Shown: piece after piece, positions 1-64,000 of the stretch
How positions within the stretch are numbered: position 1 is the first letter of the stretch
Layout: each line of letters starts with the position of its first letter
Assembly: GCA_002269645.1 (NCBI GenBank)
Contig: NIVC01000245.1
Location: forward strand, 558,001-622,000
Direction of reading: 5' to 3'
Origin: Macrostomum lignano
Taxonomy: Eukaryota
DNA length: 64,000 nt
Notes under the pieces: model-generated
The model's input: the letters and a program-made list of their open reading frames with translations, nothing else
What the model was told of the DNA's origin: nothing
The model's database searches: none
Translations under genes and position numbers: made by a program

Positions 1-2
1 TG

Positions 3-1946
3 TCAAGGAACAGGGTCAGACTCGCCTGGAGCACGCATTACGTTGGCGATGTTCGAGCTGTCAATAACGAACTGCTGGACACTTACCAGCTGAAGTCAAT
101 TGATGGTCTTCTAGAGTACGACGCCAATGATTTGTTCGTTTTGCGTAGACCCGATGGCAGTCTGGCTGTCGGTCCCAAGGATTTAGAAAATGATTTGGAC
201 CAAACTCTATTTGAAGAAAATACTCGTGGACTGTTTGAGACAAAACTTTTGTCAAAAATCGGCAACAAAAACTCTTCATTCTCAGTTGAGTTGGAAGGCG
301 AAGGCATTGTTAACTTTAATTATGACGTAGTTATTCGAGCAAACGGATTCGAATTCGATCGGTCATGGTTGCCAAACGTTACTACGGTGAGAAATGGCAA
401 ATATCCGAAGATAACGCCAAGCTACGAGTCCACCGACATTCCTGGACTGTACTTCGCTGGCACTTTGACGCACAGCCTTGACTATCGCAAAGCTGCCGGT
501 GGATTCATCCACGGCTTCCGGTACACCGTGAGAGCATTGCAGCGACACTTGGATGCGAAGCGAAATGACAGGCCTTGGCCTTCGCTGAAGCAGCCGTTGA
601 CTGGCCTGATTGACACCATGGTACGTCGAATCAACGAAGGCTCCGGCAACTACCAGATGTTCCAGAATCTTGGCGATGTGGTTATTGTCGACAGGTGCGT
701 CCGGGATTGACATAAATTTGCACACGTTTGCGAGCGTAGTTTCGTTAGAAATCAAAAACTCGTGGAATTTGAATAGACATTAATAAAGGAATAAGCACTC
801 TTTGGGTCACCAGCATTCTAAAAGAACTTTTGTATTCATTTTGACCTTGCCCCCCGTCGGTAGCTAGAAACCTATAGGGATCCCGTTTGAGACCTTAATA
901 TGTCAGACCTTAGCACCCAGTCAGAGAGAGACCTTGGCATTACACAGAAACCTTGACACCATAAAAAGACATTTTCGCTTTCCTAGAAGCCATGTCAGAC
1001 TAGAAACCATTGTAGCCAAGGTTCTCAGAACCCTGAGAGCACTGTAGCCAATCATACCAGGAAAATTTAGTAAACCAAAATTCAGACCTTCGACAGTTTT
1101 AAAAGCCTCTACATACGAGCGTAAACGCAACTTCTCTTATAAACACCGAGCAGAGCCGCCTCAAGCTTTACATTACTCGAGGAGTTCCCCCTGCGGCTGT
1201 TACCAAGCCTGCCGTCGGCCAGTGGCCACCCAGTGGGCCGAGACAGCCTGCTATTCGTTTTCGCTTTTGAGTACGGCAAGAACTTCTCCGGCCCAGCGCT
1301 CGACGTGTTTCATGAGGAGCGAGCCAGCTGCTCACCAGAAGATGCGTACGAGTGCAACTTTCTGCACCCGGTGATTTACCAATACAACTCGTTGCCGACC
1401 GATACCAGAAGTAAGTTGTTGCTTGTCGTTCGGTTAATGTGGATGAGGGCCAATCCCCCTCAATGCACCGAGTACGTACGACCTAAATGCCTGAGGATGA
1501 GAAATGAGCTTGTGTACATGCACGTTCGTGGATACTGTACGTGTGCTTGTGTTTGCTCAGGAGTCCAAGACAGGGGGGTCCAAGACTAATTATCTCCGTA
1601 ACACAGTGAGTAATCGACTTCAATTTCAGCCAGTCTACACAAAATGAGCCCGTCACACCTGCCAGAGCCTGACGCGATTATTCACCTGGTTGAAGATCTG
1701 CACACAAATTTCCGCGGCCGTTCGACTCACTTGGAACCGTTGGCGGCGTTTCTAGAAGCGGCACTCAAGCAGCCGATGTACCCGCTGTCTCTAGAGCGGT
1801 GCGCTATGCTGGCAGTGATGCATGGGTCGACAAAGCCAGCAGAGTCCTGGTGCGGTGGTAGCTCTGAATCTCGGCAGGACTCGGCAGCCATGCTCCGAGG
1901 CTGGTCAGCTGCCGATATGATGCAGCACGGCTGGAAGCAGAAATGA
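3..1946 (+). CDS. FOXRED2: FAD-dependent oxidoreductase domain-containing protein 2 (ERFAD), 3' part; exons <3-694, 1154-1410, 1630-1946
   Basis: Translation gives RVRLAWSTHYVGDVRAVNNELLDTYQLKS, HSLDYRKAAGGFIHGFRYTVRAL, RINEGSGNYQMF, EYGKNFSGP, NFLHPVIY and HLVEDLHT, all recognisable FOXRED2 blocks. GT-AG junctions at 694/1154 (phase 2) and 1410/1630 (phase 1) keep the frame. 5' end lies outside the window. Confidence 0.92.
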
Positions 1947-4050
1947 TCCCAAGCTCTCGCTTCGTGCGTTTAGCTTTCCTCAAGTAGAAGTGCTAAAACT
2001 GTAAAGCATACTTTGAATTAATCAATCAAAATATTCAAAAAATATTATCATATTTATCGGAACGACCCACAGTCAAAAGTTCATATTGTATTTAGAAGGG
2101 ATTTTTAAGTGGCCTCACAACCTGGAGCACGATTGCATGCGCCAAATAGAGTCAAGTTCTCACAAAAATTTGTTCATTCGCCCTCCATTAGTTATGCATG
2201 ACACTATATTTGCCAGTCCTACTTAAAATGTGTCTGTGGATCGGATAATTTGATGTAGCTACGAGTAGATTAATATTTTGTTTCATTGATGAAGCATTAA
2301 GGAATCTGTAGATGTTTAACGTGTTTAGTAAAACTAAACTAAAAAAATGGACGCAATTTCTAAGTCTAATATGCCTTATCCTTAAATAAACAGCTTTGAA
2401 ACGGGCCTCGGCAGTTATAGAGAATTTTTTCGACCTGCTAGAGCAGAATCATGAAAAATGAACTTGAACTCAATCAGCTAAATGCTCTTTTTCGAGGGGA
2501 TGACTCTCAGTGCGATCACTGGAAAAACAGGTGTTCGATTTTCGTTCATTTACTTTTAAGAATTATCTTCGATTTCAACGGGACTATAAAAATGTTGTCT
2601 AGGCATTTTATTTGTCTGTGTGCAAACCTATATCTATCCATTTTCAAGGGCTATGGATTTTGTACACAGAGCTCAAATTGAATGCAATTTTTAACGGAGA
2701 TTTTGTTGAACATGTAGCCTACATGTAGCTGCAGATCAGGGTTAGTTAACAGAGGAGTTTTTAGAAGACGCAGGTTATATCACAGAATATACTGTGGGTT
2801 ATATGAAACAACGTTCGACTAAGTTCTTGATCGAACTAGACCACAGATTCTATTAACACTAGATGGCTCACTCTCCATTCCTTCAGTGGAGGCCAAATTC
2901 TCACTGTCTATGGTTGGAATCCCTCGCTCGCGAGACTTCGCCCCCCCCCGCGCCAGCAGCTTATAACTAGCGTAGAGCCAGCAAAAAAACTTTTCTCTCA
3001 CTGATTCTAGCACACCCAGTTCTTTCTCCTGCTTTCGCTTTCACTTCCCATAGCTAGAAGAATAGAACAAAGTAGAAGAGTATAGAACACATTAAAAGCC
3101 TGCGTTTAACACTAGGGCTAAAAATAGCGATTCCAACCATAGACGATCTGTTTGGGAGCAAGATTTTTCGCTGAGTGAGCCATCTAGTGTTTATAGAATC
3201 TGTGAACTAGACTCGCCCTATGCTCAATAGTTTCTTGACAGGATTTGTCTATGTCAAAACCCCACTAGGCGCTTTATGCGTTCTCCAGCGCATACTGAAT
3301 GCACCAGAGATGCGACAAATATACGCTCCTTACCAGCACTCAGCTTCTTTCTAAGAAAATACATTGTAGTGTCTTTCTATAGAAGTTGTGTCACTATACC
3401 TCTGCCGCAGACGTACGAGTTTAGTAAAATCGAATTAATTATGAAGATAAGACCGACAAGAAATATTTCTATCCTGAATACAAAAAACAAACAGCATTCT
3501 CAGCAAGTCTACAAGGCACCAACTAAGCTGTCCAGTATGTTGTATTATCAATTCAACAATTTACGAAAACAGTTGGATGAAAACGCAAACTTACAAGTAG
3601 ATATCTTAATACAAGAAAATAACTTTCTAACGTAATATTAAAAAACTGTTACGTCCAATGCAACATCGAGTCAATTGAAGCACCAAAAAGATAACAAAAA
3701 AACTTATTTAGATATGAGCAGCATACGAGTATTAATGTTAGCACAGTCTGGAGTCGCAGAAGTCATATTTGGACTTACAATAGAAATGCTAGCCTGTTAA
3801 ATCACCATGTGCGCTGAATGTTAATTAAAAGTACAACTGAAATAGTAAATTATACGAATACATTGATAAGCCAAAATAGTAAACTAGCATAAATTAAATG
3901 CTGCGAAAGTTTATAGTTATGCATACAGCTGTTGAATAGGTTAAATAAAACCTGTATTATCAGTGTTATATTATATGCATACTGTATTAAATAGAACTGT
4001 TACCTATTGCATCTCTAAACTTTAAATTGAATGCATATAACTGCTTGCCA

Positions 4051-4412
4051 GAGTCGTTGCAGGTAACACAGGTAAAACAGGAAGGAGCTGACTCTAGAAC
4101 GACAAGATGTCACGACTCATTGTTTGCGACTCCGGTGCGACGCAAGTGACTTAGGGACGCTTCTATAATGACCCTGGGGTCTGGGGTCGCAGTTAGCTAA
4201 AACAACTTTTTCGTCTACCTGAGTACCTGGTAACACAAACGATTATGGAATGAATGTTTTACGACTCTATAACTCAAGTGATGTACTTTTGACTTAACAG
4301 CAACTTCTTCAGTTGTTTGAGTCGTTTAAAAGCCACAAGAATCGAACCAGAGTCGCTAGAGTCACTAGTGAGTTGTTCGCAATGATGTTTTTAGCAATTA
4401 TTGTCACGGTCA
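4051..4412. repeat. Dispersed GAGTC/GACTC-rich repeat family, copy 1
   Basis: Shares GCAGGTAACACAGGTAAAA, ACGACAAGATGTCA and terminal ATTATTGTCACG blocks with copies at ~7968-8345 and ~17388-17920. Confidence 0.7.
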
Positions 4413-4713
4413 CGTTTTCAACATAAACTTTTTCATATAAAGCTTTTAAAAAGGTCAACAAAAATTGAATGCTAAACATAACCCTAACCCAAATCGCTGA
4501 CAGTCAACTGTTGTGCTCACCTTACTAGCTTCAAATGATCTGATCCGATATTCAGAAGTTCAGCAGGTGAGAAAACAGCTGAAAAAGATGTATTTTCTAG
4601 CACAATAATGTCTATTATAATGTAGATAAACAAAATATTCGAGTGATGCAGTTTGAAAAAAAAATCTTCTGTTTTAACTCCGGGCGCACAACCAACCAAG
4701 ACAACCTGAAATA

Positions 4714-5234
4714 TCAATCGGCGATTATTTCCACAACATCGTCAGATTGTTCAACCATCAGGCGTTGCTGCTGGTTCTGTCGCTTTTGCAAGGACACTCG
4801 GCCGTGATTAGCCAAGATGGCGCTAGCAGCGGCTTCGCTAGGGTGATATTTCATGTGCAGCTTCAGGCTGAGCCGGTGGGTGAAGCTCTTGCCGCAGATG
4901 GGGCAGCAGTGGGGCCGCTCCCCGGTGTGCAGGCGCATGTGATCGTCCAGCGTGTTGGCCTGGCGGAAGCGCTGGCCGCACAGGTCGCACTTGTGCGGCT
5001 TGTCGCCCGTGTGGGTCAGCAGGTGGTGGTTCAGGTGGGCCAGCTGGCGGAAGGCGCGGCCGCACAGTTCGCAGTCGAATGGCTTCTCGTCACGGTGTAT
5101 CCGCATGTGCACCTGGGACAGATGGGTTTGGTGTGAGGGTTGATGGGCAAGTTGATGAATAGGTACGCTCGTAAAAAGATATATAAATAGATAGACAGAT
5201 AGATAGATGGATTGATGAACTGATAAATAGATAG

Positions 5235-5265
<31 letters not shown>

Positions 5266-5299
5266 GATGGATAGATATATAGATGGATAGATAGATAGG

Positions 5300-5381
<82 letters not shown>

Positions 5382-5395
5382 TGGATAGATAGATG

Positions 5396-5431
<36 letters not shown>

Positions 5432-5433
5432 TG

Positions 5434-5524
<91 letters not shown>

Positions 5525-5568
5525 GGATAGATAGATAGATAGATAGATAAAATAGATAGATAGATAGC

Positions 5569-5647
<79 letters not shown>

Positions 5648-6589
5648 AATAGATAGATAGATAGATAAATAAAAAAAAGATAGATACAGACAGATAGATA
5701 CATAGCTAAGTTTATTGAAATTAAAACTCATTAAGCTCCAGACAGTGGAATGTACCTTCAGGTAGCCTTGATTAGCGTAGGCCTTGCCGCACACGGAGCA
5801 TCTGTACTTTTTATCCGAATGATGAATCGGCACGTGACGCTTCAAGCTGGTCAGGGTGGCGAAGCACTTGCCGCACTGCTCGCACTCGTGCCTCTTCTCG
5901 CCCGTGTGCGTCTCCAAGTGGTTGCGAAGGTGAGCGAACAGGTGGAACCTGCGCTGGCAGATGTAGCAAGAGAAGCGCTTCTCCTGATCCACGCTCAGCA
6001 GCCGAGCCTTGATCGCAGCAACGGACACGTGTTGCGGATAATCGAACTGCTGTTGTAATGCCTTCTGCTGACGTCCGTTTTGCAACACCTGAGACGACAT
6101 CTGCTTCTGCTGTTCCATCGGCTGTCCGTTGTCGTGGGCAGCTCGATAAACCGACTGACTATTACTACCTGCATTACCGAAATCTCCGCCGTGTTTATCG
6201 GACAGGTAATTAGCTAATCTGCTAATTGTCGAGTTCAGAGTCGGAGCCATTATAGCAGCAGTCGGAGAAGATTCAATTTCAACAACCGAAGCTACGGAAT
6301 CTGCAAAATCTGGTTGCTGAGCACGACTGGACACGAAATAGGGATCATCTTCGTTCGAGAGCATGCCGGATTCGACTTTCATTTGCAGTTGCAGATAAGC
6401 CGGTTCAGGAGGAGCGAACTTGCTCTTCAATCTCGCTAGCAGCTGGTTTAGCTCTTCGTCTTGATGAAGCTGAGCCCGCTCGTCTGGATTCGATGGAGCC
6501 GAAGGCTGGTACTGATAATGAAGGTCATCGAGCACCCACTCCAGGGAAGCTTTAACTGGCTTATTGACTGACTTTCGGTTGCCGCTCAT
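4714..6589 (-). CDS. C2H2 zinc-finger protein, 6 fingers; exons 6589-5756 and 5112-4714
   Basis: Six C-x2-C-x12-H-x3-H fingers with HTGEK/HTGDKP/HTGERP linkers. Donor AAG|GTACA at 5756/5755 and acceptor CCCAG|GTG at 5113/5112 join YLK|VHMRIH, completing finger 3. An additional upstream exon cannot be excluded. Confidence 0.9.
5186..5700. repeat. (GATA)n microsatellite in the zinc-finger gene intron
   Basis: About 500 bp of near-perfect GATA units; explains the YLSI-repeat ORF translations. Confidence 0.97.
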
Positions 6590-6682
6590 CTCGGCGATTG
6601 ATTCGTTTTTACATGCAAAATTGTAAATTTGATAAACACTGGCTAGCTAGAGTTTACTTATATTCTGGTGTACTTTTTAAAG

Positions 6683-7470
6683 AGATAACGGGCTTGTTTA
6701 GTGAGTGGTGGTTCATGTACATTCTGATGTACATTTTGAATAAATAAGTTCGGGCCTGGTTAGTAAGGGGTGGAAGCATGTGCATTCTTAATTGATGTAG
6801 GAGATAAGGGGCCTGGTTAGTAAGGGATGGAAGCATGTGCATTCTTAATTGATGTAGGAGATAAGGGGCCTGGTTAGTAAGGGGTGGGAGAATGTGCATT
6901 CTTAATTGATGTAGGAGATAAGGGGCCTGGTTAGTAAGGGATGGAAGCATGTGCATTCTTAATTGATGTAGGAGATAAGGGGCCTGGTTAGTAAGGGGTG
7001 GAAGCATGTGCATTCTTAATTGATGTAGGAGATAACGGGCCTGCTTAGTGAGGGGTTGGAGCATGTACATTCTGATGTACATTTTGAAGAGATAACGGGC
7101 CTGCTTAGTGAGGGGTTGGAGCATGTACATTCTGATGTACATTTTGAAGAGATAACGGGCCTGCTTAGTGAGGGGTTGGAGCATGTACATTCTGATGTAC
7201 ATTTTGAAGAGATAACGGGCCTGCTTAGTGAGGGGTTGGAGCATGTACATTCTGATGTACATTTTGAAGAGATAACGGGCCTGCTTAGTGAGGGGTTGGA
7301 GCATGTACATTCTGATGTACATTTTGAAGAGATAACGGGCCTGCTTAGTGAGGGGTTGGAGCATGTACATTCTGATGTACATTTTGAAGAGATACCGGGC
7401 CTGCTTAGTGAGGGGTGGGAGCATGTACATTCTGAAGACAACGGGCCTGGTTAATGAGCGGTTGGGGTTA
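6683..7470. repeat. Bipartite minisatellite: 57 bp units followed by related 60 bp units
   Basis: GAGATAAGGGGCCTGGTTAGTAAGG... period 57 (6801 to 6858) then GATAACGGGCCTGCTTAGTGAGGGG... period 60; ORF translations show 19 aa and 20 aa periodicity. Confidence 0.95.
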
Positions 7471-7967
7471 CATTCTAGAAGATCAAAATAATTTGATAAT
7501 TATTGAAAAGAATATAAGCTTAGACAAAAATATACATTTTCGAATGCGAAGAAATAAATATAATTTTTGGAAAATTTACATTGTACACTTTAAATAGGGA
7601 ACAATAATAATAAGCAAAATAAGCATCTCAGTAAGGTATCTTTTTAGGATAAACAGCAGTGCTTAAGCAGAATATAAAAATAAACTATAAGATATGACTA
7701 GATTTTAGCTCGCATGATAAAGCATTGAGCTGTAAAACATTGCGACTAGGTGAGGTAAAACCATCGATAAACTATTTTAATAACTATTAGAGCGTATTGT
7801 AAAAATGATTCTAGATTTTCTGTGTCACGTAGTATGTTAATGATGCATTTCATTTTTTTAGCTTCTAATCTTTCAATTTCAATATTTCATTGCAAGCATT
7901 AATACTTTTTGATATTTTTTTTAGTTCGTGGGAGTTCCAAACTTCTGTGACCCAGACCAAAAAGCGC

Positions 7968-8345
7968 CTGGAGTTGCTGCAGATGACACGGTTAAAATCG
8001 GAAAGGAGTGACTCTACAGTATACGACTCTATAAAACGTCGAAATGTCGTCGGTAAAAGTCGTCAGAGTCGCATGAGTTAATTTTAGACGTTTAATTGTC
8101 TGCTACTCATGGGCGCTTTCGTATTTATAACAACTGTTACTTAGTTTACTATAATTGGTAGAAAGTTAAGTACTAGCACAACGACTATTGGACGAATTTT
8201 TCGACTCTTTCTACGATTCCTAAAACTCACGTGATGCTCTCGTGACTCAACAGTCGCCTCTCCGTCGCACTATACTCGTAGTCGTTTGAGTCGTTGAAAA
8301 AAGCAATGGTTATTTTGCGATTATTGTCACGATAACGTTTCCAAC
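7968..8345. repeat. Dispersed GAGTC/GACTC-rich repeat family, copy 2
   Basis: GAAAGTTAAGTACTAGCACAACGACT and CAGTCGCCTCTCCGTCGCA match blocks near 17741 and 17802; same terminal ATTATTGTCACG as copy 1. Confidence 0.7.
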
Positions 8346-8447
8346 GTGTCAGTAAATCTGTAAACATGGAGTCTGCATACTACTCTGCAGTGTAAATGGT
8401 AAATTGCAGTTTTGATGCTTTGATTAAAAAACCTATAGCGGCGCTAA

Positions 8448-10175
8448 TTAAACAATTATTTGACGACTAATTAGCAATTGCGAAGCCAACACAGCCAACA
8501 GCATCAGGGCGATCACTCCAGCCGAAGGGCCCAGTCCTGACGACTGACCAGGACCTAAAAAATCTATCCCGTGAAAATGTCTCTGACAGTCAATTTCGTC
8601 CGAAGACAGATCAGAGGCACTGCCAGCGTCCAGACAGTCATCGTAGCCGTTGCAATAGTGATTGCTGTAGATGCAGTGGCCGCCGGTGTCATTCATGGAG
8701 CTCGAGCCGCACCAGAAACCATTGTACATGTACTTTACACAGCTCGATAATCGATCTTCTCGGGTCAGATGGACTCGGAAGCGGGCATAGATTAGTACGG
8801 ATATTGTCATGCCCGATGCTCGAGTCATGTTCGAGCGACGCCACGATAATTTAGCAAATCTGTGTGCGGAATAAATACAGACTGTTTCAAGTCTACTTTC
8901 TGCCCATACTATTTTTCGCCATCTCTTGATAATTTTCTGATAACTTAACGTAGCTGTATGTGCTACGCAAGGAGTCCCTCTAAATAGCACTTCTTCATAT
9001 TTTTTTTAGATTTGGACTTTATGCTTAACTCGTATAGAAAGGTAGGAATTTGATCTGATGTATAATAGCCTACCGAAACGAGGAGAATGTCTATGTATAT
9101 GCATTTGCCATAGACATTCTCCGAGTTTCAGTTGGTTATTGAAATGTATCCCACGAATGCAAGGAGCGGAGAATATTGACTAGATTCGCGGAGATTACGA
9201 GTATTCTCCGCTCCCTGTATTCGCAAGACACGTTTTGTCCATGGTAGAAGAAAGTGTTTAACCAGCCTCACCTTGGCTCAAAGAGTTAATTTTATTGTCT
9301 ATGGCAGCGGAGGTCACTTAGTGAGAATCTCCGCTAGCGAAGCACTAGAGACATAGACAAGGCGTAGAGGCAAAGTGGGATACATTTCATAAAACACTAT
9401 CGCTATTTTTGTGCCTGAAAATATAAGATTTTTCTTCTATGGTACATCCTTCAACTTAAGTCGCAGTTTGTTTGCACCATCTGAAAATGACATCATAAAC
9501 TCGGTACATTGCAGTTATTCCCAATTCCACTGAGCAGACAGGATGTAAATCGGCCCTGACTTTCTATTCTCATCTTCAGGCAGTGTACAAACTCTGTGCC
9601 TTGGTCAGACACGGAAGAACACACCTGTACTTAGTCTTGTGCAGATATGGATAAACCCTGTTAGTACAGTTGAACTCTACAGATTCGCTGCGCATTTTAC
9701 TGTGCCAATGCTGGTGATGCGCCAACGGACTGAACTCGCTGGAGTTGAGCACCAGGGTGTCTCCGCATTCCGGTGGCGAATTGATATTGAACGCTAATCG
9801 CCAGGTGAATTCCCTGTTTAACTCATCAGAGTTGCTGCTCACAGCTGCCCAGGTGAAAGCGCCATCGCACAGGATGAAGGCGTCAAGAAGACTCTCATCA
9901 GGCTGTTGGGTGCCAATCAGCAGGCTGTGATCGATGTAATTCAATCTATCGTCAGTTTTCAGGCAGCGCTTATGAATTCTTGGCAGTAGATAATTAGTGA
10001 TGTCCAGCTTTCTACTGACAGTAGTTGACTCTAGAGGCGGTGTTTGGGTAGAACCGCTGGGATTATTTAACACAGTGTCGGGCTTTTTAACAACGCTAGC
10101 CGAGTCCTCTGAGAGTGCCGCGTTGCTGGTCAAAACGGCCCAAATAAGGGCTGCGGCAGCGGTAGTTGAAGCCAT
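8448..10175 (-). CDS. Secreted/membrane-anchored protein with divergent CUB-like region and one LDL-receptor class A module; exons 10175-9625 and 8859-8448
   Basis: N-terminal signal-like MASTTAAAALIWAVLTSNAALS; C-terminal C..FWC..CI..YCNGYDDC..SDEIDC LDLa pattern; hydrophobic tail AGVIALMLLAVLASQLLI. Phase-2 junction TACAG|GTGTGT to CACAG|A. The CUB-like call is tentative. Confidence 0.75.
9073..9388. other. Cluster of three related hairpins, partly inside a 14 bp inverted-repeat pair (MITE-like or structured RNA)
   Basis: Stems 9073-9095/9109-9131 (20/23 paired), 9154-9175/9202-9223 (20/22) and 9295-9360; GAAATGTATCCCAC (9141-9154) is the exact reverse complement of 9375-9388. Confidence 0.6.
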
Positions 10176-11100
10176 CTGAGAATTCTACAAGCTGGTCACG
10201 CCTGATGACGGTTCTGACAGCGCAGTTGAAACATGCTGAAGTATTTGTTTATTCAAAATCGATCTTTTTTAAACACACAAGTTAGCTACACGAAATATAC
10301 TCCTCCTATCTGTGACTATGCTAAAAAATTCCAGTAAGATTGAAGTCATTTAAAATTAAATACGCTAATGAAATAAAGCGTAGGTTTATTATTAAATCCA
10401 AAAAATAACTTTGGTCAATAACACAAATAGACTAAGGCCCAGAAAATTGAAAATTGCAAAATATGTATAGAAAAACAGGTTTGGACGGAGTATTTTAAGT
10501 TAAAATTATAAAGTACTCAATGTACTTAACTCAGCAGTGCAAAACTAAAAAATAACTTTATTGAGTAGGAAAAAAGTAAATATTGTTAGCAACTGTTGCT
10601 TATAATATACTCAGACTCACAGCATTCTGCGATGGAGCCCAATAGCATTCACACAATATTCGAGACTGATGGTTCAACAAACTTGCCTAAAATGATTTGT
10701 TGAATTTCCCAAAAGTCTGTCATGCAGTGTGCAATGCAATTATAGCAATACCATCGTTTGCCAGATTATTATACTACTTTTGTACGCTAGTAACAGTAGT
10801 AGAATTAAAAAACGTTGCGTTAATTTTTCGACGAAACTTGAGGCTGAGTTGTCACTACGTCGTCAGGGCTATTAGACTCAGTTGCAGGTGAAACTTTAGA
10901 CTTAGGAGAGGCCGGACCAACATATCCGTGCTGTTTATTGCGTGAAGTTGAACGGGTCCGGGACTATTTGTAGGGCTGCTACCAGCCGACGAACTGGTGG
11001 CCATTGTGGTCTCACAGCAAGCGCAGTTGCAGCAGTTGCAGCGCCGCTCTGCGTGAGGGAAAGCACGGGACTTTATATTAATCGATTTGACGTCTCCTTG

Positions 11101-11350
11101 CTGTGGTAGCCTATGACCAATCCAGCGACTCTGTGGTAGCTTATGAACAATTCGGCGACTCTATGGTAGCCTATGACCACTATAGTAGGGTATGACCACT
11201 ATAGTGATTTAATGGTAGCCTATGACCAATCCAGCGATTCTATGATAGCCTATGACCACTATAGCATAGGCTATGACCACTATGACCACTATAGTGATTC
11301 AATGGTAGCTTATGACCAATTTAGTGGTTTCTATGGGAGCTTATAACCAA
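11101..11350. repeat. Degenerate minisatellite with GGTAGCCTATGACCA core
   Basis: Roughly 10 or more imperfect copies of (G)TAGCCTATGACCA(A/C)T. Confidence 0.85.
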
Positions 11351-14300
11351 TTTTGTGGTTTTTTTGTGGTGTAGACCTCTCCATGCTAAGCTCAATTCAA
11401 CAAACTTAGCAGGAAAATAAACTGAAAGGCATCATTAAACTTACGCAGACATGGAAACACTCAGCACATGAGTAGAACAACTAATTGTTCAGTTTTATAT
11501 TAAAAAGCAAATATGTTTGCTGATTCGGTATCACTAACAATAAGTGACTTCAATTTATCTGAAAGAAACAAAAATTGCATGTAATAAAGATATATGGATT
11601 AATGATATATTAGTAGAATGCACTATATTCAATCATCATATACACCTACTATATTAGAGCCCTATTGCAACCAAAGGTTATTTTTGTAATGTTAGAAAGT
11701 CTAATAAATTTCAAAAAATTTTTGGCAAATTGGCATATAAAGACTTAAGTGCTTATAGCAAAGAGAAGAATGGCATTTTTTAATACAAGTCAACCTTGAA
11801 TTGATGCAACAATATGATGTTAGAACATAGGCTATTGCTAGTTCTAGGCACATAGTGACCCAATTTTGTAAAAAAGCATATTCCTAAATCCTAATTATGG
11901 ATTGCTTGTTAGCACCCAGACTCATAAAACTCTATTTGGAGTTCTATTAAAAATATAATGGTATTACCTTAGTGCGTCCAAAAAGTTCTTGGACACCCTT
12001 TATATCTCTGTATCTAATTCAATCAATTCTGATAAAATTTTATACAAACATGCATACATGCCCAAACCCCACACTCAGGAAGGTGTACATTATGACAGAA
12101 AATTCCGGCGCACATCAACAAAAATTGGCTTAAAGTGGCCCACATGGCGCACAACAAATTAAGGATTAGCATAAATTTTAAGTGCACAGTGGCACATAGC
12201 AAAAGCTGATCAGAAAAATTTAGCTTACTGGTACAATGAGTCACCTAAATGTATAATCTGCATATGTAGTACGTAAAATAAGCTTTTATATTGTTTTTTT
12301 CCAATCATATCAATTAAAAAATTGTTTCTTGGTAAGTGAAACAAATAGTAAAATTCAAAATAGAATTTTACCATAAAGTTTAAGCTAATTCTTTTGACAA
12401 TTTTCTATGTGAACTAAAATAAAGCACAAAGTTTTGAGTTGAAAAAAGGGTATTAAAATTAATCTGTTTTTTTACTTTTGTTTTAATTGGACTTCTACTG
12501 AGTTTTTTATTGCTATGGCACATTAGTACTCTAGCTATGTATTTGTCAATAAACGAATATAGGCCTTAGTGCATAAATTCATATTTAGCTTTGCACACAG
12601 CGCATACTCCAAAAATATGTTGAAATATATTCCCCCACACATGTGACACCTTCCTGAGTATGGCCCAAACCCCCTAATTTACACTCTGGCCATGCAATTT
12701 AAATAAGTAAAATTTTTGACCAAAAATGCAACTTACCTAAGAAAAGACCCTAAAGCAAAAATTAATACAATCTAGGGTAAAGAGAAAGAATAACTATGAT
12801 TGTCTTATCAAGGCTAAACAACTTATCATCTAATAAGTACTATGTCTATATTTTTTAAGTGGGCACTTCTGCAACTTGCCCCTAGGCCTAGTCTACCATA
12901 ATTTACAGTGGGTAGATTGGCCAGGTTGGCTAACAGTTAGGCAGGTATAAAAACATGGAGCTATATTTATTGAATTCAATGCTAAAGTTTCTGCTCAATT
13001 GGGTTAATAGAGCAAAAGCAATCAATCATTTACTAATAAACCTATGAGATTAGGAATATGATTTATGAAAAAAGTATTGAATCCAATGGTAAATAGTGAA
13101 ATTGCAGCTGGTTTTCTGAAGAATCAATCAGCAAAATATTGCTACTTTTGCTAAGTACTGATTAATCATTACTTGCAAGCTACAAAAGTTGTTAGTTGTT
13201 AGCATGGGTGGCAGGACTTGCAGCATTGGGGGCACAGCCCCCCTCCTAGAAACTGAGTCTATATGGTAATTTTTAGTGTTTTATCTGATTTTAACCAATT
13301 AGGCCCTCATTAATAGCTTATAAAGGACCTTGTGGGCTGTGCCTGCCTTGCCCTGTGCCTGGTTCCTCCCCCCCCCTAAAATATTAGGCTCTGCTGCCCC
13401 TGGTTGTTAGTTGCCAGTTGCCACAGCCATAGGAAAGTAAAAAAATATTAGCGCAACACTAAAGATTTAGCATAGCATAAAATAATTTGTTTCAAAATTA
13501 AATAAGTAACTATTTAAAGTAACCTGGTTAATAAATAATACTAAATCAAGTCTTAGAAAACCAGTAATTGAAGAAGTCTTCAGAAATTGTAGGCCTACTA
13601 TGCTGAACTATAAAATTGCACCCTGAAATTGGATATAATTATTTTAATTTATAGACTCCTAACATATATAGTCTCTAGTCTAGTAAAAAAACTGCAGCAA
13701 TAGCCTCTCTGCTCTCCGCTGAAACTACCACTTGCCAATGTCATTGTCAATAATTCAAACTAGTCATTTACCTTCTAATGTTGACTCAAGTCAATTAGGC
13801 CCTAACATTTAAAAAGATTTATAACTGTATTGTTAACAATAATAGGCCTAGGGACCAAGCTATTCTCAACTGTAACAAAACAGAAAGTATAGTTAGTAAG
13901 CTTGATTACACTATCATAACGGTAACCATGTATGATTACAGTAATAGTTACACTACACTAGTTATAGTACTGTCTGTCGCATGATTCATAATTTATTTGT
14001 AAATAAGATTTCCTATCCCTGCATTTCGCATAATAGTTTTATATTTTTTAACTATTAGACTCTATTCTATTCGCAGTTTTGGATAAGCCGCTAACTCCGC
14101 ATGGATTCTGATTTCTTTAAGAGGAAATCAACTTGCCTGCAACTCATGACATCGACATGACAAATGTCAAATCAAATCAGAAAGATTTTTCGAAAACTTC
14201 TTTGAAAATTCCGAATTGAAATAAGCGCAGATGTCAGATACCTGGACTGATCATTTAACTCGTAAGGCAGATAAACAAATGTTAAGTAAAATGTACATGT

Positions 14301-15345
14301 ATGCGCTTATCCATTAGTCTGGCTTGTAGGAGCCTAGTCTATATCCATGATTTTCCTAACATCGCTCGCGCATATTTGTATGTGAAGCATGTAGTGAGTC
14401 TCATTTTGTTTGATAAAATTCTTACTTCGATAGAGATAGAATTCTAGCTAGGCTCGTTCCGTTGAGGTAGCTGAATGAACTTTGAGTACAGTAGCACTCT
14501 ACATGTATATATATTTTTATCATCGTCAAACGTTTGAACGCGCTTTTAAATGAACTCTTGAATAAGTCTATTTTAGCTGCTTTATGAATACTTGATTTGG
14601 CCATACGCTTTGTCTAGTGAATGACAAGCCCTTTGTGCTGCAGCGTGCACATTTATTAGGCCAACAGGTGGCAATCGTTTCTTAAATCTTGACAGTGGCC
14701 ATCTGTAATTTATGCATAGTCAGTCTACAGAGCAGATAACAGAAGTTTTACTCTAATATTTCTCGATTTTTTATTGAACAAAACGCTAAATCCTATTAAA
14801 TTAGTAGATGCCTATTATCTATTGAAGAAAAATGTATTCATAATTAAAGATAAAAAAATTCTAAAAGTTATGTTACTGTGCATGAAAACATTTATGAAAA
14901 ATTTATTACTCTTAACTTCGATTTAGCACTGGCTTTTTCATGCATTTGGCATACATGGGTAAGTTAGTGAACATTAAGCTAGACGACGTTACATTATCAG
15001 TTGTTAAACAGATGAAAAACTTACTTCTAAAGTCGAATGAAATAAAAAATGCTAGAAAAATGAACCGGATAAAATAAATAAGCAATTTTGACCTTAAACT
15101 CACAGCCAATAACAGATGTCTAGTGTGAACTACTCGTATATCTCTGATTTATGATAGCTAAAAGCAAGACAGAAATAAAATAGAAATAGAAAATGGTGGA
15201 ATTGTAAAGCACTAAAATAAATAGGCAAGGGGAATTTTCTTGCAAAATATGTCTACAACAGATACGAATTTTTAGAACTCTTACTCCTTCGATGATATTA
15301 ATTAATCCTAAAATAAAGTCTTCATCCACTCTGACCAATAAGAAA

Positions 15346-15800
15346 AGTTCACAGATCTCTAACCCTCCTGACCAATCAGGGCCTTTTGCAGATCTCTATC
15401 CCTCCTGACCAATCAGACCATTTTGCAGATTTCTATCCTTCCTGACCAATCAGACTATTTTGCAGATCTCTAACCCTCCTGACCAATCAGGGCATTTTGC
15501 AGATCTCTATCCCTCCTGACTAATCAGACCATTTTGCAGATCTCTATTCGTCCTGACCAATCAGACTATTTTGCAGATCTCTAACCCTCCTGACCAATCA
15601 GACAAATTTTGCAGATCTCTAACCCTCCTGACCAATCAGAGCGTTTTGCAAATCTCTAACCCTCCTGACCAATCAGGGCGTTTTGCAGATCTCTATCCCT
15701 CCTGACCAATCGGTGTCGACCATTTTGCAGATCTCTATCCCTCCTGACCAATCAGGGTCGACCATTTTGCATATCTATATCTCTCCTGAGTCCTGACCAA
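15346..15800. repeat. 37 bp tandem repeat, ~12 copies, each with GACCAATCAG
   Basis: CCAATCAG at 15372, 15409, 15446, 15483 and onward (period 37); begins ~20 bp past the MGAT1 stop codon. Confidence 0.95.
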
Positions 15801-15820
15801 TCCGAGCATTGCTTTCCCAG

Positions 15821-18800
15821 CTAGTTATTCCAGGCAGTGACGTAACCATTCCAAGGCAGCTTGGGCGCCAGAAAGATTCTCCTGCCAGCCTGGAACACGG
15901 ACACCACGCCCTGGTAGCCACACCGCGGCACGCCCTGCTTGAAGTCTGACATGGAGCCAAGCAGCTTAGCGGCGGCAACAAACTGATCGCGGCTGGAGTA
16001 TTCGATACGAACAGCAGGCCGGTCCAGCAAACCGATTGTAAAATTGCGGTTGTTCAGCTGCGACGAAGTAGGCAAAGGCATGACCAGTGCCTCAGCTGGA
16101 CTGGCGGCTAGCGGCAGCCTGCGAAGTATAGGTTGACTGCGTTGTAAATACCTGATAGTCATAGATACTAAATAATAACTAATAATAATATTTACAGGAT
16201 AGCCTGAGCCTGATGACAGGATGAGCCATTCCTGAGCTCTGTCTGTCTGTTTATCTATCGTTATTTCAATCTACCGATGAATCCATAAATCTGTTTATCC
16301 ACCTAAAAGCTGCAAGCCCCGAACAGAGCTCACCCATATACCAGTGCAGAAAACTGAGCATCATAAGCCTGGCGAGTCAGATGGTCAAGGCCCATCAGGT
16401 CATAGCGAACATCGCTGCTGGAATTGTGCAGCACAATGTGCCGGAGAAATCGATCAAAATGCTGGCCGTGACTAACGCCAATCCGACCGAAAGTGTAACT
16501 GCGCGACACCTCCGGTCGGATGCAGGCGCGACCGCGTCGAATCGCGGGCTTCCTCAGATGATCATCCCAATAAGCGGCTGGCCACTGCCGCCTCAGCTCC
16601 AGCCACAGACTGCGCAGAAGCATCCAGCCCAGGCCTGGGAAAAACTCAGTCCTATGAAACAGGTCGGGTCTGTTGGCATCAATTAGACTGGCTTTGCCAT
16701 TATCGTTCCAGGCTGATATGCACCACACGCTCGGGTCACGGATTAGAAGAGGACTTAAATGCCGGAAGTAGGCGTAAAAGTCTGGCGCAATATCTAAATC
16801 GTCTTCAACCACTATGGCGGCTGTGTAGTTCAGATGCAAGAACACCTGCGGCGTTAACAAAGGCAATAATCAAGACTAGTTGGTTATGCAAAGGGCATAA
16901 AAACAAATTGAAAGCCTTGAATTCCCTGGCCTTATTGAAAACAATACTTAGGCCAAGAAGCGTCCCAGAGTAACTTACATCACTCTGATGTGACGGGGGC
17001 CGTAGCCCAGCGGTCTAGCGCAGGCTCTGGTGTGCCAGCGACCCAGGCTCGATTCCAAGTACAGTCAAATTAATTTGGGGCTGAATTGGAATCTCGGCTT
17101 GGCTCTGCTCGTGCAATTAACGGCCTTGAGAGCCAACCCCCCAAGGTGCAGTGAAGTGTACATGCCTAACGATAATATAAAGTTAGGGCCGCTGTACACT
17201 CCTGTGTGAGTGTGTGCCTGCGTACGTATCCGCGCGCTTGTATGCCTGCTCAGGGGAGTCGGCAGAATGGGCAGCAATGCCTCTCGCCGGTTGTGTGCCT
17301 ATGTCGCTTAAAGTGCGCCAGGGTGCACACAGTACCCCTGCCTCTAATAAAAAAAAATAAAAAAAAATAAAAAAATAATAATCAACACAGAGTCGTTTTA
17401 GAGTTGGTGCAGGTAACACAGGTAAAATAAGAAAGAAGTGACTTTAGTGACTTTAAGATGACTCTAAAACGACAAGATGTCATGGTAAAGTCGTCAAAAA
17501 ATCGCCCAAGAGTCAATTTAGTGTATTTATATTGCCTGCGACTCTGAAACGACTCTGGGCGACGCAAGTGACTCTGTAACGCTTCTATAATGACTATGGA
17601 GCTGTAGAGTCGTGTCTGAGACATGCTAGAGTTACTGTAGAATCAATGAGTTTCGTCTAAAGTGCATCTGCCCCATTTGATGAAAAAAATCCTATTTCAA
17701 ATTTATACAATTATACATAGTCTACTTGTTAAGTGAGTAGAAAGTTAGGTGCTAACACAACGACTCTTCTAGGATTCTGCTGCGGGATGCGTTCGTGACT
17801 CACCAGTCGCCTCTCCATCGCATTACAGTAGTTTTGAGTCGTTAAAAAGTCGCTATAGTCGCTACAGTCACTATGAGTTGCTTACAATGATTCTTTAGGG
17901 ATTCTTGTCATGGTAACGGAGTCTTGACCTCTCGGTTTAGGCTACTGGTTATTCCTCAACTTGGAACAGACGGCAAGTACTGTGTGACGTGAATATCGGT
18001 TATTTGTGTATCTGACTTTAACCCGACTTAGTGAACTACTGGTTTGATTGATAGGTTGCTTGATATTCCCTAATCCTACTAGTTGACGATTTAAAGAGTT
18101 AAGACAGGAAACCAAAGATTTATTCAACGAAAAATGAATAAATAAGCATGCAATTTGGTGTTACAAATATTATTCCTTAATTTCGTGCAATATCATGTAG
18201 GCATTGACTACCTTTTAGTGAGTGCACTGTTACTGACAGACCACCGGTAGCAGTTCTTACATATTCCTATCCCTTATTACCCTTTTGATTCTTATAAGTT
18301 ACAATTGGCTCTGGGCTGCCTGACAAGCTAAAAGTAACAGTAACAGTAATAAGTATTCGGCGCCTCAGCCATTGAATAGGCTCTTACGCCACTAGATATA
18401 AATTGATTCCAGGTTGGGAGTGTACTTATGTACATTGAGACCTAATTGGAGCTAAGAGGACTGTACAAAGGGCAATTGACAAATCAAAAACCTCCCCGGG
18501 GGACAGTGACAGCGGAACGACATACCCGTCAGGAAGCCCGTGCCCAAAATCCAGGTTAGAGAGACCCCCTGCCTATTAGGGTTGGCCCGAAGGCCTAGAG
18601 CCGTGGCTACCATGCTGGGGCCGACCACCCACCATCCCCGGGTACACAAGCCAACGTACATAAACCTCCCCGAGGCTAGAGGGGGTTGAGTGAACCATTC
18701 AGGGAAGCCCGTGCCTTCTCCAGGGTTAGAAATGCCAAAAAACCGGTGTATGACCGCCCCCACGGCCGTGGCTACCCCGAGGAGCCTCCCCCCCCCCCAA

Positions 18801-20116
18801 CTAAACCCCGGGTACTCTTGCCAGACAGTCTCTTATCTTTGAAGCGGCAGGAGGGCTAATCGCCGGGACTATTTCACCCTTTGCTTCGCCAACCCGCCAT
18901 TTCTATAGTGACCGTGCCAACGGTCTCGTCCTGCTCAGACTCAGTCCTGGTTCTGGCACACTCCAGCTTTAATAGGGTCGCTGGCTGTTCGCTCAGAGGG
19001 CACTTGAGGGAGACCGTCAAAGCACCAACTGGAACAGGTATAGGCCTGCCTTCCTATACAGCTACCCACAGCCCTTCCCGATCCACTATTACCCTCCAAC
19101 CCAGCCTACTCACTCATTACAAGCTTTCAGCCAGGCAGAGACAAGTTTCACAGGAGTGCTGCGGTTAGGCGCCTCTATGCGAGACAAAGCCTGACAAGCT
19201 AAAAGCCTAAAAACTCTCGATACTTATAAGGAACTCCCAAACTCTCGATCTATCTCCACCATAATTATTTCCCAAGATAACACTATTGATAGTAGCGCAA
19301 AAGCATATGTGCCTATATGTGCCCTAGTAACGGTTTCAGCTAATTGGGGGGGGGGTTGTCATGCAATTCCTGCCAATGAGAGCCAATCCATAATTCACTT
19401 TTTAAATCACCTGATCAAGCGCCCATTTGAAATGCCTGGAAATTTTATAATAGCCAATCAAATGCCGCTCTCTTAACGCCGTTTTAATCCGTTTCCGATC
19501 TGGCTGTCGAAGCACTCCGGCTAGTTGAGAGGAAAATCGTGACACAACAGACTCCGTAGCAGAGTGGGCGCAGTCAATGGAAACTATAATGGGATAATTA
19601 GATTCCCAGCCTGATGGCCGATGCTCAAGCAGTTTGGAGAGGCTGCGCTGAACTGCAGCTGGCCGATTGCAGGCTAGCAACAGCACAGCAACGGATTCGG
19701 GACTGCCAGTCTGCTGATTAGACCTGGGGTATAGGTTAGTGGAGGGCGCAACTGTCAAAGCGATAAATTGTACCTCATATTTATATAAGTTTTCTATACT
19801 AAATTATTATTAATAAATACATCCTGCTAAATAAAAGTACGAGTAGTAGTTAAACTTTTGAATAAAACAAGTTCTAATTTAAAGGTGAAGCTATTGAAAT
19901 TATAAACAATTTAATTACTTACTTGAAACTAATATTCTGTTCAGGCAGAGCTGGTACAGGTATTAAAGTACCCTGGATATCCAATGCATTTCTTTGTAGA
20001 GCGGAATGATTCAAAAGTATTAGCCAAATAGCTAACACGAACCAGACTGCTAGACCAATGCTGAAAATCCATCGCCATGGTAATCTTCTAACATAGATGA
20101 TGATTTGTTTCATCAT
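15821..20116 (-). CDS. MGAT1: Alpha-1,3-mannosyl-glycoprotein 2-beta-N-acetylglucosaminyltransferase (GnT-I, GT13); exons 20116-19923, 19723-19411, 16845-16334, 16151-15821
   Basis: Type II N-terminal TM, VLLLACNRP, YYKISRHFKWAL, VVEDDLDIAPDF (EDD), WCISAWNDNG, FFPGLGWML, WDD, RACIRPEVSRS, GVSHGQ, GVPRCGYQG. Junction phases 2, 0, 2 are consistent; CTAAC branch point before exon 2. Confidence 0.95.
16995..17381 (+). mobile_element. tRNA-derived SINE family A, full copy in MGAT1 intron
   Basis: A-box TAGCCCAGCGG, B-box-like GGCTCGATTCC, A-rich tail (AATAAAAAAAA repeats); homologous copies at 29353-29700 and 37606-37853. Confidence 0.8.
17388..17920. repeat. Dispersed GAGTC/GACTC-rich repeat family, copy 3 (longest)
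   Basis: Colinear blocks shared with copies at 4051 and 7968. Confidence 0.7.
18318..19205 (-). mobile_element. GC-rich insertion flanked by a 17 bp direct repeat; probable 5'-truncated non-LTR retroelement remnant
   Basis: GCCTGACAAGCTAAAAG at 18318-18334 and 19189-19205; minus-strand end carries a short (TTACTG)n-like tail. No protein motif recognised. Confidence 0.45.
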
Positions 20117-21217
20117 ACAAAATTAATTTCATTGATAAATTTCCCAAATTCTTGACATCATAAATTTTTTTAAAATTGGGAAAAGGGTTATTAGTAAGAA
20201 CCAGATAAATTATATTTCATATTGATAAACCAATAGAAAAATATAGCATAGACCTTTATATTTTATAGGCTGATGTAACCGCCCTTGTCGCCTGTCCGCT
20301 CCGTAGAGAGACGAACGCATGACTAGAGGGGGCAATGACCGTAGGCTGCCTATGACCGGGCAATGACCTGACGGACCTCCAGCACCAGACTGTCCCGCCC
20401 ACATGATTAGTAGCTTTGGTAGCGCTTCGTGACCAGAGGGCCAAGGACCCACATGGACCCCACCTGTAGCCAAGGTGCAATAGTTGGTCACTCGGTCATA
20501 GTATGACCGAGTGGCTGCCACCACTCTATGTGACCTGGCGCACCTGGATCTTTCTACCAGACCTCTCGAGGCTAGAGCCCCGCCTGGATTGGTTACCAGG
20601 GGATTTAGGCTAACAGGGGAGACGCATGCAGCCGAGTACAGGGACTCTGCTTGGGGCATGATCGGGAACTCTGGGCTCAATCCTGGAGGATTTCTCAGCA
20701 GGGGATCCTTTGTGGCTGTGAGCGAGGCTGACTTGCGACTTTGATTACTAAGAGTAGTATGAGGCGAACATGTACTGTCTACAGTTTAGATTGCTCAGGG
20801 CGAAGGGACGCGTTAGCATGGGGTTGCAACCTTCCTACTGCCATGCTGTGCCAAGACTCGCTAATCCCTCTACTGCACGCACACGCGGCCCCGCAGCACG
20901 CACTCACAGGCGGGCTTTGCACGGGGAGAGGCCATTAGCTTACCCAAACTTCCTTATGCTTTGCCACCCCGGGAGAAAGGCTTAGCAAGCCATGAGTGAA
21001 ATGATGGTGAAAGATTGAATAATGATGAAGTTAGTTAATAGTTAATAATTAGGCCCTTAGGCAAATAAGCAGGCAATTAGGCAGCTTCACTATTGAGTAA
21101 AATACAGCAAAAGATACGGTATCACAATTGGCTCAGCTCTCTAATCAGACAATGGAAAATAGGCAAACCCCGGATAAGCAAAGGCAATTAGAGCACAAAT
21201 TAGTAGCAGGAACTTAC

Positions 21218-21640
21218 CGGCAGCTGCACAGAGAGAGAGAGAGGCGGAGTGACCGAGGGCGGCTGTAGGCTGCAGTCAGGCAGACGGTGAAGCGGCGATG
21301 CGCTGGAGCGACGAGGCGCTGATGTAGATCAGGCGATGCTGATGATGCTGGGCGGTATCAGACCGCTGGTCGATAGGCGAGCTCACTTGGGGAGCTAAGG
21401 ATAACTTGGCGGTATCAGACCGCGGACCGGCAGGGATTCGTCTTATAGACGAATGGGTCAGAACTCAATCTGACAGCAAGTCCAAAGAAGGACGAGGAGA
21501 GGAACAGAGATAAACTCAGTTGAGTATTCTCATGCCGAAATCGCTTCCTTTTATAGACCTCACAGCCGCCTCCTCAAGGTCGTTACCATGGCTCCCTCTC
21601 TCTGATTGGCTGCCGGCAGAATGACGTCAGAATGAGTCAT
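21218..21640 (-). promoter_or_regulatory. Pol II core promoter plus non-coding first exon (candidate MGAT1 5' end or element-borne promoter)
   Basis: Minus strand: TATAAAA 21555-21549, GCCAATCAG around 21609-21605 (~50 bp upstream of TATA), CRE TGACGTCA 21622-21629, AP-1 TGAGTCA 21633-21639, and donor CCG|GTAAGT at 21218/21217. Confidence 0.55.
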
Positions 21641-22899
21641 GATGAGAAGCATGAGACCGGCATAGCAACATGAGAAATCGGGAAATTGCGCAATCCGGAG
21701 GTGGGGTGGGGGGATAATTGGCGCAGCGGGTGGTCGCGAAAGTGTTGCGCAAGCAAACATTGAGAACAATAGGGCTGGGGTCGAGAACAAAGGAATTGGA
21801 AATAGGGGATAATTGGGGAAAACTGAGAACAATGGAAAAGTAAACATTGGAGAAAAGGTGATAATTAGGTGCGAAAACGAGAACAAAAGAAAGAGAAAAT
21901 CGGAGAAAATGTGATAATTGGTGGGGGTCGAGAGAACAAAAGAAGCAAAAACGAGAACAATAGAAGCGGAGGTGGGGTGGGTGTCACATGAGAAATTTGG
22001 GAAGGAGAACAATAGCGTGAGAAAAGGTTGCGCAAGAGAGGGGGATGAGTCATCGATGAGTCACCGAGGGGGAGAAGGGGTCACACGACTTGCGTCACCG
22101 TTTGGGAGTTTGAGAGGGGATGGGGAGACGGTGAGCACACAAAGTACTGTAAGTAGACACAGGGAAAGAGGGGACAGCGCAGGAAAAGAGTGCAGAGGGA
22201 GACAAAAAAAGGAGGAGGTAGAGAAAGTACAGGAAGAATGGGGCGGGAACAGAAGAGATAGGGTAGAGGGGGAGGTACAGAAAGGGGTAGGGGCTCCGGA
22301 AAGGCAGGTGTGGCGGCAGGAGAGACGGGACCAAGGCAGCAGGAGGGGTGCAGCAGAGCGGGAGTCTCCAGGCCCGGTCGGAGACCTGGCCGAGTCTCGA
22401 CAGCTCTGTGCAGAGGGTGCACGGGATAGGAGGCACTTTCGAAAAAGTTCCCATGCCCTATCCCGCGACCAGAGCGTGGTTACATCAAGGCCTAGTAATA
22501 GAATGATTTTGGCATATTTTTGAGCAAAATTCTTAATTGTAGCCATACCTCATAAAAATTTTTATGGTCTATACTATGCTGTCTATAGGCTTTAGACTAA
22601 AAGTCAGGTTTAAGAATAGGTCTCTAACAACAGTACTTTGGGTCAATGTATTTACATTTCTTCATATTTGAAATAATGCACTAAAAGTAACTTTTGGGAT
22701 ATTTACAAGCACATCTCTTTCCTATTTCCTTGCATATATATACAAGGCCAACTCCTCCATTGGAGGAGAAAGGAGATAGAACTCCCATCGCCAGAATTAC
22801 ATTCCCTGAAATCCATCAGCTGAATCCCATGACCCAAATCTCATCTTTCAAATTCTGTATAAAACATCTCAAATACCATCTTTCTACTGCCATTATTCA

Positions 22900-24110
22900 G
22901 ACTGAGACTCTCCTCTTTGGTCTCTTATCTCTAATCTCTCCTCTCTGCTCTCATCTCTTATCTATTTTCTCTATCACTTCTCTCTGTGCTCTCATATCTA
23001 CTCTCTTCTAAGTTCTTTTTCCTCTCTACTCTCTCATCTCTCCTCCCTACTCTTTCATCTCCTCTCTCTCCCCTCATTTCTTCTCTCTCGTCTTTGGTCT
23101 CTACTCTTTTCTGTCTTCTCTCTTATCTCTTCTCTCTTTCTCTCCCCTTTCTTACCCCCTCTCTCCTCTCTCCTATCTCATCTCTCCCCTTTTCTTTTCT
23201 CTTTCCTACTTTGGCTCCTCTCCTCTCTTCTATCTTATCTCTCCTCTCTCTTTTTGTCTCTTCCGCTCCTCCACTCATGTTCTCTTTTATCTCTCCTCTC
23301 TCCTTTCTCCTTTTCTCGCTTATCCCCCCTCTCCTCTATCCCATCTTATCTCTCCCCTTTTCTCTTTCCTCTTTTCTCTTCTCTCCTCTCTCCCCTATTC
23401 TCTCCCCTCTCTCCTATTCTTTCCTCTCTTCTCTCGTATCTCTCCTCTGTCCTCTCATCTCTCTCATCTTTCATCTCTACTCTCTTATCTTTTCTCTCTC
23501 GTCTTTCGGCTCTACCTCAATCGTCTCTCCTCTTCTCTCTTCTCCCCTCTCTTCTCTCCTTTCCTCTCTCCTCTCTTATCCCCTTTCATCTCTCCTATCT
23601 CATCTCTCTCCTTTTCTGTTTCGTATTTTCTCCCCTCTCCTCTCTCGCCTCTCCTCTATCTTATCTCTCCTCTGCTCTATTTTCTCTTCTCATATATCTC
23701 CTCTCTCCCTTTTCCTCTTGCTTCTCTCTCTTCCTCGTTTATCCTCTCTTCTCTTCTCTCTCATCTCTCCTTTTATCTCTTTCTCTCCTCCACTCTCGTT
23801 CTCTATTATCTCTATTTTTCTCTCTCATCTCTATTCTCTTATCTATTCTCTCATCTACCCTGTCCTCTCTATCTTTTTTTTCTCTCGTCTCTGCTCCAAT
23901 GTATCATAACTATATTCTCTCTACCCTTTATTTTTTCATCACTCATCTTTCTTCTCTTCTTTCTTCTTTTTCTCTCTCTCTTCATTCTCGTCTCATTCCC
24001 CTCTTCTCTCCCCTCTGTAAACTCTTTTCTCTCCTCTCTTCTCTCTACTTCTATCATCTCCCCTCTCTTTTCCCTTTCTTTTTTATCTACTTCTACTCTC
24101 TTATCTGACT
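22900..24110. repeat. ~1.2 kb polypyrimidine (CT-rich) low-complexity tract
   Basis: Plus strand almost entirely C/T; the L/S/F/P-rich ORFs here are artefacts. Confidence 0.95.
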
Positions 24111-24962
24111 GACTGAAGGGACTGATAATAAAACCAATTGAAATTTGTCACCCGCCTCTTTCATTACTGAAATTACTCAAACGATAGCTGGCTTGAATGT
24201 GTGTACGCAACCCCCAAACTTTATCTGGCAACTTTAATGCAAAAATGACTACAATCTTTGCAGAAAGTTTCAAAGTATGGAAGTTTTTTAATGCTGTGGT
24301 TTTTGTTCTTATATTTAAAGCAGACAACTTATATCCCCGAACTCAGCGTTGCAAGATCTTTCCAGCAATAAAGGTCTCTTTTCTCAAAGTTTAAAAATCA
24401 AGGAACAGTTAGCGTTTGAACTTTCCAGTGTATGTAAACCCACCTGCTAGTAAGAGGCTTGCAAGTTTATTCATTCATTAAATTTCATTGCCCAGCTAAT
24501 ACACAGGGCTGCCTATTGAAAGGCACCAATAATAAAACCAATTGAATCTCGATCTAGTCCTATCTATCTGCAGGCTCTGTCTACACTGTACATTGCTATA
24601 TACACTCAGCCTGACCCCCTATTCCATGGGAATTATTAAAATTTAATTGCACCCCAACATGGTATGGGGGTTATTTACATTAAACATATAATGTGTCCCC
24701 CACCCATCCAATGCACAGCAACCTGTGGGCAGAGGTTGGGGTGGTTGTTTTTACAACATGTTATTACCCCTCTATTGGAGAAGCAAAAATGCAAAATGGC
24801 CAAAGAAGGTTAAGAAAAATGTTTTTTGCTTTTTGACCAAACCTAATTTTTTTCATTTTCAACATTAAAATAGCCTATTTTTTGCAAAAGACATTGATAT
24901 ATATAACTCCCGCATTCGAGTTGGCAACCATCCAGGAAGGAGATATGCATTAAACCTAGGGA

Positions 24963-25105
24963 TTGCAACTCCAGGATCCCGAATCCCGGACACCTTTTGG
25001 CCTAATGGGATCCCGGGATCCCGAATCCTGGACACTTTTTGGCCTGAAGGGATCTTGGGATCCCAAATCCCGGACACTTTTTGGCCTAACGGGATCCCAG
25101 GATTG
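24963..25105. repeat. GGGATCCC-rich tandem repeat (~41 bp, ~3 copies)
   Basis: GGATCCCGAATCCCGGACACTTTTTGGCCT repeated three times. Confidence 0.8.
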
Positions 25106-25236
25106 GAAACTTTTTTGATAAAGTGGGTGATGTCCAGAAAATATCAAAATGTTCGTATTTTAAATATATTACACAAGTAAAATTTGCATATTATGATTGT
25201 GAGTCATGACGTGATGACGTGACTCTCGATTCTCAA

Positions 25237-25636
25237 TAGAGGTAGGATGGGATCCCAATCCCGATCCCAAAATCACGGGATCCCAAAGAAAATTGAATTC
25301 CCGTGGGACCAGAATCCCGACCCTAAAAAACTCAAGATTCTGGAACAGGTCTTTTGATTAAAATTTTATAGAATTAGTGATTACTTGAAGGTAATTTTGC
25401 TTTAACTTATACTCGTTACATTATTTACTTTGTTGGTTACAAAACTTTATATCAATTTCGTTGTGTTTTATTTCTTGATCTTGACAATCTTTTCTCAATT
25501 TTGTTTAACTTTACATGGACAACACACTAAAAGACCTGATCCCGATTCTTGAATCCTAATCCCAATCCCGATCCCGAGAAAAAAATTATTCCCAATCCCA
25601 ATCCTGCCCAAAGATTTCAATCCCGTCCGACCTCTA
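25237..25636. mobile_element. MITE-like element with 17 bp imperfect TIRs, possibly hAT-type
   Basis: TAGAGGTAGGATGGGAT vs reverse complement TAGAGGTCGGACGGGAT (15/17); flanking 8-mers ATTCTCAA and ATATTCAA match 6/8; subterminal ATCCC repeats. Confidence 0.55.
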
Positions 25637-28600
25637 ATATTCAAATCATGAGATGATACAATACAAATTATACAATATGTACAATACATGCGAGTCTTAA
25701 ACTTGTGTTGTTTTTTTGTGTATTTGACTACTTGTGTTACTTGTGTAACTTGTGAAGTTGTATAACCTGTGTTATGTATATAAAAGCATTGAAAAATAAC
25801 TCATTGATGTCTGCTGGGAGTTCAACGCATTTACTAAAATCAGCCTACATGTATATCTACTTCTACAGGCTTTGGAAGGAAATAAAAGCATGCCTAACTA
25901 CCTTGGGCATCGGACCTTGAGCCAAAGGCAATTTGTAATACAAACTAGAGGTCAGACAAGCAGAAAATTTTGGTCAGGCATGATCATAATTGTGAATTTA
26001 TATTTGCATACATGTATTAGGAGCTCTTAAGTTACAAGTGTAGAAAATAACAAAACAAGAAAAGAAACCATTATATATTACATAATAAATACTCAGTAAT
26101 GTAGTCAAGTTGAGAAATATAAAATGTACTACTGCTTTACAATTCGTGTTCTCATTTTTTTAATAAAGTCAAATAGAAAAGCCATTACTTTTAAAAGCTT
26201 GGCTTCTACTATTAATAACACTAACTATTTGCATGTTCACTGTGCTAAGACCTATATATGCTTGGCTGGCTAAAGGTCTGGCTAAGATAAGTCACAAAAA
26301 TGCCAATTCAGGAAAAATATAGATGTAGATACTAATTAGATGACATGCCATTTAGCCCTAATAAGTGTCTTGCCAATTATACAAAAATTATGTTAACTTT
26401 GCTTTATAAGGTTTCTTGCATAGGAAAGTTGCATTTTTGGTTAAAAGTAAATCACACAGCTAGCCAAGTGAAATTTCAATTGGGCATGTTAGCTGGGAAC
26501 TATCTTATTTGAGTTCTTATAATAAGATACAAAGTTCATTTGAAAGCTTCTCTATAATATAAAATGCTCTTATAAATCATTCTTTTTTTCCTTTTCATTG
26601 TTTTATACCATATTATCAAAGGGGTTGATCTAAAAAGTGTAATAATTGAATGATTGCAAAAATGGCATATTTTGCAATAGGTGCAACCTATAATCAAATC
26701 AATTTCATATAGTTAATATTATATACTATCAAAAAATTATTTTTGGCATAAATGGCCTAGTATAACAAGAGATTCATTAGTATATTCTACCATAATATAG
26801 AAATATTATCTGTTGTAGCATAGAAAAATATTTTTAAGCTTAGGCTAAAAAAGTTCTTCTCAAACTTCATAAAGTCTTCACATGAAGTCTTCATGTGATA
26901 AAACAAAAATCATTAAGTTTTTATCTTTTATAAGTATACTTTATTTAAAAAGAAAAATAAGTGTAAGTTTAATTTGCTTCAATGTAGTTTTAAATCAAAA
27001 ATGTTATATTTTTAGGAAATAGGCCTAGATAGGGCCTAGTAGGCCTATAAATAAAAAATGATTAAAAATGATTTTCTTTAGGCCTAGCATAGGCTGCATA
27101 AATATCAGTCAAGACCAAAGCAAAGACCAAGCCTAGTAGCTAATTAGGTTAGGCCTATTGTGTCTTGAGAAATTTCAATCCTATATACGAATTATTATTG
27201 CTAATAGCACTTTTTCCAACAAATGTCTTGCAATTTGGTTTACTTTTTATATCTATTAAGGTATACTTATAATCATGTTACTTCTATACTATAGCCATCA
27301 TGGCCTAGCCGTGGGTATACTGATGAAAATTGATGAATGAAAAAAAAGTTCTGGTCGCGAAAGCGCGAACGGCTGAGGACCCTTTATTGGGTTGAGGTGA
27401 AGCAAAGCAGAAATATTGGGATTAATACCAGATTATAGGAATTTAGGTCCTAGGCCTAAACATAAAACATAGTTAGATTAAACAAACCAAATGAAAGTGT
27501 TGTTGGCGTATAAAGAGAGGCCTGTGTTTAAAGCATATCTATTGTGTTCTTAAAGTCAAAATACGAACGCAAGAAACTTCAGTGTCAGTGTGAGCTGTGA
27601 GGTAATATTGACCTTGCCGATACAGAACAACTGCGTTCTAAGAAAGTTACAGTTTTAAACCATGCTGAAGCTTCTATGAAAAATAGTGAAATAAACTAAT
27701 ATACTAATTTTTTGAGATCACGCTATGAAGCTTTTGATTAGTAGTCATATATCTAGGCTCGAATATTTTGAAGTTAGTTGTGCAAACTTGCAGTTTACCC
27801 AGCTTGCTGTATATAATGGAAGACCTTAATTGTTGTTTCTGAGAGATCACTCTGCGGCCGCGCATCGTCTGCGGCCTACATGTATGTGGTCCATGCAGCA
27901 TGCAAAGACTACTAGACTTGAAGAACTACTGGATTTTATAACGAAGTGTTCCTAGTTGTCCTTTGGCTGCATGAGAAGCAGCAGCAGTTCAGCAGCTTCT
28001 TAGGATTGTTCTTTTAAAAACCATGCGTTTCGTCGCGATTGTTGATTACCATGATCGACGCTATCTGCATATATACAGTGTACAATACATTGTGCGAGCT
28101 TACTGTATATTTTATGTGTTTTTAAAGCCATTAATAAAATACGGTGTTCATGTACTGTACGAGATTAGTATCGAGGCTAGCTTCACCGGCCGGCGAATGG
28201 CCGAAAAATTATGTACACATAATGTAGAAGCGATCGGATCTCCTTTTGGTTTACATGTACATGTACAATTGATTTACGAAAAAATTCGAGTGCAATCAAA
28301 TGTAAGATCTAGAGCTGTCGAAGCGATCCCAGCAGTACAACAGCAGCCTCTGCAGAATCAGATTTATGACAGCTAAGATTATAGCTGGAGTCCCTCTCGG
28401 ATTTCAAAGGATCTTCTGAAAGCCTCTCCAACTATTCGACGAGCTGCTATGCAAGGCTCACGAGCGGAAAGTCCACGCCATGTGCAAGCACTGCCACTTC
28501 ATTAGTGGGCGGCGGTTCCCGCATTTAATTCCTATGTCTGCCATGCCTAAGCTGACTCAGATAATTTGGAACGCAGAGTAAGAAAGTTTAAACAAATTAA

Positions 28601-28699
28601 CAATTACATGCCAATTATACTACCAATCAACGCCCCCCCCCGTGGGGAGCCCACAAAGAATGTAATAAATTTTTTTGAATAAACTACATGTAGCTTCTT

Positions 28700-29120
28700 A
28701 CCTCAGCCTTTATCTTAGCAATCGCCCCCATACTCTCAGCAATTCCCCCATCAGCCTTAACATCTATACGACATTCCCCTCGAAGGCCTTGACATCTCAG
28801 CAATTTAACCACCCAAGCCGTTAAATCTTATCAATTCCCCGTAAGCCTTGACATCTCAGCCATTCCACCAAGCCTTGAAGTCTTACAATTGTAGCAATTG
28901 CCCCAGTAAGCCTTGTCATCTCTAGAAATTCTCCCCAAGACTACATGACACTTTTTTGGCATGTTTGACATGACATGGTTCGTTTTTTCTGACATGACGC
29001 TTCTTTTATTTTTTACATGATGTTTCTTTCATTTCTTACATGACGTTTTAATGTCTAGCATGACGCTTCTTTTTTATATGACGCTTCTTTTATGTCCTAC
29101 ATGACGCTTCTTTTATTCTA
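28700..29120. repeat. Two adjacent degenerate minisatellites (AAGCCTTGACATCTC-type then CATGACGCTTCTTTT-type)
   Basis: Repeated short motifs visible by eye. Confidence 0.65.
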
Positions 29121-29352
29121 TGAACAATATTATCTGATTTATAGATTCAATTCTCTAAGCCATTTAGCTCGTACGTACAACAGGACGACAGACAGAGCAA
29201 AACTCGCCTGAAAATCAGCCTTACTACGAACGTATTTTTTCGCCTAAAATGTGATGCGATAAAAATATGAAGATTTCAAATGTACAAGTACTGCTAGAAA
29301 AATTCACTTATAGCTAGAGATCACAAATAATATGTGAGATGAGATGACGCTC

Positions 29353-29700
29353 GGGCGGCCGCAGCCTAGTTGTCTATAGCGCAGCGCTCTGATGTGCCAG
29401 CGGTCCAGACTCGATTCCAAGTACAGTCACATTAATTTGGGGCTGAATTGGAATCTCGGCTTGGCTCTGCTCGTGCAATTAACGGCCCAAGGCACAGTAA
29501 AGAGTGATGCCAGCTATAAATAAAGTTAGGGCTGCTGTGCACTCCTGTGTGAGTGTGTGACTGTGCGTATAACTGCGTACGTATCCGTGAGCTTGTATGC
29601 CTGCTCAGGGGAGTCGGTGGAATGGGCAGTAATGACTCTCGCCGGTTGTGTGACAATGTCGCTTGAAGCGCGCATACAGCCCTCCGCCTCTAATAAGAAG
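29353..29700 (+). mobile_element. tRNA-derived SINE family A, copy 2
   Basis: CTCGATTCCAAGTACAGTCA-ATTAATTTGGGGCTGAATTGGAATCTCGGCTTGGCTCTGCTCGTGCAATTAACGGCC is nearly identical to 17048-17125. Confidence 0.8.
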
Positions 29701-30175
29701 TATAGCTACCCAATAAGGAGCGCTAGAAGTTAAGTAACGTGTTTTCATGACGCAACACTCGCCTTTATTGAAAAAATGATGGCCCCTTGATAAAGTTATG
29801 TTTGAGATTTATTTCTGCTTCTGCTTACTAAAAGTGATTAAAATTACATGTGCCTTTGTTTAAATGTGCCATCTTCGTGTAGATCTATGCTAGTTTTTAT
29901 GAGAAATTCATTTGGTTACATTAGCAAATTAACCAACCGTCTGCAAGAAACGATATAAATTTGATGAATATGCGCGTAATTTTTGCTAGGCTTTCTAGCG
30001 AATGAAAAGCTTTTGGTTTTAACTAGCTTAATAACTAAATGACTTGACAGTTACAATTACTCTACATGTACTCTCGTAATGGTCATACCATTTCAGAGTA
30101 TTTCAGACAGACTTCTTTATTGTGGATTAAACCTTTTATCGAAAATTAATTTCACAAAGCGACTGCTGTTTATCC

Positions 30176-30332
<157 letters not shown>

Positions 30333-30525
30333 CGCCTTGTTCATATTTATGTTTCCCACATTACCGTACGACTTGATCTTTATTGGACCTTTCGTAAACC
30401 TCGTATCGATTCTTGCTGAATATAAATGGATACAAATAAAATTATTCCTTGTTACCCATATGAACGGAAACTCCAAAGAAATCCATTTTTAAACGTGCAG
30501 TCCTCATCTAGCCTCACTAGCTTAA

Positions 30526-33940
<3,415 letters not shown>

Positions 33941-35123
33941 TACTGTTTATTCTGATTTATGAAAAATCAGAATCTGCGGTTTCTGCAGGTTCGTCAAACT
34001 TGTAAGATTATGCTTAGAAACATAAGAGCTGTTACCCTGTAACGTTACGCTACCCTACCCTAGCTAGAATATTACGTTACCCTGTTGCTCTGGCATTCGT
34101 AGTAGCTAAGGAGGCTTTTTAAATCTCTCCCTGCCGAAAGTCATGCAGTCGCAAACCCCGCACGCACTTACGTAGACCGGGTATCGAATAGCTCTAGGCA
34201 ACAAAGGAGGAAGAGCTCCATAATCCTCTTCAAAGAGTAGGAGGGGGGCTTCTTAATTATTATTACCTGCAGAGACACCCGCTCAGAAGCATCCGCCTTC
34301 ATCTCAATTTCATTTTCTTCCCCCCCCCTCATCTTTACCTGTTGAAAGAAGATTCTACTTAGTTTACCCACTTATGCCTCAATTGTCGCATGAGAGAAAA
34401 CAATTCCGAATGCAAAATCTGTGGAACCATTTTTTTCGGGGTGGACAGTAAAAGTAACAATTAGGACTCAATACCAATAACTTCAATTAAGGTGTCTTGA
34501 ATTGTACGCTTGTAAACTTACAAAACATGTTTTTTCCAGCTCGTTGACATTTTATAATATCACCTTCAAATCAAGGATATTGAATAACTCGACTTGGGGA
34601 CATGCAGGAACGGTTATTAAATTTAGAATCTCAAGCACCTGCTGTGCATCAAAATTCAGTTGAGCTTGTTCGCGATGCATGGCTTAAAAATAAACACGAA
34701 GAAAGTGAGCAGTGAACAGCTATTATGCAAAATAACTGTCCTGGATTCTTTGCCTGACTATACAGCAGACCCGTTCGACCATTCAGGCGAAGCTGCATGT
34801 AAAACGTGAAGCGTGTTTGTCCATAAAAGCAAGATAATGTTCTCTTTTAGTATCTTCCTTAGCAAAGTGAGCTACTCGAGCTACAAGGTAAGAGATGAAT
34901 TTGCTTGTTTTTTCCCTACCTCTAATTTAACTTTCTCTGGCAAAGAGAAGTGTCCGCGATGGCTACTTAAGTGGCCTTTAATTGCCAGAGCAGAAAGAGA
35001 GGATCAGTCCATGCTTACACTCACCATCGTGCATGGGTATATTGTATCCAAATCTTACGGTCGTACCTAATCATGCTACACATGACGATTCACACTTCTG
35101 TTTGGCGGTTTGATTACACCTGC

Positions 35124-35376
35124 CCTAATAGGCAGATGTGCAACCGACAGCTCAACTGCAGCTATTGAGCGGCGCATCTGAAGGCTGCGTACGGCTGTTC
35201 AGTCCAAGGACTGGGAGGTCGCCACACACAGCCTCAATTACCCCAGCTAATGCTGATGGCATCCATTTTACAGCTGGGTGAACTGAAGCAATGCAGAGTT
35301 AAGTGTCTTGCTCAAGGACACAAATTGTTCTGAGCGGGTTGAGAATCGAACTCCAGTTGCTCTAACCACTAGTAGG
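35124..35376 (-). mobile_element. CORE-type SINE family C, copy 1
   Basis: Reverse complement of 55569-55845; A-box TAGTGGTTAGAGC, B-box GAGTTCGATTCT, CORE-like segment. Confidence 0.8.
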
Positions 35377-36322
35377 TCAGACTTTTTCATAACAGAATGT
35401 TTGAATTCCAATTTTAAAGTAAATTACAGCTGCAACTACAACTACCTCGTAGTCTTCTCTTCTTACAAAGAAAATAAATATCTCAAAACTGTGAGTTTTA
35501 ATAATTCCTCAAATATATTATATTTTATTAATGTGCTTGACACCAAAAGATTTCAAAGTACATGTACATACATGTATAAGTGCGATTCTAAACTAAGTAC
35601 AACATATAAATGTTCGCAACCAAGAATTCATGTGAAAATCTTGTACCAGACAAAAATTAGGACGTGGGTTAGGGAAACAAGAGTAAAAGTTTTTGACAGC
35701 TTCAATAGTTATCAAGCATAAATTATTGATTGCATCAGAAAATCTACGCGAAACAATGCATATTTACTTCTTCGTGAGGTACATGTAAACAAAGATAAAA
35801 AACAAACATTAAAACAAACTGCATTTATACATTTATAAACTCGAATCTATTGTTTATGCAGTACTGGGCTGAAATACTTTAAGCAAGGATAAAAACTAAC
35901 CGTTTTAAATGGGCAAACGGCAGACAATAATCCATAAAAATCGAAGTTGTCTGACCATACGGAAACATAAACAGAAAAACAAACAAAATATAACATTCCA
36001 GAAACTACCCAAGACAAGCTAGGATGCTCATAATTTAAGATTTGTAGACGCCGAAGATTGGTGTTTAAAAGAGAGGCAGTAGGTGAGGGGAGGAATTAGA
36101 TTTGACTGGATGTAGGAACGATACAGAAGGGTGACGTGTGAGTGGATATCAGTGTATGAAGGGTGAAAGGTCTCTAGAAGTGACAGGGTTTATATGCACC
36201 CTTACATGTACTAGATTACTCACCTGGTAGGCGGTGCAAAAGAATACAATTATAGGTCAGAAAATGAATAAGAAAGGAGATGTGCATATTATGAGAATAG
36301 CTTTCGTAACATTAACAACAAA

Positions 36323-36697
36323 CCCTAGAGGACATTGACGTGTTGATTCTTAACAGATCTTATCTATCTTCTTGGGTTGCTGCGCAAGCAATTGCAAGAA
36401 CGTGCAAGATCTTCGCTATGATATTACTGGATCTGGGCGACTGGCTACATCGTACAAGATCTTATAACTTTTATATCTTTTTCTAGCTTCAAATCGCTTA
36501 TAATATTAAATTTATTGTCCTAGTTTACCATAAAATAAAAAATAATAAAGCTAGAACACTTTGGCCAAATGAATGACAAAACAAATGTGCCTCCCTTCTT
36601 ACAAGATCCTGCAAGAACCGAGTAGATTAAGAAGATCTGCTAAGAATGGCACAGAGACAAGATCTGCTAAGTTTGAGAAACAGAATGTCCTCTAGGG
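36323..36697. mobile_element. Nested inverted-repeat (MITE-like) element 3' of the GPCR stop
   Basis: CCCTAGAGGACATT (36323-36336) exact inverse at 36684-36697; inner ATTCTTAACAGATCTT (36346-36361) inverse at 36632-36647 (15/16). Confidence 0.55.
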
Positions 36698-36778
36698 AAA
36701 CAACAGCGCTGAGACTAAGCGAATGTAATAGTTACCACAAGCACGACTCAGAACTTCATCATCAACTGATTAATTGCT

Positions 36779-39178
36779 TCAGCTTGACGGATTGAGTTCG
36801 ACGAGCTCAAACGAGACTGCCGCGATAGCTGGCCGAGCTTTGTCCGGCAGATCCCGGCCGTTCCTGACTTCTTCGGTAAGAGATACCGGATCCTCACGTC
36901 GAACACTCATCATCTGGTGCCTGCGGCCCATCCGCCTGCGCAGCAGCAGCAGACGGGCAAGGACAAAAGCGATGGCGATGGCGTCAGACAGATTCTTCAG
37001 CGGCACAACCTTCTTGTGCAAGGTTTGGTAACTTGCCAAATCTTGCAGCTGTCCGTGCACTGCGATTGCCTTGTAGATGCCAATCACTTCTAGAGGCAGG
37101 TAGCAAACAAACGCCATCACGACGAACAGCAACTCGACGGTTGAATTCACCTGATTTACAAATCTGGCGCCTTTGTTGCTGTCAATTCCGTTGTCTCCAG
37201 AAGTAGCGGCTTGAGCGGAGCCAGAACGGCGCTGGGCGGACGTCGACGTAGACCGACTGAGTGCAGCGGCTTTGTTTCCCAGATCTGGCGGGCCTTTGGT
37301 GAGCCGAAAAAAGAGCACGATTATTCCGCAGGAGTTTATGATAAGGATTGGTAGATAGACGTCTAGCAGAACTTCGGATATTTCTACAAAACTGTAGAAT
37401 GTTTCAAAGCCGAAGTCCACGAGGCAGGCCTCCTGGTACGCGGGTTGCCTGTGTAAGAGACGAAGTTGTTGTTTAAAGAAAAACATCATCGGATTTATAA
37501 ACACTCTCCTCCCTCATTAACTCATACTTTAATCCTTTTCTCCAGGAGTTCACTCGAAATTCGGACAGTTACCATACCATCTCAGTTCCCCAGAATAGTC
37601 TTCCATGCATACCAGACTGAACCCGTACGAACAGGCACATACAGGAGTGTACAGTAGCCCTAACGTTATATATCGTAGACATGTACACTTCACTGTGCCT
37701 TTGGGATTGGCCATCAATGCCGTTAATTGCACGAGCAGGTCTAAGCTGAGATTCCAATTTAGCCACAGATTAATGTGACTGCACTTGGAATCGAGTCTGG
37801 GTCCGCTGGCACATCAGAGAGCCACTACGACCACTGCAGGGCTATACGCCCCCTTCCTAGACTGGACCCATTCTCCAGAGTTACTTTTCTTGGAATTTCG
37901 CCTAATTGCTAATACTACTTGTAAGTTCAGCAAGAAGAACTTTCAGAAAGTTAAAGAGCGGAAAATTCTGCTTTGACAAAGCGAGCTAGGCTCTGGTTTT
38001 CTGATAAGCATCACCTCCCGTGCTTTCTTCATGAGGTTGGGGCTTACATCTAGGCGGAGATTAACATTATCAAATATCCGGTTTCAGTTGATTCAATCGG
38101 AATCTCTGATTAATTAAAGTATTTGTTGAGAAGCTGAAAAACAGGAATTAATTTTGCAATTTCGCATCCTGTGGAAACTTACCGCCGTGATGGTGGGAAA
38201 CCTTCAATTAAATTAATGATTGAAAGTGATATTTGCTATGAAATCCAGTGGAAAATTTGGGAAGTGGAACCGGTTTTTTGTTTTAACGGAATCAGTTTAG
38301 CATTATAAATATATGAGTCACGTTTCCCCATTTTCTGCGCTAAAAATCTCGGCTGTATTTATTATTCACTTTTTAATTTAAACAATATGAATTTATTAGT
38401 GCTTCTCGGTCGCTTTTCACTGTTTCCTAAATCCCGTTGATGTCTTGTTACCTTCTTCTCTTGTTACAAAATTCAATTTAACTGTTCCTAAAAAGCATTC
38501 ATGTTTATATATCTAATTCTAATTTCAACCTTTGTATCCTCCTTGATATTTTACAGCTAATAGCATTGTCTTTACAACTAAAGTTTGGCAGGCTTACATC
38601 AGCGGGTCACTGTCTCCACCAGAGGAATCGTTCACGAAACTGGTGGCATTCGCAGTCGAATTCAGTTGTCCCTGCAGCGGTGGCAAGAGGTTCAGCAGGG
38701 GCGCGAACACGTAGATGTAGTTGATGTGCAGCGAGAATGCCAGGACGCTTGCAATGGCGAGACCGATGCGCAGTCTGAGCTTACTGAAGTGAACCAGACC
38801 CACTGCCGGGTTCAGCCTCATTGTGGCTCGTTCCAGTGCCAGTAGTACCAACAGCCAGTTCTGGAGCATCATGAGCAGGCTCTCGAAGGCATGATAGAGC
38901 TTACATGTCCAGGTACTCAGCAAGCGACTATGCACCAGAGGTACCAAGTACTCCAAGCCGAGAAACGTCGCTCGATGGACTACAAAGCTGGCATCCACTA
39001 TACTGACGCAGCGCAGGATGAGCAGACAGCTTAGTCGGCATCGACGAAAGTACTTGACTCGAGAAATGACTAGCAGACAGGCGATCAGAAGGGTCAGAGT
39101 CAGCAGGACATGGCTGTACCACACTGGCGAGGACCAGCGATCTCTGAAAAGTTCTTGCAAAGTGTGCTCTTGTTGCAT
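36779..39178 (-). CDS. Divergent class A (rhodopsin-like) orphan GPCR; exons 39178-38598 and 37448-36779
   Basis: Seven hydrophobic segments; TM2 Asp (SIVD), TM3 TCKL and LLALERA (DRY equivalent), TM5 LPILII, TM6 CYLP. Phase-2 junction AT|GTAAG to CACAG|G. Confidence 0.82.
37606..37853 (-). mobile_element. tRNA-derived SINE family A, copy 3 (3'-shortened) in GPCR intron
   Basis: Reverse complement matches the head and body of 16995-17280. Confidence 0.75.
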
Positions 39179-39524
39179 GTCGTTGTCTCTTAGGAGGGCT
39201 TGTCTCTAAGCAATTTTTCACAGTTGAAAATAATAATTCAAGAGATATTCGGTGATTTTGCGCGAATAAATTCAACACTGTGGCTGGCTTATAAGACAGA
39301 AAAATCCCAGGGGAAAGGGAAGGTGACCCATAAGAAGAGCAGCAGAAAAGAAGATGCAGGAAAGCGTGCGTGTCCAATTGGCTGTGCGTCTAGGCGGCGA
39401 ATGAAATCGCTTCAAAGGACTTTGGCCGTCAGGCCAGTCTGTCTGGCCATGCTTTTAGGGTGTGCAAGTATGGATGGAGAGTCTGCTTTAGTCTCAGTTG
39501 ACTCGTAGGCTTTGCATCAATTAT

Positions 39525-39760
39525 GGGTGCAGAGCAGGTCAGCGATATGCGCGTCTGACTCTCGCGTCACGATCCCTGGTTCGATTCCGTGCTTGGTCAC
39601 ATTCATTTTGAGGCCAGGGGGTTGACGTCCGATTCACGCCCATGATGGAGGGCCAACCAACAAAGCCCAGAGAGTGTACATGCCTGGCGATTAGAAAGTC
39701 AGTGACGCTGTACATTCTGTGAGCGCGTGTGTGAGTGAATGTGTGCGAACAGAATTGGCG
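39525..39760 (+). mobile_element. tRNA-derived SINE family B
   Basis: B-box GGTTCGATTCC; head GCAGAGCAG.TCAG..GCGTCTGACT recurs at 41401; body GGCCAACC..AAAG..GAGAGTGTACAT..GATTAGAAAGTCA recurs at ~43048-43087. Confidence 0.6.
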
Positions 39761-40674
39761 CACTTGTAGAATTGCATCAGCGCTGGTTGTGGGACAATGC
39801 CACCGAAGGCGTTGCGTCAGGGTGCCCGCAGCTCTCGAAAATATTTATGTATTGGTGGCCGCCTCCCTTTGTCACTGGCGATGATGGTAACCAATTTTAC
39901 TTTGCCCTAGAAAGGGTCCTCACCGCCCTCAGTTTGCTCAGTATGGCGCCCCTCTAGGTCACCCTCCTGTATTATGGTGCACCCACCCATGGTTAAAATC
40001 CGCCCCTCCTTTTTACAATTTTAAATCCGCCTCTGCCCAAGGTCATAAAGATTTACTTATACGTTTTTAACATGTTTGATTTTCCTGAGAGAGCTGATAG
40101 TTTCATGAACTGCTTTGGTGCTTGAAGTGCAAATCCCCATTTGTGAGCCATTGGGATTTTAAAATGTTGGTTCAACTTTATACAATCCCATGTAGGTGTT
40201 TAAAGCAGTATGGTAGACATCCGTATACCACCCAACTGCGTTAAGAAGTGCAGAGTAACTTTAATGTGTCATTTTAATTGTAAACTTGAACACTTAAATA
40301 TTGATCACAAGGACCACTGTAGTAGTAGTCTACTACAGAGGTCCTTGATTGTTAGGGTTTTTGTTAAGTCTCTGAGTGAGCAGTTGGTTTTAATTAGGAA
40401 AGTAAAGGCAGGACCTATGTGTCTCAAAGATAAAATACATTGAATCCTAGAGTTTCAAATATCTTCAAAGAGAAAAGCAGAGACGAGGAGCGAACCTGCG
40501 AGAAGATCGGAATCGAAAATCAATGATTGCTCACTTTATCAAAGGGGAAGAGGATGTATCGGATTATTCGGACTTTGGAATTTAATTACCAGGGGATTGA
40601 ATTAAATGCACTCTTTTTCACTTTATACTCGAGGCAGTATGATTATACTCGTAAAAAGGGTGCTAGCTGGGATA

Positions 40675-41396
40675 GTGATCGTTTAGGCACTACTTTCTAC
40701 AGCAGCATCTAAATTGCCTAAAGGAGCAGGTAGTTTAAATAAAAACTATCAATGATCTAGTTGAGTGTTGATTTTTTTTCTCTAGCACTTTTATTAGCTG
40801 AGTTATGGCCCATCACGTGGTGATATCCATGAACATAAATTGCGATTTTCACCAGCTGCTGAAAGATAAAAGTTTAAAGCCACTAGGATTGGAGGGTCAG
40901 GGGTCAAACGGGGACACAACCGTTCTTGAAACATCTCAAGCAAAAGAATCAGATGTCACCACAATCATCGCAATCCTCCTCCTTCATTCCCTCAATGTAT
41001 TCGTCCTTGACGCCGATCACCTTTGCCCACTTCTTCGGGAGCTCGTTGATAGCCTGCCAATACACGGAGCGGAATTCCTGCGAGCGAAGCACGCGCATCG
41101 CCTCGACCTCCACTTGCGCGCGGTCGCTGCCAAGCACTCGACCCCGCATGAGCTGCTTGAATGCGCCAAATACTCTGTAGTCGCAGGGTGACATGTCTGG
41201 CGATCTGTCACCCGCAGCTAGTGAAATCGCAATTTATGGCCATAGATATCACCACGTGAGGGGCCATAACTCAGCTAATAAAAGTGCTAGAGAAAAAAAT
41301 CAACACTCATCTAGACCATTGATAGTTTTTATTTAAACTACCTGCTCCTTTAGGCAATTTAGATGCTGTTGTAGAAAGTAGTGCCCAAACGATCAC
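40675..41396 (-). mobile_element. Non-autonomous mariner-family deletion derivative with ~184 bp TIRs
   Basis: Arms 40675-40858 and 41214-41396 are near-perfect inverses; TA on both sides (40673-74, 41397-98); interior encodes a transposase C-terminus. Confidence 0.88.
40949..41205 (-). pseudogene. Mariner transposase C-terminal fragment
   Basis: SPDMSPCDYRVFGAFKQLMRG...INELPKKWAKVIGVKDEYIEG matches the mariner YSPD(L/M)xPxD and LPxxWxxV...YIE motifs; everything upstream of SPD is missing. Confidence 0.85.
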
Positions 41397-42002
41397 TATG
41401 GCAGAGCAGCTCAGGGGCTAAAGCGTCTGACTAACGCGCCAGATTATTGTGGGGCTTGTGTACAAAAGTTGGCCTACCTAGTGCTAATGCAATTGTACGT
41501 ACAGAGTGCGTATATGGCTGACGATGTCAAAGTCAAATGATTTACAGCAGCACATTTTGTAAGCTAATCTCTAAAACCTCACTATCAAACTGTTCCACCA
41601 CCTTTGATAACCATTCTCGTTTTTTATTTGGATCACATACTACACTTTTAGAATTCGCTCTACACGTAATTGTGCATACCCTGATATGGCGCCGCCATTC
41701 TGTACATGGACACATGTGGTAATGTAGCGCTAAGAGAGATAGAAATGAGAGGGCAAGAGGGGCGGTTTTGAGGGCACTCCCTTGCTGTACATCCATCTGG
41801 CAACGTGTGTGTCTGTCCGTGCCAGACCCTATCCGACCCCTCCCCTCCACTGTTATCCAGGTACGCAGGTGAATTGAATATATTGCTTGCTGCATAAATA
41901 GTCTAGCTAGCAAGTAGCCGGCGTACTCCAATCTAAAGCAAACGCAACAGCAGCGCGGTTAAACGCAAAATAAAGTAAAACGACAAGAAATCAATCGAAA
42001 AA

Positions 42003-45000
42003 ATGTCTTGCGGTAAGAGTCCATTCATTTAGCTGTTCTTGACTTGACTTGACTTATGCTCTACCAGTCCTTTTAGCGAAGCGAAAGTACTTTTATACTG
42101 TTTAAGGTTGCCGCTTTTATTCTTTTGACATGTAAGCTCGACCCTGCTTGTAAAATTTTCCAAAGGCATTTTGAAATGAAAATGAAAAGCAATGCACCTG
42201 ATGCTTTCATTTGTTGCTGATGATTAAACGTGAAAAAATATCTAAATTTTTGAAAGACTAGGACAACTAGTTATCGATAAGCATAACTACTCATGCATCA
42301 AACTATACGAAAAATTGACGAACTCTCCCCCTCTCAGAAAAATTTGTCGAATTCGGCAAAAGCGTTCTGGCTAGCGACTTTCCCCACGTGGCCTCAACCG
42401 GCGTGATCATGCTCAACTCCGGCTCTTTTGGTCTGTCACCGAAGTCCGTTATTGACAAGAAAATCGAGTAAGTAATTGCGTTTTCTGACAAATGATTGGG
42501 GACCAACAGATGTTGAAGCTGTGAAGTAATGAAATGCATTACCGAGATAAGCTCGTAGGAAATTATTTTATTTCCGGACTTCTGAACTTTTAAAATGTGT
42601 TAATCACAAGTCCATTGACATTGCTCGTGAAAATACTTCTTAACAACTGAAGACCAGCAAAAAGCAAAGCTACAGCAAAACTATCAGATATAGCTTCTTT
42701 TGTGTGTCGCATCTCTTTTAACTTTTTTTATCATTATCGTTCATAGATTTTCTGTAGAGTAAAATCCCATTTTATGCAATAGATCTACGTGAGATGAAAA
42801 AATCTGCTATACAACCCGGAGTATTATTTATTCAGCGTCTTCAATAATACGCTTTTGGGAAAATTAAAACATATATAACTTATGATTTTAAATGTCATTG
42901 GAGCCATTCAATTATCAAGTTGCTCATAAAGTAGCCCGATGGTTCCATAGTACCCCAGGTATCCCTGCATAGCAACATTATTTGGGGCTGGTGCAAGCCC
43001 AGTGTTGCCGTGTTGCGTGCGATTTACACCAATAAAGGCCAACCCTAAAGGCACGGAGAGTGTACATTCCTGTAGATTAGAAAGTCATGGCCGGTGTGCG
43101 TCGCCACCAGGCGAAGGGGATGGGGGACACGACCCGGTAAAAGCTATGCTTTGTCTCCTCGGCCCCACCTTGTGACCCGGTAATTCAATCATTTAGCTTC
43201 AGGGCACCACAATGAAGGCGCCAAAATGATATTCGATGGCGACGACCCTGCCGCTGTACACCCTTTTTGAGTGTCTTGGTTTGCGGCAGCGCCAAATGCC
43301 CCCCCCCCCGATTGTGAACTAAGGACAAGTGGTCCCTGTATGAGATCTGTCTGTCGATCGTGCCATCATTTTTATCTACCAAAACAGATGCATCCAAGAT
43401 TTCGAAAGCTACGGAGACAACTATGTCCGACAAAGTCTGCTTCGTCAAACTGAGGACAGCATAGAGGCGGTGGCGAAACTGCTGGATGTCCGTCCCGATC
43501 AGTGCGTCATAGTGGACAATGTGACTACCGGCATCTCCAACCTGCTGGACACAATCGTGCGCCCGGGTGACACCATTCTGGTCAACTCGTGGACGTACGG
43601 CTCGGTGAAAATGGCTGCCAGCCTATCTAGCGAAGTAATGACAAACCGAAATAGCGATGAAACAGACGTCAAGCCGAGTTCAGTCCAGGTTGTTGAGCTA
43701 GACATTGAGCTGCCGATCAAATCCGAGGAAGACATTATCGAACAAGTTAGGAAAACTTTGGAGCAGCGATCCGACATTCGAATTGCTATTTTAGGTTAGT
43801 TTTCTGGGCCTGATGTCTGTTGTGTCACAATATATTATTAACCCTTCAATGTCTTCTTGCTCAATCTGCTTCGATTCACATGGCCTGGGGGCTGGGGCCT
43901 TAACGATCCGTTTTTAAAACAAGCTGAGCAAATTGGAAGTAAATTTCGGCGGAGCAGAAAATCGATTTCCTGGGATGAAAATAATTACTGACACATATGA
44001 CACAAGGACACAGGTATTTTTATTAAACTATATGGCTGCCTCACTCCATCAGTAATTTTATTCTAGTAATACCAGGTAACATGGTACATCCATCCCATGT
44101 ACAAATTTCATCACGTGGCTGCTTTCCCACCATTAACTATCCACTCCTGCTCATCTTTGAATTAGCCTAAATCGCACTTCTCAAACATCTCAAACATCGG
44201 CAGATCACATCACCAGCTCCACAGCCTGCCTGATGCCGGTGCAGCAGCTAACGAAGCTGTGCCGCAGTCGCGGCGTTCTAGTCGTCATCGACGGCGCTCA
44301 CGCAATTGGCCAAGTTCCCGAGCTCGATATCGAATCGATTGGAGCCGATTTCTACGTTGGCAATCTGCACAAGTGGTGCTTCGCACCGAAATCTGCTGCC
44401 CTGCTGTGGGCCAGAGCGGATCGAATTGACAGCCTGCGACCGTCCGTGGTGTCCTGGCTGGTGCGTGATCATTTGGCGTCGATGCGCTTTGCTTTTTTGG
44501 GCACCCGTGACACCAGCAGCGTCTGCGCGGTTAGCGAGGCTGTCAGATTTGTGAAGCAGAGCTGCGGCGGACTGGTGAGAACACTGGCAGTGGGCTTGAG
44601 ATGGATTATACAAGGTAACCTTGCGTGTTGTAACCAGAAACTACCAGGCCTTAGAGGCAGGCACCTCGGAATAGGTACCTCCTTGGCGTTGAGATGTGTA
44701 GGCATGCACTTCCCCTGAAAAAGCTATAAATAGCATTATGTTCGAACTTGTTGTGTAACAACGCTAATACGAGAAAAAAAGAATTTAGTCTAACGAAGAA
44801 GGTGCACAGAGAGATATAATTTTTGCTATAAAGTGAAACAATCAATGGGGAACAAATATGGTTGAAACCTAGATCAATCAACCACCACCAAACAATAGAT
44901 GATAAATTTTATAATTACATTTCTCATTATAAAATGTTAGAAACGAATTTGAGAAGTCATGAAAAAAGTAAAAATAACTTAAGATTGAATCTCTAGCGGA

Positions 45001-48000
45001 ATCAGCGCCTGGACTGGCCGTCTCACCCGCTTCCAGCGTCGGGAACTCCCAGCTCAAGCAATGTGAAGAAGAACCTCAGCATCACAGCCTGGACGCACTG
45101 AAATTTTACATGTCGCAATTTAGCTTAGACTTGTTTATTATATCTTTGTTCGGGTGCCATATCCACGTAGAGTACAGGATTATAACTCACGTCGCATGAA
45201 GGTAAAAAATAAACAATATATAACTCATATGACATAGTAGGCTTTTAGCATAAGCCGACTCATTCTACGACAACTGCTCCAAAATCAAGGTGACAATCGG
45301 CAGTCATGAGCACGTGAAGATAAATGCACAGTTTGACTCCATATTATGGCCGTAAATTGCACTACAGAGGCCTGCCTTGTCAAGTAATCCCAATTTCCGT
45401 TCAAAAACTCTAAATCACTGCGACCGCGCGCGAAATAGAACCCATTGAACCCAGACAAGCAAGGCGCCAGACTCAAATACTCTCATTCAATTTGATGGGG
45501 TAGATTCGTGACAGTAAGAGAATTTCAATATTCACGACGGAGTATTGTTTTCATGTATCGCGAATTCTCTGTGTAAGGACTTTATTGAGTTTTATTGGTG
45601 TTATTCTAATAATCGAAACTCTTATTAGCTAATTGATTTCAAGACAAAAATGAGTGTCTGATATCCAACGGGACCTAGTATAGTACAATAGTATTTCCAA
45701 GACTGCGCGTTGCATGCAACACAGCCTTCGGGGCTTTCCTGACAACTTTTAATCCTGCATCATGCGTCTAGCGCGTGATTGAACATTAGTCAGTTGTATG
45801 CCTGCAGGTAATAGCATGCTTTCTACAGCTCCACCTGACGCAAAAAGAAGCCATCATCACGAAAATTGATTATTTGATTTAATAAGTGGTTCGCCATTTT
45901 GCTCACACACGAGGCCTGCCTTCTTCAAACAATAGCGGCCATAGTAGCAATTCAGTATCTACGAAATGTCTACTTTTCCCTATAATTTATCGAAGCGAAT
46001 GAAAGGGTCTGATAATTATCAGCTTTGATTGTCCTACAGCAAATTATTTTTGTTATACCTGGGTTACTTTTACGTCAAAAAAGACGACGATATTTTGTAC
46101 TGGCTGGCAGACCTTAGTGAAATTGAATCGGCTCTCTGATTATTATTTTTGATTAGTACATCAAAATCTAGAATCTTTGCGTGTAATTAATTGCGATCAC
46201 ACAGCAGCCTCATGGCTCATTTTCTTTTGTTGAAAATTGGGACATCAAAAAGTTTTCTAAGTACGCTCTTTCCTGGGTAAAAACTCATTTTCACAAGTAT
46301 GTTAAGAACTCTTCAATTAAAAAAACATCTTTAAAAGAAATCCGAAGCCATATGCATGTGTCGGATACTAGCGCAGGATTGCCGGGATATTTTGCATCGC
46401 AAAGCTGTTGCACCGATTAAACTGCAAAGTTAATTGTGTGGCTTCAAATAATGAATGACTTCCGCAGCATTTACTGCCTTCAGTGCCGGAAGACCTAGGG
46501 CTTCCTGATTGCATTAAGTCGGAGCCTAACAGTTTTTTTTTCAGCTGCGAGACTTTAGAGCTGAAGTTGCTGGTACAATTTTTCTAATGAAAATCTGACG
46601 CGATTGAGTATTTCGTTTTCTAATGATTCTAATATTTCCTGTTTTTTCAAAGCTGCTCAGTCGATCAAGTATTCCACTTCTATTCATTTACTTCATTAGC
46701 TCGTACTGATATCATTCCCCACCTTGTCTCTATTCAATACTGCAACCACCTCACTCCTGCAATCATTTCCAACCCTGTCTCTATTCAATACTGCAACCAC
46801 CCCACTCCTGCAATCATTCCCAACCTTGTCTCTATTCAATACTGCAACCACCTCACTCCTGCAATCATTCCCAACCCTGTCTCTATTCAATACTGCAACC
46901 ACCTCACTCCTGCAATCATTCCCAACCCTGTCTCTATTCAATAGTGCAACCACCTCACTCCTGCAATCATTCCCAACCCTGTCTCTATTTAATAGTGCAA
47001 CCACCTCACTCCTGCAATCATTCCCAACCCTGTCTCTATTCAATAGGGCAACCACCTCACTCCTGCAATCATTCCCAACCCTGTCTCTATTCAATAGCGC
47101 AACCACCTCACTCCTGCAATCATTTCCAACCCTGTCTCTATTCAATACTGCAACCACCCCACTCCTGCAATCATTCCCAACCTTGTCTCTATTCAATACT
47201 GCAACCACCTCACTCCTGCAATCATTCCCAACCCTGTCTCTATTCAATACTGCAACCACCTCACTCCTGCAATCATTCCCAACCCTGTCTCTATTCAATA
47301 GTGCAACCACCTCACTCCTGCAATCATTCCCAACCCTGTCTCTATTTAATAGTGCAACCACCTCACTCCTGCAATCATTCCCAACCCTGTCTCTATTCAA
47401 TAGGGCAACCACCTCACTCCTGCAATCATTCCCAACCCTGTCTCTATTCAATAGCGCAACCACCTCACTCCTGCAATCATTCCCAACCCTGTCTCTATTC
47501 AATAGGGCAACCACCTCACTCCTGCAATCATTCCCAACCCTGTCTCTATTCAATAGCGCAACCACCTCACTCCTGCAATCATTCCCAACCCTGTCTCTAT
47601 TCAATAGCGCAACCACCTCACTCCTGCAATCATTCCCAACCCTGTCTATTCAATACTGCAACCACCTCACTCCTGCAATCATTCCCAACCCCGTCTCTCT
47701 ATTCACTAGTGCAACCACCTCACTCCTGCAATCATTCCTAACCCCGTCTCTCTATTCACTAGTGCAACCACCTCTCTCCTGCAGCTTGCTCCTCAAAACT
47801 CGCCAATTGCAGGCTCGCATTCAGGCCTACTGCAGTCGGCTGGCTGATGAGGCGTCCCAGCATCTCGCTACAGCGTGGAACTCGCACAAGCTTCCAATCC
47901 CAGCCAATATGGAGGCGCCATTCATGCGTCTGATTGCTCTGCCGAAGCATCTGCAGTGCCGTGAAATTCTAGATATGGTTAGTGTCCCGACTTATAATTT

Positions 48001-48702
48001 TCTAAATTCTTGAAAGGGAGTTTGAGTTGAATAGATATTTTTTTAAATGAATAGCATTTACTGTACCCTCTTATTCCCTGTGGATAAGGAGAATATGTTA
48101 TTTTTTCGTCAACAAAAGCTTTTTTAATAGAAAAACCGACTTTCAAGAGTCAGTGACTCCTCTTACTCCTCAAACTCAATGAAAAAATTCTTGACTGAAA
48201 TTCCATAGCTTTGAAGCTAAACGATGCAGCTAGCCTATTCAGGTTTGTTTGATCCGTTTCTGCTTCAGACAGAGCTTCTAGAAGCGTTTATTATTTAAGC
48301 CTACTACTATTGCCAGTAGTAGATGCTATATGTAGCTCCTAAGGATAAAGAGTGTAAAAAATTTCGATTTTTGTTATTTTCTGATATAGTAGCTGAATTG
48401 ACCCTTCAAGGTTGCAATCCCACAAAAGGACCAGGGCTGTAGAAGCTCTACACGCAGTCCGATCGGGTTTTACTTTTCTAGAAATTTACTTTTATTCGAC
48501 TTTGCAGACAAACGAGTACCGAATGATGAGTCCCATGTGGCACTTTCTACTCAATAAACTTAAAATGAATTTACTTCTGATGAACATTCAAGACACTCTA
48601 TACGTCCGCATCTCCTGCTCGATTATTGTTGATATGGACAATATTCGGAAGCTGGCTGACATCATCATGAAGCTGACGAAGGATGACTTTTTGAGTCCAT
48701 AG
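42003..48702 (+). CDS. PLP-dependent aminotransferase class V enzyme, Egt2 (hercynylcysteine sulfoxide lyase)/LCD/CefD-like, ~425 aa; exons 42003-42012, 42338-42467, 43388-43794, 44204-44574, 47813-47977, 48508-48702
   Basis: FG..LNSGSFG, VDNVTTGISNLL, TYGSV, LDHITS, IDGAH, GNLHKW (PLP lysine), GTRD and YVRIS motifs. All five junctions are GT-AG with consistent phases (1,2,1,0,0). Confidence 0.88.
46710..47785. repeat. 51 bp tandem repeat, ~21 copies, in intron 4 of the lyase gene
   Basis: GTCTCTATTC at 46726 and 46777 (period 51); 17 aa periodicity in three ORFs. Confidence 0.97.
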
Positions 48703-49464
48703 TCAGTCGAACTACAACCTTTAGCCTGCGCTTATACTTAGGACAAATCAGATAGAAAGAACTAAAAGTTAAGCCCTCATAATTACAATGCTGATGAACT
48801 TTCAAGTTTTAAATAATTATTAGATTTTTTGCAATATTGACACTTTTATTCCAGCTTAATATTTTTACAGACAGTGAAGTAATTTTTTTAGCAAAATAAA
48901 AATCTGTTGTCTGTAGCAATAACGTTCGCATCTACGAGCGTAAAGTTATGTTGCTCTATTTTTTCATTGATCAATTTATTCAATCAGGACAACGTCAAAA
49001 AGCAGTTCAAGAGGAAGAAGTGTACAGCTCCCATGCCTACTCATGATCGTGTATCAAGAGCATGTGCTTACGGGCAGATAATGACATGTGAGTAATGCCG
49101 TGAAAATAGTGTCACAAAACGGAAGGACAGATCATTAATAATCGAAAAATAGTAAATTTCAGTGATAATCTAAATCTTAAGAATTTATATATCAGAGTTT
49201 TGCGAGAGTCCTATTGTGGGTTCATAATTATAGAGTCTTGATCCGCTTTATACTGGATATTGAAGCATCATATCCTGAATGAAAATAAACCGGAATTGAG
49301 GCCCAAAATCGGATGGAACTAGACTAATAAAATCGGAACTGAAAAAAAACATTTAAACTTGGACTAAAAAAGGACCAGGTGGGTAATATTGTGATGAATC
49401 AAATAATACGAGCGTATATATGCATTTTTAAGCCGATTCAATGTTTCGAAGAACGAAAGAATGT

Positions 49465-52076
49465 TTAATAATAGTCGTAAAGGGCAAATCCACTAATGCT
49501 GCGATTTTCGCTGTTGCATCGTTCACCCCTGCTCGGGTACTTGCCGGTGTTGCTTCCAGTGCAATCCGTGAGATAGGTGACAGCGCCACTTGACGAAGAG
49601 GTGCACGTAGAGCAATCGGAAACTTTTTTACTTGCTCCAAGTCGAGGTGCGTAACCTCTACCGTCAGGTTGCTTTTCATTTTTTCGTTTTCTTCTGGCTC
49701 GAACTCGAAGCAGCAGTTCATATGCAGCTTCAATCACTTCGAAAAGAATCATTACGGACATTCCTAAGTACAAGCCGAGAATACCGCCCGTGTCGCTTAC
49801 GAAATTGCCAAACTTGTATGCCCATGTGCGCACAATGCGTCTCAGACTGCCCCGGCTGACGCTAAAATGTAGTCGGACAAATGCCTCATCCAGATAGTCA
49901 TTGAGAACGCGTTTGTCTTCACTGGAGTTCCACTGGGTCCTGTTAGCCAATTCGAATAGAAATTCCAGACCGGGTTCCTTTGAAAGGCTGCTGCATTCGC
50001 CTTTTAGGCTCTGAACAAATCGTGCGGCAGCCTGCCGACCGGGAAATCTGGCGCTGGAAATGTCCACTTTGTATCTCATCTGAAAAAATGAGCCACGTTT
50101 AATAACACTTAAATGCTACCTTCTGAATTGTTTAAGATGACTTTTTAATTTAATATGCTTATGACTGTTTAAAAAGAATAAATTTTACCCGTTCAATCAC
50201 AACTCGGCTTTCAAGGAGGCTTCTGGCAAACTTTTATTTCAAGTCAAAGCGTGAATGTATCTATGTACTCTTTATTTCCCAAAGCTTAGTTACAGCTAAA
50301 AAGCTTCAAAGACAAAAACTCACTCACCTCTCCGCAAGCACTTTTACTTGCACAATTTTGCACAACTTTCTTGCCAATATGAAGACTTAGCACCGGACCT
50401 TTCCTATAGAGCAATTTGATAAGCTCTTCTACTGCTTCAGGAGGCAATCCGGTGAGATTGTAGGCGTACTCCAATTCGTTAGGCAGTTGGCTCAGGCTAC
50501 GATTGAACAGCTCCGGTAGTTTGGAACTCTGGCGCTCCCACTCGGACACAATGCAGGCAAAGTAGCTGTACTGGTAGGTGCGCAGTCCGCCGGTGTACGG
50601 GTCACGAAAACGAGGCAGCGTCAGCTCAGGAGAGTCCTCGTTAACACACTCGTTAGAAAATTCCTCATGATCGCGATAGTCCTCTTCGGCGTACAAACTC
50701 ACCTGGTGGTAAGCGCCTGGCGACAGAAGAAAGTTGGCGACAAATTGGCTGGGGTAGTGGCCGCGAGGTGCGAGAAATACCCGAAGACCCGGACTGATGT
50801 AGGCTGGCGATTCAGACAGTGACCTGATGAATGAATGAGGGTTGAACAATTTCTTTTCAATGAAAATCAGAATTAGATTTCAATCTCATATATTTACACT
50901 GTTAGTTTATTGCGTCGAGGTGTTTTTTTTATTTTCATCCTTACTCAAATAAAGAGTCACAATTTAAATGAATAAAATTGATCGCTTACTGTTTCTTATA
51001 CAATCTACTTCATACTAAGGCCCATATAGCCAACTTAAACCTATAAACAGCAGCTGTACCGAATGGAGTACTATATTTTATGGTCATTCACATTTCTTAC
51101 CAGTCCCATAGTTGCATAGACTCGCTGCCGTCAGGCAAGAAAAGCTTCCGCACTCGCTCCTTACTGTTCCAAGTTGACTTCAATCGTTCATTAGCTGGAT
51201 CAAGAAACATCAGCAGTTCTACCCCTGTGTTTGAATCCGAACTGGTGCACTGAAGAGCATCCGCTGCCTCTGGGGACAGTGTGAGCCGGAAACAGGACGG
51301 ATGCACGTGATGGTAGAACGGCGTCACTTGAACGCTTTCGCGAGCGTCGCCAACAACGGGTACTGTGCTACGAAACAAAGCATAGATTATACTTTGCCTT
51401 TGTTGCGCTCCAATCCAATCGGCCCATAGACGATAGGGCAGAGAGTGAATCGCATAGTGAGAGGCCCAGTGGGGAATGTACTTGCGCTGCTTCGGATTGG
51501 TGACGACGCGGCCAAGAATAGGTTGGACCATTTGCAAGCTTGCATCTAGGTGCCTGTTGATTTCCCTGACCTGTCAGATGGTTGGATAAGGAAAAGAGTC
51601 ATTTGCATGCATAAATCTACAGGTAAAAGACGTTGGAAGAGAGTGCTTTACAACTGAGGGATTTCCCTATAGCCGTGAAAAACGATGGAAATGATTCTGC
51701 TCTCAAAGTTTCTTACCTGACTGTCATTAAGCAACTTGTGAAGCGAACCGGACACTGGATGGTTGTTGCAGAGGTACACGTCGGGAAACTCGAACTCGCC
51801 AGTCTGGTCAAAGTGTGTTGCTATTTCTCCAGCCCATAGTCGATTAAAAATATTGGTCAAGTTCAATAAAAATGCGCATACGCAAAGGGCACATACTGCT
51901 ACCCACATCAGTCTGATCCAGGTGTGCTTGGCTTGCACGATTCTGGCAAGGCCGTGAGCGTAGGAACGTCTCATTGCTGCCTTCATCAGAGGCAGAACTT
52001 CGGAGCGAAACGACTGCTCACTGAGCTGCTCAACGCTCTGCTGATTTTGCAGAATTTTTTCTTCTTTTTTCTCCAT
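49465..52076 (-). CDS. DEG/ENaC (ASIC/FaNaC/pickpocket-family) channel subunit, 646 aa; exons 52076-51717, 51570-51101, 50823-50328, 50079-49465
   Basis: Pre-TM1 HG motif (SYAHGLARI), TM1, FPDVYLCNNHP, GLRVFL, C..E.RY...ISSARFP, TM2 SDTGGILGLYLGMSVMILFE. Exons sum to 1941 nt with consistent phases (0,2,0). Confidence 0.92.
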
Positions 52077-53466
52077 CAGGAGGCTAGTTGGGCATCAACG
52101 ACTAGTTGCATGTGGAGTGTCTGGGAAGTCAATTTATACAATATCCCAGTATAACAAGTTACCCTTTATCAGAAAATTTTTGCTCACCGTCTCTAGATTG
52201 TGGGATCCAATATTTACCCGAGATAAATGAGACGAAAAGCAAGGGAAAAAAGCTACTTTTATACCCCGTACCGTCATCGCTATTTGACCTGGTTCACTGC
52301 GTCAAATTAAATGCGTGCATCAAACAATATGGAAAATGTTGAGCACCAGGTACAGCGCACCTATGGTTGAATAATTCCACTGATTTTCACCGATAAGACG
52401 AATTCATTACGCAGATAAGAGTGTACCGAAACAGAGCGGAAGGACTTACGATTTGCTCACGTCAGCTTGGCGTAGTCAAATTTTCTAATTAAAACATGGT
52501 GTTAAAGGTTAAGAGAGTATGCTCTTAAGTCTTAGATGCATTAAATTTAACATTTCTAGCTTTATTGGTATAATTTTTGCTACCGAAAATTTAGAAGTCT
52601 TGAAATTGTACTTAGTAGAGAGTATATTTTATGGAGTTTTGGCTTTTTCCCATGAACATCGATAGATAAATTATAAATAATTTAAAAAGCGTCTCCTATA
52701 TATGCCTGTTTGAAATTGTGATAAGATAATTACGCACAGTCTATTTCATTCGAGTTCTTCATCAAAAAGGAGAACTTATTTGATTAGATTGGACTTCGAC
52801 TTAAATTAGTGCTTTCCAAAGAGCAGCCGCTAAAGCGATAGCGGTATGGGTAGAAGCACTGTTTGCTCGCGTGTCTACACATAAGAAAACCTTATCCGTT
52901 TTTAGTACTGTTGCATTCAATTTGTAAAACACTTGATTTACAATAACCCATTTTTTTGCTCTGGAGTACATCTTTGCGGCTCTTTGAGTTCAGAGAAAAA
53001 TGCGCAACTGGCGTGATAACGTGCGATTTTTGGTCTGATGTTAGCAAACAAAAACCTTGACCCCACCCTCGCCTCACAAACTTTAGTCTTAATAGTCCTA
53101 AAAGTTCAGTCTTAACTGCACTCATGCTCTATCTGAGCAATGTAAAGGCTGTGTTAAGTTTTGAAGGTAACCGTGATAAAAAAGTAATTATACCGTCGAA
53201 TCTTTTTTCAAATCTTTATTTTACCAGATTTTACCCTGATAAATAGTTTTTCTGTCTTTCCTCAGGAACCCCTGGAAATAGACATAGACATAAAGTTATA
53301 TTGGTTGAATAGGCTCTAGTCTGAAAGCAAATTTTGCAGTCCGATCCATTAACACTTAAAATATCAGTCTTAACTTAGAGAATCTCGGTGCTGTCGGAAT
53401 TCGTTCGAATTCAAGAATAATCAAGGCATGGTCTAACCGCGTTTGCACTGTCCAGCATTATCAAGC

Positions 53467-56400
53467 ATGGACAAAACTGGGCAGTATTTATTTAACAGCT
53501 ATCAGCGTAAGATGCTGATGTCGCTGTTCAATCAATTCGACGAAGCAAATGGCAACGGCGACCCGTCTGCTTTGCGTGCGAGCCCCATCGAGATTGACTA
53601 CGGCGACGATGACAACGCTGAAGATACTGAGCAGAGAGCGACTAACTCAGAAACTGCATCAGCTTCTTCTGCTATCACCGTTGGTTCGGGCAACGCGGAG
53701 AGAACGATGCAGGGAGGCAGCGGTGGAAGCAGCAACTGGAAAGTGCCATCTAGCACTGTTATCGGAGGGTAAGCGAAGTTAAACTGCTTGTAAAATATGC
53801 TTGTAAGACTGCCAGTTTTAAATATATTTATAACCAAATAAAAACCCACACCAACCTTCTCCCCTAGTCCTTGGAACAATGACAATAGGCACAGCTCTTG
53901 CCAAAACAAAATTTGAAGAATTTTACTTACTAGCTAACGCCTAAAGTTCAAGATTTCTTTATTTGAACTTTCAATTGCAGCTTAGCTGGATTGGTAAGCA
54001 TTCGCCTCTAAGCAAATTATTATAATATAATTATCTAACAGTTATCCAATGTGATTTTTTGTAGTTGGAGTGTGAACTTTTAACAGGAGAAAAATTCTGT
54101 GCGTATTCCAAAGTTCCTGGTCGGATTGGAGTTAATTTTTCTTGATCATCTATGCATAGACAGTTTTCCAAACATGCTCAACGGGCTCAGTTTTATACTT
54201 TCCGTATTGGCACACAGCGCCGCAGTCTCCAGTGGCAGTGCCTTCAGTTTCGCCAGCTGGCGTCCGGACATGTCAGGCCACTGTCAGCCTCCGCAACCCC
54301 AGCCGCCACCCCAGCTTATCGACGCGCTGAGCTGCAACAGTTCCGTGAAGCCCCAGTCTGCTGTGGACTCCGTGTCCACTATGCAGGCAACTGAGCTAAT
54401 CGAGGCAGCTGCTTGCAACTCTGGACGCCAGATCGACGTCACTCAGGACAGTTTCGACACCGCCGATTCGTCGAAAAAGCGCAAGCGTCGAAAGACTCGC
54501 GGTAAACGCAAAATTCGCCAGTCTCAACAACAGCAGCAGAAACAACAGCAGCCAGCGAAGCAAGCAGCTCTGAAGGCCGAACTGCTCTCGCCATATCTGA
54601 GTAGCGGCTTGTCTGCTGAGGATGAGGAGGAGAATCTGCGGTACCTGTTGAGAACGCCGCACAATCGCAGCTTCTGGATTAGGGTGAGAGGGGATGTTGG
54701 GAATGATCCTTTTAGGTTTTAAAAAGTCCGTTAAGAAGCGCTTGTTGAAGCTGTATGGGACCACTATGATTGGCTGCTAAATTATAATTTATTCCACCCT
54801 GAGCAGACGGGAACTTTAAGTGTTGTAAGAATGAACGAAGGCAGTGGTAGGACAGTCCATTGATCCCAGTAGCGCAACCAGAAATTCTTCGAGGGGGGGG
54901 GGCGGATTTTTGAGGGTAACGACCCAACGGAGTGGAGGAGTGACTGTGTATTTAGGCGAAAATTCGCTCGGTCCCCCTTTGATTTTTTCTGGTTTCGTCT
55001 CTGATTGATCCGTATTTCCTACTTGCTCGTTGGCCAAGTGCGTCAACATATTGGTAGGCATCCACTCCTAGGCTGTGTTGAGAACAACATTTACTGTCTT
55101 AATGCTTAAAAACGCATGTAACTTTTGAATATCAATTAAAATTGTAAAAACCGAGTCAAGAATCATTTGAAGATTCATTACTTACATGTACATGTAACCC
55201 AGTCCGATCAGCGACGCAAGAGTTACATCGATCAAGAATTACTGGCTTATCGTCGGGAAATTCCCATCAGAGTGAATCGAACCACTCAACTGCGGCTTCA
55301 ACGGCTGGAGGCGGCCAAGGACCAGCAGCGACTTCGGGCCATGCGACTGACTCGGCAGCTGAGCGAAGGCCGGCAGAAGCAGATGCGGCTGCAGCGTCAA
55401 AAGAAACTGCAGGCAGAGCAGCGGGATCGAGAGAAACGTCGACAGGCTGAGGCGGCGGCGCAGCAGGTGAGAATTTAAGATCAATTTACAAGTATGTTGC
55501 CTTTTCCCTTTTTATTCCGTCCTCCTACTTTGTTTCTAGGCTTAGCCTAGTTACGGAGGCACAGGGAAGAGGTTGCAGCCTAGCCGTTAGAGCGTTAGAG
55601 CCGTTAGACTCATGACTGAAACGTTTGGGGTTCTATTCTCGACCAACTCGGAACAATTTGTGTCCTTGAGCAAGACACTTAACTCTGCATTGCTTCAGTT
55701 CACCCAGCTGTAAAATGGGTACCAAAATTAATTTGTGTGTGTGGCGACCCTTCAGTCTTTGGACTGAACAGCAGTACGCAGCCTTCGATGTGCCGCGCAA
55801 TAGCTGCGGCTAAGCTGTCAGTTGCACATCTGCCTATTAGGTATTAGGTACGAGTAGTCTTGGTTTACCATTGCGTAACAGTTGATGAATTAGAAATCCT
55901 AGACATATTACTTCCCAGAAACAATGACTGAAATTTGCGAGATCTAGTGTGCATGAAAAACAATGCGTCAACTTTTCGCATACGTATAAATTTTAAGTTA
56001 AAAGTGTTTACATCTACGGTAATTTTTGTTTGCAAAAACGACGAGCAAACAAACGTTTTGTTACTTTAAATTCCTCAGGCGGAACGTGAGCGCAGCGATA
56101 TGCGTCGCCGGGCAGTTATGCAGCTGCAGCGACAGCAGCGCAATCGGAGCGCCCTCGGTGGGCCCAGCAGCAGCAGCCTGAGCCGCGGAACCACCGTCAC
56201 AAGCCCCAGTGGCAGTCGAACTCACGAAAACCACGCAGACGCTGAGACCACTCTGTCCCTTGCTACCGTTTCCGTTGCTGTGGACGCCAAGTCAATCGAG
56301 AAGAAGACGCAGCAGGTTTTTAAGAAGACGGGCGGTACCTCATCGCAGTGGCAAAGCTGGAGAAATCAGCAACTGAAATTGCGTCAGCGTTCGCAAGAGA

Positions 56401-59400
56401 CAAAATCGAGCAACGTCAGAGAGAACGAAGAAAGTAACGATCCCATCAATGATCGCGAGACGTTCAATGACTTTGGTTCCGGCGATGTAGCGCCGCCGTC
56501 TTTGCAGTCGCCGATGTCGCAGCAGAGTTCACAAACATTGCAACAACAAGAACAACAGCAACAGCAGCAACAGCCACAATGTCAGCACGTTCGTGCAGCA
56601 AGATCTTACGGGTGAGAGTCGATGCTAGCTTTGGATTGCTTTAGTTAATCAATTACCATGGGAAACCTGCACTAAGAACGCAGGAATTGATTCGATCTAA
56701 CAAACACTTACAGGTTGGAAATGCACCCAAGCAAGCAGCAGCACTACGCTGATGAGCCATATCGAGAAGAACCAAAGCGGGAGTCTCACCCTGACGAACC
56801 AATCAAGGAGATGGCACAGCGTCGGCAGGAAAGCGAGGACACTGAACGCACCGAAGAGGCGTTGCGTCGTCGAGCTTCCGGTGAGTAATCAAACCCAATC
56901 TTATAAATTCTGATTCCGTCCTTGTATTGTCTCGTAGTTGAATCGTATTTTATACGTGACGGATGTTATAGGTAAACTTTGACATGGTTACTCAGAATCG
57001 AATCTGTTTATAGTGTCATACAAGAGGCACACTGAGGGTCAATAAAGCTTAACATTGGAATCGAAGCGCAATGGTTCTATAGCAAGTTCGAGTCTTACTT
57101 ACTGTTATTCAGAGAAGGCAATATTACCAATTTTCCTGTGCAAACACCTTTTGTGTAGTTCTGGAGCGACTTCGTCAAGAATTTCTGCATGGGGTCGACG
57201 CTCGCCTGTTCGGCAACGGAGACGAAAGTGACGTCTCCAATTCTGCTGACGCCGCTGGCCCGTCCGCAGCGACTGCGGCTGGTGCTACCAGCATCACTGC
57301 CGACGAATTGTCCTCCTTGGGTGAACAACTTTTTGCCGAGTTTAGCGAGCTAAAAACAGACTTGGCCAGGCTGCTCGACGCCAAGAGACAGTGTAAGTCA
57401 GTGAGCTGCTGACTGACTGACTGACTGACTGACTGACTGACTGACTGACTGACTGACTGACTGACTGACTGACTGACTGACTGACTGACTGACTGACTGA
57501 CTGACTGACTGACTGACTGACTGACTGACTGACATAATAGACAGTTTTAAGGCTCATAAGTCCTGAACTCTAAAAAAAGCCCGGACTCCGATTCGCTGCA
57601 GATCTGGCAACAAACATTCAATCCGAGCAGCTAGCAGAGAACCAGCGCCAACTGAATGCTAAGGTGCAGCAGCTTGACAGCCTCATCAAGAGAGTGATGC
57701 AACACCTTGACAGCGGCGGAAGCAGCAACAGTGGGTTCTCCGATGCTGTTTGCTTGAGCGACAAAGACCAGCAGAAGGTAACTGCCTTTTATGTCAGCCT
57801 ATTCTATCATCAGCATCAAAGTACAATACTTAATGTAATTATGTCACCTGTACCGTTTGCATCAACTTAGTACGCCGAGATAATCAGCTTGGATACGTCT
57901 GCGAACGCAGCGGCGGCGGAAGAAATTCCGCCAACAAACTATACTCAGACAACTGCTCATGGTTGCCACCAGCAGCATGGGGTGGTGTCGCGTGAGTAAA
58001 GAATTGCGTTGATTGAACTATTAGATAATCCATTATTATTTACTAAAATTTTTCCTAAAATATTAATTGGGAAAGTTAACACAAACTTTTAGCCTGTCTA
58101 CAGCCTATCAATACTATATATCGCCAAGTAGATCCTTCTTGCAAGCACTGCGCTTCTCCTGTGTAAGTTCTGACTCATGCTAAGCTTTGTTTTGCTTTGT
58201 TCCTTTTATCGATAATACCTTTGATTCTGATTATATAATTGAAGCCCAACCCTACTCTGCCAATGTACACTGCAATCTGATTTTATCAGTTGGCACCCAC
58301 CCCTCTCCGACAATGTACACTGCAATCTGGTTTTATCAGTTGGCACCCACCCAACTCCGACATGTACACTGCAATCTGATTTTATCAGTTAGCACCCACC
58401 CCCCTTGACATGTACACTGCAATCTGATTTTATCAGTTAGCACCCACCCCTCTCCGACATGTACACTGCAATCTGATTGTATCAGTTGGCACCCAACCCA
58501 CTCCGACATGTACACTGCAATCTGATTTTATCAGTTGGCACCCACCCCACTCCGAAAATGTAAACCGCAATCTGATCTCTGATCTCTCCCACCGTGCAGT
58601 CACAACTGCACAATGTCCTCATCAATGGGGCCTACAACCAAGCAAGACGTCGCAATCGGATCAACACAGAACCGTGACAGAGATCCAGCCTACGAAACTG
58701 AGCACGCTAGGCGTCTAATTGCTCAGTTGAGACTCCAGTTAGATATAATGCGACGCGCATCTGAGGGCCTTTGGCTGCCGCCCAGACTCGACGATCAGGA
58801 TGAGGCCGAGCATCAGCCGCCGAAACAGCAGCGCCTGCCACCCCGGTTCAAAAGCCTGGGCGATCCAGTAGCCACCATCGAGCAGCGCAGAAGGCTCTCC
58901 CGTCAGCGCGCCGTCGAGCGGGATCCGTCACAGGCTCGACTTCTTCCGGTGCTACTGCGTCACCGGAAGTGGCGACCCGGGACGCCGAAGTTTCAAGCAT
59001 TTGCTGCGAACCGGTGCAACTGGTGCAGTGAGTTTTATTGGGAGTGAGTCAATTAACGGTGAGGGGTACATATAGAATCTACTACTGGTGAGGTGTAAGA
59101 ACCCACTATCAGGAGATGTAGAACCCATTACCCTTGAGGTGTACAACCCATTACCGGTGAGGGGTACAACCCATTACCGGTGAGGTGTACAACCCATTAC
59201 CGGTGTGGGGTAGAATCCATTACTGGTGAAGGGTAGAATCTAACTCGTATTACTGGTGAGGGGTAGAGTCCATTTTTGGTGAGGGATAGAGTCCATTACC
59301 GGTGAGGATTAGAACCCATTACTAAAGAGGCTTAGAATACAGCAGGTAAGGGTGAAAGCCAACTTGATCGATTGGTGGAATTAAAATTTCCTAAGTGCAT

Positions 59401-61915
59401 TAATATTGCATCTGCCCACCAGAACGCTACCGCGAGTCGGTGCTGCCGCTGTGGACGAACACAATCCGAGCGGAACTGTCGCTGCACGAACCAATTGGAG
59501 ACTCGCTAAAACTGCTTGGCAGTCGGCTTGGAAAACCGTTGTCACCCGATTGGGTTTTGAGCACGGCCGCTTTTCCTGACGACGGGTGCCCGGGTAAAAA
59601 TACTCTGAGAAAATCGTTGCTCTTGAGGGTCAGCGAACTTTGCGGACCAGATATTTTATAGGTAGAAATGGTAAAAATTTAACCCTCAACACACCGCAGG
59701 TCATTCTTCAATACTTGACCTGACTCAAACGCCTCATCAAGCCAAGCTGAAGCCATTTCAAACCATCTTCGTCAGCGAGAGCGACACAACTCACAAGTTG
59801 CAGAGTCGCTCCGTGGCCGGTGCAACGTCTGCTGCCGCATCTTTTCCCAAGATTCCAGCGCCGCTGACTTGTGGAACTTCCACCAGAGTGTCGGAGATTG
59901 GCACGATGCTTGCCAATGACCAGCAGCGGGAGTCGCCTCGTCAGCAGCAGGGGGAGTTGCATTGTCAGCAGCTGCGGGAGTCGCCTCGTCAGCAGCAGGG
60001 GGAGTTGCTTTGTCAACAGCTGCGGCAGTCCCCCCGTCAGCAGCAGCCCAGAACAGTTCTAACTCAAAAGCAGACTAAACCAACGATCCCAACCCCGCCA
60101 ACGGTGTCCTCGACTCCCACGGTGTCGGCCGGGGAGGAGGCCGGCACGCTGAACGTTATGCCACCTCGTCTGGTCAGAGTCTGTGAGCAGAGACAAGTGG
60201 CTGAAGCAGTGGAAACGGGAGCTAGAAAAGCTGACCCTCAGTCTGCACCGACGAAGGCCAACAGTTTAGAAGCTGTTATTCCAAAATCTGCTTCGTCAGC
60301 TTCGTGTCACAGCTGCCGTCAGTGCGTCTGCCAGCAGCAGCAGCAGCAGCCGAGGCACCAGCAGGTGACAGTACCAGCGCTTGTCAAAGGCGACATCTAC
60401 GGTGGAGGCTTGGAGTAAGTGCAGGTTCAGAGCATTTTAACTGGAATATGGCTTTGAGAAGTTTGAATTTAGATTAGACATGGTAATGTGAGTTTAGTTT
60501 GCAGCATTAGTTTGAGGTTTGAGCACACGTTAATAGCTTTAACTGACCCTTAAACTGACTAAAGCATTTGGTGTTCCCCTGGTGTTGGTGCCGGTGACGC
60601 TAATGCCCCTGGTTCTAAAGCCCCTGGTTCTAAAGCCCCTGGTTCTAAAGCCCCGGCACACATGAATCCCATTGCCCCACTGCAGACTGTCGCCCACCAC
60701 TGCGCCTATGTCTGGCGACATTCGAGACCAGCACACCTTCTTCACAGGTGATGGCGGCGACGGCGGACTGCACCCTAGCAGGAACCGAGGATCGTATGGA
60801 AATCCTCAGTCAAATTTTTCGCTACCGATGTCCAATCATGGACCAGTAGTAAGCGCGGATAATCCTAGCGAATATTCTCATCGCGGAAGTCGTGAGTACA
60901 GCCTTAATAGTTCTGATTGATCTAATGTATTGCCTTGGATCTTTCCTTCTATCTACTATGAGTAGTACGACTCTGAGTGGTTAAAAAATCAACATTTAAA
61001 CTGCAGTAAAAAGACAGTCTTTAAAAAAGCTGTGACGTTAAGGTTTTAATTAATTCAGTTTAAGCACCGGTAAAAATAAGAAACAGGAGACTGTTTCGAG
61101 GAAAATTATTTTGTAACGCACTCGCGTTTTAACAAAACTGCATGGCTGAACTAAGAAAAATATGAAAATATGCTGTGCTCCATTTCTTCAATAAGATGCT
61201 AGAACTTTAATTGTTAAAAATTTATAAAACACTCCCCATTTTTTAACATGCATGTCGTGAACATTCAAAATGCAATACATTTAGCACCTATTCGAAACAA
61301 GTTTTCAAACAGAATTTCTAATGAGTTGCTATTGCCTGTCTTCAATATTAACTATGTTGCATTGTTTTAAGGATATATTTAGATCATGAAGCGGTAACAC
61401 CTGCCATTTTTATCATATCCAAGCTCACTCGGCAACTCCCAAAGCGATTCAACAAAAATCTGACGGCGATGCGTCCCAGATGGCACCTCGAGTAGGACGG
61501 CTCTACCGACCAGGAATCTACTCGTGCCTGTCCTCATCAGATGCTCAAGCAACTGCCAACTCTTCTCCCGCACTGAGCATCCAGTCATCTGTGAGGCTGT
61601 CCCAACAGCCCCAGGTAAATCATGACGTAATGCTAACATCGTCTAACTAAGAAACAGACCGACTTTGTCGAGTAAGGATCTACAATGAAAGCTGTGTATC
61701 CACGATCCATGGCATGAATTTCATTTTAATTCAAGTCCCTGGCTTTCTGCTTTTTGTTTCAAATCTAGTGTCTAATTTTTATATAGTAATCAGTCGGAGA
61801 GAAGTGTTAGTTAAATGTTAGATGGACAACATTTCTAGAACATTACGTATGTTCGCAATCGATGCAGAATCTTTTTTTCTTAACTTTGCCTGTTGTCATG
61901 CAGTTTCCGAACTGA
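53467..61915 (+). CDS. Large low-complexity, coiled-coil orphan protein, ~1340 aa; exons 53467-53768, 54164-54683, 55203-55466, 56079-56611, 56714-56880, 57159-57392, 57602-57777, 57888-57991, 58600-59027, 59423-59593, 59700-60414, 60686-60891, 61424-61614, 61904-61915
   Basis: Fourteen GC-richer blocks with GT-AG boundaries chain into one open frame of 4023 nt. Q/S/R-rich, basic cluster KKRKRRKTRGKRK, heptad-like segments. The exon 8 acceptor and last two exons are least certain. Confidence 0.7.
55569..55845 (+). mobile_element. CORE-type SINE family C, copy 2 (intronic)
   Basis: tRNA-like head, B-box-like GGTTCTATTCT, then GTGTCCTTGAGCAAGACACTTAAC...CAGCTGTAAAATGGG (55660-55719), resembling the MIR/CORE domain. 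Confidence 0.82.
57410..57532. repeat. (GACT)n microsatellite, intronic
   Basis: About 30 perfect units. Confidence 0.97.
58240..58580. repeat. ~50 bp tandem repeat, 6-7 copies, intronic
   Basis: ATGTACACTGCAATCTGATTTTATCAGTTGGCACCCAC repeated (58261, 58311 and onward). Confidence 0.92.
59050..59340. repeat. Degenerate ACCCATTACCGGTGAGGGGT minisatellite, intronic
   Basis: About 10 imperfect 23-30 bp units. Confidence 0.85.
60604..60655. repeat. 15 bp tandem repeat CCCCTGGTTCTAAAG x3
   Basis: Direct inspection. Confidence 0.85.
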
Positions 61916-61989
61916 CTGCACCACTAGTCCTACACGCATAGTCAACTTTTTATTTGGTAAAATCTAGTCAAGATGTAACAACTTGAGAA

Positions 61990-62345
61990 GCTACTCTCAC
62001 CCTAGTTGGTGCTCATTGGCTGGCAGCTCCCATTTGACCTTGAGAGGCGAGATGCTAGGATTCTCCCTCCCCCCGATGCTCATTGGCTGGCAGTTCCCAT
62101 TTGACCTTGAGAGGCGAGATGCTAGGATTCTCCCCCCCCCCGATGCTGATTGGCTGGCAGTTCCCATTTGACCTTGAGAGGCGGGATGCTAGGATTCTCC
62201 CCCCCCCCCCGATGCTGATTGGCTGGCAGTTCCCATTTGACCTTGAGAGGCGAGATGCTAGGATTCTCCCCCCCCCGATGCTGATTGGCTGGCAGTTCCC
62301 ATTTGACCTTGAGAGGCGAGATGCTAGGATCTCCCTCCCCCTCGG
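61990..62345. repeat. ~60 bp tandem repeat, 5-6 copies, each with CT(G/C)ATTGGCT and a poly-C run
   Basis: GATGCTGATTGGCTGGCAGTTCCCATTTGACCTTGAGAGGCGAGATGCTAGGATTCTCCCCC repeated. Confidence 0.95.
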
Positions 62346-63074
62346 ATTTGACCTTGAGTATTCAATTCTGAAGCCATTGAACGTCAGAGATCACGCTATA
62401 AGCAAGTGATTCTAGTCAGCTAAATGCGCTTTTTCTTCTGGTTCTTAGCCAAGGTCAACAATAAAGCAAATAGCCAAAACACCGTCTAGGGAACACGCAA
62501 GTAATGCATATGGAGTCTTTTATATGCTTTTTAGAATATTTTCGAGCTCTCATGCACATATGCCGCATTTGGGAGGCTTCCACGCAAAAATTGAATTTTT
62601 TTTAAATTCAATCATAAAAACCGAATTTTCTGTATAACCAAACCTTTCTATTTACAAGCGTAACTGGATGACACATCCCACGCATCTACCACAATAGTGT
62701 TTTTAAACTGCTTAACCAAGCAAGGATTCAGTCATCGAACTTTTTGCGTTGTGAAATAAAGTAGTCTCTAAAAAATTGCTTTACATTGTATTCTATAGCC
62801 ATACCAACACATAGGATATTGCGAGCTTCTCGATTTAGACAATGAATTTGTTTCCGATTTTGAGTTGCTAACCTAGCCAAACCCCATCTTTCCGTTTTAA
62901 TAAGAGAAGCTCTGCATTGAATCAATCGAGTAAATGTGTTTTTGCTTTATCCTGAATTTTATCGGCTACTTGAACAAGTAGTGAATAGAGAGTTTTCATA
63001 ATGCCTTTATTTTCGATGTAAATGAAAAATATACGCCATTGGAATTCGCTCCATGGTTTATTATTCGAATATCA

Positions 63075-63965
63075 TATCTACGGGAAGGGTGAGATTCTAG
63101 ATTTAGGCTACGGGAAGGGTGAGATTTCTAGATTTAAGCTACGGGGAGGGGGGATTTCTAGATTTGAGCTACGGGGAGGGGGATTTCTAGATTTAGGCTA
63201 CGGGAAGGGTGAGATTTCTAGATTTGAGCTACGGACAGGGTGAGATTTCTAGATTTAAGCTACGGGGAGGGGGGATTTCTAGATTTGAGCTACAGGGAGG
63301 GGGGATTTCTAGATTTGAGCTACGGGGAGGGTGAGATTCTAGATTTGAGCTACGGGGAGGGGGGATTTCTAGATTTGAGCTACGGGGAGGGGGGATTTCT
63401 AGATTTGAGCTACGGGGAGGGGGGATTTCTAGATTTAAGCTACGGGGAGGGGGGATTTCTAGATTTGAGCTACAGGGAGGGGGGATTTCTAGATTTGAGC
63501 TACGGGGAGGGTGAGATTTCTAGATTTGAGCTACGGGGAGGGGGGATTTCTACATTTGAGCTACGGGGAGGGTGAGATTTCTAGATTTGAGCTACGGAAG
63601 GGGGGATTTCTAGATTTGAGCTACGGGGAGGGTGAGATTTCTAGATTTGAGCTACGGGAAGGGTGAGATTTCTAGATTTGAGCTACGGGGAGGGTGAGAT
63701 TTCTAGATTTGAGCTACGGGGAGGGTGAGATTTCTAGATTTGAGCTACGGGAAGGGTGAGATTTCTAGATTTGAGCTACGGGAAGGGTGAGATTTCTTTA
63801 TTTGAGCTACGGGAAGGGTGAGATTTCTAGATTTGAGCTACGGGTAGGGTGAGATTTCTAGATTTAAGCTACGGGAAGGGTGAGATTTCTAGATTTAAGC
63901 TACGGGAAGGGTGAGATTTCTAGATTTGAGCTACGGGGAGGGTGAGATTTCTAGATTTGAGCAAC
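63075..63965. repeat. 30-31 bp G-rich tandem repeat, ~29 copies
   Basis: GATTTCTAGATTTGAGCTACGGGGAGGG(TGA/GG) repeated to near the window end. Confidence 0.97.
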
Positions 63966-64000
63966 AGGAAATATCGAATATAGCAGATCAGGCCGATAGG

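Follow-up and report, generated by a model that had tools for sequence, protein, structure and literature searches.

We identified, in a 64-kb stretch of DNA from the marine flatworm Macrostomum lignano (the whole of which is hereafter called the window), what is almost certainly a real and intact nuclear gene encoding an enzyme of the Egt2/LolT/LCD family. We consider its product a candidate for the ovothiol-pathway lyase of animals—the 'OvoB' step—and give this prediction a probability of roughly 0.35. In the eggs and embryos of marine invertebrates, ovothiols act as major redox buffers; they are also being explored as drugs, and OvoA is the only part of the animal ovothiol pathway that is known. 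The first-pass annotation of this DNA had described the lyase partner of OvoA in animals as poorly defined, and the literature we searched agrees, with no OvoB-like sequence reported in metazoans except in Hydrozoa (PMC8433421, PMC8623360). With one conserved candidate that is easy to clone and fits in both chemistry and phyletic distribution, this lyase gap becomes directly testable. If the prediction were true, animals would use an Egt2-type lyase, like ergothioneine-making fungi, and the step would be catalysed by unrelated PLP enzymes in bacteria and in animals. If the ovothiol role were false, the family would still represent an uncharacterised sulfur-metabolising enzyme.

Rebuilt from the sequence, the gene spans positions 42003 to 48702 of the + strand and consists of six exons and five introns, all of the GT-AG type, with a coding sequence of 1278 nt that specifies 425 amino acids followed by a TAG stop. 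Exon 1 (42003..42012) is a mini-exon made up of the ATG and 7 further nt, encoding M-S-C and the first base of codon 4, with the donor GT at 42013; the resulting N-terminus, MSCEKF, is shared by P0001 and P0002, two public models of M. lignano. Exon 2 (42338..42467) encodes residues 4-46 together with part of codon 47, and within it lies the LNSGSFG block (N30, G32 and G35); exon 3 (43388..43794) covers residues 47-182, with N91 and T93 (in NVTTG) and Tyr117 (codon 43596-43598). The DHITS motif, Asp212 (44290-44292), His215, Lys239 (44371-44373) and GTRD all lie in exon 4 (44204..44574; residues 183-306), and exon 5 (47813..47977) encodes residues 307-361. Exon 6 (48508..48702) supplies residues 362-425, with the invariant Arg395 (48607-48609) of YVRIS among them, and the TAG. 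Together with a Pfam Aminotran_5 (PF00266) score of 59.7 bits over residues 38-326, against a cut-off of 21.5, these coordinates confirm the earlier description of a complete 425-aa class V PLP enzyme with five introns and with the motifs NSGS (30-33), TYGS (116-119), DGAH (212-215) and GNLHKW (235-240).

To place the protein, we compared it with solved structures and with curated family models. The closest solved proteins by sequence were LolT (3e-28) and Egt2 (1e-22), the latter matched over residues 21-328. The fold was tested by proxy on an AlphaFold model of the M. lignano paralogue P0003 (pLDDT 94, pTM 0.93), which is 50% identical to the window protein. In a Foldseek search with this model, LolT and Egt2 were again the best matches (E 2e-29 to 1e-28, TM 0.82-0.87), and the top 50 matches were all class V enzymes. 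SufS followed at 1.7e-20 (TM 0.66-0.73), with SufS and EgtE together at about 1e-19 to 1e-20; the EgtE structures 8IRK and 8IRY ranked well below Egt2 by both sequence and fold. The enzyme is a new member of the known Egt2/LolT/LCD/'isopenicillin-N-epimerase-like' class V PLP family, and the Egt2/LCD-type membership first proposed for it holds, with LolT and Egt2 as its nearest solved relatives on both measures. The EgtE model TIGR04343 gave 42 bits (cut-off 400) and the kynureninase model TIGR01814 gave 37.8 bits (cut-off 246.4).

Cysteine desulfurases of the SufS/NifS/IscS type belong to the same Pfam family and share the PLP-binding core, but in Foldseek E-value SufS lags behind Egt2 and LolT by about nine orders of magnitude. 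Desulfurases of this type carry a PLP-stacking His (EHxA/S) where the window protein has a Tyr. No Cys occurs in residues 362-394, the region of the SufS/IscS persulfide loop, and the nearest, C397, lies past the conserved Arg395. NCBIfam scores were likewise far under the cut-offs for SufS (56 bits against 475), CsdA (43 against 607) and IscS (23 against 548). On the missing Cys loop and these scores, a cysteine desulfurase identity was rejected, in agreement with the first-pass annotation.

The catalytic core is fully preserved: in an alignment of 65 family sequences, the window protein keeps 11 of the 11 invariant columns, which include Lys239, Asp212 and Arg395, three residues universal across the animal, plant, bacterial and OvoA-fused groups. 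Following the roles established for fold-type I enzymes, Lys239 would form the Schiff base and hold PLP as an internal aldimine, Asp212 would pair with the pyridine nitrogen, and Arg395 would bind the α-carboxylate of the substrate. An external aldimine would then form with the cysteine moiety of an S-substituted substrate, followed by removal of the α-proton and elimination of the sulfur substituent, yielding aminoacrylate, from which pyruvate and ammonia arise, and a leaving group that contains the sulfur. Tyr117 may assist in this elimination, as is thought for Tyr134 of Egt2; the two residues align, and 5v12, the Y134F variant of Egt2, shows F at this column. The enzyme probably catalyzes such a C-S β-lyase reaction. 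The physiological role that we consider most likely is the predicted 'OvoB' step, in which the S-(5-histidyl)-cysteine sulfoxide made by OvoA would be converted via a sulfenic acid to 5-thiohistidine.

Two motifs say little about specificity. The Tyr of TYGS is universal in the whole LCD/IPNE-like family, including plant LCD and the bacterial members, and therefore does not point to sulfoxide substrates. The NSGS motif, which replaces the usual NHGS and which the first-pass annotation took as a hint of altered specificity, involves a position that varies, being N in echinoderms and the M. lignano paralogue and A in OvoA-fused domains, and constitutes weak evidence. More generally, no residues of note separate the animal and OvoA-fused members from the plant and bacterial ones, with only position 78 qualifying.

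Among characterised enzymes, Egt2, the hercynylcysteine sulfoxide lyase of Neurospora crassa (5UTS, 5V12, 5V1X), has a class V fold with TM 0.84-0.86 to the P0003 model. Egt2 and the window protein have in common LNxGSFG, NxT, the catalytic Tyr, DGAx, the Lys of HKW and GT(R/V)D, and both are devoid of the persulfide cysteine. The differences are also clear. Identity is only about 21-25%, Egt2 is some 75 residues longer, and it carries H at the position of S31, Q at that of H215 and GTVD in place of GTRD. Moreover, Egt2 works with Egt1 on a trimethylated histidine linked at C2, whereas the animal candidate would take a C5-linked conjugate.

We then examined how widely the family is distributed, using a profile built from the returned family proteins instead of the window protein itself. 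This search yielded 24,123 representatives of the stand-alone Egt2/LCD-like family, many of them bacterial. Named animal members came from Porifera, Anthozoa, Annelida, Brachiopoda, Mollusca and Platyhelminthes, and also from Echinodermata, Hemichordata, Cephalochordata and Tunicata, and no vertebrate, arthropod or nematode was found among the named members listed. Land and freshwater snails have the family. These phyla mirror the distribution of OvoA by phylum given in PMC4768315 and Table S2 of PMC8623360. OvoA is also present in cartilaginous fishes and, through HGT, in bdelloid rotifers. OvoA and the family are both on record in eight species—Mizuhopecten yessoensis, Mytilus galloprovincialis, Aplysia californica, Nematostella vectensis, S. 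purpuratus, Apostichopus japonicus, Acanthaster planci and Sycon ciliatum. Co-occurrence with OvoA, which the first-pass annotation proposed as a check, is seen at the level of phyla and of these eight species, but the pattern is suggestive only, because loss in ecdysozoans and vertebrates is common among animal genes. Writing of obligate parasites, one paper mentions that OvoA is lacking from Platyhelminthes, and within the 64-kb window no OvoA was detected by tblastn. A domain scan of the 10 longest proteins within the top 150 stand-alone representatives showed no fusion to OvoA, EgtB or a methyltransferase; these long proteins are mostly tandem doublets, with one fungal GGACT fusion. No link between ovothiol and the Egt2/LCD-like family appears in the literature searched. 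Taken together, the ovothiol idea emerges strengthened and plausible, short of proof.

Further support for the ovothiol idea comes from Hydrozoa, where the wider group and OvoA are physically connected. In Hydractinia and Hydra, OvoA is fused to an N-terminal Aminotran_5 domain of class V; among solved proteins this domain is closest to Egt2 (1.6e-16), and it is homologous to the animal stand-alone family over its full length, aligning across 354 columns (hhalign probability 99.9%, E 1.8e-34). It also occurs in transcripts that have been reported as OvoA of calanoid copepods, and it has the Tyr, DG, HKW and R-I-S motifs in common with the stand-alone family. It is joined to DinB, FGE-sulfatase and methyltransferase domains, whereas the window protein is stand-alone; it reads DGTQ and STHKW against DGAH and NLHKW, and it has a Cys-rich insertion ahead of the C-terminal Arg. 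Identity to the stand-alone family is only 17-21%, and the fused domain groups apart from it as a clade of its own; the fusion therefore ties the wider Egt2-like group to OvoA and not the stand-alone subfamily specifically. A full-length OvoA query retrieved only 22 sequences, all closely related to the hydrozoan type; canonical metazoan OvoA was missing from the result because of the word prefilter of that search. In the supplement of PMC8623360, the 'OvoA' entry of Tigriopus consists of an FGE-sulfatase domain only (SUMF1-like), and several decapod, amphipod and other copepod entries resemble it by eye; one crustacean 'OvoA' entry, also on visual inspection, contains in-frame stop codons.

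The bacterial counterpart appears to be of another kind. OvoB of Erwinia tasmaniensis is proposed to perform the same reaction, the PLP-dependent cleavage of 5-histidylcysteine sulfoxide, and EtOvoA and EtOvoB were the reference queries in PMC8433421. The EtOvoB residues quoted there (Y125, N176, D204, H207 and K240) form a pattern from which the enzyme looks like a class I/II aminotransferase-type protein. If the ovothiol hypothesis is true, the animal step would be carried out by an Egt2-type enzyme with no kinship to bacterial OvoB, and would be a case of non-orthologous replacement. In its broadest and more tentative form, the proposal is that the stand-alone family, from sponges to tunicates, may be the missing metazoan ovothiol sulfoxide lyase and not an orthologue of bacterial OvoB, with the OvoA-fused domain of hydrozoans possibly a second, independent recruitment, from the same enzyme superfamily, for the same step.

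The alternative that best withstands these data is an L-cysteine or L-cystine desulfhydrase, which would act by β-elimination to give pyruvate, ammonia and H2S or cysteine persulfide, and would serve sulfide signalling or sulfur catabolism independently of thiohistidines. The closeness of plant LCD (PTHR43092) lends this view some weight: it belongs to the same family and is homologous over the full length, with 26-33% identity, an E-value of about 1e-82 to the animal profile and all universal residues in common; the catalytic Tyr and every PLP residue are shared with plant as well as bacterial members. NCBI names the animal orthologues 'L-cysteine desulfhydrase-like' after it, but such names are transferred by similarity; plant LCD proteins, many of them named 'chloroplastic' by NCBI, have recently been treated as plant EGT2 homologues. 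Angiosperms without EGT1 still keep the Egt2/LCD-like family (PMC13358676), which shows that a sulfoxide synthase partner is not required, and its retention there and in many bacteria indicates that jobs unrelated to thiohistidines exist. The cystine lyase C-DES of Synechocystis is also among the solved matches (1e-11), though it is, like SufS, far more distant than Egt2 and LolT. A desulfhydrase would furthermore leave unexplained why the family tracks OvoA-bearing phyla and has no named member in vertebrates, arthropods or nematodes. We regard this explanation as possible, and almost as likely as the ovothiol role.

Other PLP chemistry or another substrate—a CefD-like epimerase, a LolT-like C-C bond-forming enzyme, PvdN-type tailoring, or a lyase acting on a different cysteine S-conjugate or on selenocysteine—seems to us unlikely. 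The family is chemically diverse and its sequences hold no specificity marker. The single solved protein closest to the window protein, LolT (8DL5, 9AZA), the best match by both sequence and fold and a carrier of the same motif set, is a Mannich cyclase of a fungal alkaloid gene cluster that forms a C-C bond in loline biosynthesis and performs no C-S cleavage; it reads NAPSCG where the window protein has NSGSFG. JGI labels many bacterial relatives 'isopenicillin-N epimerase', and PvdN provides the best NCBIfam model for the window protein, though one far under its cut-off. Set against this, LolT and CefD act in specialised fungal and bacterial secondary-metabolite pathways that, to our knowledge, have no animal counterpart, and a single copy conserved across ten phyla of animals suggests a general role in metabolism.

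The M. lignano genome is highly duplicated, and the gene could in principle be a duplicate that is diverging or decaying, its catalysis reduced or lost. Several features would fit such a fate. Pro56 and Asn402, otherwise universal in the family, are replaced in both M. lignano paralogues; an 11-aa insertion at residues 133-143 occurs in the window protein alone among the sequences of the family alignment; and the two M. lignano sequences lie on a long branch close to the cluster of eukaryote and animal sequences in a neighbor-joining tree that has no bootstrap values and was used for this placement only. Additionally, the last exon of the NCBI copy, NIVC01000567.1, has a frameshifting 58-nt deletion. 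Exon 6 is intact in the window, however, where the frame is open over all six exons with canonical splice sites, the 11 invariant residues are kept (Lys239, Asp212 and Arg395 among them), and the exons differ from the near-identical NCBI copy at 6 of 1202 nt while the introns differ at 62 of 3065 nt. The high pLDDT of the paralogue model likewise argues against decay, and we judge that loss of function is improbable.

The gene structure also speaks to ancestry. Of the five introns, three match the scallop and tunicate orthologues in both position and phase, and two of these are found in starfish too: those after aa 46 (phase 2) and after GGL (phase 0) are common to the scallop, Styela and Acanthaster genes, and that before DHITS (phase 1) to the scallop and Styela genes. 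All five introns recur in the M. lignano paralogue, which also has an equivalent of mini-exon 1. These shared positions and phases indicate that the Egt2-like gene is old and vertically inherited in animals, and they reinforce the earlier argument that its introns speak against contamination. One could suspect contamination, or that the gene was acquired recently from bacteria or fungi by horizontal transfer, since bacterial relatives (about 30-33% identical to the window protein) are nearly as similar as the animal ones. The shared introns effectively refute this reading, and it is also at odds with flanks composed of animal genes and a LINE element and with a 98.5% match across 7.8 kb to a 535-kb M. 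lignano assembly contig.

The window protein is, in addition, 99% identical to one M. lignano protein (E 6e-240), which, with the Pfam score and the 11 invariant residues, puts the identification well outside chance expectation. No signal or transit peptide was recognisable in it by eye. Finally, the noncoding intron 4 contains a tandem array at 46711..47783 with 21 copies of a 51-bp unit (95% matches by TRF). This array gives rise to long spurious ORFs on both strands, and it is longer in the NCBI copy of the gene than here.

The gene at 42003-48702 on the forward strand and its family assignment are certain. Reading 41500-49300 and joining frames into exons gave a 10-nt exon 1 (42003-42012), placed by frame assembly together with the N-terminus of the public models, and exons 2 (42338-42467), 3 (43388-43794), 4 (44204-44574), 5 (47813-47977) and 6 (48508-48702), all placed by frame assembly. 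Every intron has GT-AG borders, and the 1278-nt coding sequence yields 425 amino acids. The junctions of introns 2-5 were also recovered by an independent exact-match exon mapper, for which the 10-nt exon 1 lies below its size reach. The introns follow residues 3 (phase 1), 46 (phase 2), 182 (phase 1), 306 (phase 0) and 361 (phase 0), and the coordinates and motifs of the first-pass annotation proved exact, with NSGS at 30, TYGS at 116, DGAH at 212 and GNLHKW at 235. In intron 4 a 51-bp unit occurs in 21 tandem copies (46711-47783, 95% matches), giving rise on both strands to long ORFs (265-429 aa) that are spurious and meaningless. The surroundings are ordinary animal genome content, i.e., C2H2 zinc-finger ORFs near the window start (4714-6589, reverse strand), a copy of a LINE-type retrotransposon (30529-33852, forward strand) that lies about 8 kb upstream of the gene and whose 1107-aa ORF encodes endonuclease, reverse transcriptase and RNase H domains, and a DEG/ENaC (amiloride-sensitive channel) C-terminal exon (49465-50079, reverse strand) some 760 bp beyond the lyase stop codon.

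The protein is already in public databases, though mis-modelled, and adds a new member to a known family. It is 99% identical to M. lignano BOX15_Mlig016158g3 (P0001) and 50% identical to the paralogue BOX15_Mlig007261g2 (P0003); names given to its orthologues by similarity include 'hercynylcysteine sulfoxide lyase-like'. Contig NIVC01000567.1 (assembly GCA_002269645.1) matches the window at 98.5% identity across 7.8 kb, with an intron 4 array of about 1.7 kb versus 1.07 kb in the window. In its last exon that NCBI copy lacks 58 nt (window 48526-48583; about 17123 in locus L001), because of which the C-terminus of P0001 is frameshifted and a conserved Arg is gone; both a real allele or homeologue difference and an assembly error are possible sources of the deletion. 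The other public model, UniProt P0002 (A0A1I8JJ..), continues into intron 4. Both public protein models are thus defective and the window copy is intact, bringing back the YVRIS block present in all relatives.

Sequence and structure comparisons place the enzyme as the first-pass annotation had proposed, among Egt2-, LCD- and CefD-type proteins. Pfam assigns Aminotran_5, and the best solved-structure sequence matches were 8DL5 and 9AZA (3e-28), then Egt2 (5UTS and 5V12, 1e-22), with C-DES (1e-11), SufS (1e-8) and then PvdN weaker. When 1.84 billion representatives were searched with a profile, 24,123 relatives emerged (3,041 at E <= 1e-30), including bacterial proteins labelled 'isopenicillin-N epimerase' by JGI and the 'L-cysteine desulfhydrase' (LCD) family of land plants. 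A fold model of P0003, built from a 75-sequence alignment as a stand-in for the window protein (pLDDT 94, pTM 0.93), retrieved LolT (8DL5, 9AZA; 2e-29, TM 0.82-0.87) first and Egt2 (1e-28, TM 0.84-0.86) next in Foldseek, with SufS, PvdN and EgtE about nine orders of magnitude behind. In a HMMER alignment, Egt2 Tyr134 (Phe in 5V12, 'Egt2 Y134F') falls on Tyr117 and the HKW lysine on Lys239; none of the 11 columns that are invariant in a 65-member alignment is changed (N91, P194, D212, A214, H215, G218, K239, W240, T283, P350 and R395). No curated NCBIfam equivalog cut-off was reached (EgtE 42 vs 400, kynureninase 38 vs 246, PvdN 59 vs 650). The enzyme is not a cysteine desulfurase, as had been argued from its motifs—the Cys of the persulfide loop is missing, and the scores for SufS (56 vs 475) and CsdA (43 vs 607) fall far short. 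PLP-dependent C-S beta-elimination is most likely its chemistry.

Its descent was traced by placing on a protein alignment the introns of four further genes, mapped at their genomic loci: the M. lignano paralogue and the genes of Mizuhopecten (scallop), Styela (tunicate) and Acanthaster (starfish). The paralogue carries the same five introns as the window gene; a phase 2 intron after LNxGSFG...K/I and a phase 0 intron after GGL occur in all five genes compared, and a phase 1 intron directly before DHITS in four, the starfish being the exception. Scallop, tunicate and starfish have three more introns that the flatworm lacks, a pattern expected from vertical descent with intron loss, and on this comparison the gene is an old animal one. 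Contamination or recent transfer is excluded by the intron positions and phases shared with scallop, tunicate and starfish—far firmer ground than the mere presence of introns on which the earlier argument had relied.

Whether the residues of the protein hint at its substrate is a separate matter. NSGS does stand in place of NHGS, but the altered specificity read from it is a weak signal, since position 31 is variable: most members have H, echinoderms and the M. lignano paralogue have N, and A is the residue both in LolT and in the lyase domains fused to hydrozoan OvoA. More notable are Pro56 and Asn402, residues that animal, plant, bacterial and OvoA-fused relatives all have; the former is Gly in the window protein and Ala in the paralogue, and the latter Val in both. 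These changes, together with a unique 11-residue insertion (NRNSDETDVKP, 133-143), are consistent with the long branch on which the flatworm sequences sit. The paralogue has GNLNKW where the window protein has GNLHKW. The TYGS Tyr is universal in all four groups (animal, plant, bacterial, fused), and a position-by-position comparison of these groups found no residue common to the animal and fused groups alone; sequence by itself does not reveal the substrate.

For this candidate enzyme, cleavage of the S-(5-histidyl)-cysteine sulfoxide made by OvoA, i.e., the 'OvoB' step of ovothiol synthesis, is the most attractive single hypothesis, with about one chance in three of being correct. The poorly defined lyase partner of animal OvoA is a real gap, at least within the open literature searched: no OvoB-like sequence is reported in metazoans save Hydrozoa, where it is fused to OvoA (Brancaccio et al. 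2021, PMC8433421), later ovothiol papers merely cite bacterial OvoB, and we found no link there of ovothiol to Egt2-like or desulfhydrase-like animal genes. Transcript GFUD01011893, a 'copepod OvoA' (PMC8623360 supplement), translates into a 1464-aa protein in which FGE-sulfatase and SAM methyltransferase domains come after an N-terminal Aminotran_5 domain. From end to end it shares 55-58% identity with proteins encoded in the genomes of Hydractinia (P0134) and Hydra (P0137, P0138), in which Aminotran_5, DinB_2, FGE-sulfatase and methyltransferase domains succeed one another; its architecture is the known hydrozoan fusion. The Aminotran_5 domain makes the fused lyase class V. Its profile matched Egt2 best among solved structures (1.6e-16 vs 1.7e-7 for SufS) and could be aligned to the animal stand-alone family at 17% identity across 354 columns (hhalign E 1.8e-34, probability 99.9%), with Tyr, DG, HKW and R-I-S motifs in common. 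The sole lyase domain physically joined to animal OvoA is therefore a member of the superfamily that includes the window gene; this 'OvoB-like' domain is Egt2-like and does not look akin to bacterial OvoB. It forms a distinct, distant clade in a neighbor-joining tree without support values, and none of the 10 longest of the top 150 stand-alone representatives scanned contained an OvoA fusion.

Distribution was assessed from named representatives (30 of the best 150) and named hits of non-exhaustive, word-indexed searches. Stand-alone members occur in Sycon (sponge), Nematostella, Owenia (annelid), Lingula, many molluscs, M. lignano, all five echinoderm classes, Ptychodera, Branchiostoma and three tunicates; the lists of named members contain no vertebrate, arthropod or nematode, and the family is likely absent from vertebrates and arthropods. 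OvoA is reported from Porifera, Placozoa, Anthozoa, Annelida, Mollusca, Echinodermata, Hemichordata, Cephalochordata and Urochordata, with losses in nematodes, arthropods and bony vertebrates (PMC4768315); its absence in Platyhelminthes is mentioned in one sentence concerning obligate parasites (PMC8433421). Eight species are common to the OvoA and stand-alone lists, and the OvoA-bearing cartilaginous fishes are not among the named stand-alone members. Loss in both Ecdysozoa and vertebrates is frequent among animal genes. Close behind the ovothiol role comes that of a cysteine or cystine desulfhydrase. The plant LCD family, treated as EGT2 homologues and found in all plants, is present also in angiosperms that have no EGT1 and do not produce ergothioneine (2026 study, PMC13358676), so the family clearly does other work. 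The value of the window gene is that it makes the question of how animals synthesise ovothiol approachable through a few simple experiments.

Several minor observations were also made. Several molluscs, for instance Biomphalaria and Bulinus, have at least two paralogues; Argopecten irradians P0252 (806 aa, transcript-supported) has two tandem copies of the domain, and the fungal protein P0255 of Atractiella rhizophila (1041 aa) has a gamma-glutamyl cyclotransferase (GGACT) domain fused to two copies. Calanoid 'copepod OvoA' transcripts share the 1460-aa hydrozoan architecture, the Aminotran_5 domain of which PMC8623360 does not mention, and their identity to the hydrozoan proteins is 55-58%. 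In File S3 of that paper, the Tigriopus californicus 'OvoA' TRY67137 (382 aa) has an FGE-sulfatase domain only (291 bits), with neither DinB nor methyltransferase domains, and looks like SUMF1 rather than OvoA by its domain content; several other entries appear SUMF1-like by eye. Finally, Gammarus pulex GHCO01130275 shows, by eye, in-frame TAA and TAG codons, which might indicate a ciliate-code contaminant.
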